Under the pieces are notes generated by a model. The model was given only the letters and a program-made list of their open reading frames with translations. It did no database searches and was not told the origin of the DNA. A program made the translations under genes and the position numbers. A stretch of 62,956 nucleotides of DNA, the filler included, from Stramenopiles sp. TOSAG23-2 (Eukaryota): NCBI GenBank assembly GCA_900128395.1. It is 27 parts of 27 records of this genome, joined end to end, with 100 filler letters (N's around TTAATTAATTAA, not from the genome) between each part and the next. Parts side by side here need not be neighbours in the genome. Positions count along the whole stretch, not along the records: positions 44,455 to 46,682 come from LT651915.1; 26 more parts are not named here. The stretch is one strand, 5' to 3'. This document shows positions 1 to 62,956 of the stretch, in pieces. Within the stretch, counting starts at the first letter, position 1, and each line of letters opens with the position of its first letter.

Positions 1-380
1 GATGGAAGCAATAGTTACATTCCATTAAATGATAATGTTGGAAATGGCGTATAATATCATAACTCACAACTCACACATCGTGTTAAAAATGGAAGATGAT
101 CCAAACAATGCCAATTGCAATTGGGTTTGCCCAGCTTGCGCCTCATACGAGCGTCCTCGTACACATTTTAAAGATCCAAATAATACGAGTAATTATATTT
201 ATAAAGATAAAAGTAGTGGTTCACCAACCTGGAAAACATGTTCAGATAATTTGTGTACACGGAAGATCCATTTACTAGCATATGTTCTGCAGTTGAAAGT
301 GGTGATTCGAAATTAGGCATGTTGTGTGCTTCTCGACAGATCATTTCATTTTAAAAATTTTAAAACTAGTACATCAAATA

Positions 381-880
381 TTACAAACAACTCTTAATAT
401 TATTATTATTACTTTTGTTCTTCCTTTCATTTTGATTTTTTGCAGATAATTCCCCATAACTTTCATCACCAACAACGGGTGTATCGACAAGAACGGCACA
501 TGCCAATGCTGGTTTCTCATCTAAACATACCCATTCATGATTTGTTGCACGTTGAATAACAACATCAAATTGCTTTAATTTCGTTGTAGATCCATCATCT
601 AAATTTAATTCCACATTTGAATCAGATAATATGACAATATAATCAATCGTCGGTGTTTTATGCCTTTATTTCAATGTTTTTTTTTTGGTTTTATTTGTTC
701 GTATTATTTAAAATATCAAAATATAGGTTTTATTATATTTTAAATTATAACATGTGTTAAAATAAAAATTTAATAATAAAAGAGTATATATAGAGACGAA
801 TAACTTACATTCCTGGATTTTCTGTTGTTCCTAAATGTTCATGTTCAGTTCCCATACTTTTAAATGCATTTTTCGCTCGT
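381..880 (-). CDS. Cupin-domain protein, spliced, 5' end unresolved
   Basis: Intron 664-808 (GTAAGT...AAAG). Splicing gives ENPGM|HKTPTIDYIVILSDSNVELNLDDGSTTKLKQFDVVIQRATNHEW, matching the cupin pattern MHxTxTxDY...LxLDDG...DVVxQRxTxHxW. Ends -SCL. Confidence 0.8.
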
Positions 881-1169
881 AATATACAAATTGTTAAGAT
901 ACGGTGTATATGTATCTGTCAGCAATGAAAATATAAAATAGATTTTTGTTTTATAATGAATTAACGATTGATTATTTAGGATATTATGTTTGTAAAATTT
1001 AAAAAAAAATAATTTTTCTTGTCTTTTCTGGAGGATGGGTTATATATACAAAATACCCACTCATTTTGTCCACCCCATCATTTTCATTTTTCATCAATTT
1101 TCAACAAAAAATGATGGCGTGGAAAAATAATACCTAAGATATAAATTGGTAAGAGAAGGGTGTCGAATG

Positions 1170-1441
1170 TAAGTTTTAAACACACGGGAAAAGGATCGCG
1201 TCGTTAACTGTAAAAAGTCATGTTCATTAAAATCTACATCATAATAGACCTCTACTCTCCAACTCCATTATCTTGACCATTTACACAGTCAAAGGCTTCA
1301 CATCCTAAGTTTTAAACACACGGGAAAAGGATCGCGTCGTTAACTGTAAAAAGTCATGTTCATTAAAATCTACATCATAATAGACCTCTACTCTCCAACT
1401 CCATTATCTTGACCATTTACACAGTCAAAGGCTTCACATCC
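1170..1441. repeat. Exact 136-bp tandem duplication (probable assembly artefact)
   Basis: 1170-1305 is identical to 1306-1441. Confidence 0.9.
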
Positions 1442-1761
1442 ACACCCACAACCTAATTGAGGATTACTTTCGACTTACATCACCAATCACTTCAATTTTG
1501 TAATACCATTTTCCAGATGTTCAACTTTTATTATAATACGCATATTTTATTATCTCATTTGCTTATTCCATACTTGCATCATCTTCATCGTCTGAAGAAT
1601 CATCATTATCATCAGTACAGTTACTACCAAATAAACTATTAAACGCATTTTTGTTATTACCAAAAAAATCTAATGGAGCTTCTATTTGTATTTTTTAATA
1701 TTCAGGTGTATAATATTCTTTTCACAATTTTTTTTATATATAAATAAAATAATAATATTTT

Positions 1762-2130
1762 TTACATTTTTCCTCCATTATTATCCTTATTATTATCCTT
1801 ATTATTATTATTATTACTACTACTACTACTACTACTATTACTGTTGGACAAAGAAGACGAGGCCGATGACGATGATGAGGAAGAATACGAATTTTGAATT
1901 CTATTCATGGATCTGTTACGAGCAAACCCTGCTCTATTTCTATTTCTATGTCTATTTTTACTTTGTTGAAATTGCTCATCCCTTTTCAATCTTGTTAATG
2001 CTTCTATTAATATTTTTTCTTCATTTCTTAATATAGACAATGCCGTTTCAAATTGTTTTTTCGTCTCATCAAGGGTAATCCCCTCTGCTATCAATGTAGG
2101 CAACAAATTCTCTTTGGTATACGATGTCAT
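1762..2130 (-). CDS. Hypothetical protein: short coiled coil plus Ser/Asn low-complexity tail
   Basis: 122-aa ORF. An acidic downstream exon-like stretch (~1563-1685, EAPLDFFG...DDSSDDEDDASME*) may belong to it, but I could not reconcile the splice phase. Confidence 0.45.
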   Translation of the reverse strand: MTSYTKENLLPTLIAEGITLDETKKQFETALSILRNEEKILIEALTRLKRDEQFQQSKNRHRNRNRAGFARNRSMNRIQNSYSSSSSSSASSSLSNSNSSSSSSSNNNNNKDNNKDNNGGKM

Positions 2131-2251
2131 TGAGAAAAAAATAAAAGAAGAAAAAGTGTTTTGTCATGTTGTTCTATCTTTTTACATCTAGATCTATCTA
2201 AATTATCTACATCCAAATATACTTTGAATAAAATTTTTTATCTGTACACTA

Positions 2252-2351
2252 NNNNNNNNNNNNNNNNNNNNNNNNNNNNNNNNNNNNNNNNNNNNTTAAT
2301 TAATTAANNNNNNNNNNNNNNNNNNNNNNNNNNNNNNNNNNNNNNNNNNNN
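2252..2351. other. Artificial contig-joining linker (N44-TTAATTAATTAA-N44), first of 26
   Basis: The same 100-nt linker, with stops in all six frames, starts at 2252, 4602, 6951, 9299, 11646, 13992, 16337, 18679, 21019, 23359, 25698, 28033, 30366, 32699, 35032, 37364, 39695, 42025, 44355, 46683, 49009, 51335, 53661, 55986, 58311 and 60635. Contig lengths decrease monotonically. Confidence 0.98.
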
Positions 2352-2696
2352 GTGTTAAATTTAGCATCGACACAGCATCAGAAAATGTAGATTGCACTTA
2401 TAGGTAATGGATGTATATTCTAAATTGGTGATTTAGTACAATAAAACAAAGATTTTATACGAATCCACATCAACCGATCACGCTTTTATTTCTATATAGA
2501 TTCTACGGATAGATTTATACTAGTAGTACTAGAAGAAAAAGATGATAAAAAGTAAAAAAGATGGAGACGACGTGCCAGCCTTAGGGCCAGCGGCTGCACA
2601 CTCTCTGATTTTGCAATTTTAAAAAATTGTCAAGATCTATCATATTAAATTTTTACGCTAAACTAGGAAACAAAATGGAATTTGTGTGTAAAATAT

Positions 2697-4188
2697 TTAC
2701 ACTGTTATTTTATCTACGAGCGTTTGTACCCCTTCCATAAACGGCGTCAAACTAAATGGAATTCGTTTTAAATCCTCTTCTTCCAACTGCCCACCATGTG
2801 AACGCCATGCTTCAATTGTACTTGCAATCACCACGCGATCACGCTCGTTGACTTCATGGATGTTTCCAGAAGTAACAGTAGTCACAAACTGTCCATGACC
2901 GGAAGCCCTGACAAATTCGTTATATTTTTGTATCCGTGGATGCCTTCCACATCCATGAAAGCAACAAGAATCCCATTCATGTAACACTTGCACTTGGGCA
3001 CGTTCTGCCTCAAGAGATGCCAAGACGTAAAGCGAGGTGTAATTAGCAACCATGGCCCACGGCTGGTCGCAAAACTGTTCATAATCCCAACTTGTATGAG
3101 CAAAATCACATGGTATTGATCCAGCAACTGGAATAGACAAACCTATTCTTGTATCAATTGCACTTGCCATATGGGTAGTGAATCCACCTCCGGAAAGTCC
3201 AGCCATGACAATCTTTTCATACCCAATAGATTTTGCATAATTAATGGTCAACCAAACAGGCTCAATGAAAAAACGCATAAATGGAAAACTATCTGAATTT
3301 ATTCCATCCTTTCCAGCAAACTGAGCAAACCATTCGTGGCTCTTTGGATGAAGAGGATCCTTAGCATTGCACCCACGAAATGGCATTTGTAAATGCATTA
3401 CATCAAAGCCTATAATTGGTTATTATTGAACAAAAAAATATATAGATGTGTTTGTGTGTGTGTTAAAATGATGTTAGATTTATTTTTTTCACATTATATT
3501 ATTATAAATAATTATTAGTGTTATAAAACCTACCTAAACGATTGAACCAATCTACCGTCTCCTCTACATCATAGTGACATCCGTTTGTCACAGCATGGCC
3601 ATCATGAAAAATAACTAATGTATCCGATTGCCTCAATGGTGGTTGAGAAGGGTAAGGCCACTGGGCAGTTGGTGTAGGTGGTTTTTCTGGACCATGGTTA
3701 TATTTAAATTTCTCTGAATTACCTGTAGCAACACCACTTGTATTAAGGGAATGAATTACCACACTTGAAAGGTCAACAGACCCAAAACTTTCATTAACAA
3801 AAATGGACATGTTCCAACTAAAGGTTGTAGCATTTATTGGTTTTGCACATGTACTTGCAGGGCATTCTCCACGAAGTAAGCACATGCAATTTCCAAACAC
3901 CACAGGCGTGGTGAAAGGTGTTGGGCCAACATCTGGCTTTATTCGAGTAGGTGGTGAGCCACCCCCCCATAATTTTTTAATAAGATTTGCCCGTGCAGAG
4001 ATCCAACTTTTATAACTCCCATCATGAGGTAATGGAGAAAATGGTTTGCATGTTTTATTATTTGTTTTTCCATCACAAACATCAGGAAATCCAGGAGAGC
4101 CATTAAAAGAACAATGATACGCTGCAATTACTTTTGCAAACACAAAAAATATTATCAAAACGATATACCAATTATTCAATATATACAT
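2697..4188 (-). CDS. Secreted alpha/beta-hydrolase-fold protein (two exons)
   Basis: Exons 4188-3534 and 3409-2697; intron 3410-3533 (GTAGGT...ATAG) joins NRLG|FDVMHLQMP in frame. Hydrophobic signal peptide, nucleophile elbow GLSGGG, downstream Asp (WDSCCF) and His (NIHEV). Confidence 0.85.
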
Positions 4189-4701
4189 TTTATTTTCTTA
4201 TTCTTATTTATTGAATTTATAAACAATAAAAAGACCCAAAAGAAAAAAAAAAAGAAAAAGATTAGACAAAGAAGGTATATATACAACAGGTATATCACGT
4301 AAAAAAAATATTCATATACAATATTTATTCTGCTTTTTTTTTGTTACTAATATACATATATATATATATAAACAAAACAGCAATGTATAGTTCTTCGTAT
4401 TAATATCACAATTTATATCCTCTGTTGTCGTCTAAATTCATACCAACATCATCCAAAAACTATAAATATTAAAATCTATATAAATGAAATAAATAAGCAT
4501 CATAATATCTTTTTTGGCAACAACTTTGCATATATATATGTGCCGAAAAAAAGCCGAAAAAAAGATATTTCCCTATCAAAAGTATAGCTATATTATTGCA
4601 CNNNNNNNNNNNNNNNNNNNNNNNNNNNNNNNNNNNNNNNNNNNNTTAATTAATTAANNNNNNNNNNNNNNNNNNNNNNNNNNNNNNNNNNNNNNNNNNN
4701 N

Positions 4702-5615
4702 GCAATGGTACATTTGATGTAGCAAATGCCCATATACTATTTGATAAGTTTTGTGGTTTAAATCTTTTTAGTTCATCTTGTGATATTTCATTATATCGTG
4801 TTATAAGTTGGTTTGGCAATGGTACATTTGATGTAGCAAATGCCCATATACTATTTGATAACTCTTGTGGTTTAAATCTTTTCAGTTCATCTTGTGATAT
4901 TTCATTATATCGTGTTACAAGTTGCTTTGGCAATGGTACATTTGATGTAGCAAATGCCCATATACTATTTGATAACGCTTGTGGTATAAACCTTTTTAGT
5001 TCATGTTGTGATATTTTATTATATCGTGTTACAAGTTCCTTTGGCAATGGTACATTTGATGTAGCAAATGCCCATATACTATTTGATAACGCTTGTGGTA
5101 TAAACCTTTTTAGTTCATGTTGTGATATTTCATTATATCGTGTTACAAGTTCCTTTGGCAATGGTACATTTGATGTAGCAAATGCCCATATACTATTTGA
5201 TAACGCTTGTGGTATAAACCTTTTTAGTTCATGTTGTGATATTTTATTATATCGTGTTACAAGTTCCTTTGGCAATGGTACATTTGATGTAGCAAATGCC
5301 CATATACTATTTGATAACGCTTGTGGTATAAACCTTTTTAGTTCATGTTGTGATATTTTATTATATCGTGTTACAAGTTCCTTTGGCAATGGTACATTTG
5401 ATGTAGCAAATGCCCATATACTATTTGATAACGCTTGTGGAATAAACCTTTTTAGTTCATGTTGTGATATTTCATTATATCGTGTTACAAGTTGCTTTGG
5501 CAATGGTGCGTTTGATGTAGCAAATGCCCATATACTATTTGATAACGCTTGTGGTTTAAACCTTTCTAGTTCATCTTGTGATATTTCATTATATCGTGTT
5601 ACAAGTTGGTTTGGT
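4702..5615. repeat. 114-bp coding tandem array (~8 near-identical units)
   Basis: Direct repeats of gcaatggtacatttgatgtagcaaatgcccatatactatttgataa... with 114-bp period, running into the contig end. Confidence 0.95.
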
Positions 5616-6256
5616 AAGGGATGGGCTAATTTTACAAGTGACCATGTAATATTTGCCAATGCTTGTGCTCCATACTCAGATAAATCGTCCATTTCTACTA
5701 TCAACATACTGATTAAGTCTTTATTGATATGTTTAATACCAGAATTTGTTTTTAGCTTTGCTAAGACACTAAACGATGTTGAAACATTTACATCATTAAA
5801 ATATTCAATGTTTTTTCTAATAATATTTTTAAGCAGCTTGTAGTCACCTGTGTCACGGCATTTTACTATTGCTTTATTTATCTCAATGCATCTTTGTCTA
5901 TTTACACGTTTACTACTGACGTTGTTATATCGTTTAGTGCTCGAATAGCAACAACGTTGTGTCAGTGTTGGTGCAATATCTATGCCTCCTTTACAAGTAA
6001 TACTAATACGATTATCCATATGATAACTCATATTCAAATTCATATTCATATTGTTAATGTTATTATTATGCCTTGTTTTTTTTTCAAAGCCAACTTCAAA
6101 ATATTTCTGTTGTATGGTCGCCCTGAAACAGTTGTTATTACATTCCGAAAAACACAAAGTGGATATCGGAAGTCCGTGAAATAGTTGTTGCGGTAACACA
6201 TAACCTTGTCGTTTGGAGGCGACAAAACATGTTGAAGACACGATCTTCCGCAACAT
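4702..6256 (-). CDS. OPR/RAP-associated (DUF1601-like) 38-aa helical-repeat protein, 3' truncated
   Basis: Repeats FxPQ[A/E/N]LSNSIWAFATSNVPLPxxLVTRYNxISQxELKR. N-terminus MLRKIVSSTCFVASKRQG is Arg/Ser-rich and acid-poor, like a mitochondrial presequence. Confidence 0.75.
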
Positions 6257-7050
6257 TTATATACAGGTGTCAGGTGTATCTAATACCGATATAAAATACT
6301 CTCTTTCCAATAATGTCAAGTATGTAAGGAGACGAAGATGATGGTTCCCTGAAAACGAACACTATATATATATGTAGTACAAAGTGCTGCTCAACAAAGA
6401 CAATAATTCTGAACGACTATAATAATAAACTATTTATTATATTTTTTATTCGTAGTATTATGATTTATATATTTATTATTTCTTCTTTACGTATATTTTA
6501 TACACTCTCTATATCACTTTCTATGTTATGATCGCCGGCTTGTATAATACATAAAATATGATGTGTTGATGTGAAAACAACAAAAACAACAACAACAATC
6601 TAAATCCGCCGGGATGATTTACCACACCCTATGCTGTGCTCATACTAGCACACATATTATGCCTGACTTTAACTTCCGACTTCCAGGACTTCCGACTAAA
6701 ATTTATAAATTCCAAGTCGTCTGCTCTGCTAAGCTTACCTGGTATGTGCGTATCTTAATCTATCTGGCTATTATAATATCTGGCCTTATATAGGGCTGGC
6801 TATAATATCCAGCTATCCTATTTTAGGAAAAGTTGACGACTATAGATAGGATGATAGGATGATTTGCAACATTTAGAGATTTAGATTTCAATGATGTGTG
6901 GACAATTTAAATTATTATACATATAAATAGCGTAGGAGACGCATAGTAAGNNNNNNNNNNNNNNNNNNNNNNNNNNNNNNNNNNNNNNNNNNNNTTAATT
7001 AATTAANNNNNNNNNNNNNNNNNNNNNNNNNNNNNNNNNNNNNNNNNNNN

Positions 7051-8894
7051 TGGTTTAACAATTAACATTTCAATGATCCAAAAAAATAAATTTACAAACC
7101 CAAAAATAACAATCACAAATACAAAAATACTATTACCAATAAAACCACGTCGAAGGACAGGAATATATAATTCATTTTCACTTATCGCAATTGCTTTATC
7201 AGATTGAAATGGCCCTTCAAGTCGAAAGAAGGTTACATAAGATTGTCCAAGTGCATACGCAATAGCTATTCTAGGATTTTTCCACCACCATTTGAAAAGT
7301 AAATCTGGTGCAGCATGTATATCGCGTGCTAAATCATGCATGTATGCGCCATAATCAACACCGTAACGGCATGTCCTAGGATTTTTCCCAAGCAACTCGT
7401 ATGATATTATATTATTGCTTTCCATCCCTTTGCCATGGTTGCGTAGAACATGATTTAATTTCATTTCAATCCACCACATTACTTGCATCTCACTCATTGG
7501 TGGTATTGCACCTACGTTAGGCCTAACAAAACCAATAAATGCTAATGTCGGCTCTCTTTTATCACAAATTAAATGTTCACTTGGCAATGGATCATCATCA
7601 CCTCCTTGATCCTTCGATTGATATAGAAATGGAAATTTTTGCCTATATCCAGTGCAAAATACAATAAAATCAAAATCTTCATATTCACCATTGGTAAAAT
7701 GAACCGTCGTTCCATTTTTAGCAATTTTCGCAATTGCACTTTTAATGTTAATAATTTGTTGTTCTGGATTTTTATTTTTCTTATCAAAAATTTTATAAAT
7801 ATTTCGTCCAAACCAACTATTCTTTTTAATTTGTGGATTTATATATGGCATAGCATTGACACTTTTATTTATTATATGATATCCACGATAAACATTTGGT
7901 AATGTCCCAGCCCATTGATTATAACCACCAGCACTACCTGTTCCAAAATAAAAAGCACTACGTATAAATGGACCAGTAAATTTCCATTTTAATTTTAAAT
8001 ATTCAGTCCATTTATGTTGATAACAACATTCAAATAAATTTGTAATATATGTATCAAGTGGTATATCTTCTGTCAATACAGTTGGTACAGATAGAAATCC
8101 TTTACGAACAACCAATGACACTTGTTTATTCGATGTAATAACTGCTCGATATGCTAAATCCATTGCAGTCTCACCACAACCAACAATTAATACTTTTTTT
8201 CCTTTAAAAATAGATTTTTTTTTGTATTGAGAGGAATGCATCACTTTCCCTTTAAAACTGTCTAACCCATTGATAGTTGGGATATAAGGCACGTTATGCA
8301 AACCGCTGCAACATGCAATTGCATTAAATTTTTTTTTCGATAAGTATTTTTTTATATTTGTATTATTGTATCTATCATTTAAATATTTACATTGAACACT
8401 ATATAGTATATTATTATTCTGTCGATGTTTATCAATGTTTACTATTTGTGTATCAAAATATATAAATTGATACAGATCAAATTCTTCACAATATTGGTGT
8501 AAATAATTTCTATTTGTGTATCAAAATATATAAATTGATACAGATCAAATTCTTCACAATATTGATGTAAATAATTTAAATATTCAGGAATAGGTGGATG
8601 ATTATCAGATGCATCTTCCCACCTAAAATCTGAAAACGATGTGATATATTTTGAACTAACCAATGATCCATTATCATACGATTTATTGGCAAATGTTCCA
8701 CCAATTTTTGACGATGCTTCAAGAATTATAGCATTATAATTATTTTCTAATAATGTTTTTAATGTTACTAGTCCCGACGGCCCGGCACCAATAATTAATA
8801 TCATATTATTATTATTTTCATCAATGATATTATTACTTGAATTTTTTTTCCGTGATGGTGTTGCTCTCCTTTTTTTCGCATCTTTTCGTACCAT
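7051..8894 (-). CDS. Flavin-containing monooxygenase (FMO); frame broken by a 68-bp duplication; 3' truncated
   Basis: GAGPSG (FAD), FKGKVMHSSQYK (FMO signature), GCGETA (NADPH), FCTGY, and a C-terminal hydrophobic segment. Removing one 68-bp copy joins ORFs 8442-9026 and 7003-8301. Probable start MVRKDAKK at 8894. Confidence 0.9.
8442..8577. repeat. 68-bp tandem duplication with one mismatch inside the FMO
   Basis: 8442-8509 vs 8510-8577 differ at attggtgt/attgatgt; probably two alleles assembled in tandem. Confidence 0.85.
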
Positions 8895-9574
8895 CTTAAA
8901 AAAAAAAGAAACTACTTTCAATTCTTTCTTTTTTTCTTTTGATAAGAAATGTCTCTCTCTCTCTATATATACAGTATACGAGGATATATATATATATGAG
9001 GTATTTCTATCTGGTATAAAAAACAATTTTTAAAAACTTTCTGACAGACAATTGCTAAGGATTGCACAATTGCAACAATTTGTGTGAAGAAAAAAAAAAG
9101 AACGAAAATAGTGTGAACAACAGTAGTCGTCTTACTATTGTAATTTGCATATAATATTAATATTACCAGCATATTATACTACTGTACCACCTTAACCTGG
9201 TGGTAGCGCTTGGTATTGGTGGTAATAGAGCTAGAGCTAGCCCAGCTAGCTACGTAGAGTACCACATTTTTGGTATGATATTCGCCTATACTAAATCANN
9301 NNNNNNNNNNNNNNNNNNNNNNNNNNNNNNNNNNNNNNNNNNTTAATTAATTAANNNNNNNNNNNNNNNNNNNNNNNNNNNNNNNNNNNNNNNNNNNNTA
9401 AGTATTTTTATCTGTCTGTGTGTGTGTGTGTGTTATATATACGTAATTATTATCTTTCACTTCTTTTTTTTTCCACGTTGTTCTGCGATCTATATATAAT
9501 GAATATTTCCATATAAGGCCTTTTATCTCATTCTATCCATCTTTCTTTCACTCTCTCACATTCCATCATATTAG

Positions 9575-10395
9575 TCATTGTGATACGCTCGACAAATACA
9601 GAGCTTGGTAAAATTCGACGTGATGCTATACGGAAAACATGGGGTCAGGATATTAAAAATCATCCACATGTTCGATTATTTTTTCTTGTATCATCTAATA
9701 ATATTGGTGCAAGTACTAATAATAATAATAATAATAATATTGATGCTGAAGATGATTTATATAAAGATCTTTTAATAACACCATCATCAAACAATTATAT
9801 ATTTAATGATAATGCAAAAAATGATTCAAGTATTAATTTTCGAACTATGAATGATACTATATGGTTTATGCAAGAAATTACAACTCGTATTGATGATTTT
9901 TGGTACGTGTATGTAGGATATGATAATGTCTATTTAAATGCATTGAGATTAGTAAATGAAATGTCGAAACAAGTACGTTTATTTTCGTTTTACGTTGGTA
10001 CAGTTAATGAGGCTATTACAGGCGAGACTGTCATGACAAATCGTGATATTGTTAGTAAAAATGAATATCCTTTGAATACATTACCGCCATATGCATTGGA
10101 TACACACTATATGTTGTCCATAGACAATATACGTTTTATAGTGGGCAATGTACAGAATTTACGTTCGTTACCATTGAAAGATGAAGGTATTACTTTAACT
10201 TTATGGTTATTAGGATTGCAAGTACATCCAGAAAATCACGTTATGTTTCAATCATACCGTAAATGTACACAAAATGTTGTTGATGGTGGACATACTGATG
10301 GCGTCTTGTCATTGAGTAACATTCCAAATGTACCTACGATGTATGATATACATAATCAAGCAAAGGATCAGTTGGGATATGTATGTGAGAAATAA
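9575..10395 (+). CDS. Beta-1,3-galactosyltransferase-like (GT31) terminal exon
   Basis: RRDAIRKTWG, VRLFFLV, YKDLL, EYPLNTLPPYA, DEGITLTLWL. Pyrimidine tract plus AG acceptor at 9573-9574. The DxD motif looks degenerate (YDN). Confidence 0.7.
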
Positions 10396-10613
10396 AAAGA
10401 TAAATATATATACGTAAAAAATTAAAAAATTTTCGGATTGTAAAAAATATATGTTATTATGTGTGCGGTAAAATATCGATAATATGTTGTTTTACAAAAA
10501 TATACGAGCGTAAAATACTTCTTTTATCTTTTTCCATTTTTTTTAACAATTGTCGTCTGGCACCTCCTCTGCTCTCTCTGCTGGATGTGTGTGTGTGTTA
10601 ATATATATATATA

Positions 10614-11180
10614 TTAATATTCACCTTTATGAATCTCCACACCACCTTTAGCACGGGCAGCACTAACTTTCGCTTCCCATCCAGGTTGTGAACGTGCTTT
10701 TTTATCTTGTTTAAATTTTTGTAACAATTGTTTACGTTGTTGGTTCTCTAAACGGCGTTTCTCTTTAAGTTTTGCTTCTTCCCTATCACGTATTACAGCT
10801 TTAGAACTTCGTTTTGATAATAAAGTCACATCTACTTTTTTTGTTGTTGCTGGTCCAACGTTTTCTTGTGATGTTTTAAATTTATTACATATTGCTTCCA
10901 ACGTATTTGCTTCTTGTTGAATGAACTCCGTTGTCCCTTTAAAAACCAACAAATTGTCCCCATCTTCTCTCACAAATCCCACTTTGACTAAATAGTCAAC
11001 TGCAGCACCATTATTCACTTGAACAATACGTTCATTAATTTTTGGATTTGATAGTTTAATAGTTTTAAATTTGTCGTTATTTTTCAATAAATTTTTCACT
11101 AATTTGAAACATGTATTGTAACATATGTATTCTTTTTCATTGTTTACACGTACATACGATGCATGTGGTGTGTACGACAT
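10614..11180 (-). CDS. PUB-domain protein with C-terminal charged coiled coil
   Basis: KLVKNLLKNNDKFKTIKLSNPKINERIV...GAAVDYLVKVGF matches the PUB (p97-binding) pattern. Confidence 0.75.
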   Translation of the reverse strand: MSYTPHASYVRVNNEKEYICYNTCFKLVKNLLKNNDKFKTIKLSNPKINERIVQVNNGAAVDYLVKVGFVREDGDNLLVFKGTTEFIQQEANTLEAICNKFKTSQENVGPATTKKVDVTLLSKRSSKAVIRDREEAKLKEKRRLENQQRKQLLQKFKQDKKARSQPGWEAKVSAARAKGGVEIHKGEY

Positions 11181-11521
11181 TATTATTATGTGTTTGTTTT
11201 TGTTTGTTAAGTTTGTTTATATGATATGTAATTTTTTGTTTTCTGTTTTATTCTCTCTTTTTTTTTGTATCTTCATCTGCTCGTGTTGGAGGTCTTGTGC
11301 GTTTTTCGTATATATCCACTGGTAGAATTCTATGTTTGATTATTTTTACGACAAAACAACAACAAAAGTGCACAACGTTCACTGAAATAATAATAATCGC
11401 GTGTCTTCATCAAATATTATAATAGCATATGAATAGCACACCACCGTCTAATGGAGGAAGTTTAACCCTAAGAAAATTATCTATTCCTCTCTACTATTAA
11501 TAATAACTATAATACTACTAA

Positions 11522-11530
11522 TACCTGGTA
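11522..11530. promoter_or_regulatory. Candidate upstream motif TACCTGGTA (representative copy)
   Basis: Exact copies at 6736, 11522, 28164, 34877 and 48914, all non-coding and on the 5' side of the nearest ORF. Confidence 0.35.
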
Positions 11531-11745
11531 TACTGCTGGTGGCCAATATACTAGTATGTTGCATATGTGCATTTTTTCAAAAAAAAAAAATTATTATATA
11601 TTTTATTATCATTATTTATTATCTAATTATATAGTAATACAACACNNNNNNNNNNNNNNNNNNNNNNNNNNNNNNNNNNNNNNNNNNNNTTAATTAATTA
11701 ANNNNNNNNNNNNNNNNNNNNNNNNNNNNNNNNNNNNNNNNNNNN

Positions 11746-12095
11746 GACATATAGAAATAGTAAATAGATTATTAAAGCACGATTCAATTGATATTAATAA
11801 AGCTACAAGCGATAATAGTCAAACGCCACTTTATGTTGCATGCAAAAGAGGACATATAGAAATAGTAAATACATTATTAAAGCACGATTCAAACGATATT
11901 AATAAAGCTACAAGCGATACTGGAGAAACACCATTGCATGCCGCATGTTCAAGCAAAAGCTGGGAGACCCTTGATTTAGCAAAATTACTACTTGCATCTG
12001 GAGCTGATTGCAGTATCGAGAACAGCAATGGGAGTAAACCATATGGCTTTAACGAAGATGGTACATTAAATGAAGGCATGTTTGATGATTATTGA
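11746..12095 (+). CDS. Ankyrin-repeat protein, C-terminal fragment (absent from ORF track)
   Basis: Open frame from 11748: HIEIVNRLLKHDSIDINKATSDNSQTPLYVACKRGHIEIVNTLL...GETPLHAAC...LLLASGAD; stop TGA 12093-12095. Confidence 0.88.
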
Positions 12096-12191
12096 TTATA
12101 TGATGTTGATGACTATTGACGACCACAGGAAAGACACATACTGTAGACTGTAGACACACACACACACACCATGTTTTTTTAAAGTATGATA

Positions 12192-12656
12192 TTATAATTT
12201 ACTTTTAATTTGTTTTGCGTTGTTAATATCCGATTCACCATCTTTACTTCCTAATACTTCCGGTAAATCACGATCACTATTTGGATCCATCATGACTAAT
12301 GCACCTTTTAATTTTCCCTCTCCAGCATGTGATACAATATATTGCATTTGTTCAATAACAGCACCTTCGGCATGAGGGGCACCAGCTGGTATAATGACTT
12401 TATCACCTGCTTCCACTTGTAATTTTTCTCCATCACCGGTTAAAAAATAGGTCTTTCCTGCTAAAGCATATGTTACAATATCGACAGGATGATAATGAAA
12501 AGGTAATTCGTTTTCAGTGACTGGTGATGTTAAAGGCCTTGATTTAAATCCATTTTTTATGACATCTGCTTCTACATCTTCTTTTGTTTTAAAGAAATGT
12601 TTCACTACTCTTACTTTTGGCATTTCATTGTTGGTATTATTGTTACGTTCCGCCAT
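12192..12656 (-). CDS. Cupin-domain protein with PTS1 (-SKL)
   Basis: PFHYHPVD...YALAG...GDKVIIPAGAPHAE two-motif cupin; C-terminus IKSKL. Confidence 0.8.
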   Translation of the reverse strand: MAERNNNTNNEMPKVRVVKHFFKTKEDVEADVIKNGFKSRPLTSPVTENELPFHYHPVDIVTYALAGKTYFLTGDGEKLQVEAGDKVIIPAGAPHAEGAVIEQMQYIVSHAGEGKLKGALVMMDPNSDRDLPEVLGSKDGESDINNAKQIKSKL

Positions 12657-13477
12657 TGCTTATTAGTAGTAGTACAATCCTAAATTATAATTATAAATTG
12701 CTTTATATAAATATGTTAATGTCGCGTTATTTTATGAATATTATATATATATATATTACTATAGTCGTCTCTCATTCGATACAACTTCTGTCCTATATAA
12801 TATGCTAAAATGATAATATGCCCCGTTATATATATATTGATGGATACAAAACTTCATCTCATCTCTATATTATTTTTGTTGAGCGTTTGACTGACTTTTT
12901 TTTTACAAGTATATACATCGTCTCCATCACCCCCTCTTTATTAACCGTATTTATATATATTATTGGTCTCTGTGTAATATTATAATCGCTATTTCAATTT
13001 AAATATTATAATATTCATTTCGGATTTGGACCAATCCCGCAAGTATTATAACAAAATTGTTACTGGATCACAAATTAGAGGAATTGATTCCAGTTGTTGG
13101 TACGCCATGATGATACGGGGAGAAGCTTTTGATAATACGATGTTTAGAAGTCGTCTAGATTAGGTATATATGCATATAGCTTGTCGCACCTAACCCGTAT
13201 GATATATAGTCAGGAAATTGCAGCAAGCAGTATTCCACCTGGCAACATTTTCACAAGATGTACAATCCGTGCAATAGGCAGTTGGAAAGGATTAACTCGT
13301 ATTGTACAGTATTTGAAATTATCTTAGAGAGGCGCAATTAGAGTATTTTAAATTTAAAAAAACATACGAACGTCCAGTATTAAATTTACTCTGGAGATCT
13401 GGAGACAACCAATTTATTAAAAACATATTTAAAATTTTTTTCTTATTATTTTGAAAATCAGAAAAAACTTTATTTTT

Positions 13478-13953
13478 CTATATTTGAGTATATTTTGCAA
13501 AATCACCATTGTACCATGTATATAAAATAAACAAAGCTGGTAATACAACTGCTGGAATGTATCGGAATCGTCCAGGGGCATGTTCAAGCACACCATTTTT
13601 ACCATTTAACAATGGCAATGGTTTGTAATATGTAAATGTCCAACTTGTAACAAGGGATTTTCCAAATTGAAATAACAAACTTAAATAACAAAATTGTGTT
13701 TGAACAAAGTTAATATACAACCAAATTAAACCATAACCAACTCGATGTATACCATCTGTTGCTTGTAATACACCGACCATAATACCCGCAGCTGTTTTAT
13801 TATTTAAACCTTTCACCCCAGCAATTCTTTCAAGACCTCCAAAGGGTTTCATTAACCAATGCGGAAATGCACCCATCATATCCATCACTGTAATCGCAAA
13901 CACAAACGTACGAATATATTTAGCACATAATTGATTTTTCTTTTCATCATTTT
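13478..13953 (-). CDS. Hypothetical multi-pass membrane protein, 5' truncated by a chimeric junction
   Basis: Several hydrophobic segments; frame stays open upstream to the fold-back junction. Confidence 0.55.
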
Positions 13954-13991
13954 GTACGTTTGTGTTTGCGATTACAGTGATGGATATGATG
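13874..13991. repeat. Perfect 38-bp inverted repeat ending at the contig end (fold-back chimera)
   Basis: 13874-13911 is the exact reverse complement of 13954-13991. Confidence 0.9.
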
Positions 13992-14091
13992 NNNNNNNNN
14001 NNNNNNNNNNNNNNNNNNNNNNNNNNNNNNNNNNNTTAATTAATTAANNNNNNNNNNNNNNNNNNNNNNNNNNNNNNNNNNNNNNNNNNNN

Positions 14092-14518
14092 TGCAACTAA
14101 TAATGGAAAAAAAAAAATTATACATGCACCTAATGTAAAAAACCATATTCATAAACGAAAACGAACAAATGGACTATTAATAAATGAAAATCAAACGAAA
14201 ATAAAAAAAAATGTAAAACAAAATAATGGAAAGGATGACACAAGGATGAAAAATAATACTAACAATTTTATCTGTCATTTATGTACCTTTGAAAATATCA
14301 ACAATCGTACAATGATCTGTACAATGTGTCAAACAAAACAAAAGAGGAACAATAAGACTAATACGAATAATACGAATACTACAAGGACTAATCCAATCCC
14401 AACAACAACAACAACGACGACGACGACAGCAACAACAAATACTTCCATCGATCAATCAAGTCGTAATAACAATAATAATTTCAATAATAATAATGAAGAG
14501 GTAATTGATTTAACATAA
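14092..14518 (+). CDS. C-terminal fragment with RanBP2/NZF-type zinc finger and terminal SUMO-interacting-like motif
   Basis: FICHLCTFEN...MICTMCQT; poly-T/N; ends EEVIDLT*. Frame open to contig start. Confidence 0.7.
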
Positions 14519-14938
14519 AAAATATTAATAATAATTTTTTTTATATTTTATACTTATTAGTATAGGGGGTGTTTTTTCAAAAATAACATTGTTGTAATTT
14601 ACCACAGGTTAAGGTAATTTAAATTGGCAGATTGGCAGAGTATCCTTAACTTCATATAACATTAGCATGGCTTTACCATTATGTGAAAAAAGTTCTCTGA
14701 CAAATTTTTAATTTTAACAAAAAAGCAGCCAAAATGGCAAACATGTAAACATGGAAACGTTATTATATAACAAAAAATACACATAAGGGTACAGATATTA
14801 GCTTAATCAAAAAATAATATGTACAGTATATTATAAAATTAAGACGCAAACACATATAATATATTAATTTTATTATAATTTTACAGAAACCATATCTAGT
14901 CTGAACTACCCAACCACGAAAGAAATGAGCTACCTTAG

Positions 14939-15928
14939 AAAGGCACCACCTGGTGCAAAACATGGTATAGTGAAGATGATGATGATAAAAATACTAATAA
15001 TACTTCATCCAAAACTGATGAAAAGAAAAAATTGGAGGAAAAAGCAAAAGAAATAATTACCAAAGCATATGATTTAGATGATACAAAAGATATTTTACAA
15101 GTTGATGGTACTCCATTGAAGGTTGATATGGAAGCAGTTTGTGTTGATTTATCATTAAATAGAAGTAAAGCCGTATTGAATTTTAGAGGTAGGCGATTTG
15201 AAAGGCATGAATTAGAATTATTATCCGAAGCACTTCGAACAAATACTTCCGTGAAACGTTTAATATTATCTTTTTGTGAGTTAAAATCCAAAGACGTACG
15301 AATAGTAACACAATTTTTAACTACAAATACATCTCTGAGAGTGTTAGATTTATCACATAATTATTTAACCGCAACTGGTGCAATTGGTATGAAAAAAAAT
15401 ATAGAAAAAAACAGAACGTTAAAAGTTTTATTATTATCACATAATTATTTATCAAATAAAGGTAGTAAAGTTTTACTAGATATGATGAAACAGAACGGAA
15501 CGATAGAAATGTTAGCATTAGATTACAATGGAGTGGATGATAAAGCATTGTTATTAGAAATATTAAAAGCATCAGAACAAAATACAAAAGGGTCTGCATC
15601 AAATAAAGCACGTTCAATTCAAGAAAAATTTGATCAATTAAAAGTTGAACATGAAAAGTTAAAAAATGAATTTAAAAATTATAAAAAAGTTGCAAGCAAT
15701 ACTATGTTTACGCCACAAGAACGTCTAAAAATGATTATGAATAAAAACAAATCGAAGATGACAAGACGTACTGGAAAAGCCAATTGGAAACGTTTATCAG
15801 TTGTTAATAAATTAAGGGCTGGTTTAATAAAATCGAAAAGTAATCATCAAGATGAAGCTAACAGTTTAAATGCAAAAATAAAGAAAGGGAAGAAAAAGGC
15901 AAAGAAAAAGAAATTAAAACCAATATGA
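14939..15928 (+). CDS. RI-like leucine-rich-repeat protein with coiled coil and basic tail; start unresolved
   Basis: 28-aa LRRs NTSVKRLILSFC, NTSLRVLDLSHNYL, NRTLKVLLLSHNYL, NGTIEMLALDYNGV. Confidence 0.75.
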   Translation, partial: KGTTWCKTWYSEDDDDKNTNNTSSKTDEKKKLEEKAKEIITKAYDLDDTKDILQVDGTPLKVDMEAVCVDLSLNRSKAVLNFRGRRFERHELELLSEALRTNTSVKRLILSFCELKSKDVRIVTQFLTTNTSLRVLDLSHNYLTATGAIGMKKNIEKNRTLKVLLLSHNYLSNKGSKVLLDMMKQNGTIEMLALDYNGVDDKALLLEILKASEQNTKGSASNKARSIQEKFDQLKVEHEKLKNEFKNYKKVASNTMFTPQERLKMIMNKNKSKMTRRTGKANWKRLSVVNKLRAGLIKSKSNHQDEANSLNAKIKKGKKKAKKKKLKPI

Positions 15929-16436
15929 TAAAAGCGTGAAAAAAAATATATAAAAAATTACGGTGTATAATTTGTCGGTCCATAATGCTACGTATAGATT
16001 TCCATCTATTCCCACCACTGATCTTGGTAATATCAGAGGGAGAGAGACAAGATGACGTGAGATTATTTGGAGAGAAAGTACACTAAAACACGAATATATG
16101 TGATCTGTTGTATTTTACAAAGTAAAATACTGTGCGCTATACATTGTATTTTTTTAAGTGTTTGCTTTTGCTTTTTTATGTACGTACCCACTTTATACCA
16201 CACCACACACACCACACTCGATCATTAAATTAGTTTTCCTTCTTCTCTCTCGATTTGTTTCAATTAATATATAATATCATATAGAGAAAATGGAATTTTG
16301 TTTTTTGCTTTTTTTATAATTCAATCATGTCATTGTNNNNNNNNNNNNNNNNNNNNNNNNNNNNNNNNNNNNNNNNNNNNTTAATTAATTAANNNNNNNN
16401 NNNNNNNNNNNNNNNNNNNNNNNNNNNNNNNNNNNN

Positions 16437-17006
16437 TTTATTTATTTTTTTTATTTCAGATAAATTTAAATTATCAATTATATCATCATGTGAAAAGGTA
16501 TTGTCTAATGGTGGCGATGATGGCATTTCTATTGATATCATTTTATTCATATTCGTATCTATTGTAGTATTTACATCGTGATCATCTTCATTTTTTTCTG
16601 GAGTATCATTATTATTATGCATTAATTTATTATTATGTTCATTAATAATTTGTTTATTTAAAAGTGATACATCAAGATGTAATTTAATATCATTTCCATT
16701 AATTTTATCTTCATTTTCTTCTTGAAAATCACTTTTATTATCTAATATAGTGTCATTATTTGTATATGACTTTTCTATGTAAATATCATCTTTCGTTTCT
16801 TCTATTTCAGTCAAATCATCTTTAATAATGGTAGTATCTTCTAAACATTTATTTAATTTATTTAAAAAGGAGTCATCTGTCATTATTTTATCAATCATTA
16901 TACTATTATTTTTCTTCATAGTAGTAGTTGAAATATGATCCGATGGTGATTCAACAATGACATCATCATCGTTATTTTTCAATATTTTGGTATTATTGCA
17001 TCCCAT
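16437..17006 (-). CDS. Low-complexity Asn/Asp-rich protein with putative N-myristoylation/palmitoylation start, 3' truncated
   Basis: Begins MGCNNTK (MGCxx[S/T]K dual-acylation pattern). Confidence 0.55.
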
Positions 17007-17790
17007 CTTTTAATATATTGTTGTGTTGTCGATTTGTATGATGAGAATATGCGTATTATGTGTAGGACGACTATGTATATCGAGAAGCAATTTTTTATTA
17101 ATATATATGTCTTTGTTTTTTTTGTACTTCAACAACAACCTATAACAACGTTCATCTTAATCTTTTTGCGTTGTGTGCATAACTTTAAGTATAGATTTAA
17201 TATACCAATTAAATGCCTATCACATTTTCTTTGAAGTATATAAATTTTTAAAAGTAGAAATGGAAAAAGATTCAGTTTTCTAAAATACCAATTTTATTTT
17301 TCATAATTGGAAAAATTGTAAATATACGAAAAATATAGAAAGATGCTAAAATTTTACGTAACACATGCTGAAGGAAAGAAAACGACCAAGTCCGATCTCC
17401 ACTTCCCCTCTAAAGTCTATTATTTTTTCGTTTGCACGTTCGTCTGTCTCCAAACTTCCACAAATCATAATTGGGAATAATGGATATACGGGTATGATGC
17501 AAAAATAGAAAATAACACACGATGGCCTCATATTTCCGCATTTTCGCTTTGCAAACTAACACTCTCTTCTTCACTTTACGAGCTACAAAATAAAGTGTAT
17601 AGTCGTCTTTAGCAGGTAAATAGTTACTGGGATTTATCACTATAATTTGTTGAATCAATCAAAAGATATATAGAGTAATCCAAATATAGTCGTCGACGAC
17701 TATATACAATACAAAGAAAGATTTCATTTTAAGAAAGAACAAACGAACAGACGCGCACATACACGCAACAGTATTCTCAAATAAACAAAA

Positions 17791-18678
17791 ATGATATTTG
17801 AGGTAAATCATGTATATTGGCGTAAATTTATGGGTATTTGGTGGCCCGTTATTGTCACACTTAATCAAAATGGTGCTATCGACTGTGAATACAGATATAA
17901 TTATAATTCTGCTAGCTATAACGACCGCGTTGAAGAAGAAACTGTATACAAAAAAAAACTAGGGCGTTGGGAAAATTTTCTTGACTTTGTACCACCTCAG
18001 CTAAATAATACCCCAAGTAAAGTCATTCAAAACAATTATGAATGGGCAGTTTGTTTACGTACGGCAATTGCTCATTTTTTAACAACTAATGATATTTCAG
18101 AATTAACTAATAAATTAAGAAGTTTTTACCAAAGTTTTGCAAATAATAATGATAATAATGATGATATTAAACCAAGTTCAGATCATCCGCACCCGTTAGA
18201 AAAATGGTTAAACGGCTGCTTTTCTTGGGCTTGTGATGGGTGTAATAAATCGTTTCAAAATAATTTGACCGTCGCACGATTTAAATGTTCATATGGCTGC
18301 GTAAGTACATACTTTTTTTTAGTATAGTATCAATATTATTTGAAATTATAAAAACTACAAAAATTGCTAACAAGTATAATATATATATATAATATACCAT
18401 ATAAACACTTCTCTACACAGGATTTTGATTTATGTCAAGAATGCCACGAGGCAACAATAACGTCTGCAACTCATGCTACAAATATTACGACTACAACCAC
18501 CACGACAACAACTACGACAACGGAGGGACCATCGAAAAATTCCGATGAGATCAAATATCCTACCGATTTTCATACATGGACAGCACGTCAAAAAGAACGT
18601 TTTTTGCTTGAACATACCATGGAAAAAGAAGAGAAGATGAAATTAAAACTTAAGAAAAAATTCTCTAATCCTAATATT
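17791..18678 (+). CDS. ZZ-type zinc-finger protein (two exons), 3' truncated
   Basis: Intron 18301-18420 (GTAAGT...ACAG, phase 0) joins HPHPL...WACDGC...RFKCSYGC|DFDLCQECH. Confidence 0.85.
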
Positions 18679-18778
18679 NNNNNNNNNNNNNNNNNNNNNN
18701 NNNNNNNNNNNNNNNNNNNNNNTTAATTAATTAANNNNNNNNNNNNNNNNNNNNNNNNNNNNNNNNNNNNNNNNNNNN

Positions 18779-19565
18779 TCCTCGACGTGCATCTAAAAGA
18801 AGAAAGGCAACACAAAATTTAGCGACGTTTAAAAGTGTCATCCCAAGTTTGTCCCCACCGACGCTGGATATACCTCGCGTGAATGTTACCATATGCCGCG
18901 CAATTGTTGTAGGCACTATAGCATTTCAACTGCCGCCAAATGAAAGCTCTGATTATAAAACTCATAAATGGTATGTTTATGTGCGTGGAATGCAATGTGA
19001 GGATTTATCGTATTTTGTTAGCCGTGTCGCATTTTCATTGCATGGTAGTTTTAATCCTCCGATACGTTCCATTGATAAACCGCCATATGAGGTACAAGAA
19101 TTCGGTTGGGGTGAATTTTCTATCGGTGTACGCATACATTTTAAAGATAGATCCATACCACCAGTTGATACAGTTCATATGTTAAAATTGTACCCGCCTG
19201 CAAATTTAAAACCAAATCCTAAAAAGCCAGTATTGAGCGAACAATACGATGAAATAGTTTTTAATAATCCACCAACAGCATTTTACAAATTATTGATGGA
19301 TGGACCTCAAATTGAACCACCACGCCATCCATTGACAGATTTTTTTGGTAACTTTAATGAGATTTATGATTTGAAACGTATACGGGAAGCACAAGCATAT
19401 GTTGACAAAGAACTATCAAGTGTGAAACAAAAAATAGAAGAAAAAGCAATTGAAAATAAATTAGGTATAGTAGGTGATGTAGTAGGTGATGTTGATGTAG
19501 ATATACATATGGGTGATGATGTAGTTGATGATGATATGGCAGAAATTAGTGATATGTTGGGTTAA
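18779..19565 (+). CDS. YEATS4: YEATS-domain protein, Yaf9/GAS41-like, 5' partial
   Basis: THKWYVYVRG...LHGSFNPPIR...PPYEVQEFGWGEF...HMLKLY...SEQYDEIVF plus coiled coil. Confidence 0.88.
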
Positions 19566-19737
19566 AGAGAGAGAGAGAGAGAGAGAGAGAGCAGAATGTC
19601 TGTGTGTGTTGATTTAAATACTCCTACACTTTCAAGTTTATTTTTAGTTTTACTCCGTATATTTTTTCATATTTCTAGGAAGACATACTACGAATATCGT
19701 GTGTATCATACAAATTTTTTTACGCTTCGTATTTTTT

Positions 19738-21018
19738 TTATACATAACACTTCGTTCTCATCTCGTCGATATATTTTAAAACCTCTTTCGGTGTTGCATC
19801 TAATTCTTCAGCAATTTCTTTTTGTTTAGAAAATGGCAATGTACCAAATAATTCACATAAATCACCATCAATTACATGTTGCACTGGGGCAAAATAACTG
19901 CGATAAGCAACATGTCGCCAACCACTTAAAAAATCTACTTCTTTTCTTAAATGTCTTTCCAATGTTTCAAAAAATTCCACTTTCTTTGGCAAAACGAATG
20001 GCATCAACGTTCCAATGCCACCTAAAATAGTTGAATAAACCAACATCTCATTTCCACCCATTACTAATGGCTTTTTCACAATCGAAGTAACAACTTGTCC
20101 AATATAAAATTGGGCTTGCGAATTCAATCGATTATTTTTTTGAAAGCTGGCTCTTGTTGTACCAGCATTCCATAAATTTTCCGGTTGTTTCAAATTAAAA
20201 TCAATTAATTCTACATTATCTGGAACTTGTAATACAAATATACTACCAAATTTATCACCACCAGCAATCGTATTGTAATCCAACGGGCACGCGCATGTTA
20301 TAAAGCGTGGTATTTTATCAAATGCTAATGTTCCAAACATATTGGTATCAAAGCTATATTCTAAACAATGAAACGATTCTTCCATATCACCAACAAATAT
20401 ACGATTTCCCATAGGATTTATTGTACGTATACGAGTAGGAAACTCATGGCTTTGGCATTTTCGTAATAATTTTTTCTTACCTAAATCATATAAACGTAAT
20501 TTTGCTCCCACTGCAATTAATATTTTACCACCATACGGTGCCATCGCCAATGGAATATCATCAATTAAAGTTGTATGATATAACACAAAATCTTTTGAAT
20601 CTGTTAATCGATATACATGTATTTTACCACCATTATGAGATCCATCAGTTAAACTTAAATTCGCTACTGTACCAACAACTATGTATGGTTCAGAATTATT
20701 AGAGGATTCAAAAACTAAAGACGTTATGGTAAACGCGCTTTCATTATTACCAAATGGACAAAACGATAGTGTTTTTCCCGAAATTGGATTGACAACTCTC
20801 ATAGCACTTAGCCATCCACTGCCTGTTCCACGAGTATAACCAACTTGTTCAGATAATAATTCATCTGTTTCCTCAGAATCAAATTCAGGTGGGGTCATTG
20901 TGTCATCATATCTATTATCTATACTATGCTCCGCATTGAATGGATTATTATTTAGATTAACATTATAATCAGATTCAATAATTAAAAGAACCGATTGTGA
21001 TGGTACATCACCATCATG
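19738..21018 (-). CDS. SF3B3: Splicing factor 3B subunit 3 (SAP130/Rse1), C-terminal part
   Basis: LRLYDLGKKKLLRKC, LDYNTIAGGDKFG, HVAYRSYFAPVQHVIDGDLCELF; frame open to contig end. Confidence 0.93.
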   Translation of the reverse strand, partial: HDGDVPSQSVLLIIESDYNVNLNNNPFNAEHSIDNRYDDTMTPPEFDSEETDELLSEQVGYTRGTGSGWLSAMRVVNPISGKTLSFCPFGNNESAFTITSLVFESSNNSEPYIVVGTVANLSLTDGSHNGGKIHVYRLTDSKDFVLYHTTLIDDIPLAMAPYGGKILIAVGAKLRLYDLGKKKLLRKCQSHEFPTRIRTINPMGNRIFVGDMEESFHCLEYSFDTNMFGTLAFDKIPRFITCACPLDYNTIAGGDKFGSIFVLQVPDNVELIDFNLKQPENLWNAGTTRASFQKNNRLNSQAQFYIGQVVTSIVKKPLVMGGNEMLVYSTILGGIGTLMPFVLPKKVEFFETLERHLRKEVDFLSGWRHVAYRSYFAPVQHVIDGDLCELFGTLPFSKQKEIAEELDATPKEVLKYIDEMRTKCYV

Positions 21019-21157
21019 NNNNNNNNNNNNNNNNNNNNNNNNNNNNNNNNNNNNNNNNNNNNTTAATTAATTAANNNNNNNNNNNNNNNNNNNNNNNNNN
21101 NNNNNNNNNNNNNNNNNNGATAGATTATTATTAATTATTTCCTCCCTTCCACTATAA

Positions 21158-23287
21158 TACGACACTCGCTGTATTCTAACAAATATAATAAATAATAATT
21201 ACAATAGTATTAATAATCAAGGCAGGAAGAGCAATATTAAAAATTTCTACAAGATCAAAAATGATTCTAATTTCAACTGTACAAAAACTGGAAACAATTG
21301 TTTACATGAGGGAACTTGTGATCCTAAAACAGGCTTATGTACGTGTATGAAACCGTGGCAAGGCGATAATTGTCTTGAGTGTGGTTGTAAACACGGAGGT
21401 ACTTGTGAAGGAAAAAACTCTTGTACTTGCCCAGAATATTACGACCCAAAATCATGGTGCAGTTTGTGTATTGAAGGCCACGGGGGCCCAAAGTGCGAAA
21501 AGTGCGATTGTGGTGGAAATGGCTCTAACGCCCGTAGCGCCCATGGCGCCTGTAACCCTTCCCCGTCTTCCAAAGCTATGTGTCAATGCTATTTTCCATA
21601 TGTAGGTGATCACTGTGCGCAATGTGGCTGTTTCAATGGTGGAATTTGTACAAACTCTTCAGGAGGTTCATTATTTTATGGCTGCATTTGCCAAGGTAAT
21701 TTTGATGCTGAATCTAGTTGCCTTGATTGTGCTGATGGGTTTTATAAAGTGACCGGCACAAATCCTAGACATAATGACAAATGTTTGGAATGCCCTGGTG
21801 GAAAAGATAATCCATGCTCAAAGAATGGGATATGTACAGCAGATGGAACTTGTAGATGTTTAAATGGATGGGATGGGCCTTTCTGTAGTAGTCGAAAAAC
21901 GGAAGCATTTATTATTCCTGAAAACATCGTCATTTTTGTATCCATTGGTGTTGGCGCCCTTTTTGTTGGTTTAGTTGCAATGTCATTTCTAATACTATCT
22001 AAAAATATTGATTACACTGCGATAAATGGCAGCAATAGTGATCATCAGGATAGTACAAATACAACAAATTCTACTGGATATTCCTCCAATGATATCACAA
22101 TAAATAATATGGATGAAAATATCACACGTGCACTTTTAAGCAAATCAAATGAGAAACTTTCATCAAGCTTCAATTTAAAATATAATAATGATATGGTTGA
22201 TTATGGCAGTATCAACATCAATAACGATGATGGTAAAGAACAAGCATATAATAATGGTGGCTTAGATGAGGACAGAGGTAATTTAGAGCATAAATACAAC
22301 AACAACAATAATGATAATAAAAGTGACAATAAGTCAAATAATGTTGTATCTACCGTGCATGGTTGGGAAATTGGCTTAGAAACGCTGAAATTATCAACCC
22401 CAATAGCAGTTGGATCATCTAGCAACGTATATTTTGGCGATTATGCCGGTTTTCCAGTTGCAGTGAAAGTATTGCCATATAGAAAAGATAATAACAATAG
22501 TAACGACTCAAAAAATAAGAAAGCAAACAGCGTGAAAGATGATTATCGACGAGAGGCTAGTATATTAAGCCAATTGCATCATATAAATGTCGTTCGATTC
22601 TATGGAATTGCTTTCACACCAACTAGTGTACTTTTAGTACAAGAATTTTGTCCTCATACATTGCAGCAAGTCATATCCAATGGCAATGAGAGATTCGATA
22701 ACAGTTGGTGGTGGGAAACGTTGTTACGTATCTCAATAGAAGTTGCCAATGCAATGACGTTTTTACATGATAAAAATATTGTACATAGAGATTTAAAACC
22801 GGATAATATTTTATTGGATGAAAACGGTGTTGTAAAAATTTGTGATTTTGGCGTTGCTAGAATGGTTGGAACTAATGATTCTGCAAATATGACCGGACAA
22901 GTTGGAACGCCTGTTTATATGGCACCAGAGCTTTTGTTGCAAACGACTGCCCAGGAACATGCAAATCCACAGAAATTTGATGTTTACAGTTATGGTATTT
23001 TAATCTGGGCGTTATGGTCACGAAGAGTTCCATATCGTCAACACTTTATGGAAAATTCATTAAATACCTTTCAATTGGCACAAGAAATTGTAAATGGCCT
23101 TCGTCCGACTATAGATTCCAGTACTTTGCCAAAATTTGAAAGTAAAGCTAAGACATGCATGATTCCAGTATTGCCATATAGCTTGGAAAATTTAATGACT
23201 GCATGCTGGGCCCACGAACCAACGTTGAGACCGACAATGAATGAGATATCAAATATAATTTCATCTATCAAACAAGAGGAGATATGA
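21158..23287 (+). CDS. Receptor-like kinase: EGF/laminin-EGF ectodomain, TM helix, TKL kinase
   Basis: Frame open from 21158. Multiple EGF-like Cys repeats; TM IVIFVSIGVGALFVGLVAMSFLIL; VAVK, HRDLKPDN, DFG, GTPVYMAPE, CWAHEPTLRPT. Confidence 0.92.
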   Translation, partial: YDTRCILTNIINNNYNSINNQGRKSNIKNFYKIKNDSNFNCTKTGNNCLHEGTCDPKTGLCTCMKPWQGDNCLECGCKHGGTCEGKNSCTCPEYYDPKSWCSLCIEGHGGPKCEKCDCGGNGSNARSAHGACNPSPSSKAMCQCYFPYVGDHCAQCGCFNGGICTNSSGGSLFYGCICQGNFDAESSCLDCADGFYKVTGTNPRHNDKCLECPGGKDNPCSKNGICTADGTCRCLNGWDGPFCSSRKTEAFIIPENIVIFVSIGVGALFVGLVAMSFLILSKNIDYTAINGSNSDHQDSTNTTNSTGYSSNDITINNMDENITRALLSKSNEKLSSSFNLKYNNDMVDYGSININNDDGKEQAYNNGGLDEDRGNLEHKYNNNNNDNKSDNKSNNVVSTVHGWEIGLETLKLSTPIAVGSSSNVYFGDYAGFPVAVKVLPYRKDNNNSNDSKNKKANSVKDDYRREASILSQLHHINVVRFYGIAFTPTSVLLVQEFCPHTLQQVISNGNERFDNSWWWETLLRISIEVANAMTFLHDKNIVHRDLKPDNILLDENGVVKICDFGVARMVGTNDSANMTGQVGTPVYMAPELLLQTTAQEHANPQKFDVYSYGILIWALWSRRVPYRQHFMENSLNTFQLAQEIVNGLRPTIDSSTLPKFESKAKTCMIPVLPYSLENLMTACWAHEPTLRPTMNEISNIISSIKQEEI

Positions 23288-23458
23288 ATAAATAATTCTC
23301 TTCATATTTATATTTTAATTTAAAGATATGAATATGTATATAAAATGATGTTAGAAAANNNNNNNNNNNNNNNNNNNNNNNNNNNNNNNNNNNNNNNNNN
23401 NNTTAATTAATTAANNNNNNNNNNNNNNNNNNNNNNNNNNNNNNNNNNNNNNNNNNNN

Positions 23459-25394
23459 AGAAGCGAAAGTTGAACGCATGTCAAAGATAAAAGGTTTAAA
23501 AGGTGATCAAGGTATACCTGGTCCAAAAGGTGATCAAGGTATGCCTGGTCCAAAAGGTGATCAAGGTGCTACTGGTACAAAAGGTGATAAAGGTGATCAA
23601 GGTTCAAAAGGTAACAAAGGTATAAATGGTCAAAAAGGTGATCAAGGTGTGAAAGGTTTAAAAGGCGATAAAGGTGCACAAGGTTTGAAAGGTGAGCAAG
23701 GTACACCAGGCCTTGGCTTGAAATATGTAACTTTCGCATTGGATAAAAATTTTGTGAAAGGCGATTATGTTTTTTCAAGGTCTGCGAAAGATGCTAAACA
23801 TGATTCTATGTTTATTGCTGAAAAATCATTTAATTCAAAAAATAAAAAACCATATCAAGATATAGGAAATTGGATTGAGTTTAGTGCACCACGTGGTAGA
23901 GATGGTGAAAAAGGTGATAAGGGTATACAAGGCGAGCAAGGTAATATTGGACCTATTGGACATACAGGCCCAAAAGGCGATCAAGGTTTAAAAGGTGATC
24001 AAGGTTTAAAAGGTGCTCAAGGTGTACAAGGTCCAAAAGGTGAGCGTGGCCATACCGGTGTCCAAGGTGTTGCTGGTAAGGAAGGCATGCAAGGTCCAAC
24101 AGGTGCTACTGGTAAGGAAGGCATGCAAGGTCCAACTGGTGCTACTGGTGCTACTAGTGCTACTGTTACTGGTACGGATTGCCAAGACACACCGGAGTGG
24201 ATAGATAAATTCAGCAAGGGAGAAAACGTTACCACCTGCAGTCATTATGAAGTATATGAGTGGTGCATTGGTGGTGGTATTAACCCGGAATACCCTGCTT
24301 ATGCCGGGTGGGGGGCAGAAGAAAATTGTTGTGTCTGTGGTAAAGGTACAACAAAGCCAGCAAATTCAAACAAAAAATTTGCTTTTAATGGAAAAATTTC
24401 CGCTAATCCACGGAATAAGATTGGTCCATCAAGCCATCCAACACATCTTCGTCGTAGGCGGCTTCTACAAAGTCCCCATACAGGTTCGGTTTCAGGTTCG
24501 GGTTCAGGTTCGGGTTCTGGTTCAGGTCCACGTTGTCATGACACAGCCGACTGGACTGATGATTTTAATATAACTTGTAAGAAATACCGTCGTTTTGGAT
24601 TGTGTGAAGGTGACATGCTCAAACCCAAATATAAAGAGAAATTCGGAGATGACGCAGAGAAAAATTGCTGTGGGTGTGGAAAGTCAGGTATAGCACCGCA
24701 ATTGTACTACCCACCACCACCACCGGAAAATACTGAAGCTTGTCCAAATTACAAGGATCCAGGACATATAGATCTAAGTAACAAGAATGAAATTGAACTT
24801 ACTGAAATCGAAACAGATGCTACAGATTTACGTTTCGAAATTGTAAGAGACAATATCAAAAATCATATGATGGAGTGGCACCCTTATATGTATAAATTAT
24901 TTTTAAATAATACGAACATTAGGTTCGACACACATACGAGTACTAAAATGCTTTATTACGACTTTGATTGTACACAAGAACCCCATAAATGGCGATGTGA
25001 GTTTACAAAAGATTATAAGAAACATAAATTTAAGTTCCAGCCCGATGGATATAAAACACAAAGTTCCCAATGTTTCAAGCATGATGAATTTGGTGAACTT
25101 CTGGTTGATAAGGCGGATCCAGCCTCCGATGAAACCACAGGATATGTGCCACTTCAGGATTGCGAAAAGGATTGCATATCACCTACTACGTATAATTGGG
25201 TGTATGTTTATGATAACGAAAAGCCGGGTTCGAAACCAATTGAAAAGTGTTTAGCATGGACAGGTGCGGAAAACGGGATTGCAAAATATGGTTGTTGTTG
25301 TGGTGAGGAGGCCACATTGACTAATTGTGGGAGAAGCGATTCGAATGGGAGAAGGAGGAGGCGTTTGTTGAGAAGTAGTAATGAAATGTGTTAA
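23459..25394 (+). CDS. Collagen-like (Gly-X-Y) protein with Cys-rich C-terminal modules, 5' partial
   Basis: Two G-X-Y blocks separated by a ~60-aa globular insert; two CxDxxxWxD...C..Y...C...AExNCCxCG modules; GS linker; RRRRLL motifs. Confidence 0.88.
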
Positions 25395-25490
25395 AGTGTA
25401 TGATACGAACACGTTTAATATTTTGTTGATCAATATTTTAATACTTCGTAATATATTTTAATATATTATATTATACCATATACTCATGCT

Positions 25491-25697
25491 CTTGTAGAGT
25501 ATTAGTTTGCAGAGAGGTGCATTAAGAGCTTTACTATAGTACGATATAGGATAGAATATATTATTCTTGCGATTGAGTATTGGGGCATATTACTTAGCAC
25601 GAGAAGTGTAAAATTATTATCATATGATATTATATATATGACATATTGGTTAAAATCTAAGTTATAATATTTTTACACTTCTCGTGTTAAAGTAATA
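25491..25697. repeat. Dispersed AT-rich repeat (copy 1) with internal inverted repeat
   Basis: Aligns with 30510-30740 (cttgtagagta...ttagtttgcaga...gtgcatta...tattattcttgcgattgagtattg...cacgagaagtgtaaaa). Arms 25588-25620 and 25664-25697 are near reverse complements. Confidence 0.8.
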
Positions 25698-26174
25698 NNN
25701 NNNNNNNNNNNNNNNNNNNNNNNNNNNNNNNNNNNNNNNNNTTAATTAATTAANNNNNNNNNNNNNNNNNNNNNNNNNNNNNNNNNNNNNNNNNNNNTTA
25801 GTAAAGCATATTTATTGATGATGAAACATAAAGGTGGGAGTTTTATATTTGAGTAAAAAAAAAAAAAGGTGGGTGTGCGTGCCAGCGTGTATATAAAAGT
25901 ATGAAAATGTACAGTAAAAAATACGAAAAATAAAAAAATATTATTTTTTTTATTAGGGGGCATAAAATATTTGAAATATAATCCATATATATAAAATGTT
26001 CTCTTACTCATATATTATACGAAGTATAAATTTCTTTTACTCCCGTTCATTAACGTCTTAAATCAAAAATGATTTATAAAGCCATATATATACCATTTTT
26101 TCGTTTTTATACTTCGTAGAATTTGAGTATTATTCTTTGAGATAGAGTATTGAGCATATGATAGTATTTACCGC

Positions 26175-26340
26175 AGGAAGTATCATAAAATTAATAATGA
26201 TCTAGATTTTTAACCACACACCATTATTTTAATTCGTACGAAGCTTCGTATAAAAAAAGGAAGTATCATAAAATTAATAATGATCTAGATTTTTAACCAC
26301 ACACCATTATTTTAATTCGTACGAAGCTTCGTATAAAAAA
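26175..26340. repeat. 83-bp exact tandem duplication
   Basis: 26175-26257 = 26258-26340; each copy contains the palindrome TACGAAGCTTCGTA. Confidence 0.85.
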
Positions 26341-26377
26341 TACTACGTTCGTATAAAAACGATTTTTCAATTTTTTT

Positions 26378-26703
26378 TTATTCTTTCACTATGCAATCCC
26401 CACCATCGAAGTTGCACTGGTGACTGTTGCACGTTACATCACAAATACCATTGTTGAGTGTTCTTTCAGACCAACAATAGTCCGAACAAATTGGTTTACA
26501 ATTTATTGCGGCGGCAGTTTGTTGTCCGGAAAATGAATCACAGAGTGGATTACCAGCAAAATACGATTCCAATTTCTCTCCATTCTGTTGTAAATATGAT
26601 TTTAAGTTGGAAGACAATTTCGAAATACTATTATTTCTGGCATCTAAATAGATTAAATTAGTAAATTCATTTAAATAATCGGGCAATTCAGTACAGAATT
26701 AAA
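26378..26703 (-). CDS. LRR protein C-terminal fragment ending in an LNR (Lin-12/Notch) repeat
   Basis: LPDYLNEFTNLIYLDARNNSI; YFAGNPLC cap; CWSERTLNNGICDVTCNSHQCNFDGGDC. Confidence 0.78.
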
Positions 26704-26828
26704 NNNNNNNNNNNNNNNNNNNNNNNNNNNNNNNNNNNNNNNNNNNNNNNNNNNNNNNNNTCTGGCATCTAAATAGATTAAATTAGTAAATTCATTTAAA
26801 TAATCGGGCAATTCAGTACAGAATTAAA
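26636..26828. other. Internal scaffold gap with duplicated 68-bp flanks and chimeric junction
   Basis: 26636-26703 = 26761-26828 on either side of N 26704-26760; the sequence then switches to an opposite-strand ORF. Confidence 0.8.
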
Positions 26829-26829
26829 C

Positions 26830-27480
26830 GTGCAAATATATGCAGACAAGAACAGGTGTTGTAAGGGCATCAAAGATTATGCTGTATGTTTAAAAAGAAG
26901 AAATAATTGCAGAGATGAAGTTAAAGCATTAGATACATCTGTATGGAATTCTTGGAAGGAACAGCCCTTCTCGTTTAAATTGACTGTAACTGGTACAATA
27001 TTTAAATGGGAACTTTCTGACTTTATTCTTGATGGTACACTATACACAAAACTTTCCGGAATAAATTATGTCAACATGGAAGGAGGAGATGTTAACGCTG
27101 GTATGCAAAAACAAAGTGAAACATTGCTGTTACAAACTGGCATGGAAAATAAAGATGCAGTTGAGACAACCTTTAAAGAATTTGTAAAAGGATTAAAGGA
27201 AGGCACAAGATGTGCTGATACATCAGCACAAGAAATATTTGCCACCGTGAGAATGAGTCAAGAAAGAAATCAAGATTTTGAATTTAGTTGCACAAAAAGC
27301 CCCAAGCTATGTAAATGTTTACGCCATATCAGTGCGAACAATAAAATTGTAACGTTCCAGTCATCGAATGGATTTCTTCGTTTGAATGGTAACGTAGATG
27401 AAGGTATTGAATTTGAAATAAGAGAACAATCAAAAGGCAGAAGACGAAGATTGCTTCAACAAAGTAGACGTTTCTGCTGA
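26830..27480 (+). CDS. Cys-containing protein C-terminal fragment ending GRRRRLLQQSRRFC
   Basis: 216-codon open frame with coding-like composition; 5' end lost at the junction. Confidence 0.7.
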   Translation: MQIYADKNRCCKGIKDYAVCLKRRNNCRDEVKALDTSVWNSWKEQPFSFKLTVTGTIFKWELSDFILDGTLYTKLSGINYVNMEGGDVNAGMQKQSETLLLQTGMENKDAVETTFKEFVKGLKEGTRCADTSAQEIFATVRMSQERNQDFEFSCTKSPKLCKCLRHISANNKIVTFQSSNGFLRLNGNVDEGIEFEIREQSKGRRRRLLQQSRRFC

Positions 27481-29121
27481 TTTTTCCCCAGTGTGCACTA
27501 AATTTAATTTAAAATATATATGAGATAATGTATGTAATGAAGTCTGTGTAATCATTTTACAAACCTTTTTTTTATACCGGTAACAAGCAGGAGTGTGTGT
27601 ATTTAAAAATATCCGATAGATCCTATATGTGCAACATGTCTATATTCGATAGGTCCATCAATACCTAGTACTATTTTCATGTTATTTGTTACACTTTTCT
27701 TAAATCAATCATCAACAATGTATACCAAATCTAAAAAATCTGTAAATAATAATCATACCAAGTATCTTAAATCTACAGTAGCAACAGTACATGATATTAT
27801 AAGCAACATAATATATTACGTTAGTTCATATTAAAAAATAATAATATCATACATAGTATGATAAAGTGTGAATAAATGTATCCAATCCAACTATAAATTT
27901 GAATGAATAACAATTAATTCGTAACATTGCAAATATCATTTTGTAAGAACAAAAAAGGAGAGAGACGGATGAAAGGTATACAAGGACTTGTTAGACGTTG
28001 GAGTTTGAACAAGAATAATAGACAAGACGGTANNNNNNNNNNNNNNNNNNNNNNNNNNNNNNNNNNNNNNNNNNNNTTAATTAATTAANNNNNNNNNNNN
28101 NNNNNNNNNNNNNNNNNNNNNNNNNNNNNNNNTTTTTTCTCCACACTTTGCAAAAAGCTACAGTACCTGGTACAGAGTACAGTACAGTGTACAAACTGTG
28201 CGCCCCTCGTCGATATTCAGAATACCTTAATTGTTCTGTGCTGTGTCCCCTACCTCTAAATTTCGGGCTCTCACGCGTTTACGATAGCATTACGCTTACG
28301 GACAAAACTCTAAAACAGGTAGAATAAGTACAAAACTTGCCGTAGCATTCACCACACCTGTTTGCCTTTCATGTTGGACCGATTAAAAATATCCGCAACT
28401 GGTTCATTAGCACTCACACAGTATGGAGCTTTTTTTTATTCGGACCGATACATCTATAAAATTGGACTTGTATCTACCATAGCAATAGTATTACAAACAA
28501 CAACCCGAATCGGTCAAAAGAGACTCGGTGTGTACTCCGCCTTCGATAGATTATTCTGCCGCCCAAGTAACATGTTTCCTAGAGTCAAGACACCTGCGGC
28601 CTATGTGAGGGTGCGATGCTACCCGCCTGCTAGGTTTTCTAATTTTAAAAAGGATTTTTTAGGAGGGTGATATCATTGTACGCTGGTAGAGTCGAAGCAA
28701 GTTTTTGGTTTTTGTTGGAGGAGAGGCGAGACTATGGGAAGGCTGTAGTAGGTCTGCCTATGTGTTAGGGATTCTGTATGGTGTGGCAATGCTGTGGTTT
28801 GATATTTGAAACGTACAGGGGCATACCATTAAACGAGGAAAGTGGCTAGTAGAAAAAAAAAATATCTAAAAAAGTTAAAGTGGGAGGGGCACCCTGTTGG
28901 TTTACAGTGTTTTAAATACTATAATAACAACAAGACAATATATATATTTTACACAAGAAACAAACTGACTAAAGCAGAAACGTCAAAACAAACAAAGAAA
29001 ATTGAAAGAAGAATTAAAACAACCAACGAATAGTTATAAAATCTACTGCGGTGTTTAAAAAAGTAAGAGGGTATTTCAACCTAGTTTGAAAATAGTATTG
29101 ATATATTTTTTGTTGATAACA

Positions 29122-30365
29122 ATGAAAAGAGTTGGTGTACATGTATTGATAATATGTTTGTTGTTAATATCAGTTGTTAGTGGTAAAGATTTAACTTGTA
29201 AACCTGGTGAAGGTGTTCCAACTGGTGTATATGGATTTACATCTGGTCCTCCATCACAATGTAGTGGTATTGATAGTATAACAACAGAAGAAGATTGTAA
29301 GGCAGCAGCTGAATATAATAGAAAAAATAATATTGATGATAATGATGGATATGCAGGCCGAGTGAGTTATTCGTATAGACCATATGGATGTTATTACTAT
29401 AAAATGATTAATTGGCATAAATATTGGTTTAATGGGTATCACAATCCAACAAAAGGATGCGATAGCGAACGTAAATGTATATGCAAAGCAAAATTATGTT
29501 CTAAATGCCCAAAAAATACATATAGTGAAGGTGGTATTAATCCAACATGTACTTCATGCCCAAATGATAGGCCTTTTACAAAACTACTTAGTAAGCAAGA
29601 TTCTATTGATGCTTGCACTAGTGATCTACTGTGCAAACCCGGTTATGGTATGGTGCCAATAGTCATACTAAATGCTACCCAATGCAGTGGTAATTCTCTA
29701 ATGGCAACAGCAGAAGAATGTCAAGCCGCAGCTGAGTATAATAGTAGGAATAATATCGATTCAAATGCAGGATATGGGGGCCTAACGGGTCAATCAGAGC
29801 ATCCACATGGGTGTATTTCTGTTGATAATATATATAAATATAATTTTAACACACACAATCCAAAGACTTGTAGTGATAGATATAAATGTATATGCAAAAA
29901 GAAAACACAAATATGTACGAAGTGCCCAACAAATTCATACAATAGTGAAGGTGGCATCAATCCATTGTGTAAATCATGCACTCGTCCACAGTTAACAAAC
30001 ACAGAACGAACACGATGTATTAACCCAGCAGATTTGCTTGAAACTGTACAACAAGATATAGACAAACAAAAAGAAGAAACAAATGATTTATCCATTAAAA
30101 ATTCACGGTTATGGGCAAAAGAAACAACACGTTTACAGTACGATAAAATAACGCACAATCGCAAAAACAAAGATATGAACGACGAACGAACATCATGCGA
30201 AAAACAACGGGATAAAGGTACAACTATTTTCCCTGCCATTGAAATATCAAACGAAATTGAAAAAATTGAAGATACAACATGTATTGATACAAATCGTGAT
30301 GAATTATTAAAATCATTTTGTTCCTTCACATCTGATTTAGATAATTTATTTCAAATACAAAATAA
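29122..30365 (+). CDS. Secreted Cys-rich protein with duplicated ~140-aa module and coiled coil, 3' truncated
   Basis: Signal peptide MKRVGVHVLIICLLLISVVSG; two copies of CKPG...C.G...T.E.C.AAAEYN..NNID...P.GC...CICK...C.KCP.N.Y(N)SEGGINP.C.SC. Confidence 0.8.
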
Positions 30366-30509
30366 NNNNNNNNNNNNNNNNNNNNNNNNNNNNNNNNNNN
30401 NNNNNNNNNTTAATTAATTAANNNNNNNNNNNNNNNNNNNNNNNNNNNNNNNNNNNNNNNNNNNNGCGCGTTCAACGATTGCGCACGGAAGGATAGAAAC
30501 CTACTTGTG

Positions 30510-30740
30510 CTTGTAGAGTACGCTCGTATTAGTTTGCAGAGGTGCATTAGAGCTTTACTATTTACTATTAGTAGGATAACACATATTATTCTTGCGATTG
30601 AGTATTGAGCATATTTACTTTAACACGAGAAGTGTAAAAATATTATAAAATGATGGTAACTTATATTACTTTATCACGAGAAGTGTAAAATTATTATAAC
30701 TTAGATTTTAACCATCATTATAACTTAGATTTTAACCATC
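30510..30740. repeat. Dispersed AT-rich repeat (copy 2)
   Basis: Homologous to 25491-25697; here the cacgagaagtgtaaaa unit occurs as a direct repeat. Partial copies at ~26121-26220 and ~62807-62905. Confidence 0.78.
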
Positions 30741-30969
30741 ATATATGTTCTTTCAATAAATATGATATAATGTGTGTTTTGTGCTCTTTAAATTAATGAT
30801 ATATTTTAAATCACACATTTAATTTATTCCTCTGCTCCTATACATTTTCTACTTCGTACCATTTTCATCAAATAAGAATTTGAGATAATTTGTTTTTTCC
30901 ACACCTTTTTGAACGTAAAAGTGCAAAATGATCTCTTGTTTAAAATTGGACTCTCTACTAGATATTTTA

Positions 30970-32698
30970 TTACTCATCATCTCCAAGTTGTTCTAATTCT
31001 TGCATTTTTGCTTGCATTGCTTGCATATACATATTACTTAATTTAGCATGTTGTTCAGCATCTTCTATAATACGTCCAGACATTATATTTCCATCATCAT
31101 CATCACCATCATCATTATCATTTCCAATAGGTAATGCAAAACTATCTTGCGATTGTTGATGTTGTTGTTGTCTTCTTCTTCCACCTGATGTATTACTATT
31201 CAAACTAGCATTACTATTACTACGTTTATTATTATTATTATTAGTAGTTGTATTACCATTACCATTTACACCACGTTGTTGTAATTGTTTTTGCCTTCTA
31301 CGTTCACGTCTTATACGCATATCTTCTTTTGCTTGCTCTTTTGCATTTAAAAAACGTGCAGTTTCCAATGTTTCATTCCTCGTTCGCATACGATGTGATG
31401 GTTGTTCCAATTCTTCTTGTTCTTTTAATAATTGATTTTGTAATTCTTGTTTGACACGTAAACTATGATAATTATTATTATTGTTGTTTTGACTATAATT
31501 GTTGTTGTTGTTATTATAATTATCCCCACTAGGACGTTGTGGTTCCATACGTATTACTGCATTTAATGTTTCTTTTTCACGCATTTCTTTACGTAATGGT
31601 GCAGGATTTTTTAATTTACTTATACGTTCTTTCACTTCATCCATTTTGTCTGGATCAATTTTCGGTGCAACTTGTTTACGTACAAATTCACCATATGCCT
31701 TTTGTTTTGCACGTATTAATTTTTTTTCTCTTAATTTTAATTGTTCTTTCGTTTGATTTTTACGTTGTTCCTCTAAAATAGACATTTTCGTTTTATTTGT
31801 ATAATATGTTTTCGATTGATTCCATACTTTTTCCCTACCACGTCGTTTTAAACGACTGCGTTCCCGGTTCAAACGTTCTTGTGCTTGTATCGCACGTTGA
31901 TGCATATCTATGTCGGACAATGCAGGTGAACTTTCTTTAAATCGTTTATGTATTGCAGCTAATCTTTCTTTTCTACGTATTAATTCTGGCATTAATACAC
32001 GTTCATTGTATTCATCTTCCATACGTTTATATAATGGTTTTTTTTTTATTTTTTTCAATTTCTTTTCTTTTTTTAATAATTTTTCACGTTCTTCTCTCCT
32101 TTGTTCACGTTCACGTTTTTGTGAAGCAACACGTTCAGCTAATAAACGTTTTCGTTCCGCTTCATGTTCTTCTTGTATACGTTTTCTACGTTCTTCGTTT
32201 TTTTCAATATTTTGACGGAACATTTCTTGTTCCGCTCTTTCTGCCATTAAACGTTGTTGTTTTTTCTTTTCTAATTCAATACGTTTACGTCTTAAACGTT
32301 TTTGTGCCTCCTTATGCTTTCGCATATTTTCATCTAATTCTTCCGGTGAAGTAAATCCAGCTTGTTGTATACTACGTCTACCTCCTTTTGCTAACATTCC
32401 ACCAAAAATTTCAGAATCCGTTGCTTGTAATTGTTTAATTAAATTTACTTGATCTTGATTATTATTATTATTATTATTATTTTCCATATTTAATTGATCT
32501 TGTATTTGTGTTTGTGTCATGGTTGGAAAATCAATACCATCTGCATTAATAATATTTCCATCATCATCTAATTGTTGTACATCACCACCACCTTGTTTCA
32601 TTTGTTCTTCTAATAATTTTGCTCTGCGCAATAAATCAGTCGTTTTACCATATCGATCTGCTGCACGTTTTGCTTTTTGACGTTCTATATTTTCTTCT
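30970..32698 (-). CDS. Long charged coiled-coil protein, 5' partial
   Basis: More than 570 open codons, E/K/R/Q-rich heptads, poly-N tracts. Confidence 0.75.
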
Positions 32699-32798
32699 NN
32701 NNNNNNNNNNNNNNNNNNNNNNNNNNNNNNNNNNNNNNNNNNTTAATTAATTAANNNNNNNNNNNNNNNNNNNNNNNNNNNNNNNNNNNNNNNNNNNN

Positions 32799-33771
32799 TA
32801 TTGTTTGTTTTTAACAATTCACCAATACTTTGTACATCAGTAATATTATTATTATTTAGGTACAATGTCGTTAATGTATTGTTTGTTTTTAACAATTCAC
32901 CAATACTTTGTACATCAGTAATATTATTATTATTTAGGTACAATGTCGTTAATGTATTGTTTGTTTTTAACAATTCACCAATACTTTGTACATCAGTAAT
33001 ATTATTACGTTGTAGGTACAATTCTGTTAATGTATTGTTTGCTTTCAATGCTTCAACTATATTTTGTAAATCCTCATCATGGATGTTCTATTTCAATTCT
33101 TTAAAAATTTTCAATATGTTTTTCTGTTGTCCATTATGATCTTTGAAATTTGCATTTTGTAAGAATCGAGATGGTATTGCGAAACGCAATATTTGGTGAA
33201 CGATTACCATCGTTGTTCTCAATAATGATGGTACGATTGTGATAGAATCACCTGTTTTATCGAAATAGAAGTCAGGTATTCCATAGTCAATCAATTCAGT
33301 GTATGAAATTTCATTGCGTAAATAACGATCAATACGTTCACTGGCAGATTCACCATCTGGTGTTGTAGATAACAATGGCGGATGTACCATGTATCGGTTC
33401 TCTCCTAAGAATGAAAATAACGGATTCTGCATGGTTGAAATGTTAATCACAAACGAAATAATGCATACACATAAGCGTGATATTTGTAATGATTTTTCGA
33501 TAACAGAGCGCTTCATATCTTCATAATTCCCCGCATTTTTAAACACGACAATGCCAGTTGATTTGATTGATGAACTAAGTTTACGCAGTAAGGATTGTTC
33601 TGCACGTATTTTAGAATCAAAGTCAACTAATGGTGTTGGTGTTGTTGTAGTATCGTCGTTGAATGTCTCATTTAATTGTTGAACTACATTGTCGACAGCA
33701 GTGTCGAAGGCACTATTTCTTGGGGTGTTGGCTTCACCACTTGTACTATCATTGGAAGTAATATTCGACAT
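32799..33771 (-). pseudogene. LRR protein (26-aa near-identical repeats) interrupted by an in-frame TAG; 3' truncated
   Basis: ORF 33088-33771 and the LRR ORF share one frame: KELK*NIHDEDLQNIVEALKANNTLTELYL...; 78-bp repeats NNTLTTLYLNNNNITDVQSIGELLKT. Confidence 0.6.
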
Positions 33772-33836
33772 GATAGGTCGGATTTGTCAAATAAACGGTA
33801 TACTACTAAGTACGTTTGAATTCGCAAATAAAAGTA

Positions 33837-34118
33837 ATCGATTTAGGAAAATTTAAATTGAGCTAAAATTTTCGACGATTTGCTATGAAAAATCGGTATA
33901 CTAAATTTATACTTCGATTGTCACGTTTTTGGATATTGATCGATTTAGGAAAATTTAAATTGAGCTAAAATTTTCGACGATTTGCTATGAAAAATCGGTA
34001 TACTAAATTTATACTTCGATTGTCACGTTTTTGGATATTGATCGATTTAGGAAAATTTAAATTGAGCTAAAATTTTCGACGATTTGCTATGAAAAATCGG
34101 TATACTAAATTTATACTT
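33837..34118. repeat. Non-coding 102-bp tandem repeat, ~2.8 units
   Basis: Units start at 33837, 33939 and 34041; stops in all frames; a diverged partial unit at ~33781-33815. Confidence 0.9.
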
Positions 34119-35131
34119 GGATTTTCTATTTTGGAATAGTTTCGTTAGAAATTAAAAATTTGCTGCAGACAAATGTTTTGGTTCCGTGAAACGTTCTTTT
34201 TCTTTTCTTAAATATAAATTCTAACAAAAAAATATTTTTTAGATACTTTAGATCCCTTTTTTAAATGTACTCACTAAGCTCAATTTGTTAACAATCTTTA
34301 AATAGATTTGTTATTCTTGTTGCTTGTATGTGTGTGATTTAATAAAAGAGTCTATTGTATCAATATTTGTAATATTTTGATTTGTAGAAGACAATTGCTT
34401 TTAATCTTGACTTGTTTTTACTTTGATATTCTTATCTATTTCTTATATAATGTAGTTTATATGACAGAAGTTTCACTGGCCAGTTGAATACTTCTATCTA
34501 TTGAACTAATGTATATAATTATATATAACTTGAATAATCCTTCTTATATATATCTAGCCGCTACCATTTAATATAATAGGAAGCTACAAGATTTATGTAT
34601 GATAAAAAGATTATATAGTATATTACATGTGTTACTCTCTCTTCTCTTCCATATATTTATTAGATATATATATGTTTACGGCGGGTGTCTCGTATAACTT
34701 GTAAATGTCATATTGGTGATGATCAATTATCATCACTCATTAGCATAGACACAGCATTACGATTAGCTCATGCTAATCCCACCGTAGAAACGCTTGGAGA
34801 GATATAATATGCTAACAATGCACAATGTTGTACTTAGGCCATATAATAAATACAGTACTACTTGTTGTACTTGGTGTACCTGGTAAGTGCGTAAGTTCAG
34901 TAAGAGAGAAGAAGTTTTCAAAACCTCAATGTTTGTTGCCAATATAAAACAACCGGCCGTTATTATTATTTCCATTTAATATTTGAAGTATGATAGAGAG
35001 AGATGATAATAGTAGTTCAAAACAACAAGAANNNNNNNNNNNNNNNNNNNNNNNNNNNNNNNNNNNNNNNNNNNNTTAATTAATTAANNNNNNNNNNNNN
35101 NNNNNNNNNNNNNNNNNNNNNNNNNNNNNNN

Positions 35132-37151
35132 TAAAAAAAATGTTATTCATCAAAATAAAACCATGATGTTAAAATATTATTTATCTTCTACATCAAATAA
35201 TAATAATAATAAAGACGACGTGTCATCTCCTCGTAATGTAGGATTGGATATTTCAAAAATACCAGAGATTCCACTTGAAAACATACGTAATTTTTCAATC
35301 ATAGCACATGTAGATCATGGAAAATCAACATTATCAGATCGAATATTAGAATATACTGGGAATATAGACCCAAATACAAATGCAAAACAATTATTAGATA
35401 CACTAGATGTAGAAAAAGAACGAGGCATTACCGTAAAAGCGCAATCTGTTACAATGATTTATAATCACCAAGAAGACGACCATGTATCGTCATCAAAAGA
35501 TAAAAATAGCAGCAATGATGATACTAGTAACAAAGAAAATAATTATTTATTAAATTTAATTGATACACCAGGTCATGTAGATTTTTCATTTGAAGTATTA
35601 CGAAGTTTAAATGCATGTGATGGTGCTTTATTATTGGTAGACTCTACTCAAGGTGTTGAAGCACAAACAATAGCAAATTATCGAATAGCAAAAAAAGCAA
35701 ATTTAAAAGTAATACCATGTTTAACAAAATTAGATTTACCACATGCTGATCCAGCAATGGCATTGGAACAAATTGAATCTGCATTTGGTATTGAGGAAGA
35801 TGATGTTGTATGGACAAGTGCAAAAACTGGGGAAGGAACAGATGATGTCTTAAAAGCATTAGTAAAGCGATTAGATCCACCCCAAGGTGATTATGAATCA
35901 AAATTTCAATGTAAAATAGTTGATAGTTGGCATAATCAATATCGTGGGATTGTTACATTAATAAATATTTCACACGGTTCGATTAAAAAAGGGGATAAAA
36001 TTGCTATGATGTCAACAAAGAAAAAATTTGAAGTGTTGGAATTAGGATTTTTATCACCAACACCAATAGAAACAAATGAATTAAAGGCTGGACAAGTTGG
36101 ATATCTAATATCTGGTATTAAAGATACAAAAGATATTCTAGCTGGAGATACGATTGTCATGGAAGACATGTTAAATTCACCAGAATTATTAAATGATATA
36201 GAAATTGTACAACCATCAAAACCAATGTTATATGCATCTGTCTATCCAACTGTTTCATCTGAATTTGAAAATCTAAAAAAATCATTAAATCGTCTCTTAT
36301 TAAATGATGTTAGTGTCCACGTTAGTTCTGAAAGCTCCGGTGCATTGGGGCAAGGATTTCGATGCGGTTTTCTTGGTAAATTACATATGGAAGTCTTTTT
36401 TCAACGATTGCATGATGAATTTGATGCTGATGTGATATCTACTGCACCTATGGTCCCGTTTGAAGCGGTGTTAAAAGATGGTACAATAACATTAGTAGAA
36501 AAACCTGCTGATTTACCAGATAGTAAAGAAGTTGAAAAATATATGGAACCTATGGCAATGGTAACAGTAGTAACACCACCTACTTATGTAGGATCAATGA
36601 TGGAATCCTTGCAATCAAGGCGAGGAGTACAAGATAGTATGTCTACACTGGATGTCAATACAACTATTATAAAATATAAATTACCATGGCAAGAAATTGT
36701 TATAGATTTATATGATGAGATAAAGTCTAGAAGTAGTGGGTATGCATCATTTGATTATGAGGAAATTGAACCAGAAGCAGCAAATATAGTACGCGTTGAT
36801 ATGTTATTAAATGGTTCACCAGTTGATGCATTATCATTTGTATGCCATCGAACAATGGCTGAGCAAAGAGGCAGAGATGTTGCCATGCGTTTAAAAAATG
36901 TGATTGATCGACAACAATATGAAGTAGTCATTCAAGCAGCTGTTGGTGCGAAAGTATTAGCAAAAGAACGAATTGCACCTTATCGTAAAAATGTATTAGT
37001 AAAATCTGGTAAAAATGTGGGTGGTGGTGACGTTACTCGGAAAAAAAAATTATTAGAAAAACAAAAGAAAGGAAAGAAACGTATGAAGATGATTGGGAAT
37101 GTACAAGTGAAACAAGAAGCATTTATGACGGTAATGAGTAGGAAGAAATGA
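35132..37151 (+). CDS. GUF1: Translation factor GUF1/EF-4 (LepA), probably mitochondrial, 5' partial
   Basis: IRNFSIIAHVDHGKSTLSDR, ERGITVKAQ, NLIDTPGHVDF, LGQGFRCGFLGKLHME, GGDVTRKKKLLEKQKKGKKRMK. Confidence 0.96.
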
Positions 37152-37463
37152 GGGAGAGGGAGGGGGAAGAGAGAGAGAGAGAGAGAAAGAAAGAAATAAA
37201 ATATTTGATTATTGATATATGATGGATATGGTGTACTTCTTTTTATGCATTATGATTATATAATGCATCATATACGAACCCAGAGTAAAGAGTAATAATG
37301 CATATCAAGCAAGATTATTTATTTTAAAAAAAGAAATAAAATAAAAATAATGCATATTTAAAANNNNNNNNNNNNNNNNNNNNNNNNNNNNNNNNNNNNN
37401 NNNNNNNTTAATTAATTAANNNNNNNNNNNNNNNNNNNNNNNNNNNNNNNNNNNNNNNNNNNN

Positions 37464-39694
37464 TAGTATGTGCATGTGAAAAAGGACGTTTTGAGGATGT
37501 GAAAGTATTGATTACAGGGCATAATGATGTGAATGGTAGTAATGGTAATAGCAAAAGAAGGTGCAATAATAATAATATGACATTGAAAGAATACGTGAAT
37601 CAAGAAGGTAAACGTAGTAATGGTCGTGAATGTACACCTTTAATGGCAGCTGCACACTACGAACATTTCCAAATAGTTAAATATTTGATTGAACAAGGTG
37701 AAGCTGATCCTAATATTGGTAATGGAGAGAATGCATTACATTTAGCAGCAAACCAGGCCATTATTGATTATTTATTCTCCATTTTGCTAGATGGAATAAC
37801 ACTTAATACATTCAATGCGAGAGATGAGTATAAGAAGTTATTTCCAGACGGTACGCCATTAGTATGTGCATGTGAAAAAGGACGTTTTGAGGATGTGAAA
37901 GTATTGATTACAGGGCATAATGATGTGAATGGTAGTAATGATAATAATAATAATATGACATTGAAAGAATACGTGAGTCAAGTCGGTACAGATAGTAGTG
38001 GTTTTGATTATACACCTTTAATGATAGCTGCAATGAAAGAACATTTCCACGTAGTTCAATATTTAATTGAACAAGGTGAAGCTGATCCTAATATTGCAAA
38101 TAGTATTGGATTGAATGCATTACATTTTGCAGCAATGTGGAACGGAACGGATACTAATTTGATTCAATTTTTATTAACTCATATGTCTCTTGGTAGTATT
38201 AATAAGAAGACCGGGGGAGGCACTCCCCTGGACTGTGCATATCGTGAAGACTATCCAAATATTAAACTCATTGCACTTTTACGTTCAAAAGGTGGAAAAG
38301 CAACTAGACATGATGAAAATGGTAGAAATGTAGGAGTAGGGAATGGTGATTTACACGATTTACACAATGCTATCAAATCTGAAAATATGGAATTATTTCG
38401 GAAAGTAATGAATGAAGATGATATTAGTATCAAAGTATACATGTCCAATAATCCGGAAAAGCCTTTATTACGATACGCAATCGATGTGTTAAATATAAAC
38501 ATATATAAAATATTAGTAAAGGATAAACGTATCAATCTAAATGAGGAAGATTTAGAAATAAAGGGTAAAACTAATTTACATTACATATGTGAAATTAAAT
38601 TTGACAAATCAAACGAAGAGAAACATCTGGAACTAACGAAACACATTTATCACAAAATTAAACCAACATACCGTGATGCCACTGATCGAGATCGAGATGC
38701 CATAATACGTTATTGCAATTGGCCATTAGTTATGAAATGGGCCAAATCACTTGGTACAAAATTTCAACGTTATAAAATTACCAACGAAGAAAAACCTATA
38801 CATCAATCCTCAACTTCGATTGTATTTTTTGCTACTGATATTGAAGATAATAATAATCAAGTAGCATTAAAATTGATGAAAAATTATAATGAATTTAAAC
38901 GTGAAATTACTGCACGATTTACTAGTAATAATCTTGATAGTACAATTGATAAATATGTAGTCAAAGTACTTGGATGGCATTTACCGAACGTTGGTACAAT
39001 ACTTCCATTAGAAAATCATAAAGGAAAACAACGAAATTGTGTTACAGAACCAACCTTTCATCCTGAATACCAATATGTACTAGTCATGGAACGTGGCATT
39101 GTATCATTGTTTCACGAGCTTTCTACACAACGTATTGCCGGGTATAACCCAAACAAAATTGCCAATATATTTCATCAAGCTGCGACAAAAGTGAAAGAAT
39201 TGCATCATGATTTAAAATATATACATTGTGATTTAAAACCACGGAATTTTTTATATGTCAAACGTGATGACGAAGAAGAACAATTATTATTATGTGATAT
39301 GGATGCAGCATGTAAACAAGATAGCCAACGAGATGAAACATTGAAATATAGTACAGGTTACTGTCCACCTGAGCTCGCACAATATTTATTTAATAATAAT
39401 AATAATAATAGTGCCAGACACATTGAGAAAATAAAAAGTTCATTTGATATTTGGTCATTAGGTGTATTATTATTTGAACTATGTACTGGGCAGCAATTAT
39501 TTCATCAAGATATAAGTAATGATAATTTAGTAAACGAAACAGATAAAAGTATTTTATGTGCATGGCATACGATATCAGATAAATACTTGAATTTGATTAC
39601 TTTTCCAAATAACCGTCAATTTACAGATGCTGCTCGAGATTTAATTCGTTGGTGTTTGAAAGGTAAACCTGATGAAAGGCCGAAAAATATTGCA
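37464..39694 (+). CDS. Ankyrin-repeat plus atypical protein kinase, both ends truncated
   Basis: TPLMAAA, GENALHLAA, GTPLVCAC, TPLDCA ankyrins; kinase VALK, HCDLKPRN, LCDMD, STGYCPPE, DIWSLG, ERP. Confidence 0.88.
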
Positions 39695-40411
39695 NNNNNN
39701 NNNNNNNNNNNNNNNNNNNNNNNNNNNNNNNNNNNNNNTTAATTAATTAANNNNNNNNNNNNNNNNNNNNNNNNNNNNNNNNNNNNNNNNNNNNTAAATA
39801 ACGGGACGAATTCTGTCCATTCCTCTTCTTCCTCCTCCGATGATGATACAATCATTCTTATACACAACAAAGAAAAATAATTTCTGAAATTCTTAGTTAT
39901 ATCAGCTAGGACCCTTCATAGGGATATAACTCTCTTATTTTCACGGACTTATAGTGCTGGAAAGAATTAAAAAGAAGTGTGTCGCGTGTCGCCGAAGATA
40001 TTGTGAGTTTAGTCATCAGATAGTTTAATTATGTTAGTTATACACTAGAGTTCACATACTTTTTTTTAAAAATAATATATCAAGTACATATAATGGTATA
40101 CTAAGATGCCTGTTTGAGTTGATAGAACTATTAGTAAACAAATATATATAATATGTACTTAATAAATTTATATATTTTTTTAAAATTAAGAGAACGATAT
40201 GTGCATATGATTTTCAGAAATTTTTCCTTGTGTGTGTTGTTAGATTTGGATTTAATACCACAGGTAAGGTTGCTAAGGCAATTTTGTACCTAAGAAGAAA
40301 TCAATAGTCGGATTTAATAATTATATGAACACACACACAATACCCATGTACCCATTGTTACGATTATATATATATATATATATAGATTGTTCTTTTTTTT
40401 TTTGGTGTCAA

Positions 40412-40660
40412 TTATGTTAATTTAATTTTGACAAAACTGATTGTATCTTTAAATCCAACTGTACCACATTCAAACAATAAACCAAGTTCATGTTCATTTA
40501 AAACAATTAATTGGGAATATCCACTTGGTCCTTTCCATACAACACGAAAGATTTCCCACGTCATGTCATGATCCAAACTTCGTTTAATGGTCATATTAAC
40601 ACGTTCCTTATCATTATTTGCATTAGATGTGTATAAAATATTATTTGGACTACCACCATT
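40412..40660 (-). CDS. Sialidase (GH33/BNR) C-terminal fragment
   Basis: ERVNMTIKRSLDHDMTW (Asp-box-like), GPSGYSQL, LGLLFECG, TISF; upstream part missing at a junction. Confidence 0.75.
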   Translation of the reverse strand, partial: NGGSPNNILYTSNANNDKERVNMTIKRSLDHDMTWEIFRVVWKGPSGYSQLIVLNEHELGLLFECGTVGFKDTISFVKIKLT

Positions 40661-41004
40661 TATAATCGATCCTTGACAACTTTGTTTTTATCATGGATAT
40701 CTAAAATTTCTCCTGTAAATAGATGAACCATTTCATATATTGTATTACTACCTTCTTTAGATCGATATTGACATAAATGCCATTTACCATCATAATATGC
40801 TTGATAATCTTTGATAATCTTCATAAACGTTTTTGTATGTTTCATAGCTACTTTTTGCTTCCCGTTTTTTATTCGCGGCGAAATCTTTGGGTGTAGTTTC
40901 GTTGTTTTCCTAGTTGGACTTGGCAATATTTTCGTCTTCAGAGCCGATGGGCCATGCTTTCTTGACTCTGGCTTTGCAGCTTTCTTTGACTTATAAAAAC
41001 TCAT
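40660..41004 (-). CDS. Hypothetical Lys-rich protein
   Basis: 114-aa ATG ORF with a basic N-half and a small beta-rich C-half (YQAYYDGKWHLC). Confidence 0.4.
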   Translation of the reverse strand: MSFYKSKKAAKPESRKHGPSALKTKILPSPTRKTTKLHPKISPRIKNGKQKVAMKHTKTFMKIIKDYQAYYDGKWHLCQYRSKEGSNTIYEMVHLFTGEILDIHDKNKVVKDRL

Positions 41005-41076
41005 AATGGTATGATTAAGTGATGATGATTGTTGTTCTTTCTTGTTTATTATTAGGTACCATTAAAGCTTTCTTTT

Positions 41077-41907
41077 TTAATCTGTTTGAATGTTAGGCCA
41101 AGTATTCTTCTCGTAGAAATCGCGGCCTGATAAACAGTTCAGACCTTCTCCAACAATGCGATCATTAACAAACGTTTCCACCATTTTACTTGTTATATTG
41201 GACGACGAAACAAAATTAGTAAACATCCTCCCAGTGTTTGTGACGGTGCACGTATTATTCAGTTGGTTGATCACCGCCGAACCTCTGGACCAAGCCAACA
41301 AGGCGTTGTCCGTGGATAGCGTCACATTGACGTACAAGAACGCTTCGTCGGAACACGCTGGTGTCCTTTCCGACCAAACAATATTTCCAGTGCTGGAGGA
41401 AAAAGGAACGGATTTTGGATTGATTCCGTTCACCAATAAAATGAGAGTATCGTCTCTTGCATCTGCGAGAAACGCGACAGCGTTTCGAAAACTGGGATCG
41501 TCGCAACTGTTCGATTGCTGGTAGTAACAATTGCCTGCCTGTGCGCTGTAGAACGTGTAAAGTCCTGTGGCGTTGCAAAATATTGCCTCAAACGCTTGTA
41601 AATCTTGCGAGCCACCAATCTTTCGCATTGCATACGTTTTCGTGTTGCCATCCATGTGAGCTTCAGTGAAGTAACCGTAGGGTGGAGCGACGAGTGAAAA
41701 ACTTGTAGGAAAGGAAGGAGGTGAACATTCCTTCGAAGGCCCCCAGGCACATTGCGGCAGGTGAAACTCGCAATCGTGCTGGTCGAGGCCCGTGCAGTTG
41801 CTCTGCGGCGCAACGCCGCCCGTGCAGCACGACGGATCCTCGGCTTTGACACACGTTGCAATGCATGCTGTAGCAAAAATGGCGTAGCAGGTAAAGACTT
41901 TATTCAT
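41077..41907 (-). CDS. Secreted Cys-containing protein with anomalously high GC
   Basis: Signal peptide MNKVFTCYAIFATACIATCVKA; small Cys-rich N-domain; complete ORF. Confidence 0.75.
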   Translation of the reverse strand: MNKVFTCYAIFATACIATCVKAEDPSCCTGGVAPQSNCTGLDQHDCEFHLPQCAWGPSKECSPPSFPTSFSLVAPPYGYFTEAHMDGNTKTYAMRKIGGSQDLQAFEAIFCNATGLYTFYSAQAGNCYYQQSNSCDDPSFRNAVAFLADARDDTLILLVNGINPKSVPFSSSTGNIVWSERTPACSDEAFLYVNVTLSTDNALLAWSRGSAVINQLNNTCTVTNTGRMFTNFVSSSNITSKMVETFVNDRIVGEGLNCLSGRDFYEKNTWPNIQTD

Positions 41908-42294
41908 TAAAATTATTTATGTTAAAATACTTCTTTAAATAAAATCAATTCAACCAGATGAAGGTAGCAGTAGTTGTCAAAATTGTTTTAAATGAACATG
42001 AACTTGGTTTATTGTTTGAATGTGNNNNNNNNNNNNNNNNNNNNNNNNNNNNNNNNNNNNNNNNNNNNTTAATTAATTAANNNNNNNNNNNNNNNNNNNN
42101 NNNNNNNNNNNNNNNNNNNNNNNNGCTTAAAACTTTCTAATAATTCCACCAAAAGATATATGTAATATCCATATATCGATATTATACCAGGCCCAGGCAG
42201 GCATACAGCGAGAGAGAAAGAGAAAGAGAATGAAAGAAAACAGATATATATATATAGTCATATAATTAATCAATTTTTTTTTTTTTGCATCAAC

Positions 42295-44094
42295 ATGCCG
42301 CAAGATGGACAAGGAAGATGGCTTGTGCAAACTGATCGTTCAGAACTATGGATGTATACATTATCAGAAAGTTATGAACCTGGTGAAATAATTCATATAC
42401 ATGCTTCAAGTACTATTTGTAGATCTTTCCAGGTAGATATTGTACGTGATGGTAAAATTGTACATACTACGGAGACTATTTCAGTCAATTTTCATAAAGC
42501 ACCAACCCGTGCATTTGAAACTGGTTGTGGCTGGCCCGAAGTATATCAATTTAAAATTCCGAATGATTGGCCATCTGGTTTTTATATTATGAACGGACGT
42601 TGTGTTGGTCCAAATAATGACGCGGGACTGAATGGACCAGCATTAGCTGAACATTTTTTCGTACTTCGACCGTCGTTAAGTGACGATAGAAATTTGGTAA
42701 CAAAACATATCAATGAAAAACGTATATTATTAATTTGCAGCACAAATACATGGACGTCATACAATAATTGGGGAGGTGCAAATCATTATGCCTCCTTTGA
42801 GAAAACTGGTAACCCACGTTTACATTATTCCGATGAAGGGTTTCAAGTTCCTATGGAAGAAATCATGGCAGGGAATACCATTTTAAGTAATTGTAGACCA
42901 TATTCACCGGGAATGGTCACATTGCCAGACGGTTATCCGCGCCTTCCCTATAGTGCATTAAACGCTCCGAGTGAAATAAATAATGCTAGTGTCATACGCA
43001 ATATGATAAGTTTAGAAGGCGTTGATCGTGGTGTACTTGGTGGTCAGCAAAAAGCAAGTTCATGGTGCCAATCTACAGGATGGGCGAGTTATGAAAGATT
43101 TTTCTATGAATGGGCTGTGAAAGATGGTTATAAAGTGGATATGATTTCGAATAGAGACTTACATCGATATGGACGTAAGATTTTAGATCATTATAAAGTT
43201 TGTGTTTGTATTGGACATGATGAATATTGGTCTAGTGGTATGCGAGATGAAATTGATGGTTACCTTGATGATGGTGGTAGAGTTGCACGATTTGCAGGTA
43301 ATTTTTATTGGCAAATACGATATGAAGCAGATCCAAATGCACCAAAAGATGGAGCACCGAGGCAAATTTGTCATAAATATGGAGCCGCAAAAACCGATCC
43401 AGTTATGGGTACGAAAGATCAACATTTATTAACATATGAATGGGAATCTCCGCTGATTGGTAGACCAGGATGTGAAACATTTGGTTTAAATGGAGCAATG
43501 GGTCTTTATGCAAGATGGTTGCGGTCGAACCCGGCCAACCCCGGTGGATTTACCATATACAGGCCACAACATTGGGCTTTAAAAAATTCAGGATTATGTT
43601 ATGGCGACATGTTAGGTGGAGCGGCACAAGATGCTGTCATATTTGGATTTGAATGCGATGGACTTGATTATAGGATAGATGATGGAGTTCCTTTTCCTAC
43701 TGGTAATGATGGAGCTAACGTCGAAGCGACAAGAATTATAGGCATTGGTTTATGTGATAATTCAGGGTTACCAGGTGATCAAAGGTTAAATGCAGCTGTT
43801 AGGTATGGGAAAACACCGGATGAATTAGCAGGTGAGAATCTAAGTAAGGAAATGTTGAAAAGAGCTGAACGTGGTAATGGTATGATTGTCGAATTTTACA
43901 GAGGCAAAGGACGTGTCTTTCATGTAGGATCGACGGAATGGATCGTAGGACTTCAACAGCATCGTTCAGATCCAACACAATGTAAATCAAAAATGGTTGA
44001 GGTTATTACACAAAATGTATTGAATCGATTTTTAGATATCAAGCCGTTCGGTACAACATGGGATGATTTTGGTGAGACAGTTGCAAGACTTTAA
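42295..44094 (+). CDS. N,N-dimethylformamidase large (beta) subunit-family protein with PTS1 (-ARL)
   Basis: GCGWP...IPNDWPSGFY, STNTWTSYNNWGGANHY, GWASYERFFYEWA...GY, IGHDEYWS, ARFAGNFYWQIR, GGFTIYRPQHWAL...LCYGD, GFECDG, GRVFHVGSTEW, ITQNVL. Confidence 0.85.
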   Translation: MPQDGQGRWLVQTDRSELWMYTLSESYEPGEIIHIHASSTICRSFQVDIVRDGKIVHTTETISVNFHKAPTRAFETGCGWPEVYQFKIPNDWPSGFYIMNGRCVGPNNDAGLNGPALAEHFFVLRPSLSDDRNLVTKHINEKRILLICSTNTWTSYNNWGGANHYASFEKTGNPRLHYSDEGFQVPMEEIMAGNTILSNCRPYSPGMVTLPDGYPRLPYSALNAPSEINNASVIRNMISLEGVDRGVLGGQQKASSWCQSTGWASYERFFYEWAVKDGYKVDMISNRDLHRYGRKILDHYKVCVCIGHDEYWSSGMRDEIDGYLDDGGRVARFAGNFYWQIRYEADPNAPKDGAPRQICHKYGAAKTDPVMGTKDQHLLTYEWESPLIGRPGCETFGLNGAMGLYARWLRSNPANPGGFTIYRPQHWALKNSGLCYGDMLGGAAQDAVIFGFECDGLDYRIDDGVPFPTGNDGANVEATRIIGIGLCDNSGLPGDQRLNAAVRYGKTPDELAGENLSKEMLKRAERGNGMIVEFYRGKGRVFHVGSTEWIVGLQQHRSDPTQCKSKMVEVITQNVLNRFLDIKPFGTTWDDFGETVARL

Positions 44095-44454
44095 CACTGT
44101 AATAAACAATATAGGATCATATTGCGCATATTTTTCATTAAATTTTACTAAAAATAGTATTTTCTACCTAAATTTTTGATTTACATGTACCATCTCATGG
44201 ATTTTTCAATTCATTACATGAAAACAAAGGAAAAACATTGAAAATACCTTTTTAAACTTAGGCTCCACTAGTATACTATTTTTCCTATCAATTGGCAAAA
44301 TAATTTTGACATTTCACGTTTTCAGAAATTAGGGATAGCAGAATTTTAAGCATTNNNNNNNNNNNNNNNNNNNNNNNNNNNNNNNNNNNNNNNNNNNNTT
44401 AATTAATTAANNNNNNNNNNNNNNNNNNNNNNNNNNNNNNNNNNNNNNNNNNNN

Positions 44455-46682
44455 TTTAACTTATGCGATGTACTTGTTGCGCTACTATCAAAGCTGTTAT
44501 TGTTAATAGCGCTACGACTTGGTGATCCATCCTTTTGTTGACCTGTTTGTACAAACAGATCTTTACGTATTTCTTCTGATGTTGGGCGATTCGCTACATT
44601 ACGTTGAAAACATTTTAACAAAAATGATCGCAAAACGTTTGTGATTTCATTTTCAGCTGGTAATACTGGCATCGTGCCTGGATTTTTTAAGATATGAGTG
44701 CAAAGAGCTAACGGGTTATCAAATTGAACCCATGGCGCTTCACCAGTAATCAACTCCAATATTGTAGCACCTAAACTCCAAATATCTACTTTGCGACCGT
44801 ATGATTCTTGCCCCAACATTACTTCAGGTGCCATGTAACAAAATGAACCTACCGTTTCTACATTTTCATTTAACATAGTATGACTACCAGACATTTGTTT
44901 TGAGATTCCAAAATCAGCTACTTTGATTACATCATTATCATCAACCAAAATATTAGCTGGTTTAAGATCGCGATGTATTATACTTTCCCCATGAAAATAA
45001 ATTAACGCATCAATAATTTGTATGGTGTACTTCCGCATTATCGTTTCATCAAAAGGCCCATGTTTTTGTAATTTGTCTTTTAATGAACCACCAGAAACAT
45101 ATTCCATGATGATGTAAATACCAGAGTCATGTTTAATGGCTCCATAATATTTAACTATGTTTCGATGCTCTAATTTACTTAAAAGCAAAATTTCATTCTT
45201 CCAGCAATCGTCATTTTCTGGGATAAGTTTTACGGCTCTTGTTTCATTTTTAATCTCATTCACAGCACGGTATACAACACCAAATGTACCAGCATTTATT
45301 ACTTCAAATGTGTGCCATTCATAATCACCTATTTTACGCTTTATTTTTGGTTCATTTTCCAGTGCAACATGTTGTGGGTTGTTTTTTGGGACTAAAAGTT
45401 GTTTAAGTAGTTGTTTTCCAGGCTCTGATGATGCAGGAAATCTGTATTCACGTTCTTTGATGGTTATGTACGTTTCTTGCCCTTGCTTTAGTATATTTTC
45501 TAATTGTGCGTGTTTATCTTCTAATAGTCGTTGATTTCGATTGATATCATTTAAGTCGTCCGCAACTTCATTTTGAAATTGATCAACTTCTTCTACTAAA
45601 ACATCATGCTTTATTTCCAAATTATCTTGCTTCTTCTTTACATATGTAATTTCCAAATTATCTTGCTTCTTCTTTACATCTGTAATATCCATTTGAAGTT
45701 TGCTAAATAACAATTTATTATGTTTATCCATCTGCTGTACCTTTTTTGCAACGGCAGATATATATCTTTTTTGTTTTTTTCCCAGTATAGTTTGCCAGGT
45801 TTGATTTTTTTGCAATTCTTTTATACATAATAAATTTAATGAATTCAATGCATTTGTATTAATAACTAGACGTTTCCCAGGTTTGAATTTACCATTTTTA
45901 TCGACACGTTGATCAATATTATCTTTCGTAACTTCTGTTCCATCCTCAAATCGTACTAATGGCATGCCTGTTGCAACACCAACTCTCCATAAATCTTCTG
46001 CAATAAATCCTGCATCTAAATCATTTGATTTGTTCCATTTATATATATGCAGTGGTAGATCAACAATTTTATTTAAAATCTTGCTTGGACATTTTTTAAT
46101 AATAGTTTTTAATTTTGAGTCTGATAAAACTATTAATTGATCAGTAACAAGTTGGTTGAATGTCGCTTTATTTGCAATTACATTATTTGCCGAGACTCTG
46201 TCATGAATATAATCGATATCTATCAGTATATGCGGTGTATTGCTTGGGCCATTTTCGAACCCAACACGCGCTGTTGACATATCTTGGATGTTGGTATTAC
46301 CGAAACCCCAATTCTTTGCACTTCCGATAACAATTATTTCATCAAATAGTAGATCACTTGAAATTTTAATTTTCGCTTGCATATCATCAACATTTTCATC
46401 TCCATCATCTGTATAAAAAATTCTCCAATAATTCAGACGAGAGTGATTACGCTTGGTATTTGTACCAGGAATGTTTGTACCAAATGGTAATTGAGTATTA
46501 TTAAAATCAATTGGTTGATGATTTTTTGGTTGTTGAGCTAGTATTTGACCTTTTTTATTTACCGTTCGCCAATAAAACTGTCTATTGTCATTCTGGTTAT
46601 TTACGACGTTTAATCTTCCTTGTAAAGCTCCATTACATAGAATATAAAAACATCGCCATTTGGGAACTCCTCGATTCATAAT
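44455..46682 (-). CDS. Fusion of unknown N-domain, peptidase S74/intramolecular chaperone domain, coiled coil and STE/MAP3K-like kinase; both ends possibly truncated
   Basis: LSDSKLK...LNKIVDLPLHIYKW...AGFIAEDL...INTNAL...CIKELQK; kinase AGTFGVVY, AVK, EHRNIVKYYG, MEYVSGGSL, HRDLKPAN, DFG, GSFCYMAPE, DIWSLG, EAPW. Confidence 0.82.
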
Positions 46683-46782
46683 NNNNNNNNNNNNNNNNNN
46701 NNNNNNNNNNNNNNNNNNNNNNNNNNTTAATTAATTAANNNNNNNNNNNNNNNNNNNNNNNNNNNNNNNNNNNNNNNNNNNN

Positions 46783-47343
46783 TCGCACGTACCATTTCAT
46801 GGCTACTGTATGACTTTTTGTCTGAATTTCGTGTGTATTGACAGGATTAGCAACAGACAATTTAAAATATATAATATTCCTAATTATATTATTATAATAT
46901 GTTTTGTTGAGCCGAACATTATGGAAAGGTTTTACCTCTATGATAATATTGACAGTTGGTGAAACGGCTGAATCAGGAGAGATTTTCCATCTCCTCCACC
47001 AAGTGAGAATCTTTGCAGCCGGGATGAACCGCCTGTCAAGATATCTTGTTATTCTTTTCCAACGCTTGTGTTCCTGAACGCGGTCAGCTAACACATCAAT
47101 CATAGTATTTCCAATATCTGTTTCACTATGAGTTGAGTGACCGTTGGAAAGAGGACCTGATAGAAGCTTTTGTCTCCATCGCCTCCACCATGTTAGGATC
47201 CTTGCAGCTGAAATAAATCTAGCATCACTGAATCTAGCCCAACGGAAACGATCCCTATTGGTTATCCGTGGAAGTTTTGGGCGTTCAAACCTGTTCAACT
47301 TGTTTGTTGTTGTTGTTAATGTACCCGAGCGTAGACGGGCCAT
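46783..47343 (-). CDS. Hypothetical protein N-terminus with duplicated IQ-like motif, 3' truncated
   Basis: RFISAARILTWWRRW and RFIPAAKILTWWRRW. Confidence 0.5.
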
Positions 47344-47641
47344 ATTGCAACTATTATTATTATTAAATAATATATATTATTAAAACTGACCGTTGAAAAA
47401 TAATGGAAATTTTGATAAAAATTGTAAAATAAATATTCTAATAAAAATAAAAATATATATCACGATGCAATGCAACGTTTATGAATAACTGTATATATTT
47501 TATTTTAATATTTGTTGATGTTATATATATAGAATATATATTATAATATTTATAAAAAAAATATTTTTTATACGTAAGTGATTAAGTTATGCATTAATTA
47601 AATTTTATTTTTTACGTACACACGAAAATATATTTTTTACG

Positions 47642-47650
47642 TACGAAGTA
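47642..47650. terminator. Candidate 3'-region motif TACGAAGTA/TACTTCGTA (representative copy)
   Basis: Exact copies at 25442, 26018, 26110, 30850 and 47642, all downstream of stop codons. Confidence 0.3.
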
Positions 47651-47751
47651 TATATATCATATAATATATATGCGTAAAATTAAATATATATAATATATAA
47701 CACATATGTGGGCGGTGAAATAATTTGACTTTTTGTTCTATTCGCCTCCTA

Positions 47752-48855
47752 CTAATGCTGTTGAATGCTCTTGTCGCCACAAATACTAACATTCTCTGGC
47801 ATTGCATTTTTATTTTGTGCATCAATTTTCTCCATTAAACAACACTTAATCATAAATTCACCTAGCATTGTCGCACTCTTTTCCCCACATGCTTTGGCAT
47901 GTGTATTTTCAACATTTAAACCTTCCTCTTCCGCTATATCTTCTAGTGCTTGTTCAATTAAACGTGTAAATAATTGACCAGTAAATAAACCAACCAATGC
48001 AGCTGCAATTAGTGTATAACAACCAGCTTTTAAAGTGACACCAACGCCAAAACAGCTTGTATCACCCCCTGGAACTAAATCGGAAAAATAATCGTTTAAT
48101 ATCTTTTGTATGTAATAGCACTTATCACCCACGATAAATTGAGCAAATTGATTGATTTCTAAAATTGCTGCCAACAATGACAACATGAAAACTTCCAACG
48201 CGCTCCATGCGTCAAGCACTTCAGCAGCAAGAAACATGTTTCGTTGATGTGATAGTTGCATTGGTATTACCCACAGACAGATCAAAACAACTAAATGCGC
48301 TAATGGGATTACAAAAGAAAAAAGCAAAAAACTACCAGACAAAACAAAAGATTTTAAATCATATTGATAGACAGCAGTGGCTATTGATATCAACGAATAA
48401 CTAGCTTTCGATTCTTTACCAAGTGCGATACCAGCGAGGCCTAGAAATTCAAAAGAAAAAGAATCTACTGCTGCACCGACAATGGATAAAAGTAGACTTT
48501 CTACCACTATGATGATCATAAAAGCTAAGCCTAGTCTTGTAAACCGATATCTCTTTCCTTTTCGATTACCACATTTAAAACTTTTTAAGCAAACATATGA
48601 CTTTGTACCAGAACTGCTAACCTGCCTATCTAAAGTTTCATTGCTGGTGTCAAATACGGAACCAATTGCTGCACGATGAAATGCAATCATAACATGTGAT
48701 AAAATCAAAGATATGACTGTAGCAATAATAAAAGCAAATATTCCCCAACCCGCAGTAACAATAATATCTGCCTCTAAAATTCCTGGTGGTAAAAATTCTA
48801 AATCATCTGGACTGACAATATGAAAGCGAAATGCGACCATCATCATAACCAACAC
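47752..48855 (-). CDS. Multi-pass membrane protein with PqiA-like segment, 5' truncated
   Basis: YSLISIA...FSFVIPL...EVLDAWSALEVFMLSLL resembles the PqiA WSMLDVF motif; several TM helices. Confidence 0.6.
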   Translation of the reverse strand: MLVMMMVAFRFHIVSPDDLEFLPPGILEADIIVTAGWGIFAFIIATVISLILSHVMIAFHRAAIGSVFDTSNETLDRQVSSSGTKSYVCLKSFKCGNRKGKRYRFTRLGLAFMIIIVVESLLLSIVGAAVDSFSFEFLGLAGIALGKESKASYSLISIATAVYQYDLKSFVLSGSFLLFSFVIPLAHLVVLICLWVIPMQLSHQRNMFLAAEVLDAWSALEVFMLSLLAAILEINQFAQFIVGDKCYYIQKILNDYFSDLVPGGDTSCFGVGVTLKAGCYTLIAAALVGLFTGQLFTRLIEQALEDIAEEEGLNVENTHAKACGEKSATMLGEFMIKCCLMEKIDAQNKNAMPENVSICGDKSIQQH

Positions 48856-49418
48856 GATTAAATTCTTAGAAAAAGAAACTATGTGGTAAATCCATCTCTC
48901 TGGTAAATATCAGTACCTGGTAGTAAATCCACGTAGAAAATTTTGATACTGTTATGTTAATGTTATAGTATATAGATTTAAGTTGCTATTAATACTTTTT
49001 TTACAGGTNNNNNNNNNNNNNNNNNNNNNNNNNNNNNNNNNNNNNNNNNNNNTTAATTAATTAANNNNNNNNNNNNNNNNNNNNNNNNNNNNNNNNNNNN
49101 NNNNNNNNATCATATTGACACTGAAAAATAACATTTTACTTTCTTTAAATTCATTTTCTTTCGGAAAGTGTTTCTCATCTGGTTGATCTGTTCCACACCA
49201 TTTGCCTTCCCATTGCATATTGTTATTTTGTTCATCAAAACTTCCATCACCTTTCCATACAAATAATGTTTCTCGCCACCACTTCAAGTATACATTATTG
49301 TCATTTGATAGGACGAAAAAAATAGAATTTTTTTTAAAGAGTATAAGCCACAGTAAGGAGATCGAAAAATCCACCATCGATATATATTATATATTTCATA
49401 CTCTTAAACTTCTCAAAA

Positions 49419-51086
49419 TTAAAACCAGTTTGCGGTGTTCAACAAATCTTCACGGGCTTTAATGGCGCCAATGACTGTGCCATAACTCCATGTCAAGTCA
49501 TGCGCACCTTGTGCTAAACCTGAATCTTTGTTAATTTGCTCATTTAAATGAAAATTATACGGCTTTACATGATGTGCAACCCTTGTCAAAATACCATCCC
49601 CAGTAGCCATTAATGCTCGCATCATATTTTGAAATAAGCTGTTGTCTAAATCTTGCCCAGGAATCAGCTTCCTTTCCAATTCGACAACGGTTGTAGAATT
49701 CAATACATGTTGGCTATGTTTCAACGAGAGCTTGAAAAATTCAATATTTACGTCAGAAATTTGCAATGGTATCCCAGCTTCAATATGTTCTTTTGCTGCG
49801 GTATAAAAAATTTCAGCTAACGACGATGAGCATAAAATCCAAGGATTTCCACTTGATGGTTGCGATGTATTTCCGCCATTATAGACATCATTTGGATAAC
49901 GCCCGACTAAAAGTCCTGGTAGGCCCAATTCATCATCTTTTTTATTTATGGAAAAGTCGGGATAATTAGAGGAAGAAAAAGTATTCATCAAAACAGCGAC
50001 GGAACTTTGAACACGTTCACTACTTGGGCTATAGAAGCCATCCCCATTATTACCATATAAAACGCCAAGATGTACAGCAGAATCTAATGGCCGTTGGTTT
50101 GGAATTTCCATAATTAAACCTTTATTTGCATCCCAATGATTTGAATTAATGTTATCTTCAATACTTTTTGCTGTCGACGCATATGAAGATGCAGATGAAG
50201 TATCACCCAGGGCTGTGGCAATTTGTGCGCCGAGATAAAGTGCACGGCGCATGACAAATTTCACAAAAAATACTTGAGAATTAATCTCTTCCCATGGATC
50301 ACCACTGTTTTGTGACCACACTTGCTGGATACGTTCTAAATCACGCTGCACCCCCGCCATATTTGGATTCATTACATATATATTTTGTTTCACATAATCG
50401 GTTTTGTTCTCACTTAATAACTCCTTTGCCCATAACAATAAAGTAATTGTTCGTAATGCCATGCCATCTCTTTGTGGTCTCATCCATCCCTTTTCAAAAC
50501 ATTTACCGTCAACATAAAATTTTGGTTCACCGCGAATATCAATGCCATTAGGATCAGTTGCAAATTGAGCTCGGTGAACCCAGTTAATGTAGCTTCCCAT
50601 GAATCCTTGATACCCCGCTGGTGATTTATAATCAAAAAGCTTTGACATTGATATTGCACCATCTCGTTGCCAGTGGTAATAGTAGTCTGGTGATTGGGTT
50701 GATGGGGAGGCCATAACAGCCCCATTTCCATTAACATTCAAATTTTCTTCAAAATATCCTTGCATCAACTTCATTTGATCCGCTGTGAACGGTGCGTTTC
50801 CAGAAGGAGAAGGAGACGGTGGGCTAGGTGGAGGTGAAGGCGATGGACTTGGAGATGGTCCACTTGCCGGTTTGTAGCACCATGGCTCTGTGCTTGGAAC
50901 ATTTGGAACCCAACAGCATCCTTTGGATTCACATTGGTTTTGATTGATACCATAGTATCCACAATCTACTTTTTTTGATACAGAGCATTGGGCATTTACT
51001 TTCTTAATTGAACGAAGTCTTTGTCCATATGTCATAGAAACGCAAAAAATGACACACAGTACTATAGCGGATAAAAAACCTTTCAT
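49419..51086 (-). CDS. Secreted glucoamylase (GH15) with N-terminal trefoil (P-type) domain and Pro/Ser linker
   Basis: Signal peptide; CSVSKKVDCGYYGINQNQCESKGCCW...PWCY trefoil; GH15 DYYYHWQRDGA, GEPKF, RPQRDG, DPWEE, GRYPND, GNPWIL, EQI, DLTWSY. Confidence 0.92.
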   Translation of the reverse strand: MKGFLSAIVLCVIFCVSMTYGQRLRSIKKVNAQCSVSKKVDCGYYGINQNQCESKGCCWVPNVPSTEPWCYKPASGPSPSPSPSPPPSPPSPSPSGNAPFTADQMKLMQGYFEENLNVNGNGAVMASPSTQSPDYYYHWQRDGAISMSKLFDYKSPAGYQGFMGSYINWVHRAQFATDPNGIDIRGEPKFYVDGKCFEKGWMRPQRDGMALRTITLLLWAKELLSENKTDYVKQNIYVMNPNMAGVQRDLERIQQVWSQNSGDPWEEINSQVFFVKFVMRRALYLGAQIATALGDTSSASSYASTAKSIEDNINSNHWDANKGLIMEIPNQRPLDSAVHLGVLYGNNGDGFYSPSSERVQSSVAVLMNTFSSSNYPDFSINKKDDELGLPGLLVGRYPNDVYNGGNTSQPSSGNPWILCSSSLAEIFYTAAKEHIEAGIPLQISDVNIEFFKLSLKHSQHVLNSTTVVELERKLIPGQDLDNSLFQNMMRALMATGDGILTRVAHHVKPYNFHLNEQINKDSGLAQGAHDLTWSYGTVIGAIKAREDLLNTANWF

Positions 51087-51595
51087 AATGATATGTATGT
51101 TTGTGTGTAAATATAAATACGTAGTTGGTCTCTATCACGCTTATATATACAATATATCTCTACACACTCCGAAAAAAGATATTATAATTTTCTTTTTTTT
51201 TCTTTTTCAGAATTAATTTATTCAGAATGACCTTTCCTGGCCTTTCATCAATTATTCAATGTATCCTATAGGGGTTCAAAAACCTGGGTCACAGTATTCA
51301 CCTGCTATATATACAATGGATATAGCATACAAGANNNNNNNNNNNNNNNNNNNNNNNNNNNNNNNNNNNNNNNNNNNNTTAATTAATTAANNNNNNNNNN
51401 NNNNNNNNNNNNNNNNNNNNNNNNNNNNNNNNNNACATATAACAACATAAAATACTAGTTATATATACATATATGAAGCTATTTTAATAATAATCTCACT
51501 AACCCTTTTATTTCTATTTTCTTCTTTTATACCAAACATTTTATCTATATGCTTTCATTCATCTAAAACATCATCGTCATCTATTTATATATAAT

Positions 51596-53660
51596 ATGAA
51601 TGACAATATCAAAGCTCAAAATAGTTTCCTTTCAACAAGGACAAAATCTATGTCACCAATATCTTCTAAAAAATCATCAACAAAAATAAGTGAAATACAA
51701 CTTGCAAGTGGCAATCAAAATGGTAATAATGCGACAGATGATAAGCGAAGAAAGGTTGCACCAATAATCATTAAAACAAAAAAAGATTCTTATGGACATG
51801 ATATTATAAGGGAAAAAACAAACAAGACGACCAACGTTACATGGGGAACCCTAGCATTTAGCATACAAGATACAAAGAGAGGTAAAGATAGTTCATTTAA
51901 AATGAAAAAAAAAATTGGACACCACCGAAATATCTCTTATAGTGAAAAATTGCTTGTTCAAATGGATGAAAACGAAGAAGATGATGACGATGGGGATAGA
52001 TTTGACCACAATCCGGAGTTAGAAGAAAACTTTGGAGTAAGGACACGATTTAACCGGACTATTACCAACAGTAAAGGCGAAGTTAAAAAGATACCCTTAG
52101 TATTGCTTTCCGATTCTGGGTTAAAACAAAAATGGGATGTATTTATAATGGTATTGTTGGCGTGGGTTTCTATCGTTACACCAGTTCAAATCTCTTACCT
52201 CTCTGACTTTCAAAGACTTGACAATATTCCTGATTGGATGTTCTTGTTCCTTATAGATAGATTAATAGACATAGTATTTGTCATGGATATGTTTGTAAGT
52301 GTCCGTACTTCATGGCTTGATGAACATGGCGATGAAGCATTTCAAGATGGGAAAGCGGTGACAAGGTATTTAAAAGGTTTTTTTCTAATTGATTTTCTAT
52401 CAATTTTTCCATTTCAAGTACTATTATCATCTCCTGGCAAATTAACACGTTTATTGAAATTAATACGTTTAGTAAAAATGGTACGACTTTTAAAAGTTAG
52501 TAAATTTTACGGTGCAGTAGAAAAGCAAGCCGGGTTATCCATTGGATATAGTAACATACGAATGGTTATTTTATTACTTATGATCTTAATAATAGCTCAT
52601 TGGATGGCATGTTTTTTGTTTATCGTATATTCATATGCAGAAGAATCGGGAGAAACTACTTGGGTAGAAGCACATGGTTCGATAGATAGCGAGTCCAGTA
52701 GAATTGATATGTATTTAGTAGCATATTACTGGGCAATTATGACATTGACTACGATTGGGTATGGAGATGTTACAGCACAAAATAATGTAGAAAGAGTCTT
52801 TTTCATAATAATGATGTTGCTTGCTGCAGGCGTTTTTAGTTATTTATTGGGTACATTTGTTTCGTTGATTGATTCGCATTATACAGAAGTATTTGCATTT
52901 CAAGAATGGATTGATAGTTTGGTTGTTTTTTTAAAAGATCCACACTTTCGCTTAAAACCTGAATTTCAAAAGCAAGTCATAGAATACGTATACCATTGTC
53001 AATACGAAACATCACAATATAAAGATTTAACGGTCATTGATAATTTATCACCTGCAATGAAAATGAAAATTATGTTTGCCTACCATGGACAACGATTGCA
53101 TAGATTGCCATATTTAAACCATGCACCAAGTGCATTTATTGCTCGTCTTGCACAGCGTTTACAAGTATTAACAGAAGCCGCAGAGCAATGGATTATGAGG
53201 GCAGGCTTCATTGGTCGCAAAATGTACGTTCTTGTCGAAGGGGTTGCCTACGTTGCGGAGGAAGCCGTCACACCTAAAGGAGGTATGGAAGATGATGAAT
53301 ATGATGTTACAAACCATATTGGCAAAAAAAGATCGTCTCCTGATGGTCATTCAAGACATAGAACAATGGATCAAATATTAACTAAACGAACACGCAGAAA
53401 AAGTATTATTGTAAAAGAAACTATTCCAAACGTTATTGATGAAAAACCAAAATGGGAAGAGTTGCGAGCGCATGGTTTATTAATTGAAAAAGTAAGCACT
53501 ATTGGGTATGAATCGATGTTATTTCCAAGGCGAAGACGACATGTTGGTGTCAAGACATATTCCATTTGTCAAATGTATACTTTGTCATACAAAGCATTTC
53601 AAGAGGAATTGTCAGATTATCCAGAATTTTCAGTACAATTACGAAGTCAAATGATGAAAG
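51596..53660 (+). CDS. CNBD-family (EAG/CNG-like) voltage-gated K+ channel, 3' truncated
   Basis: S1-S6 helices, S4 RLLKLIRLVKMVRLLK, pore YYWAIMTLTTIGYGD, C-linker, and a cNMP-binding domain with a long insert. Confidence 0.9.
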
Positions 53661-53997
53661 NNNNNNNNNNNNNNNNNNNNNNNNNNNNNNNNNNNNNNNN
53701 NNNNTTAATTAATTAANNNNNNNNNNNNNNNNNNNNNNNNNNNNNNNNNNNNNNNNNNNNAAAATTCATACTTATAATATTTTTAAAAAAGTTCTGTAAT
53801 AGGAGCTTGTCCTCGTATAGTTAAAGTATGATCGAAGATAATTGGTATTTGGTATACATGTATTTTTTATATTAATAATAATTTTAGGTTTTACCAGCTG
53901 GAATAGAATCTGCATGCGGGAACATGTTAAATATATTTATACAATATTAAATATTATATACGCGCGTATTATATATATATATATATATATAATACAT

Positions 53998-55419
53998 TCA
54001 CACCAAAATGTAAGCATTACGAATCAGCTCCTCACCATAAAGTATGGAAAAGATAGCAACCCAAGCAACACTTTTATATACACGTATTGAGCCAAGTTTT
54101 AGTTTCATCAAATTATCAATAGTATGGCCTTGCACAATTCGAAAGCTGAAACGTGCTTTATCTAATTTCTTATAATTAATTTCTGTTGGTGGACATAAAC
54201 AAATATCTTTCCCATCTTCGGCTACTGTAGGTTTTGCAAGAATTGTTACTTCAGTATGATTTGGTATTCCAAGTTCAACTACACGAAAACCGTTATCCAC
54301 ATCTCTAGCTTTTCTCATTGATTTTGGCGTGCCTCTAGTGAAAGTTTGCCATTTTGCATTTTCTTCTGCAGCTACATTCATACGCTTTTTAAAGGTTTGA
54401 TAATCACTGACATAAGTATCTGGAAACGAAGACCAATTTCCCGGATTATTATCATAAAATCCTTTACCTGCAAATACCCATGGAGCGTCATTTGGCACAA
54501 GATTTGCAATTTGATCTAGCCCATTGATATGTTTCCATATATATTTATAAGTTTCACTATCCTGGTTATTATTTTCAACATCGTGCTTAAATCCACCATC
54601 ATCTGTTTCACTGGATTGATCAACAAAAATAAAATTTGATTTATGTGTCAACGGTTCACCATCTTGAAACCTCTTAAAACCCGCATACCGTTTATATTCA
54701 TTCATTTGATCAGGTAATGATAAAAATAATGGAGGTGAATCATTGTTTTTTAAATTAACCTCATTGAATTCTGGCAATTTAATGTCAGCCATGTCGCCAC
54801 GTCCATCTACAAATTGTAGACCACCATCAGATACGTTCCGATGATGAAATACATTAAATCGTGTCTCCCTAGGACGGCGAATTATACGCATCCGATTTTT
54901 TCCTCTAATTTTTTTTGCATGGCATCCTATTCGTGTTATAAATATTTCTGATAAAGCAAATCCATTTTCTAAATCTTTACTAACATTTTTTTCTTTTCTT
55001 ATTAACAAATTATGCGGCGGTGTAATTTTACCCATTGAAGCTTTCAACGAAGTTACTTGCTCTGTTATTGAAAATACTGGTTTGCCCTTTGTTTGAATTA
55101 AACCTGTAAGCAAAACTGTAGAGGGCAAATTATTTATATCATTTTTTGCAATATTTTTTAGTTTTTTAATTGTCATATTTTCATTGAACATTTTAAGTAA
55201 GATAGACTTTTCCGACTTTGCTCGTCTAATTGAACGAATAGCGAAGACAAGTGCAGCAAACCCCACCACTATTTCAGCCTGTCCTTCCAGCACATTTGCC
55301 ATTGGATTATCTCTTTTATTACCACCTATAGCTCTTGACTTGCGCAATCTTAAGCTTTCAAATTTTGTATATAATTCTACTGGACTTGGATGTTGTTGTC
55401 TTCCGGGCATTTTTATCAA
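53998..55419 (-). CDS. Two-TM protein with GIDE-like (MUL1/SP1 family) central domain
   Basis: TM near each end; TVLLTGLI, LQFVDGRG, VVELGIPNHTEVTILAK and ICLCPP...FRIV resemble the GIDE pattern; no RING seen. Confidence 0.45.
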   Translation of the reverse strand: MIKMPGRQQHPSPVELYTKFESLRLRKSRAIGGNKRDNPMANVLEGQAEIVVGFAALVFAIRSIRRAKSEKSILLKMFNENMTIKKLKNIAKNDINNLPSTVLLTGLIQTKGKPVFSITEQVTSLKASMGKITPPHNLLIRKEKNVSKDLENGFALSEIFITRIGCHAKKIRGKNRMRIIRRPRETRFNVFHHRNVSDGGLQFVDGRGDMADIKLPEFNEVNLKNNDSPPLFLSLPDQMNEYKRYAGFKRFQDGEPLTHKSNFIFVDQSSETDDGGFKHDVENNNQDSETYKYIWKHINGLDQIANLVPNDAPWVFAGKGFYDNNPGNWSSFPDTYVSDYQTFKKRMNVAAEENAKWQTFTRGTPKSMRKARDVDNGFRVVELGIPNHTEVTILAKPTVAEDGKDICLCPPTEINYKKLDKARFSFRIVQGHTIDNLMKLKLGSIRVYKSVAWVAIFSILYGEELIRNAYILV

Positions 55420-56490
55420 AATATGTAATTTGTATATCTATTACTTTTATAATAATGCTATAATAAATACATAAATATAACACAAATAGATTATCATCAA
55501 ACAAGTAATATTATATATTTTTGATCATTAATACTTTTTTGTGTCTATATATACACGTGCATGCATATCTACTATAATAATACCCTTTTTTTTTATTATA
55601 TAATTAAAAAAAAAGATATCAAAAAATACTTTTGGCATACAAAACTAATATATTTCAGAGAAAATAAGTACGGTACATATGTACCTCTTAGGTATAATTT
55701 AAATACTGATTTTTTTAATTATCCTATACCAAGTATATAATCATTCAAAAATTTCCATCTATTGCACTATTATATATATATATATTATGAAGAAATCATT
55801 ATATATAACAATCTTCCCCTTTTAATTTTCACATGATAAGTAACTATAATACGAATAGGAATTTTTTTTCTTCTATAACACTTGAAACCTGATAGTGACG
55901 GTCTTTCTTGTAAATATAATTATGGAGGATTCATTTAACGATGAGAAATTAGTAATAGCCGTGAAAGAATTAAAAGACATGTCGTNNNNNNNNNNNNNNN
56001 NNNNNNNNNNNNNNNNNNNNNNNNNNNNNTTAATTAATTAANNNNNNNNNNNNNNNNNNNNNNNNNNNNNNNNNNNNNNNNNNNNTTGCTTGTCTTTTGG
56101 ATTGGTTTATTTTCTATTGTTCCTTTATCCATGTTATGTTTAAAGATTTTTTTATCACATTGTGATTTTTCAAATATGAGAGAACCAACAATCTAAATCA
56201 TCCAACAACTCAAATCATTATTAAAGATGTAACATATTGTGCTGATAATCTCTGCATGGAATCAATACTAAATTTATACAATCCATACCATAATAATATG
56301 TATTTACGTTCTATCTAAAAGATCTTACGATACACATTTATACACTCTATCCGTAGATATATATATCCATCCATGTCCATTTATACAGAAAGAACCACTT
56401 TGATTTAGAAGATCATTTATATATACTTCCATTTCATATAGGTACTATTGTAGATAAGAAGAGATTATAATAAATAATATTTAAAGAATC

Positions 56491-57258
56491 ATGTTTTATG
56501 ATAGTGACAACAATAATAATAATTCTTTTGGATATAATGGTATACAAACCCAAAAACAACAGGATCCGGAGGAATATATATTAAAGATACAAATTACAAA
56601 AATTACTCGTGCACAACTATGCTCATTGTCTCGTGATGACAGTAATGTTAACGAGAATGTGTTTGCTTTAAAAGGGAATGAAAGAAGGGGTGGTTATCAG
56701 ATGCATGGTATATTGAGTGGCTCCAATAATAATATGCAACATGGAACAATATATTGCCATACAAATAATAAACCGCCGTACCCCCTTTCCTTACATAGTG
56801 ACGCCTTATTACCATTTTGTACTCGTAACGCGGACAGAAATGGTCGGCAGGAAAATAGAAAAAGGTTTGTTTTTAAAGACCAGTTCGAACAGGAAACACA
56901 TATAAACTTCCAGATATACGATTGTGATGGCACACCCTTATCAAATCGAACGTTTCAAAGCTTAATTGTATATAAAGCTGAACACTTTCCAGGTACTAAT
57001 TTAAGTATCGTCAACAACGGTACAGTTTCATTCCCCCCGAATGCAAACTTAAACATAACTAATAGCAAACTATCACAGAAATTTGATACAATACATGTAA
57101 ATAATGCATATATTGCCCAAGCTATTGTTGATCAATTACAACAATTATCTGATTCTGAATTGAAAATAATACAGAAAGATACTCCATTTCCAGATGACGT
57201 TTTAGAACAAGTATCCGGCTTAAACTTGCATATTTACGAATGGATCACACTCTTTTAA
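56491..57258 (+). CDS. Hypothetical protein
   Basis: Complete 255-aa ATG ORF; no motif recognised. Confidence 0.6.
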   Translation: MFYDSDNNNNNSFGYNGIQTQKQQDPEEYILKIQITKITRAQLCSLSRDDSNVNENVFALKGNERRGGYQMHGILSGSNNNMQHGTIYCHTNNKPPYPLSLHSDALLPFCTRNADRNGRQENRKRFVFKDQFEQETHINFQIYDCDGTPLSNRTFQSLIVYKAEHFPGTNLSIVNNGTVSFPPNANLNITNSKLSQKFDTIHVNNAYIAQAIVDQLQQLSDSELKIIQKDTPFPDDVLEQVSGLNLHIYEWITLF

Positions 57259-57322
57259 TATCGAGAGATCTATTTATTATGATACGAACTTCGTATCATA
57301 CCAATTCATTAATGATGATACA

Positions 57323-57531
57323 GTACAAAGTATTATTGATGTATTAAAAACAAACAATACATTAATATTATTGCACCTGCGTAATAATCAACTTAGTGCT
57401 AATATGTACTCACAATTAAAAGCTATACAACAATATAAAAGAGATGGATGTATTTAACCAATATAAAAGAGATGGATCAAACGGGTATCAACGTATCAAC
57501 AAGTAAAAGGGGGATGGAGATATCCGCATAA
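57323..57531 (+). pseudogene. Decayed C-terminal fragment of the 26-aa LRR family
   Basis: VQSIIDVLKTNNTLILLHLRNNQLSANMYSQLKAIQQYKRDG, similar to the repeats at 32799-33048; no start; internal duplication and frameshifts. Confidence 0.65.
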
Positions 57532-57820
57532 ATAATTAATAATTAATAATATATATATAGGTGTGATGTTTGTACTTGTGAGCGTGTAAGAATACTAAAA
57601 TGACCTCCCAAATTAACATATATATAAATGAATCGTAAATAAAATCTATCTCCACCATATATTGTTCTTCTATTATCTATATTAATACATATATCCGGCA
57701 ATATGTATTAATACCTTTTGTTGTAAAATTCAATTTACTATTTTTATATCTATTAATTTAACTATATACCTACGTAACAAATCAAATATTTAGTAAAAAT
57801 ATATTTTATATAAAATACAT

Positions 57821-58090
57821 CGTTCGTATTTTTTCTTTTTTTCCAAAATTTTAAAATTAACACAGTATTAAAATAAATTATTAACATTTTTTGAAGAAAA
57901 AAAAAACCGTTAATTACTTGTCTTTATTAATAATAAAAAAGAAATGAGCTCCTCCACTTCCGTTCGTATTTTTTCTTTTTTTCCAAAATTTTAAAATTAA
58001 CACATTATTAAATTATTAACATTTTTTGAAGAAAAAAAAAACCGTAATTACTTGTCTTTATTAATAAAAAAGAAATGAGCTCCTCCACTA
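57821..58090. repeat. Imperfect ~140-bp tandem duplication including a start codon
   Basis: 57821-57958 vs 57961-58090 with small indels; probably allelic. Confidence 0.8.
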
Positions 58091-58310
58091 CGCTAACTCT
58101 AACAGAACGGTTGAAAAAAAGAAATCCAACGCGTTTGAAACCATTAAATAAAATAGCCAATCATCAAATAAAAGGCACCACAACAGAATCAAACGAAACG
58201 AAACCAAACAAGAAAACTCGTAAAAAACGCAAACAAAGAAATCATCAAGATAATAATAATAATAAAGTTGAATCAATAATCGATTTAACTACCACCACCA
58301 CCACCACCAC
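58075..58310 (+). CDS. N-terminal fragment with basic NLS-like stretch and SIM-like IIDLT
   Basis: KKTRKKRKQR; ESIIDLT; poly-T; runs into the linker. Confidence 0.5.
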
Positions 58311-60436
58311 NNNNNNNNNNNNNNNNNNNNNNNNNNNNNNNNNNNNNNNNNNNNTTAATTAATTAANNNNNNNNNNNNNNNNNNNNNNNNNNNNNNNNNN
58401 NNNNNNNNNNTGGATGATAATGAACTATCGTTATGTTTGTCCCCATTTGCATTTGCATATATATTTAAAATTATTTTATTTGCATATCTTTATCTATTTC
58501 ATCTATTTGCACATTTGGATAAATTTCGGACTAATATCGTTGGGATCCTTCGCAAACATAAAATCACTTCAAATACATCATAAAATAACACTATTCACTA
58601 TTGGATACATATAAATTGGTACACATCTCATACATACATACATACATACATGGGAGAGAGAGATACAGACAGATACAAACAAACGAATTATATAATAATA
58701 AATAACTATTAATAATATTATTATAAGAATACGAAATATATATATTAATAAATAATAATAAACAATATATATATATACATAAGAATATGTTTGGTGGTTC
58801 CATTGGCCAGTGCTAATTTATAAAAATTCCTCAATTTACTCGTTGCAAATGTATTATGTTTATTCACTATCAGAAAACACTACCAGGATGCTATTTCTTA
58901 AACTATTATTGTTTGTTCAATATATTATATACGAGTTTATTTTTTTCTCTTTGTAGAAAATGTTCTATATAAATCACAATTATTATCACAATGATTTTGT
59001 ACAATCGAAGAAATGTGTCACGTCTTTTCACTTTCTTTTGCCCCTTTTTTCATATCATCAAAATGTGCAAATAAAAAAATATTAATCGAAAATAATCATT
59101 AGGAAAAGACGATAATTAGTATACAAAAAGTATAACTGAAAATGTAACGCTTGGCTATATGGAAATACCATTAGCGTTTTGTGGACACTAATTAGGCCGC
59201 AATAGCAGGTAAATTGTCGTCAAAATAGTGCTGTGACCCTATACCACCGGTGGTAAGGCTTGTGTGAATGTTTGTTCATTCATTAGCATTTGTATTATAT
59301 AATACTATTGATTTGCAATTTAAATATTGCCAAAATTATAATAAAAAGTTAAATGACGTCTAATTTTTTATGCTGTCTTTATCTTAAAAATAATTAGCTT
59401 TTTTTGCACATCATTTCAAATCATAAAATAATGCTGTGTGGAAATCTTGCCTATTTATATTAAATTATAGATTTATTAGTATAGTTTTTTTGACACTAAA
59501 CGATTGGTAGTACTAATCATAATGTCAAGCTGTTCACATACACTCTTTCGGGGAAAGAATACATAGTATGGAAACGTGCCACGCAACGAAATATTTATAC
59601 TCAAATTTTATTGTTCTCGATAAATGGTATATTGACCATGTATCGGGATAAAAAAATGGAGAAAATGATGTTTGCGACTGGCCATATATATCGCAAAACA
59701 GGAACTGCATCAAAGGAAAAAGTTTGTAGAGAATTTTATGAGAGTGAATAAGTTGTAATTAATCAAAACAAATGGCTTTTTTGCCAGACGCAGTAACATT
59801 GCAGTGATAAAAAATAGGATCATTACGATGTAAATCACGCTATTTTGGACGAGAAATTGTACGATAAAATTGGTGTTGCACATGAGGCTCGTTGGAGGGA
59901 TAAACCAGCAAAGGCACGCATATATTAGGACTGTGGTATGTTTCATTTTTTAATGATTTAACACCCTCGACCCAAAATTCCTCAAAAATTACATCGATTT
60001 TAACTATCAAATGACCATAGTCTATAATGTATACTTGATCAGAAAATATTCCGATTTCATATTTAAATGCCTTAATTAAAGAATAACTATATTCTCCTAT
60101 GTAGTTTTGAAAATAATCAGATTTTGCAATGATATCTTCATATTAAAATCATATTTAAATGCCTTAATTAGAATACCTATAGTTTTGAAAATAATCACCC
60201 ACCAACGGCAGTTAACAAAACTGGACAAGAAAACATTCCATATCGGATGATATATAAATTAATTGACTGAGGGAGAAGAAAGAAATTGTTTGAATACAGT
60301 TCCTTCAATATATATATAAAAGTATATAAATATATTTCTTCCATCTCCACAAACCGTCCGTTGAATATATATAGAAGAATAGTTGTATTATTGTTAGTAG
60401 TAGTAGTAGTAGTAGTTTATATATATATAGTAAACC

Positions 60437-60634
60437 ATGGCGGATGTATTACGTTCTGAATTGAAAGGTTCACAGTCACCAGGTGGAACAAAAACGTTTG
60501 AGCTAGACGTGCAATATGGACAAAAACAGTCGTCTATGCATAAGCGATTGCAACAAGATGAAGATCAATATGCCAAAGCAGATGCAATGTTTGATAAAGC
60601 TAGGAAAAATGCAGGGCTTGATGAGAGCGACGAT
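60437..60634 (+). CDS. Hypothetical protein N-terminal fragment
   Basis: ATG after AT-rich leader; frame open to the linker. Confidence 0.5.
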
Positions 60635-60734
60635 NNNNNNNNNNNNNNNNNNNNNNNNNNNNNNNNNNNNNNNNNNNNTTAATTAATTAANNNNNNNNNN
60701 NNNNNNNNNNNNNNNNNNNNNNNNNNNNNNNNNN

Positions 60735-62714
60735 TCTTCTAACTCTTCCAATTCAGACTCGGAATCAAAAAATACTGATATAAGTGACACTGATACTGAC
60801 GCAACCGATAGTGAATTTGATGATGACAATGATGATATTTTCAGTGATGATAGTGATGATAAGAAGAAGAAGAAAAAGAAGAAGAAGAAGCAGTTAGAAC
60901 TAGAAGCAGCACAAAAGGCAAAGGAAAATCAAAGTGCTGGACAACGCCTTCATGAAATGATATATGGCCCAGAAGAAATTATTGACTGGGATGCAAAGTT
61001 GAATCCAGAAACATGTGGAAAACGTATTCGAAGTATATATACACCTGGAGAAATTAGAAAACCAGTGATATATGTGAAAATTGATAAATCTATTTCGCCT
61101 GGAACTCAGACGATTTTTGTATGCCAGCATGGTCAAGGAAAAAACAGTATGAGGGTATGGCCCATTGGAGAAACATGCCCTGATTGCATAGATGATGCTG
61201 AAAGGCGTTTAATGTCGTTAGCTAGTTCACGTTTTAATATTGCAAAAGATGAGTCAACTGTTGAATTGTTAGAATTTAATACGGCAATGTATTGGAACCA
61301 TGTAGGTGTAAAGTGGGAGGATACGTTTCGTGTAGAGCCATGGGAATTTGTTGAACATCGGTTGACGGAAAAATATTTATTTGGAGAACATTCCTTAATA
61401 TGTTTAGCATTTGAAGTCCAGTTATTTTGGAATGTTGTCCGATATTATAAAATATTTAAAAACCCAGATCAACGAATTTCAAAAGCATCAGATTGGTATA
61501 AAGCTCGCAAATATTCTGGGAAAAATCATAGAAAAATTCGTCATTTTGAAGGGGAACTGCAAGATTTATTTAATCAATATGACATACAATTGAAAGGTGA
61601 AACAATGCCACCAGTAGTCGTTATGCTAATGCAACGAGTTTTTTTAGACAAATGTGAACACGAACCATTTAATAAATTAGTTTTAAAAGAAAAAGAAATG
61701 AATAGACTTGATCATATAGCAATGTCTGGTTGGCATCCCTTACACATCGCTGCTATTAAAAATGAAGTAGAAATGGCAGACATGTTATTGAAAAATGGCG
61801 CGTATATGTATCCATTTGACGGTGCTGGTTATTCGCCTTTACATTATGCCTGCCTTTATAATAATCACGAAGTTGCAATGATGTTAATCAAACATGGGAC
61901 GGATATATACATGAAAAATAGAGAAGGTAACAATTCATTAGAGATATGCTTGAATTTAAAACATTTGAAATTAGCGAAAAAAATTGCTGATACGAAAAAA
62001 TTAAAAACAGAATTTTTAAACAGGGCAAAGGAGTTTTACGAAGGTTTAATGTCAGGAGATGCAGAATATTATGATGCACGATATGGTGGTGGAGAGCATA
62101 TTTACCAAGGTTGGAAAGAAGGGTGTAGATTTCTTGGGCAAAAAGTATTTCTTTACAAAATGTGTGCAATGGCATTGATAAAACGACCATCGTTTTTCCG
62201 TTCTAAAGTTGCAAAAGAATTTAATATAATTGCTTTTTACGATGATAAAAAACTGGGTGAATTGGGCAAAAAAATATTCCGACAAAAAACAGTAGATGCT
62301 TGGAAATCATTAGTACAACGATGGGATCCAGTTGGTACTAAAAAAAACTGGAGCCGTACACTACGTCCAGTTGCAAAAAAATTCTTTAAAAAAAGTATAG
62401 TTCACCCAACTAAAAAGATCAAAGTAAAAGAAGTTTACGAACGTTTATTAGCAGGTGCAAATGCGTATAATATTTGGTATGAAAAAAATAATCCACAGGT
62501 TAATGTTGAATATGAAGATAAGTTACATAAAAAACGTCAAATTGAATTTAAACGAATGGAAGCTGGAAAATCAGGAAAAAAGAAAAAGAAAGATAAAAAG
62601 AAGGATAAAAAGAAGAAAGACAACGAAGGTGATGGCGGTGAAGAAAAAAAGGAAGTATCAGAAGCAGAAAAAATATTAGCGGCAAAGAAGAAGGCAAAAC
62701 CTAAATATTTGTAA
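60735..62714 (+). CDS. Ankyrin-repeat protein with acidic and Lys-rich tracts, 5' partial
   Basis: GWHPLHIAA...LLKNGA, GYSPLHYAC...LIKHGTD, GNNSLEIC; frame open from contig start. Confidence 0.82.
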   Translation, partial: SSNSSNSDSESKNTDISDTDTDATDSEFDDDNDDIFSDDSDDKKKKKKKKKKQLELEAAQKAKENQSAGQRLHEMIYGPEEIIDWDAKLNPETCGKRIRSIYTPGEIRKPVIYVKIDKSISPGTQTIFVCQHGQGKNSMRVWPIGETCPDCIDDAERRLMSLASSRFNIAKDESTVELLEFNTAMYWNHVGVKWEDTFRVEPWEFVEHRLTEKYLFGEHSLICLAFEVQLFWNVVRYYKIFKNPDQRISKASDWYKARKYSGKNHRKIRHFEGELQDLFNQYDIQLKGETMPPVVVMLMQRVFLDKCEHEPFNKLVLKEKEMNRLDHIAMSGWHPLHIAAIKNEVEMADMLLKNGAYMYPFDGAGYSPLHYACLYNNHEVAMMLIKHGTDIYMKNREGNNSLEICLNLKHLKLAKKIADTKKLKTEFLNRAKEFYEGLMSGDAEYYDARYGGGEHIYQGWKEGCRFLGQKVFLYKMCAMALIKRPSFFRSKVAKEFNIIAFYDDKKLGELGKKIFRQKTVDAWKSLVQRWDPVGTKKNWSRTLRPVAKKFFKKSIVHPTKKIKVKEVYERLLAGANAYNIWYEKNNPQVNVEYEDKLHKKRQIEFKRMEAGKSGKKKKKDKKKDKKKKDNEGDGGEEKKEVSEAEKILAAKKKAKPKYL

Positions 62715-62956
62715 AAAAAAATTAAAAAAAAAAACTCTCCTTGATACTCGAAGTATAAAAATTTTAAATATTTTTTTTACGTATCAAAAATATAATATAT
62801 ATATGGAGATTGAGTATTGAGAGTAGTATTTTCCACGGAAAAGAAAAATTATTATACTTCTCGTATAACTTTATATTACGGCTTCGTAGAAGATTTTAAC
62901 CAATCAAATATGATATCTGGTACTTCAAAATTTTGCAAAATGTAGAAACGGTGCAC

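Follow-up and report, generated by a model that had tools for sequence, protein, structure and literature searches.

An AT-rich gene at positions 42295–44094 of the DNA that we analysed is an expressed gene of an uncultured marine protist. In the reading that we favour and consider reasonably probable, it would be a nuclear gene of bacterial ancestry, obtained by horizontal transfer, whose product is an amidohydrolase of the dimethylformamidase (DMFase) superfamily that has gained a type-1 peroxisomal targeting signal (PTS1) and is likely imported by PEX5. To our knowledge, only two members of this superfamily have been characterised and structurally solved, and both are bacterial.

The gene, its contig and its host

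The window (the whole stretch of DNA analysed, 62,956 nucleotides) consists of 27 contigs arranged by size, from 2251 down to 2222 bp, and linked by N44-TTAATTAATTAA-N44. One such artificial linker (N44 + TTAATTAATTAA + N44; 42025–42124) splits unrelated contigs just upstream of the gene's true contig, a piece of 2,230 bp (42125–44354) with artificial linkers at either end. Since the gene stands alone on this piece, with 170 bp of flank on its 5′ side and 260 bp on its 3′ side, the genes placed around it in the window are not its neighbours. The contig-context argument of the preliminary description rests on concatenated contigs and is not supported, and its remark that no small alpha subunit is visible on the contig is uninformative because the real contig is so short. 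Kinase, ankyrin and LepA genes were dropped as genomic context, the linkers showing that 27 contigs had been concatenated. The LepA/GUF1 contig, which is unlinked to the gene, has Telonema (58%), Hondaea (48%) and Cafeteria (47%) as its best named matches. An Rfam scan of the gene's own contig gave 0 matches at E ≤ 0.1.

The coding sequence (42295–44094; plus strand, as are all coding features below) specifies 599 amino acids followed by TAA and is intronless, as the ORF, a match to Pfam PF20254 and RNA contigs agree; the preliminary description of a complete intronless ORF was correct. Its claim of a host-like codon bias also holds, and the amelioration that it proposed is supported as full. 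The GC3 of the gene is 0.23. Of the 29 other ATG ORFs with at least 150 aa, 28 lie at 0.13–0.35, and the outlier is a GC-rich ORF (41077–41907; 0.52). Its RSCU values correlated with those of 14 other assembly ORFs with an r of 0.92, where the same 14 ORFs, each left out in turn, gave 0.74–0.94; a gene of the bacterial sister clade gave an r of −0.70 against the assembly.

RNA contigs from three studies and four runs, three of the four runs being poly(A)-selected, tile positions 42303–44194 with 0 joints, although contigs from RNA libraries may include DNA. A contig covering 43810–44127 spans the stop codon with 0 differences, and the gene stretch occurs in 11 studies, with 20 run rows in all. 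None of the four runs had an RNA contig over 42125–42274, which we do not read as a transcript start.

L081, a contig of 6.9 kb that belongs to another record, matches the window over 42125–44237 at 99.7% with its positions 4809–6925, with no match upstream of 42125, and its copy of the gene encodes a protein that is 100% identical in amino acid sequence. On L081, an FAD-monooxygenase gene lies 495 bp from the amidohydrolase gene, is transcribed divergently and contains one canonical, frame-preserving GT-AG intron of 126 nt (GTAAGT...CAG). The other ORFs encode a protein whose RbfA domain is preceded by an N-terminal extension, an alkylsulfatase-like enzyme and poly-Asn-rich proteins, and these linked genes are AT-rich.

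These features bear on two alternatives, each of which we regard as very improbable. The 2.2-kb contig could be a bacterial contaminant misbinned into the protist assembly: the gene is solitary on a short contig, the eukaryotic genes beside it in the window were brought there by the joining of contigs, and its near relatives among the matches listed are bacterial save one. Against this stand its GC3 and assembly-like codon usage, compared with 69% GC at the bacterial sister-clade locus L085, the tie that L081 provides to an intron-bearing gene and poly-Asn-rich ORFs, the occurrence of the gene in poly(A) libraries, and insertions held in common with a EukProt transcript (see below). The gene could instead lie off the nuclear chromosomes of the protist, on a giant virus or some other mobile element, in keeping with its AT-richness, lack of introns and patchy distribution; yet L081 carries RbfA-domain, alkylsulfatase-like and intron-bearing FAD-monooxygenase ORFs and no viral hallmark, and the population variants found across many marine metagenomes resemble a cellular gene.

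Family membership and predicted fold

The protein scored 189.3 bits with Pfam PF20254 (DMFA2_C; E = 1.9e-55), above the curated gathering threshold of 27, over residues 59–556 and profile positions 21–371 of 374; it had no NCBIfam equivalog match. The motifs TWTSYNNWGG (residues 152–161) and GHDEYWS (residues 307–313) bear out the DMFase-beta motifs noted in the preliminary description.

An AF2 model of the 599-aa protein had a pLDDT of 78.6 and a pTM of 0.86 and was weak at residues 160–185. It comprises an N-terminal beta-sandwich (MG/Ig-like) domain (residues ~18–125; 42346–42669), predicted to be all-strand with pLDDT mostly above 90, and a catalytic ThuA-like alpha/beta domain (residues ~140–580; 42712–44034) homologous to domain III of DMFase. 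The N-terminal domain resembles the MG domains of complement C5 and alpha-2-macroglobulin (Z 9–10, ~95 residues aligned). The catalytic domain gave a Z of 28.2 to 6lvd_A (428 residues, rmsd 3.0) and of 27.6 to 8huy_B, with a profile E of ~1e-22. Structural alignments to DMFase and to N-acetyl-(R)-beta-phenylalanine acylase had Z scores of 27.4–28.2 over 410–434 residues, and the next match, an unrelated structure, had a Z of 14.7; Foldseek gave E values of 6e-19 to 1e-16 for the DMFase and acylase structures. The predicted fold is superposable on 6lvb and 8huy, as befits the DMFase/acylase structural superfamily. On this model, the protein is a single-chain member of that superfamily, built of a beta-sandwich and a ThuA-like catalytic domain.

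The large subunit of DMFase from Paracoccus sp. DMF (6lvb, 6lvd and 6lve) is alike in fold (Z 27.7–28.2, 428–434 residues, rmsd 3.0–3.2) at ~20% identity in the structural alignment. DMFase is an ~85-kDa protein of 775 aa in three domains, whereas the protist protein has 599 aa in two, ~175 residues fewer; HMMER aligned only four short segments of the two, which belong to different subfamilies. Of the solved structures, the acylase (8huy, 8i5a and 8i59) matched best in sequence (E = 9.8e-09 with the single sequence, 4e-22 with a profile), the PDB search giving a single molecule for its chains. It aligned with a Z of 27.4–27.6 at 22% identity, its active site being compared with that of the protist protein by sequence only; it has ~770 aa compared with 599, and HPEY where the protist family has HDEY.

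The catalytic residues

The iron site of the DMFase superfamily, formed by two tyrosines and one carboxylate, is a rare one. Residue conservation was counted across 272 family members, and each mapped catalytic position was conserved in at least 98% of the rows aligned there. By HMM alignment, Tyr156 (42760–42762; Tyr in 244/246 members) corresponds to the DMFase iron ligand Y399, AY(399)A being aligned with taYn, and His308-Asp309-Glu310 (43216–43224) provides the counterparts of the essential H519 (His in 259/260) and of the iron ligand E521 (Glu in 258/260), the position of E521 having been fixed by comparing the wild-type with the E521A mutant sequence. Asn336 (43300–43302; Asn in 254/258) aligned in the same way with N547, which stabilises the oxyanion. 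Glu453, within G-F-E-C-D (43651–43653; Glu in 240/242), was matched by motif and by hhalign to E657, the proposed catalytic base; E657 lies in G-G-Y-E(657)-L-D of DMFase, and hhalign pairs GYEVD with GYEID. The roles of Y399, Y440, E521, H519, N547 and E657 of Paracoccus DMFase are those given in PMC7686228, where E657A is inactive and an N547A variant is also described.

The second tyrosine ligand is probably Tyr165, within N-H-Y (42787–42789; Tyr in 240/244), which the motif spacing makes the likely counterpart of Y440. In DMFase, Y440 occurs in the context Y-D-G-H-I-D-G-R-G-V-Q-Y-T-S-W-R-R-P, and the spacing from Y165 to the invariant R201-P202 is comparable, as matched by motif. In an hhalign comparison through a bridging homologue of 671 aa, the Y440 segment fell in a gap of the family, and the stretch was aligned without confidence. 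The mapping of iron ligands suggested in the preliminary description has placed five of the six catalytic residues (Y156, H308, E310, N336 and E453), with the second tyrosine assigned as probable; the absence of catalytic residues, which it had considered, is not what we found, these five being present by alignment.

By homology with Paracoccus DMFase, a mononuclear Fe(III) would be bound by two tyrosinates (Y156 and probably Y165) and the carboxylate of E310. H308, N336 and E453 would help a metal-bound water to attack the carbonyl of a small amide, and the reaction would yield a carboxylate and an amine.

Bacterial ancestry and eukaryotic relatives

Sequence comparisons make it credible that the gene is of bacterial ancestry by horizontal transfer. 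The DMFA2_C family has 9,360 representatives, and 1,489 belong, at E ≤ 1e-30, to a subfamily of ~540-aa proteins. Only two eukaryote-type sequences occur among the best 120 of 505 matches (E ≤ 1e-5), and the best three Atlas clusters are 97–100% bacterial; on these matches and clusters, the family is overwhelmingly bacterial, where the preliminary description had called it mainly so. The closest among the matches listed is a EukProt transcript at 61% identity, followed by ~540-aa bacterial proteins at 36–40%. The latter (for example, Dinoroseobacter shibae plasmid NC_009955.1 35854–37374 and loci L001–L080 and L085) have the same two domains and all the conserved residues, the identity extending over ~95% of the length; unlike the protist gene, theirs are GC-rich and lie in operons, and the proteins are without its insertions, C-terminal tail and PTS1. 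They carry domain-name annotation only, and none is characterised.

The EukProt transcript (EP00746 'Dinoflagellata sp. MGD' P142337, here P0002) encodes 510 aa, is truncated N-terminally, and comes from the dinoflagellate or from another organism in the culture. It shares with the protist protein several insertions that are missing in the bacterial ~540-aa proteins. The two eukaryotic sequences were monophyletic with a support of 100, and the pair was sister to a bacterial clade with SH-aLRT values of 99 (LG+G4, 87 rows) and 96 (LG+C20, 37 rows); for the 37-row tree, we dropped 50 rows of our own choice and retained every major clade. In an AU test, however, a placement of the pair outside all 31 ingroup bacterial rows was not rejected (p 0.298, lnL difference 9.9), so that the bacterial sister group and the nesting within the subfamily are insecure. 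In the phylogeny that the preliminary description had envisaged, both trees place the pair beside a bacterial clade, while a basal alternative survives.

Other searches gave few eukaryotic relatives. A metagenome scan found 17 relatives among 339 pattern matches, L081 being the only one of eukaryote type. A search of short proteins gave three matches, and one of these, the 122-aa P0428, appears to be a third eukaryotic member that includes a read-through intron. The eukaryotic spread thus amounts to one species-level cluster and one or two distant sequences. In the history that we propose, an ancestral gene would have moved by horizontal transfer from bacteria into an AT-rich protist nucleus, and would afterwards have acquired host codon usage, together with several insertions and, at its end, a flexible stretch of ~20 residues that terminates in A-[RK]-L.

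A putative peroxisomal targeting signal

The protein ends, as the preliminary description had stated, in Ala-Arg-Leu (44083–44091) followed by TAA, a PTS1-type tripeptide at the true C-terminus, with which the RNA contig agrees. It stands at the end of a eukaryote-specific C-terminal tail (residues 581–599; 44035–44091), in which residues 595–599 are predicted to be disordered (pLDDT <50). The tail past the last conserved helix motif measures 20 residues, whereas 112 bacterial homologues have 3 at the median and 11 at most; tails of 18–20 residues characterise the eukaryotic pair, and the bacterial proteins lack them. The two eukaryotic tails, that of P142337 having 18 residues, are dissimilar except for the shared A-[RK]-L end.

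The PTS1 consensus is taken as [SAC][KRH][LM]. Among 195 full-length homologues, two have such an ending, the protist protein (P0001, -ARL) and P0002 (-AKL), both eukaryotic, and the background rate of this tripeptide pattern is 0.2%. The ending is thus present in 2/2 eukaryotic C-termini, a very small sample, and in 0/193 bacterial homologues, which supports the preliminary description as to the conservation of the signal and answers its concern that bacterial homologues might also end in ARL. The -ARL end was kept in 4/4 of the cluster members examined that extend to the C-terminus. DMFase, a bacterial enzyme, is without a PTS1.

PTS1-like ends also occur in other proteins of the same organism: an alkylsulfatase-like enzyme encoded at 1–1464 of L081 ends in -AKL, and a cupin ORF (12192–12656) ends in -SKL.

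Acidic residues before a PTS1 can weaken import, and D, D and E are among the residues that directly precede -ARL. This speaks for a eukaryotic but cytosolic enzyme with a fortuitous or non-functional -ARL, an explanation that we consider unlikely. A pattern with so low a background rate is found at the end of the two eukaryotic sequences, which share 61% identity and have otherwise different tails, and of none of the bacterial ones; the tail itself is an addition of 18–20 residues, and other enzymes of the organism have PTS1-like ends. As the A-[RK]-L tail is of the type-1 peroxisomal targeting signal, we favour import into peroxisomes by PEX5 as the most likely fate of the enzyme. The protein is credible, on its predicted signal and its ancestry, as a horizontally acquired, probably peroxisomal amidohydrolase.

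Substrate and partner subunit

The preliminary description had linked the enzyme to the catabolism of formamides or methylated amines. Our results do not support this link: the protein is ~20% identical to DMFase and ~175 residues shorter, belongs to another subfamily and has relatives in other gene contexts. A genuine dimethylformamidase (EC 3.5.1.56) with a role in formamide or methylamine metabolism, which the shared superfamily and catalytic residues would allow, is highly unlikely for the same reasons and because it has no NCBIfam equivalog and an alpha subunit was not found. DMFase requires a 15-kDa alpha subunit, with which it forms alpha2beta2, and its large subunit by itself is inactive, according to PMC7686228. 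An alpha-subunit gene was found neither on the 2.2-kb contig nor on L081, and no conserved small ORF was found beside 77 bacterial orthologues, the 16 small ORFs adjacent to them falling into clusters of at most 2 loci. By analogy with DMFase, the protist enzyme may have an unseen partner subunit.

Genes of the bacterial subfamily lie in aminotransferase/BKACE/GNAT/deacetylase operons or beside Dpp-type importers, which suggests a role in the catabolism of amino compounds. The operon BKACE is, by NCBIfam, a 3,5-dioxohexanoate:acetyl-CoA acetone transferase and has no bearing on the amide substrate. From the importer and aminotransferase-type contexts, the likeliest substrate would be a small N-acyl amine or amino acid that is imported or formed in nitrogen scavenging, and probably not dimethylformamide. 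The acylase, by hydrolysing an N-acetyl amine, carries out the class of reaction that we propose.

Implications

In a literature search that left subscription journals outside, we found no paper tying the DMFA2_C family to eukaryotes or peroxisomes. The gene described here represents an expressed eukaryotic branch of the family that has a probably intact catalytic set and, as predicted, a gained PTS1. It would be a clean example of a transferred bacterial enzyme re-addressed to an organelle, in so far as the predicted signal is concerned, and its single-chain product offers a tractable protein for learning the role of the very large, uncharacterised ~540-aa subfamily.

A more speculative scenario, to which we assign a rather low probability, is that the protist peroxisome is stocked with several bacterial-type enzymes that degrade dissolved organics, namely the iron amidohydrolase, the alkylsulfatase-like enzyme (-AKL), whose gene lies 3.5 kb upstream of the amidohydrolase gene on L081, and the cupin (-SKL). 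The DMFA2_C enzyme would then deacylate small N-acyl amines, and its substrates may include N-acetyl-beta-amino acids and amides derived from acetylpolyamines. If true, the ~540-aa proteins, a large branch of the DMFase superfamily, would thereby gain their first assigned function.

The amidohydrolase gene and its contig

The gene at 42295..44094 (+) is complete from ATG to TAA and encodes 599 aa. The protein contains the motifs TWTSYNNWGG (residues 152–161) and GHDEYWS (residues 307–313), and its C-terminus reads A-R-L-stop. PF20254 (DMFA2_C) was the sole Pfam family found in it (E 1.9e-55; 189 bits against a cut-off of 27; residues 59–556), and no NCBIfam match was obtained. The ORF, the motifs and the Pfam assignment thus confirm the complete reading frame, dimethylformamidase-type motifs and -ARL end reported in the preliminary description.

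Paired 44-N runs around the 12-mer TTAATTAATTAA recur about every 2.3 kb across the window (1–62956). Parsing at these N44-TTAATTAATTAA-N44 linkers, which lie between the contigs (2252–2351, 4602–4701, ... 60635–60734), yielded 27 pieces of strictly falling length (2251, 2250, 2249 ... 2222 bp). The window is therefore built from the short contigs of a draft assembly, ordered by length and linked through a spacer with stops in all frames; it is not one locus, and adjacency across linkers is meaningless. ORFs running into a linker gain false ends (e.g. ...LIN), and a single 57-N run at 26704–26760 is a gap of another kind. The piece bearing the amidohydrolase gene (42125–44354; 2,230 bp) leaves it flanked by only 170 bp on the 5′ side and 260 bp on the 3′ side. 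Since the gene is alone on this piece, the earlier remark that no alpha subunit was visible on the contig is uninformative, and arguments from contig context fail for a window of 27 concatenated contigs. Genes for kinase, ankyrin, CPSF_A, YEATS and LepA proteins were rejected as eukaryotic context because they sit on other contigs; they inform only on the kind of assembly.

Two further ORFs of the window deserve mention. That at 41077–41907 (-) encodes a Cys-rich 276-aa protein with a hydrophobic N-terminus and no Pfam or NCBIfam match; its GC is 0.48 and its GC3 far above that of all other window ORFs. That at 44403–46679 (-) encodes 758 aa, with a Ser/Thr kinase domain at the C-terminus in addition to a Peptidase_S74 domain (intramolecular chaperone of endosialidase) and a coiled-coil-like repeat.

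A eukaryotic clade within a bacterial family

A search of 5.8 billion clustered proteins gave 505 homologues with E ≤ 1e-5, the best 120 of which were examined. The best match was P0001, a 99% cluster with 30 metagenomic members, followed at 61% identity by P0002, an N-terminally truncated EukProt transcript whose cluster is labelled EP00746 Dinoflagellata sp. MGD. The rest of these 120 had 36–40% identity and 520–590 aa, and the named ones were bacterial (Pseudomonadota, Chloroflexota). When 1.84 billion representatives were searched with a profile, 9,360 matched as family members at E ≤ 0.001 and 1,489 at E ≤ 1e-30; the three best ESM-Atlas clusters shown were 97–100% bacterial. Of 602 candidate stretches in a genome contig collection, 552 code for relatives, and the 80 best of these come mostly from Alpha- and Gammaproteobacteria. 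The short-protein search added P0428, a 122-aa metagenomic fragment near P0002 with a 20-residue insert whose first residue is Val and whose last is Gln. As a lead, this insert would fit in-frame read-through of a GT...AG intron, and the fragment may represent a third eukaryotic form of the enzyme.

Trees were built under LG+G4 (87 rows) and LG+C20+F+G4 (a 37-row subset hand-picked to span all clades). P0001 and P0002 formed one clade (SH-aLRT 100) whose stem was long (0.96 and 1.16 in the two trees); they have several insertions in common that are missing from 27 of 27 bacterial rows. Their sister was a bacterial group of P0003, P0004, P0005, P0006, P0010 and P0013 (SH-aLRT 99 and 96, respectively), one member of which lies on a 125-kb, 69%-GC contig (L085). 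By the AU test, the best tree placing the eukaryotic pair outside all 31 ingroup bacterial rows could not be rejected (p 0.298). A single eukaryotic clade inside an overwhelmingly bacterial family appears secure; a specific bacterial donor lineage is not.

Linkage to eukaryotic sequence

Among 339 pattern matches in a metagenome collection, 17 proved to be relatives, including the contig L081 (6,925 bp, GC 0.33), which encodes an identical amidohydrolase; contig positions 4809–6925 equal window 42125–44237 at 99.7%, and the two diverge upstream of 42125 because the linker starts there in the window. Upstream of the gene, L081 encodes an RbfA-domain protein with an N-terminal extension ahead of the domain and, on the minus strand at 2802–4487, an FAD_binding_3 monooxygenase in two ORFs, divergent from the amidohydrolase gene across a 495-bp spacer. 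The 126 nt between the two ORFs start with GTAAGT, end with CAG and can be removed with the frame preserved, as would be expected of a canonical spliceosomal intron. The monooxygenase also has runs of poly-Asn and, at its N-terminus, a Cys-x2-Cys ... Cys-x2-Cys segment.

The amidohydrolase gene has a GC3 of 0.23, against 0.13–0.35 in 28 of the 29 other ORFs (the exception, 41077–41907, being at 0.52). Its RSCU correlated with that of 14 other assembly ORFs at r 0.92 (leave-one-out values of those ORFs, 0.74–0.94), whereas a bacterial sister-clade gene gave r -0.70. The host-like codon bias noticed earlier is thus borne out.

The amidohydrolase stretch was found in 20 run rows, six of them RNA, spread over 11 studies; those with a label are marine. 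Contigs of four RNA runs (three studies; three runs poly(A)-selected) tile 42303–44194 without joints, with scattered single-base differences only, and continue past the stop codon. Since RNA libraries may contain DNA, these contigs show presence and contiguity of the gene rather than proven transcription. In one RNA run (X15), the 3′ flank at 44150–44354 lies under contigs of word depth 170–640, against about 4–6 over the gene, pointing to either a repeated element or a neighbouring, highly expressed transcript that ends here. Linkage to a gene with a predicted intron, host-like GC3 and RSCU, and tiling by RNA contigs mostly from poly(A)-selected runs together make it unlikely that the contig is a bacterial contaminant or a virus.

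A predicted C-terminal peroxisomal targeting signal

We compared C-termini in 195 of 270 homologues (at least 480 aa, alignment reaching query residue 560), the other 75 being left out as fragments or different architectures. Ends of the form [SAC][KRH][LM] occurred in P0001 (-ARL) and P0002 (-AKL) only (2/195), a comparison resting on two mutually related eukaryotic C-termini; the closest bacterial homologues do not end in ARL. The background rate of the pattern is 0.2% in assembly proteins and 0.14% inside bacterial homologues. Beyond the last conserved helix, the eukaryotic proteins have 20 and 18 residues, against a median of 3 and a maximum of 11 in 112 bacterial homologues. The two tails have little in common but the final A-[RK]-L, which is kept as -ARL in each of the four retrieved 99%-cluster sequences that extend to the C-terminus. 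The final five residues are disordered in the AF2 model; those upstream of -ARL are partly acidic, a weakness of the PTS1 case. Such a pattern is the signature of a tail that would have been gained and then maintained by selection on the final tripeptide. The proposal of horizontal transfer combined with a PTS1 holds, with a eukaryotic clade within a bacterial family and, among the 195 sequences compared, PTS1-type ends only in that clade.

Other proteins of this organism have similar ends. The L081 alkylsulfatase-like metallo-beta-lactamase protein (1–1464, +; Lactamase_B and Alkyl_sulf_dimr; at least 487 aa), a second bacterial-type enzyme encoded 3.5 kb upstream of the amidohydrolase gene, ends in -AKL. 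A Cupin_2 protein of 154 aa, encoded on a separate 2.2-kb contig (window 12192–12656, -), ends in -SKL, a textbook PTS1; its only NCBIfam match, to (R)-mandelonitrile lyase, is weak, at 21 bits where the cut-off is 140.

Fold and active site

The AF2 model, from a 29-row alignment, had a pLDDT of 78.6 and a pTM of 0.86, with low confidence limited to the termini and the eukaryote-specific insertions 160–185 and 213–261. By VIA-align it resembled DMFase (6lvb, 6lvd, 6lve; Z 27.7–28.2, 428–434 aligned, rmsd 3.0–3.2, 20% identity) and N-acetyl-(R)-beta-phenylalanine acylase (Z 27.4–27.6, 22% identity). ThuA-like and GH42 domains came next (Z 12–15), and the N-terminal sandwich matched MG/Ig-like domains (Z 9–10), with Foldseek concordant.

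A published account of DMFase (PMC7686228) gives Y399, Y440 and E521 as Fe3+ ligands, H519A, N547A and E657A as inactive mutants, and the large subunit as inactive without the small one. HMM alignments paired Y399 with Y156, H519 with H308, E521 with E310 and N547 with N336. Comparison of a 668-aa plasmid homologue with wild-type and mutant DMFase chains placed Y440 in Y-D-G-H-I-D-G...R-R-P and E657 in G-G-Y-E-L-D, the counterpart of E657 being E453 in G-F-E-C-D. On motif spacing ahead of the invariant R201-P202, the counterpart of Y440 would be Y165, in N-H-Y; hhalign pairs this stretch otherwise, without confidence. The mapping onto the Paracoccus enzyme stands for two iron ligands and is tentative for the third. 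Among 272 family members aligned to the profile, Tyr is present at 156 in 244 of 246 rows and at 165 in 240 of 244, His at 308 in 259 of 260, Glu at 310 in 258 of 260, Asn at 336 in 254 of 258 and Glu at 453 in 240 of 242. With these positions so highly conserved, the catalytic apparatus looks intact, and the chemistry is most likely Fe-dependent amide hydrolysis.

Bacterial gene contexts and probable role

Several features set the protein apart from DMFase proper. Compared with the DMFase large subunit it lacks about 175 residues, and HMMER aligns it with the solved chains in just four short segments; it belongs to a subfamily of ~540 aa without a characterised member. No small ORF conserved beside the gene was found in 77 bacterial loci, where 16 small same-strand adjacent ORFs occurred and their largest homology cluster comprised two loci. 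A class-III aminotransferase gene adjoins the DMFA2_C-like gene in 25 of the 77 loci (11 genera; median spacing -3 bp, a coding overlap; same strand in 24 of 25). Genes for a BKACE enzyme, a GNAT and a histone-deacetylase-type amidohydrolase lie farther along, in 20 (10 genera), 21 (8 genera) and 29 loci (12 genera), respectively, counts to be read in the light of the close relationship of many loci. The operon so conserved in 20–29 of the 77 loci, exemplified by bacterial locus L002 (7893–13394), with the aminotransferase gene overlapping the stop of the DMFA2_C-like gene, would, as far as could be seen, specify an uncharacterised amino-compound pathway. Clades closer to the eukaryotic pair have Dpp-type ABC importers as neighbours, and an RraA-like aldolase and a Dpp-type importer stand beside the sister-clade gene.

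These contexts fit a role in breaking down amino or N-acyl compounds after import rather than a synthetic solvent. The function in formamide or methylamine breakdown suggested earlier is not supported by the shorter protein, its different subfamily and the amino-compound gene contexts.

No literature joining the dimethylformamidase family with eukaryotes or peroxisomes was found in a search with most subscription journals outside its coverage. The addition of a PTS1 to a transferred bacterial enzyme is an event of a known kind; what is new here is the family member and its predicted location.

Follow-up and report, generated by a model that had tools for sequence, protein, structure and literature searches.

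Intramolecular chaperone (ICA) domains are known from two settings: viral fibres, which use them as a throw-away folding aid, and MYRF transcription factors, in which they act as a release switch. In the DNA described here, an ICA domain lies inside soluble protist signalling proteins; one of these has it ahead of a MAP3K-like kinase, and its relatives have it ahead of a TIR-NTPase-LRR output. The locus raises the question of whether the kinase fusion is genuine, and of what a probably self-cutting trimerization module might do at the head of a signalling enzyme.

An open frame filling a whole contig

The window (the whole stretch of DNA analysed, 62,956 nt) consists of 27 short contigs separated by artificial N/TTAATTAATTAA spacers, and the assembly is highly fragmented, with contigs of ~2.2 kb. 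Mapping of the N runs and linkers on the sequence delimits the locus as one whole assembly contig of 2228 bp (44455..46682, no strand assigned), flanked by artificial N44-TTAATTAATTAA-N44 spacers at 44355-44454 and 46683-46782. A single minus-strand frame, uninterrupted as the preliminary description had said, takes up this contig, with 742 codons and 0 stops; the remaining five frames carry 30-87 stops each and stay open for at most 75 codons. Base composition puts the probability of 742 open codons at ~1e-28, and the most that 1000 shuffles produced was an open run of 133 codons. Translation also placed every motif listed in that description at the position given there.

Counted from the ATG at 46679, the ORF comprises 741 codons (44457..46679, minus strand) and is open at both contig ends, making it a gene fragment. 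The ATG is preceded in frame by ATT, and no stop occurs before base 44455; the start at Met 46679 is thus provisional, and the C-terminus is cut off by the contig end. Because the locus is an entire contig between spacers, the ORF runs off both ends, its first Met is provisional and its neighbours in the window are unrelated contigs. With both gene ends missing, further domains may exist, including a membrane anchor or sensor. The preliminary description had mentioned neither the fragment status on a 2.2-kb contig nor the artificial flanks, nor the occurrence of the ICA cassette in TIR-NTPase-LRR proteins described below.

The contig is 30% GC, and third-position GC (GC3) is uniform across four segments of the ORF (0.17-0.24). 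It matches the nuclear contigs in composition. CPSF_A, Galactosyl_T and FMO are encoded elsewhere in the assembly, and a further contig carries a collagen-repeat ORF. No Rfam families or tRNAs were found within the window.

An internal ICA domain and its predicted trimer

The ICA/Peptidase_S74 domain occupies residues 186-294 (45798..46124, minus strand), as delimited by Pfam, a 3gud profile, identity to a relative (L002) and a trimer model. The Pfam Peptidase_S74 match covers residues 186-233 and profile positions 1-52 of 58 (E 6.3e-7; 30.0 bits, above the curated cutoff of 22), and a match to PHROG tail-fibre family 1980 spans residues 119-291 (E 1.2e-5). A family profile places Ser186 on residue 1 of 3gud (E 0.02), the released chaperone domain of the phage GA-1 neck appendage protein, and aligns SDSxLK to its SDERHK. 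These matches uphold the S74/ICA identity first proposed from motifs, which we locate as SDSKLK (186-191), HIYKW (211-215), GFIAEDL (224-230), INTNAL (273-278) and CIKELQK (285-291). The best three Atlas clusters were all S74, at a score of 0.76 that serves only as a lead.

Both residues of the expected dyad are intact, in agreement with the preliminary description: Ser186, the predicted nucleophile (codon 46122..46124, minus strand), and Lys191, the predicted general base at Ser+5 (codon 46107..46109, minus strand). The pair is kept in 10/10 family sequences that span the cleavage site and are otherwise 25-44% identical. Its spacing equals that of the MYRF dyad, S587/K592 (PMC6972908). By analogy with phage and MYRF domains, the ICA domain here probably cleaves itself at Leu185|Ser186. 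Ser/Lys pairs can also persist for structural reasons.

Upstream of the ICA lies a short segment, residues 159-185 (46125..46205, minus strand), defined by the interface in the trimer model and by the PHROG alignment, which begins at residue 119. It occupies the place of the triple beta-helix in fibres and MYRF. Ahead of it, residues 1-158 form a beta-rich N-domain (46206..46679, minus strand) that matched no Pfam family at E<=1 and whose best Atlas score, 0.77, came without a family. Compared alone with the N-domains of the L001, L002 and P0007/P0129 relatives described below, it scored E 0.25, which is not significant. AF2 monomer models were poor (mean pLDDT 50.3 and 44.2), and a Foldseek search of the first of these (pLDDT 50.3) against the PDB returned 0 matches at E<=1e-3; the VIA rows of the structure comparison reflected mostly the N-domain, not the ICA. 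Kyte-Doolittle analysis in 19-residue windows revealed no TM-like segment in the 741 residues present, the top mean (1.02) falling inside the kinase.

Downstream, residues 295-410 (45450..45797, minus strand) form a helical, coiled-coil region, assigned from trimer contacts, an AF2 helix and a crude heptad scan. The coiled coil of ~110 residues proposed earlier draws on no more than heptad-spaced contacts at residues 296-342 of the trimer model, a helix at residues 275-329 of the poor AF2 monomer model (mean pLDDT 50.3) and the crude heptad scan; its segment 343-410 is presumed. TRF detected a 36-nt tandem duplication of 2.2 copies within this region (45613..45691, minus strand), encoding DVKKKQDNLEIT / YVKKKQDNLEIK. 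The repeat is polymorphic in the sea, one marine contig (from run X3, below) skipping 36 nt (45612->45649).

Modelled in three copies without a family alignment, residues 150-420 gave a median ipSAE of 0.87 against 0.00 for the best control, three copies lying outside the calibrated case, in which the mark was reached by 21/30 proteins solved as same-chain pairs and by 0/23 single chains (17/29 and 0/30, respectively, on eukaryotes). The pLDDT was at least 74, and contacts agreed between runs in at least 78%. At the interface of residues 159-197 the inter-chain error was <1 A, and the chains are intertwined in the model. Solved ICA trimers memorized by the predictor may account for this score, which is therefore a sign of likeness and not of binding. 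The model predicts a homotrimer with an intertwined N-terminal segment and C-terminal helices, and it is from this three-copy prediction that the trimerization put forward in the preliminary description draws its support.

The kinase and its connection to the chaperone

A Pro/Lys-rich linker, residues 411-455 (45315..45449, minus strand), leads into a protein kinase domain of the STE/MAP3K-like type at residues 456-708 (44556..45314, minus strand), defined by Pfam and by motifs. All catalytic motifs are present: GTFGVVY (464), AVK (482-484), HRDLKPAN (569-576), DFG (589-591) and APE (617-619). Pfam Pkinase matches residues 456-708 over profile positions 2-261 of 263 (E 1.3e-62). The best solved relatives are MAP3K5/ASK1 (E 2.1e-44, 155 bits) and MAP3K2 (E 9.5e-44, 153 bits), in line with the earlier MAP3K-like assignment; STE20-type MST3/STK24 follows closely at 148 bits, the MAP3K placement being by match scores. 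Among the matches listed, the best named homologues are plant YODA/MAPKKK3 (~39% identity). ASK1 is an oligomerizing MAP3K in which activation loops are autophosphorylated in trans. The present kinase resembles MAP3K5/ASK1 and MAP3K2/MEKK2, the nearest among solved structures, also in being paired with an oligomerizing coiled coil. PADLOC matches to the kinase (mad6, 268 bits; PD-T4-6) were set aside as a defence signal because any Hanks-type kinase would score. Beyond the kinase, a Ser/Asn-rich tail (residues 709-741; 44457..44555, minus strand) is truncated by the contig end.

Because short contigs from independent marine metagenome runs (X2, X3, X4 and X6) tile the gene, a chimera is unlikely. 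The passage from ICA to coil is bridged by X4 record 21 (0 mismatches/176) and by X3 record 10. The linker between coil and kinase is bridged by X3 record 9 (2 mismatches/207) and X6 RNA-library record 29 (3/251), so that this junction occurs in two other studies. The chimera check across 45300-46200 proposed in the preliminary description is thereby largely answered: independent contigs bridge both junctions, but the whole distance from ICA to kinase is spanned by no single independent record. The stretch at 45502-45542, inside the coil, is covered by just one X2 piece, 96% identical, which shares the coil at 45404-45559, diverges below 45404 and differs toward the kinase. RNA-library contigs match the kinase half and cover 44468-45503 and 45580-45654 only; run X6 left the ICA half uncovered, a gap that carries no weight as evidence. 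Among 40 listed variants, 26 are nonsynonymous and 14 synonymous, in pieces that mix alleles and paralogues, so purifying selection leaves no clear sign.

Several searches looked for the same architecture elsewhere. A word-index search with residues 1-440 gave 0 matches among 5898 candidates; the best 120 of 2460 full-length matches contained no PF13884; phmmer with residues 1-440 against 1.84 billion representatives gave 8 matches, with a kinase in 0/8; and a profile search among longer proteins found P0007 only, all of these searches being blind to ICA-kinase proteins whose ICA is too distant from the present one. Likewise, no ICA-kinase or ICA-TIR protein appears in the papers listed by the literature searches. 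One passage of a preprint on amoebozoan integrin-alpha-like proteins includes 'protein kinase' and 'intramolecular chaperone' among the extra domains listed, leaving fusion unstated (10.1101/2020.04.29.069435). The preliminary description had known of no described ICA-kinase architecture, and none surfaced in these searches. The domain architecture is new, and it is real, assembled from known parts.

Relatives, competing readings and possible function

The same cassette heads other proteins. L001 and L002 encode uncharacterised proteins of 1460 and 1511 aa with S74, TIR, ResIII/AAA NTPase and LRR domains, and P0007/P0129 combine S74 with an NTPase; the Pfam S74 threshold is also passed by P0001, P0002, P0003, P0007, L001 and L002. 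The ICA is 42% identical to that of L002 over residues 167-298 (E 2e-24). L001, L002 and P0007/P0129 share with the present protein the ICA subfamily, a coiled coil directly after it, a beta-rich N-domain before it and the absence of a TM segment, whereas the C-terminal output of L001 and L002 combines TIR, a ResIII/AAA-type NTPase and LRRs in place of a kinase. L001 adjoins an ALG6/8 gene split by an intron-sized gap, and neither a capsid nor any further viral hallmark is present on L001 or L002. The same assembly has a paralogue on a different contig (56491..57258, plus strand), which retains the N-domain and the first half of the ICA (SDSELK...LHIYEW) before reaching a stop; in nucleotides it is 86% identical to L002, and at 57308-57652 it switches to the 3' end of that gene. 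That TIR-NTPase-LRR proteins of this lineage also use the ICA cassette alters the likely biology.

Among known systems, MYRF/MrfA offers a cellular parallel: in this eukaryotic family too the S74/ICA domain is internal, with the corresponding dyad (S587/K592 against S186/K191) and a beta-rich N-terminal cargo before the cleavage site that would leave as a trimer (PMC6972908). The present protein differs in that Pfam detects neither an NDT80/PhoG DNA-binding domain nor the MYRF C-terminal domains, that the available 741 residues hold no TM segment, and that the ICA is followed by a coiled coil and a kinase. Membership in the MYRF family was rejected, the MYRF C-terminal domains and TM being absent from the 741 residues and the Pfam content being kinase families plus S74. 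With the ICA of phage endosialidases, tail spikes and the neck appendage (3gud), the present domain shares the Pfam family, the PHROG 1980 match and the predicted homotrimer; unlike it, the phage ICA forms the extreme C-terminus and is discarded once the fibre has folded (PMC12220804), whereas here the ICA is internal and carries a signalling enzyme. The same source reports that polinton-like viruses integrated in the genomes of protists have fibre proteins in which a C-terminal S74 is ubiquitous (PMC12220804). A common domain and the same kind of host genome make polinton-like viruses a plausible donor of the module, although their fibres, as presented there, are long and of extracellular type, with laminin G, collagen and phage tail repeats and a C-terminal S74; no such domains occur here.

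The reading that we favour, and consider probable if only narrowly so, is that the locus is a nuclear gene fragment of an AT-rich marine microbial eukaryote, encoding a soluble, trimeric, self-cutting signalling protein. Its order would be a beta-sandwich-like N-domain, a short intertwining segment, the ICA, a trimeric coiled coil, a linker and an active STE/MAP3K-like kinase. As modelled, the ICA would assemble three chains into an obligate homotrimer, with the coiled coil continuing from the last ICA helix. If phage fibres and MYRF are a guide, the ICA trimer would then cut each chain at Leu185|Ser186 through Ser186 and Lys191, separating an N-domain trimer from an ICA-coil-kinase trimer. 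The coiled coil could keep the three kinases together and favour trans-autophosphorylation of their activation loops, as in ASK1. Because relatives carry the ICA-coil cassette before TIR, P-loop NTPase and LRR domains, it may serve a cytosolic stress or defence signalling family as a reusable 'trimerise and release' head, the kinase form being one member of that family; the defence part of this reading takes its basis from the domain content of the relatives only. Should the module behave here as in its other settings, these proteins would be obligate self-cutting trimers, a new way to build or mature kinase and TIR complexes and a second independent eukaryotic re-use of a virus-fibre part. 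They may also offer an entry to the cell-autonomous immunity of uncultured marine protists, of which little is known.

A rather less likely arrangement, though one to be taken seriously, is that the ICA is a scaffold that makes no cut, leaving an intact N-domain-ICA-coil-kinase trimer in which the N-domain, as a head that binds a ligand or partner, regulates the kinase. In favour of this, the trimer model is strong and cleavage is predicted only, the ICA is internal with >450 residues after it, unlike the phage case, and a constitutive cut would uncouple the sole candidate sensor domain from the kinase. Against a mute scaffold stands the retention of Ser and Lys at canonical spacing in 10/10 members of so divergent a family, and the internal ICA of MYRF does cleave (PMC6972908). 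An improbable alternative places the sequence in a virus, as an endogenous polinton-like virus, virophage or giant-virus element or a contaminant, with the ICA releasing a kinase from a fibre-like virion protein. The prevalence of S74 in polinton-like virus fibres (PMC12220804), the collagen-repeat ORF on another contig, the origin of relative P0002 from a marine 0.22-1.6 um size fraction and the dearth of context on a 2.2-kb contig would suit such an origin. It is opposed by IMG/VR scans for relatives, which gave 0/48 and 0/124 candidate stretches, by tblastn against 50,697 phage records, which gave no match, by the eukaryotic housekeeping ALG6/8 gene with its intron-like gap beside L001, by the lack of viral hallmarks on L001 and L002, and by a composition equal to that of nuclear contigs.

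Still harder to credit is an assembly or amplification chimera joining an ICA-coil gene in frame to an unrelated kinase gene: the assembly is fragmented, no single independent record spans the junction in full and the X2 piece differs toward the kinase, but 742 codons stay in frame with uniform GC3, and X3, X4 and X6 records bridge both junctions, leaving an unbridged stretch only inside the coil. We give equally little weight to the idea that this copy, from a fast-evolving family, is decaying or without function, for instance a pseudogene fragment. That idea draws on the same-assembly member, with its internal deletion and a stop within the ICA, and on the 26/40 nonsynonymous variants; it conflicts with 2.2 kb of 30% GC DNA free of stops and frameshifts, with the intact catalytic motifs of both domains and with the RNA-library contigs that match the kinase half.

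A more speculative extension, which we regard as a long shot, treats the beta-sandwich-ICA-coil cassette as a domesticated virus-fibre tip, the head of cytosolic antiviral receptors with kinase or TIR-NTPase-LRR output that would co-assemble with, or be trimerised by, the ICA fibres of an infecting virus. Because an ICA must trimerise to fold and cut, co-assembly with the ICA fibres of an infecting polinton-like or giant virus is conceivable; viral fibre synthesis would then set off kinase or TIR signalling together with release of the N-domain trimer. The immune-type relatives, the diverging paralogues, the deleted copy and the polymorphic repeat fit such an integrated decoy weakly, as do the frequent S74 domains of protist-virus fibres (PMC12220804) and, in bacteria, tail-fibre alleles that determine activation of a TIR-based system (10.64898/2026.06.04.730250). 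If true, an 'integrated decoy' with a built-in proteolytic read-out would be a receptor logic undescribed in eukaryotic immunity.

DNA resembling the output end of the TIR-NTPase-LRR relatives also occurs in the window: LRR-repeat DNA at 32799..33078 (no strand assigned) shares 76-93% identity with the part of the L001 and L002 genes that encodes their LRRs.

An ICA domain and a MAP3K-like kinase in one frame

Twenty-six copies of the spacer N44-TTAATTAATTAA-N44 split the 62,956-base window into 27 pieces of ~2.2-2.3 kb in descending length; the window is therefore a concatenation of small contigs from a fragmented draft assembly, not a chromosome stretch. The preliminary description had placed its S74-kinase fusion correctly at 44455-46682, but the spacer map revealed this interval to be exactly one contig with artificial flanks. 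Gene neighbours in the window are thus uninformative on the ICA-kinase gene, and neighbourhood arguments across spacers are void. The uninterrupted ORF was borne out: a minus-strand frame spanning the whole contig has no stop in 742 codons (probability ~1e-28 from base composition), with 30-87 stops in each of the other five frames and a longest open run of at most 133 codons in 1000 shuffles. Both frame ends are open, with an in-frame ATT preceding the ATG at 46679 and no stop before the spacer at 44454. The Met at 46679, from which we number residues, is therefore a provisional start, the C-terminus is missing, and the gene is a fragment.

Every motif listed previously (SDSKLK, HIYKW, GFIAEDL, INTNAL, CIKELQK and those of the kinase) was located as described. 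Pfam places Peptidase_S74, the intramolecular chaperone (ICA) domain, at residues 186-233 (30 bits, curated cutoff 22; E 6.3e-7). PHROG tail-fibre family 1980 matches residues 119-291 (E 1.2e-5), and for residues 1-320 the best three Atlas clusters all belong to S74 (score 0.76, read as a lead only). The family profile also matches 3gud (E 0.02), a solved structure of the chaperone domain from the neck appendage protein of phage GA-1, with Ser186 aligned to residue 1 of the released domain, in agreement with the S74/ICA identity first proposed. SDSKLK occupies residues 186-191 (Ser codon 46124-46122), and the Ser-Lys dyad is intact as S186/K191, both residues being kept in all ten family sequences that cover the site.

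A three-copy model of residues 150-420 reached a median ipSAE of 0.87, whereas the best control, of three, stayed at 0.00; pLDDT was at least 74, and at least 78% of contacts agreed between runs. In calibration, 21 of 30 proteins solved as same-chain pairs attained the ipSAE mark, against none of 23 known as single chains (17/29 and 0/30, respectively, among eukaryotes). The interface comprises an intertwined segment around the predicted cleavage site (159-197), the ICA core, and heptad-spaced contacts at 296-342, which in the model are a three-stranded coil running on from the last ICA helix. The suggested trimer is thus supported as a model; because ICA trimers have already been solved, the predictor may be reproducing those structures, and the result indicates likeness to them, not binding. 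Its profile match, its dyad and its predicted trimer together place the protein in the S74/ICA domain family, with cleavage predicted.

The kinase assignment also held. Pkinase covers residues 456-708 (Pfam, E 1.3e-62), with AVK at 482, HRDLKPAN at 569, DFG at 589 and APE at 617. The closest solved kinases are MAP3K5/ASK1 (E 2.1e-44) and MAP3K2 (9.5e-44), with STE20-type STK24 close behind, and the best named homologues among the matches listed are plant YODA/MAPKKK3 (~39% identity). By these matches the protein is a eukaryotic protein kinase, probably of STE/MAP3K type, for which 'STE-group, MAP3K-like' is a fair label.

Contiguity of the ICA, coil and kinase segments

Could the contig be a chimera of an ICA-coil gene and a kinase gene? 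All or parts of 44455-46682 occur in 20 of the 24 public runs listed, from 14 studies and including six RNA libraries. The best-matching run may be the source sample and was left out of the independent evidence. Logan contigs of four other runs (X2, X3, X4 and the RNA library X6), each 60-570 nt, together tile the stretch, although no single one covers it end to end. Two pieces bridge the join between the last ICA helix and the coil: X4 record 21 (45685-45860), which matches without a mismatch, and X3 record 10 (45543-45816), which is short of one 36-nt repeat unit. X3 record 9 (45295-45501, 2 mismatches) runs from the coil end through the linker to the first kinase residues, and X6 record 29 (45123-45373, 3 mismatches) from the linker into the kinase N-lobe. 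The RNA-library contigs compared leave the ICA half uncovered. The earlier concern over chimerism is thus largely answered at both joins by independent short contigs, but not by one piece spanning the stretch.

Only 45502-45542, inside the coil, has no near-identical independent piece; it is covered at 96% identity by a 571-nt X2 contig that matches the coil (45404-45559) and then diverges for 415 nt toward the kinase. Hints in this piece suggest that it probably comes from a paralogue with the same coil and a different 3'/C-terminal module. A chimera would require an in-frame join inside the coiled coil, and GC3 is even across all four segments of the frame; we regard it as very improbable. 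The helical region also contains a tandem duplication of 36 nt (12 residues) at 45613-45691, which is polymorphic, being present as a single unit in one X3 seawater-metagenome contig.

Paralogues, proposed mechanism and possible origin

Searching 1.84 billion representative proteins with residues 1-440 (phmmer) returned eight relatives at E<=1e-3; four pass Pfam S74 and none of the eight carries a kinase. Relatives P0007 and P0129 (886 and 897 aa) combine an N-domain, S74, a coiled coil and a ResIII/AAA-type NTPase. A metagenome scan yielded two loci, L001 and L002, whose intron-less ORFs (1460 and 1511 aa) encode N-domain, S74, coiled coil, TIR, ResIII/AAA NTPase and LRR. Over residues 167-298, our ICA region shares 42% identity with that of L002 (E 2e-24); the N-domains alone show no significant similarity (E 0.25). 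Downstream of the ICA gene in L001 (GC ~30%) lies an ALG6/ALG8 glycosyltransferase gene (10609-12122, plus strand) in two ORFs with a ~210-nt gap, most simply an intron. Because this adjoining gene is split by an intron-sized gap, L001 is, on sequence grounds, a eukaryotic chromosomal (nuclear) locus. In both loci the ICA gene is preceded divergently by a minus-strand ORF of >1100 aa with ubiquitin repeats (three in L001, 3-3572; one in L002, 126-3500), a conserved pairing.

Within the window, contig 56086-58310 matches L002 4995-6155 (upstream region, N-domain and first half of ICA) at 86% nt identity; past that point it skips to the 3' end of that gene (L002 9739-10055), its ORF stopping after LHIYEW. 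It represents either an ICA-TIR-NTPase-LRR copy with an internal deletion of ~3.6 kb or an assembly collapse. Tandem LRR-repeat DNA at 32799-33078, 76-93% identical to the L001/L002 LRR region in a ~78-nt register, probably belongs to the 3' portion of a further family member. Given an L002-type copy in the same assembly, the ICA-kinase and ICA-TIR-NTPase-LRR proteins are, as far as these matches indicate, paralogous products of one lineage. The overall preliminary interpretation is computationally supported but needs amending on three points: only a fragment of the gene is present, its flanks are artificial, and it has TIR-NTPase-LRR paralogues.

None of the 120 kinase matches listed (of 2460) from the full-length search carried PF13884, and no relatives emerged from two scans of IMG/VR or from a tblastn against phages. 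Neither an ICA-kinase nor an ICA-TIR architecture was found described in the literature searched, and protein searches, blind to ICA-kinase proteins with a distant ICA domain, yielded no second example, consistent with the original impression of novelty. The 75-aa metagenome protein P0004 joins a bacterial DAC (DisA-type) C-terminal end to 50 residues 64% identical to the last ICA helix; it is most likely a chimeric short contig.

According to PMC6972908, the ICA domains of MYRF assemble as a homotrimer, act as chaperone for the triple beta-helix upstream of them and then cut before Ser (P586-S587) with K592 as catalytic lysine, which releases an N-terminal trimer; the S587/K592 spacing equals that of S186/K191. 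Membership of the MYRF family itself was rejected: the available protein has no transmembrane-like segment and no MYRF C-domains, and no NDT80 domain was detected. Because of the dyad spacing, its family-wide conservation and the trimer model, the protein would most likely undergo a MYRF-like cut, with Leu185|Ser186 as the predicted site. The ICA trimer would cut each chain there, yielding an N-domain trimer and an ICA-coil-kinase trimer that would keep three MAP3K-like domains together. Holding domains together favours trans-autophosphorylation in ASK1-type kinases. Because paralogues carry TIR-NTPase-LRR behind the same cassette, we read it, from domain content, as a putative 'trimerise and release' head common to a family of cytosolic stress/defence signalling proteins. 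According to PMC12220804, fibre proteins from polinton-like viruses that have integrated into protist genomes commonly have S74 at the C-terminus, which makes such fibres a plausible source of the ICA module and also supports our boldest suggestion, that the cassette may be a fibre mimic sensing these viruses.

Other contigs in the window

Window GC is ~30% overall, and a separate 57-N gap lies within one piece (26704-26760). Long frames on other contigs are typical eukaryotic nuclear proteins, including a CPSF_A region, a galactosyltransferase, an FMO, an ion channel, a GH15 with a trefoil domain, and ankyrin-kinase and EGF-kinase fusions. Together, plus-strand ORFs for collagen triple-helix repeats (638 aa, 23478-25394), an EGF(teneurin-like)-kinase (21347-23287) and an ankyrin-kinase (37499-39694) hint at a genome with many shuffled kinase architectures. 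A complete 599-aa ORF at 42295-44094 (plus strand), whose C-terminal domain resembles that of an N,N-dimethylformamidase beta subunit (E 1.9e-55), is a bacterial-type enzyme alone on its small contig. The minus-strand ORF at 46783-47343, which had no Pfam match, carries the basic Trp-rich motif RFI-AA-ILTWWRRW twice and terminates at a GTAAA-type sequence, a possible intron donor.
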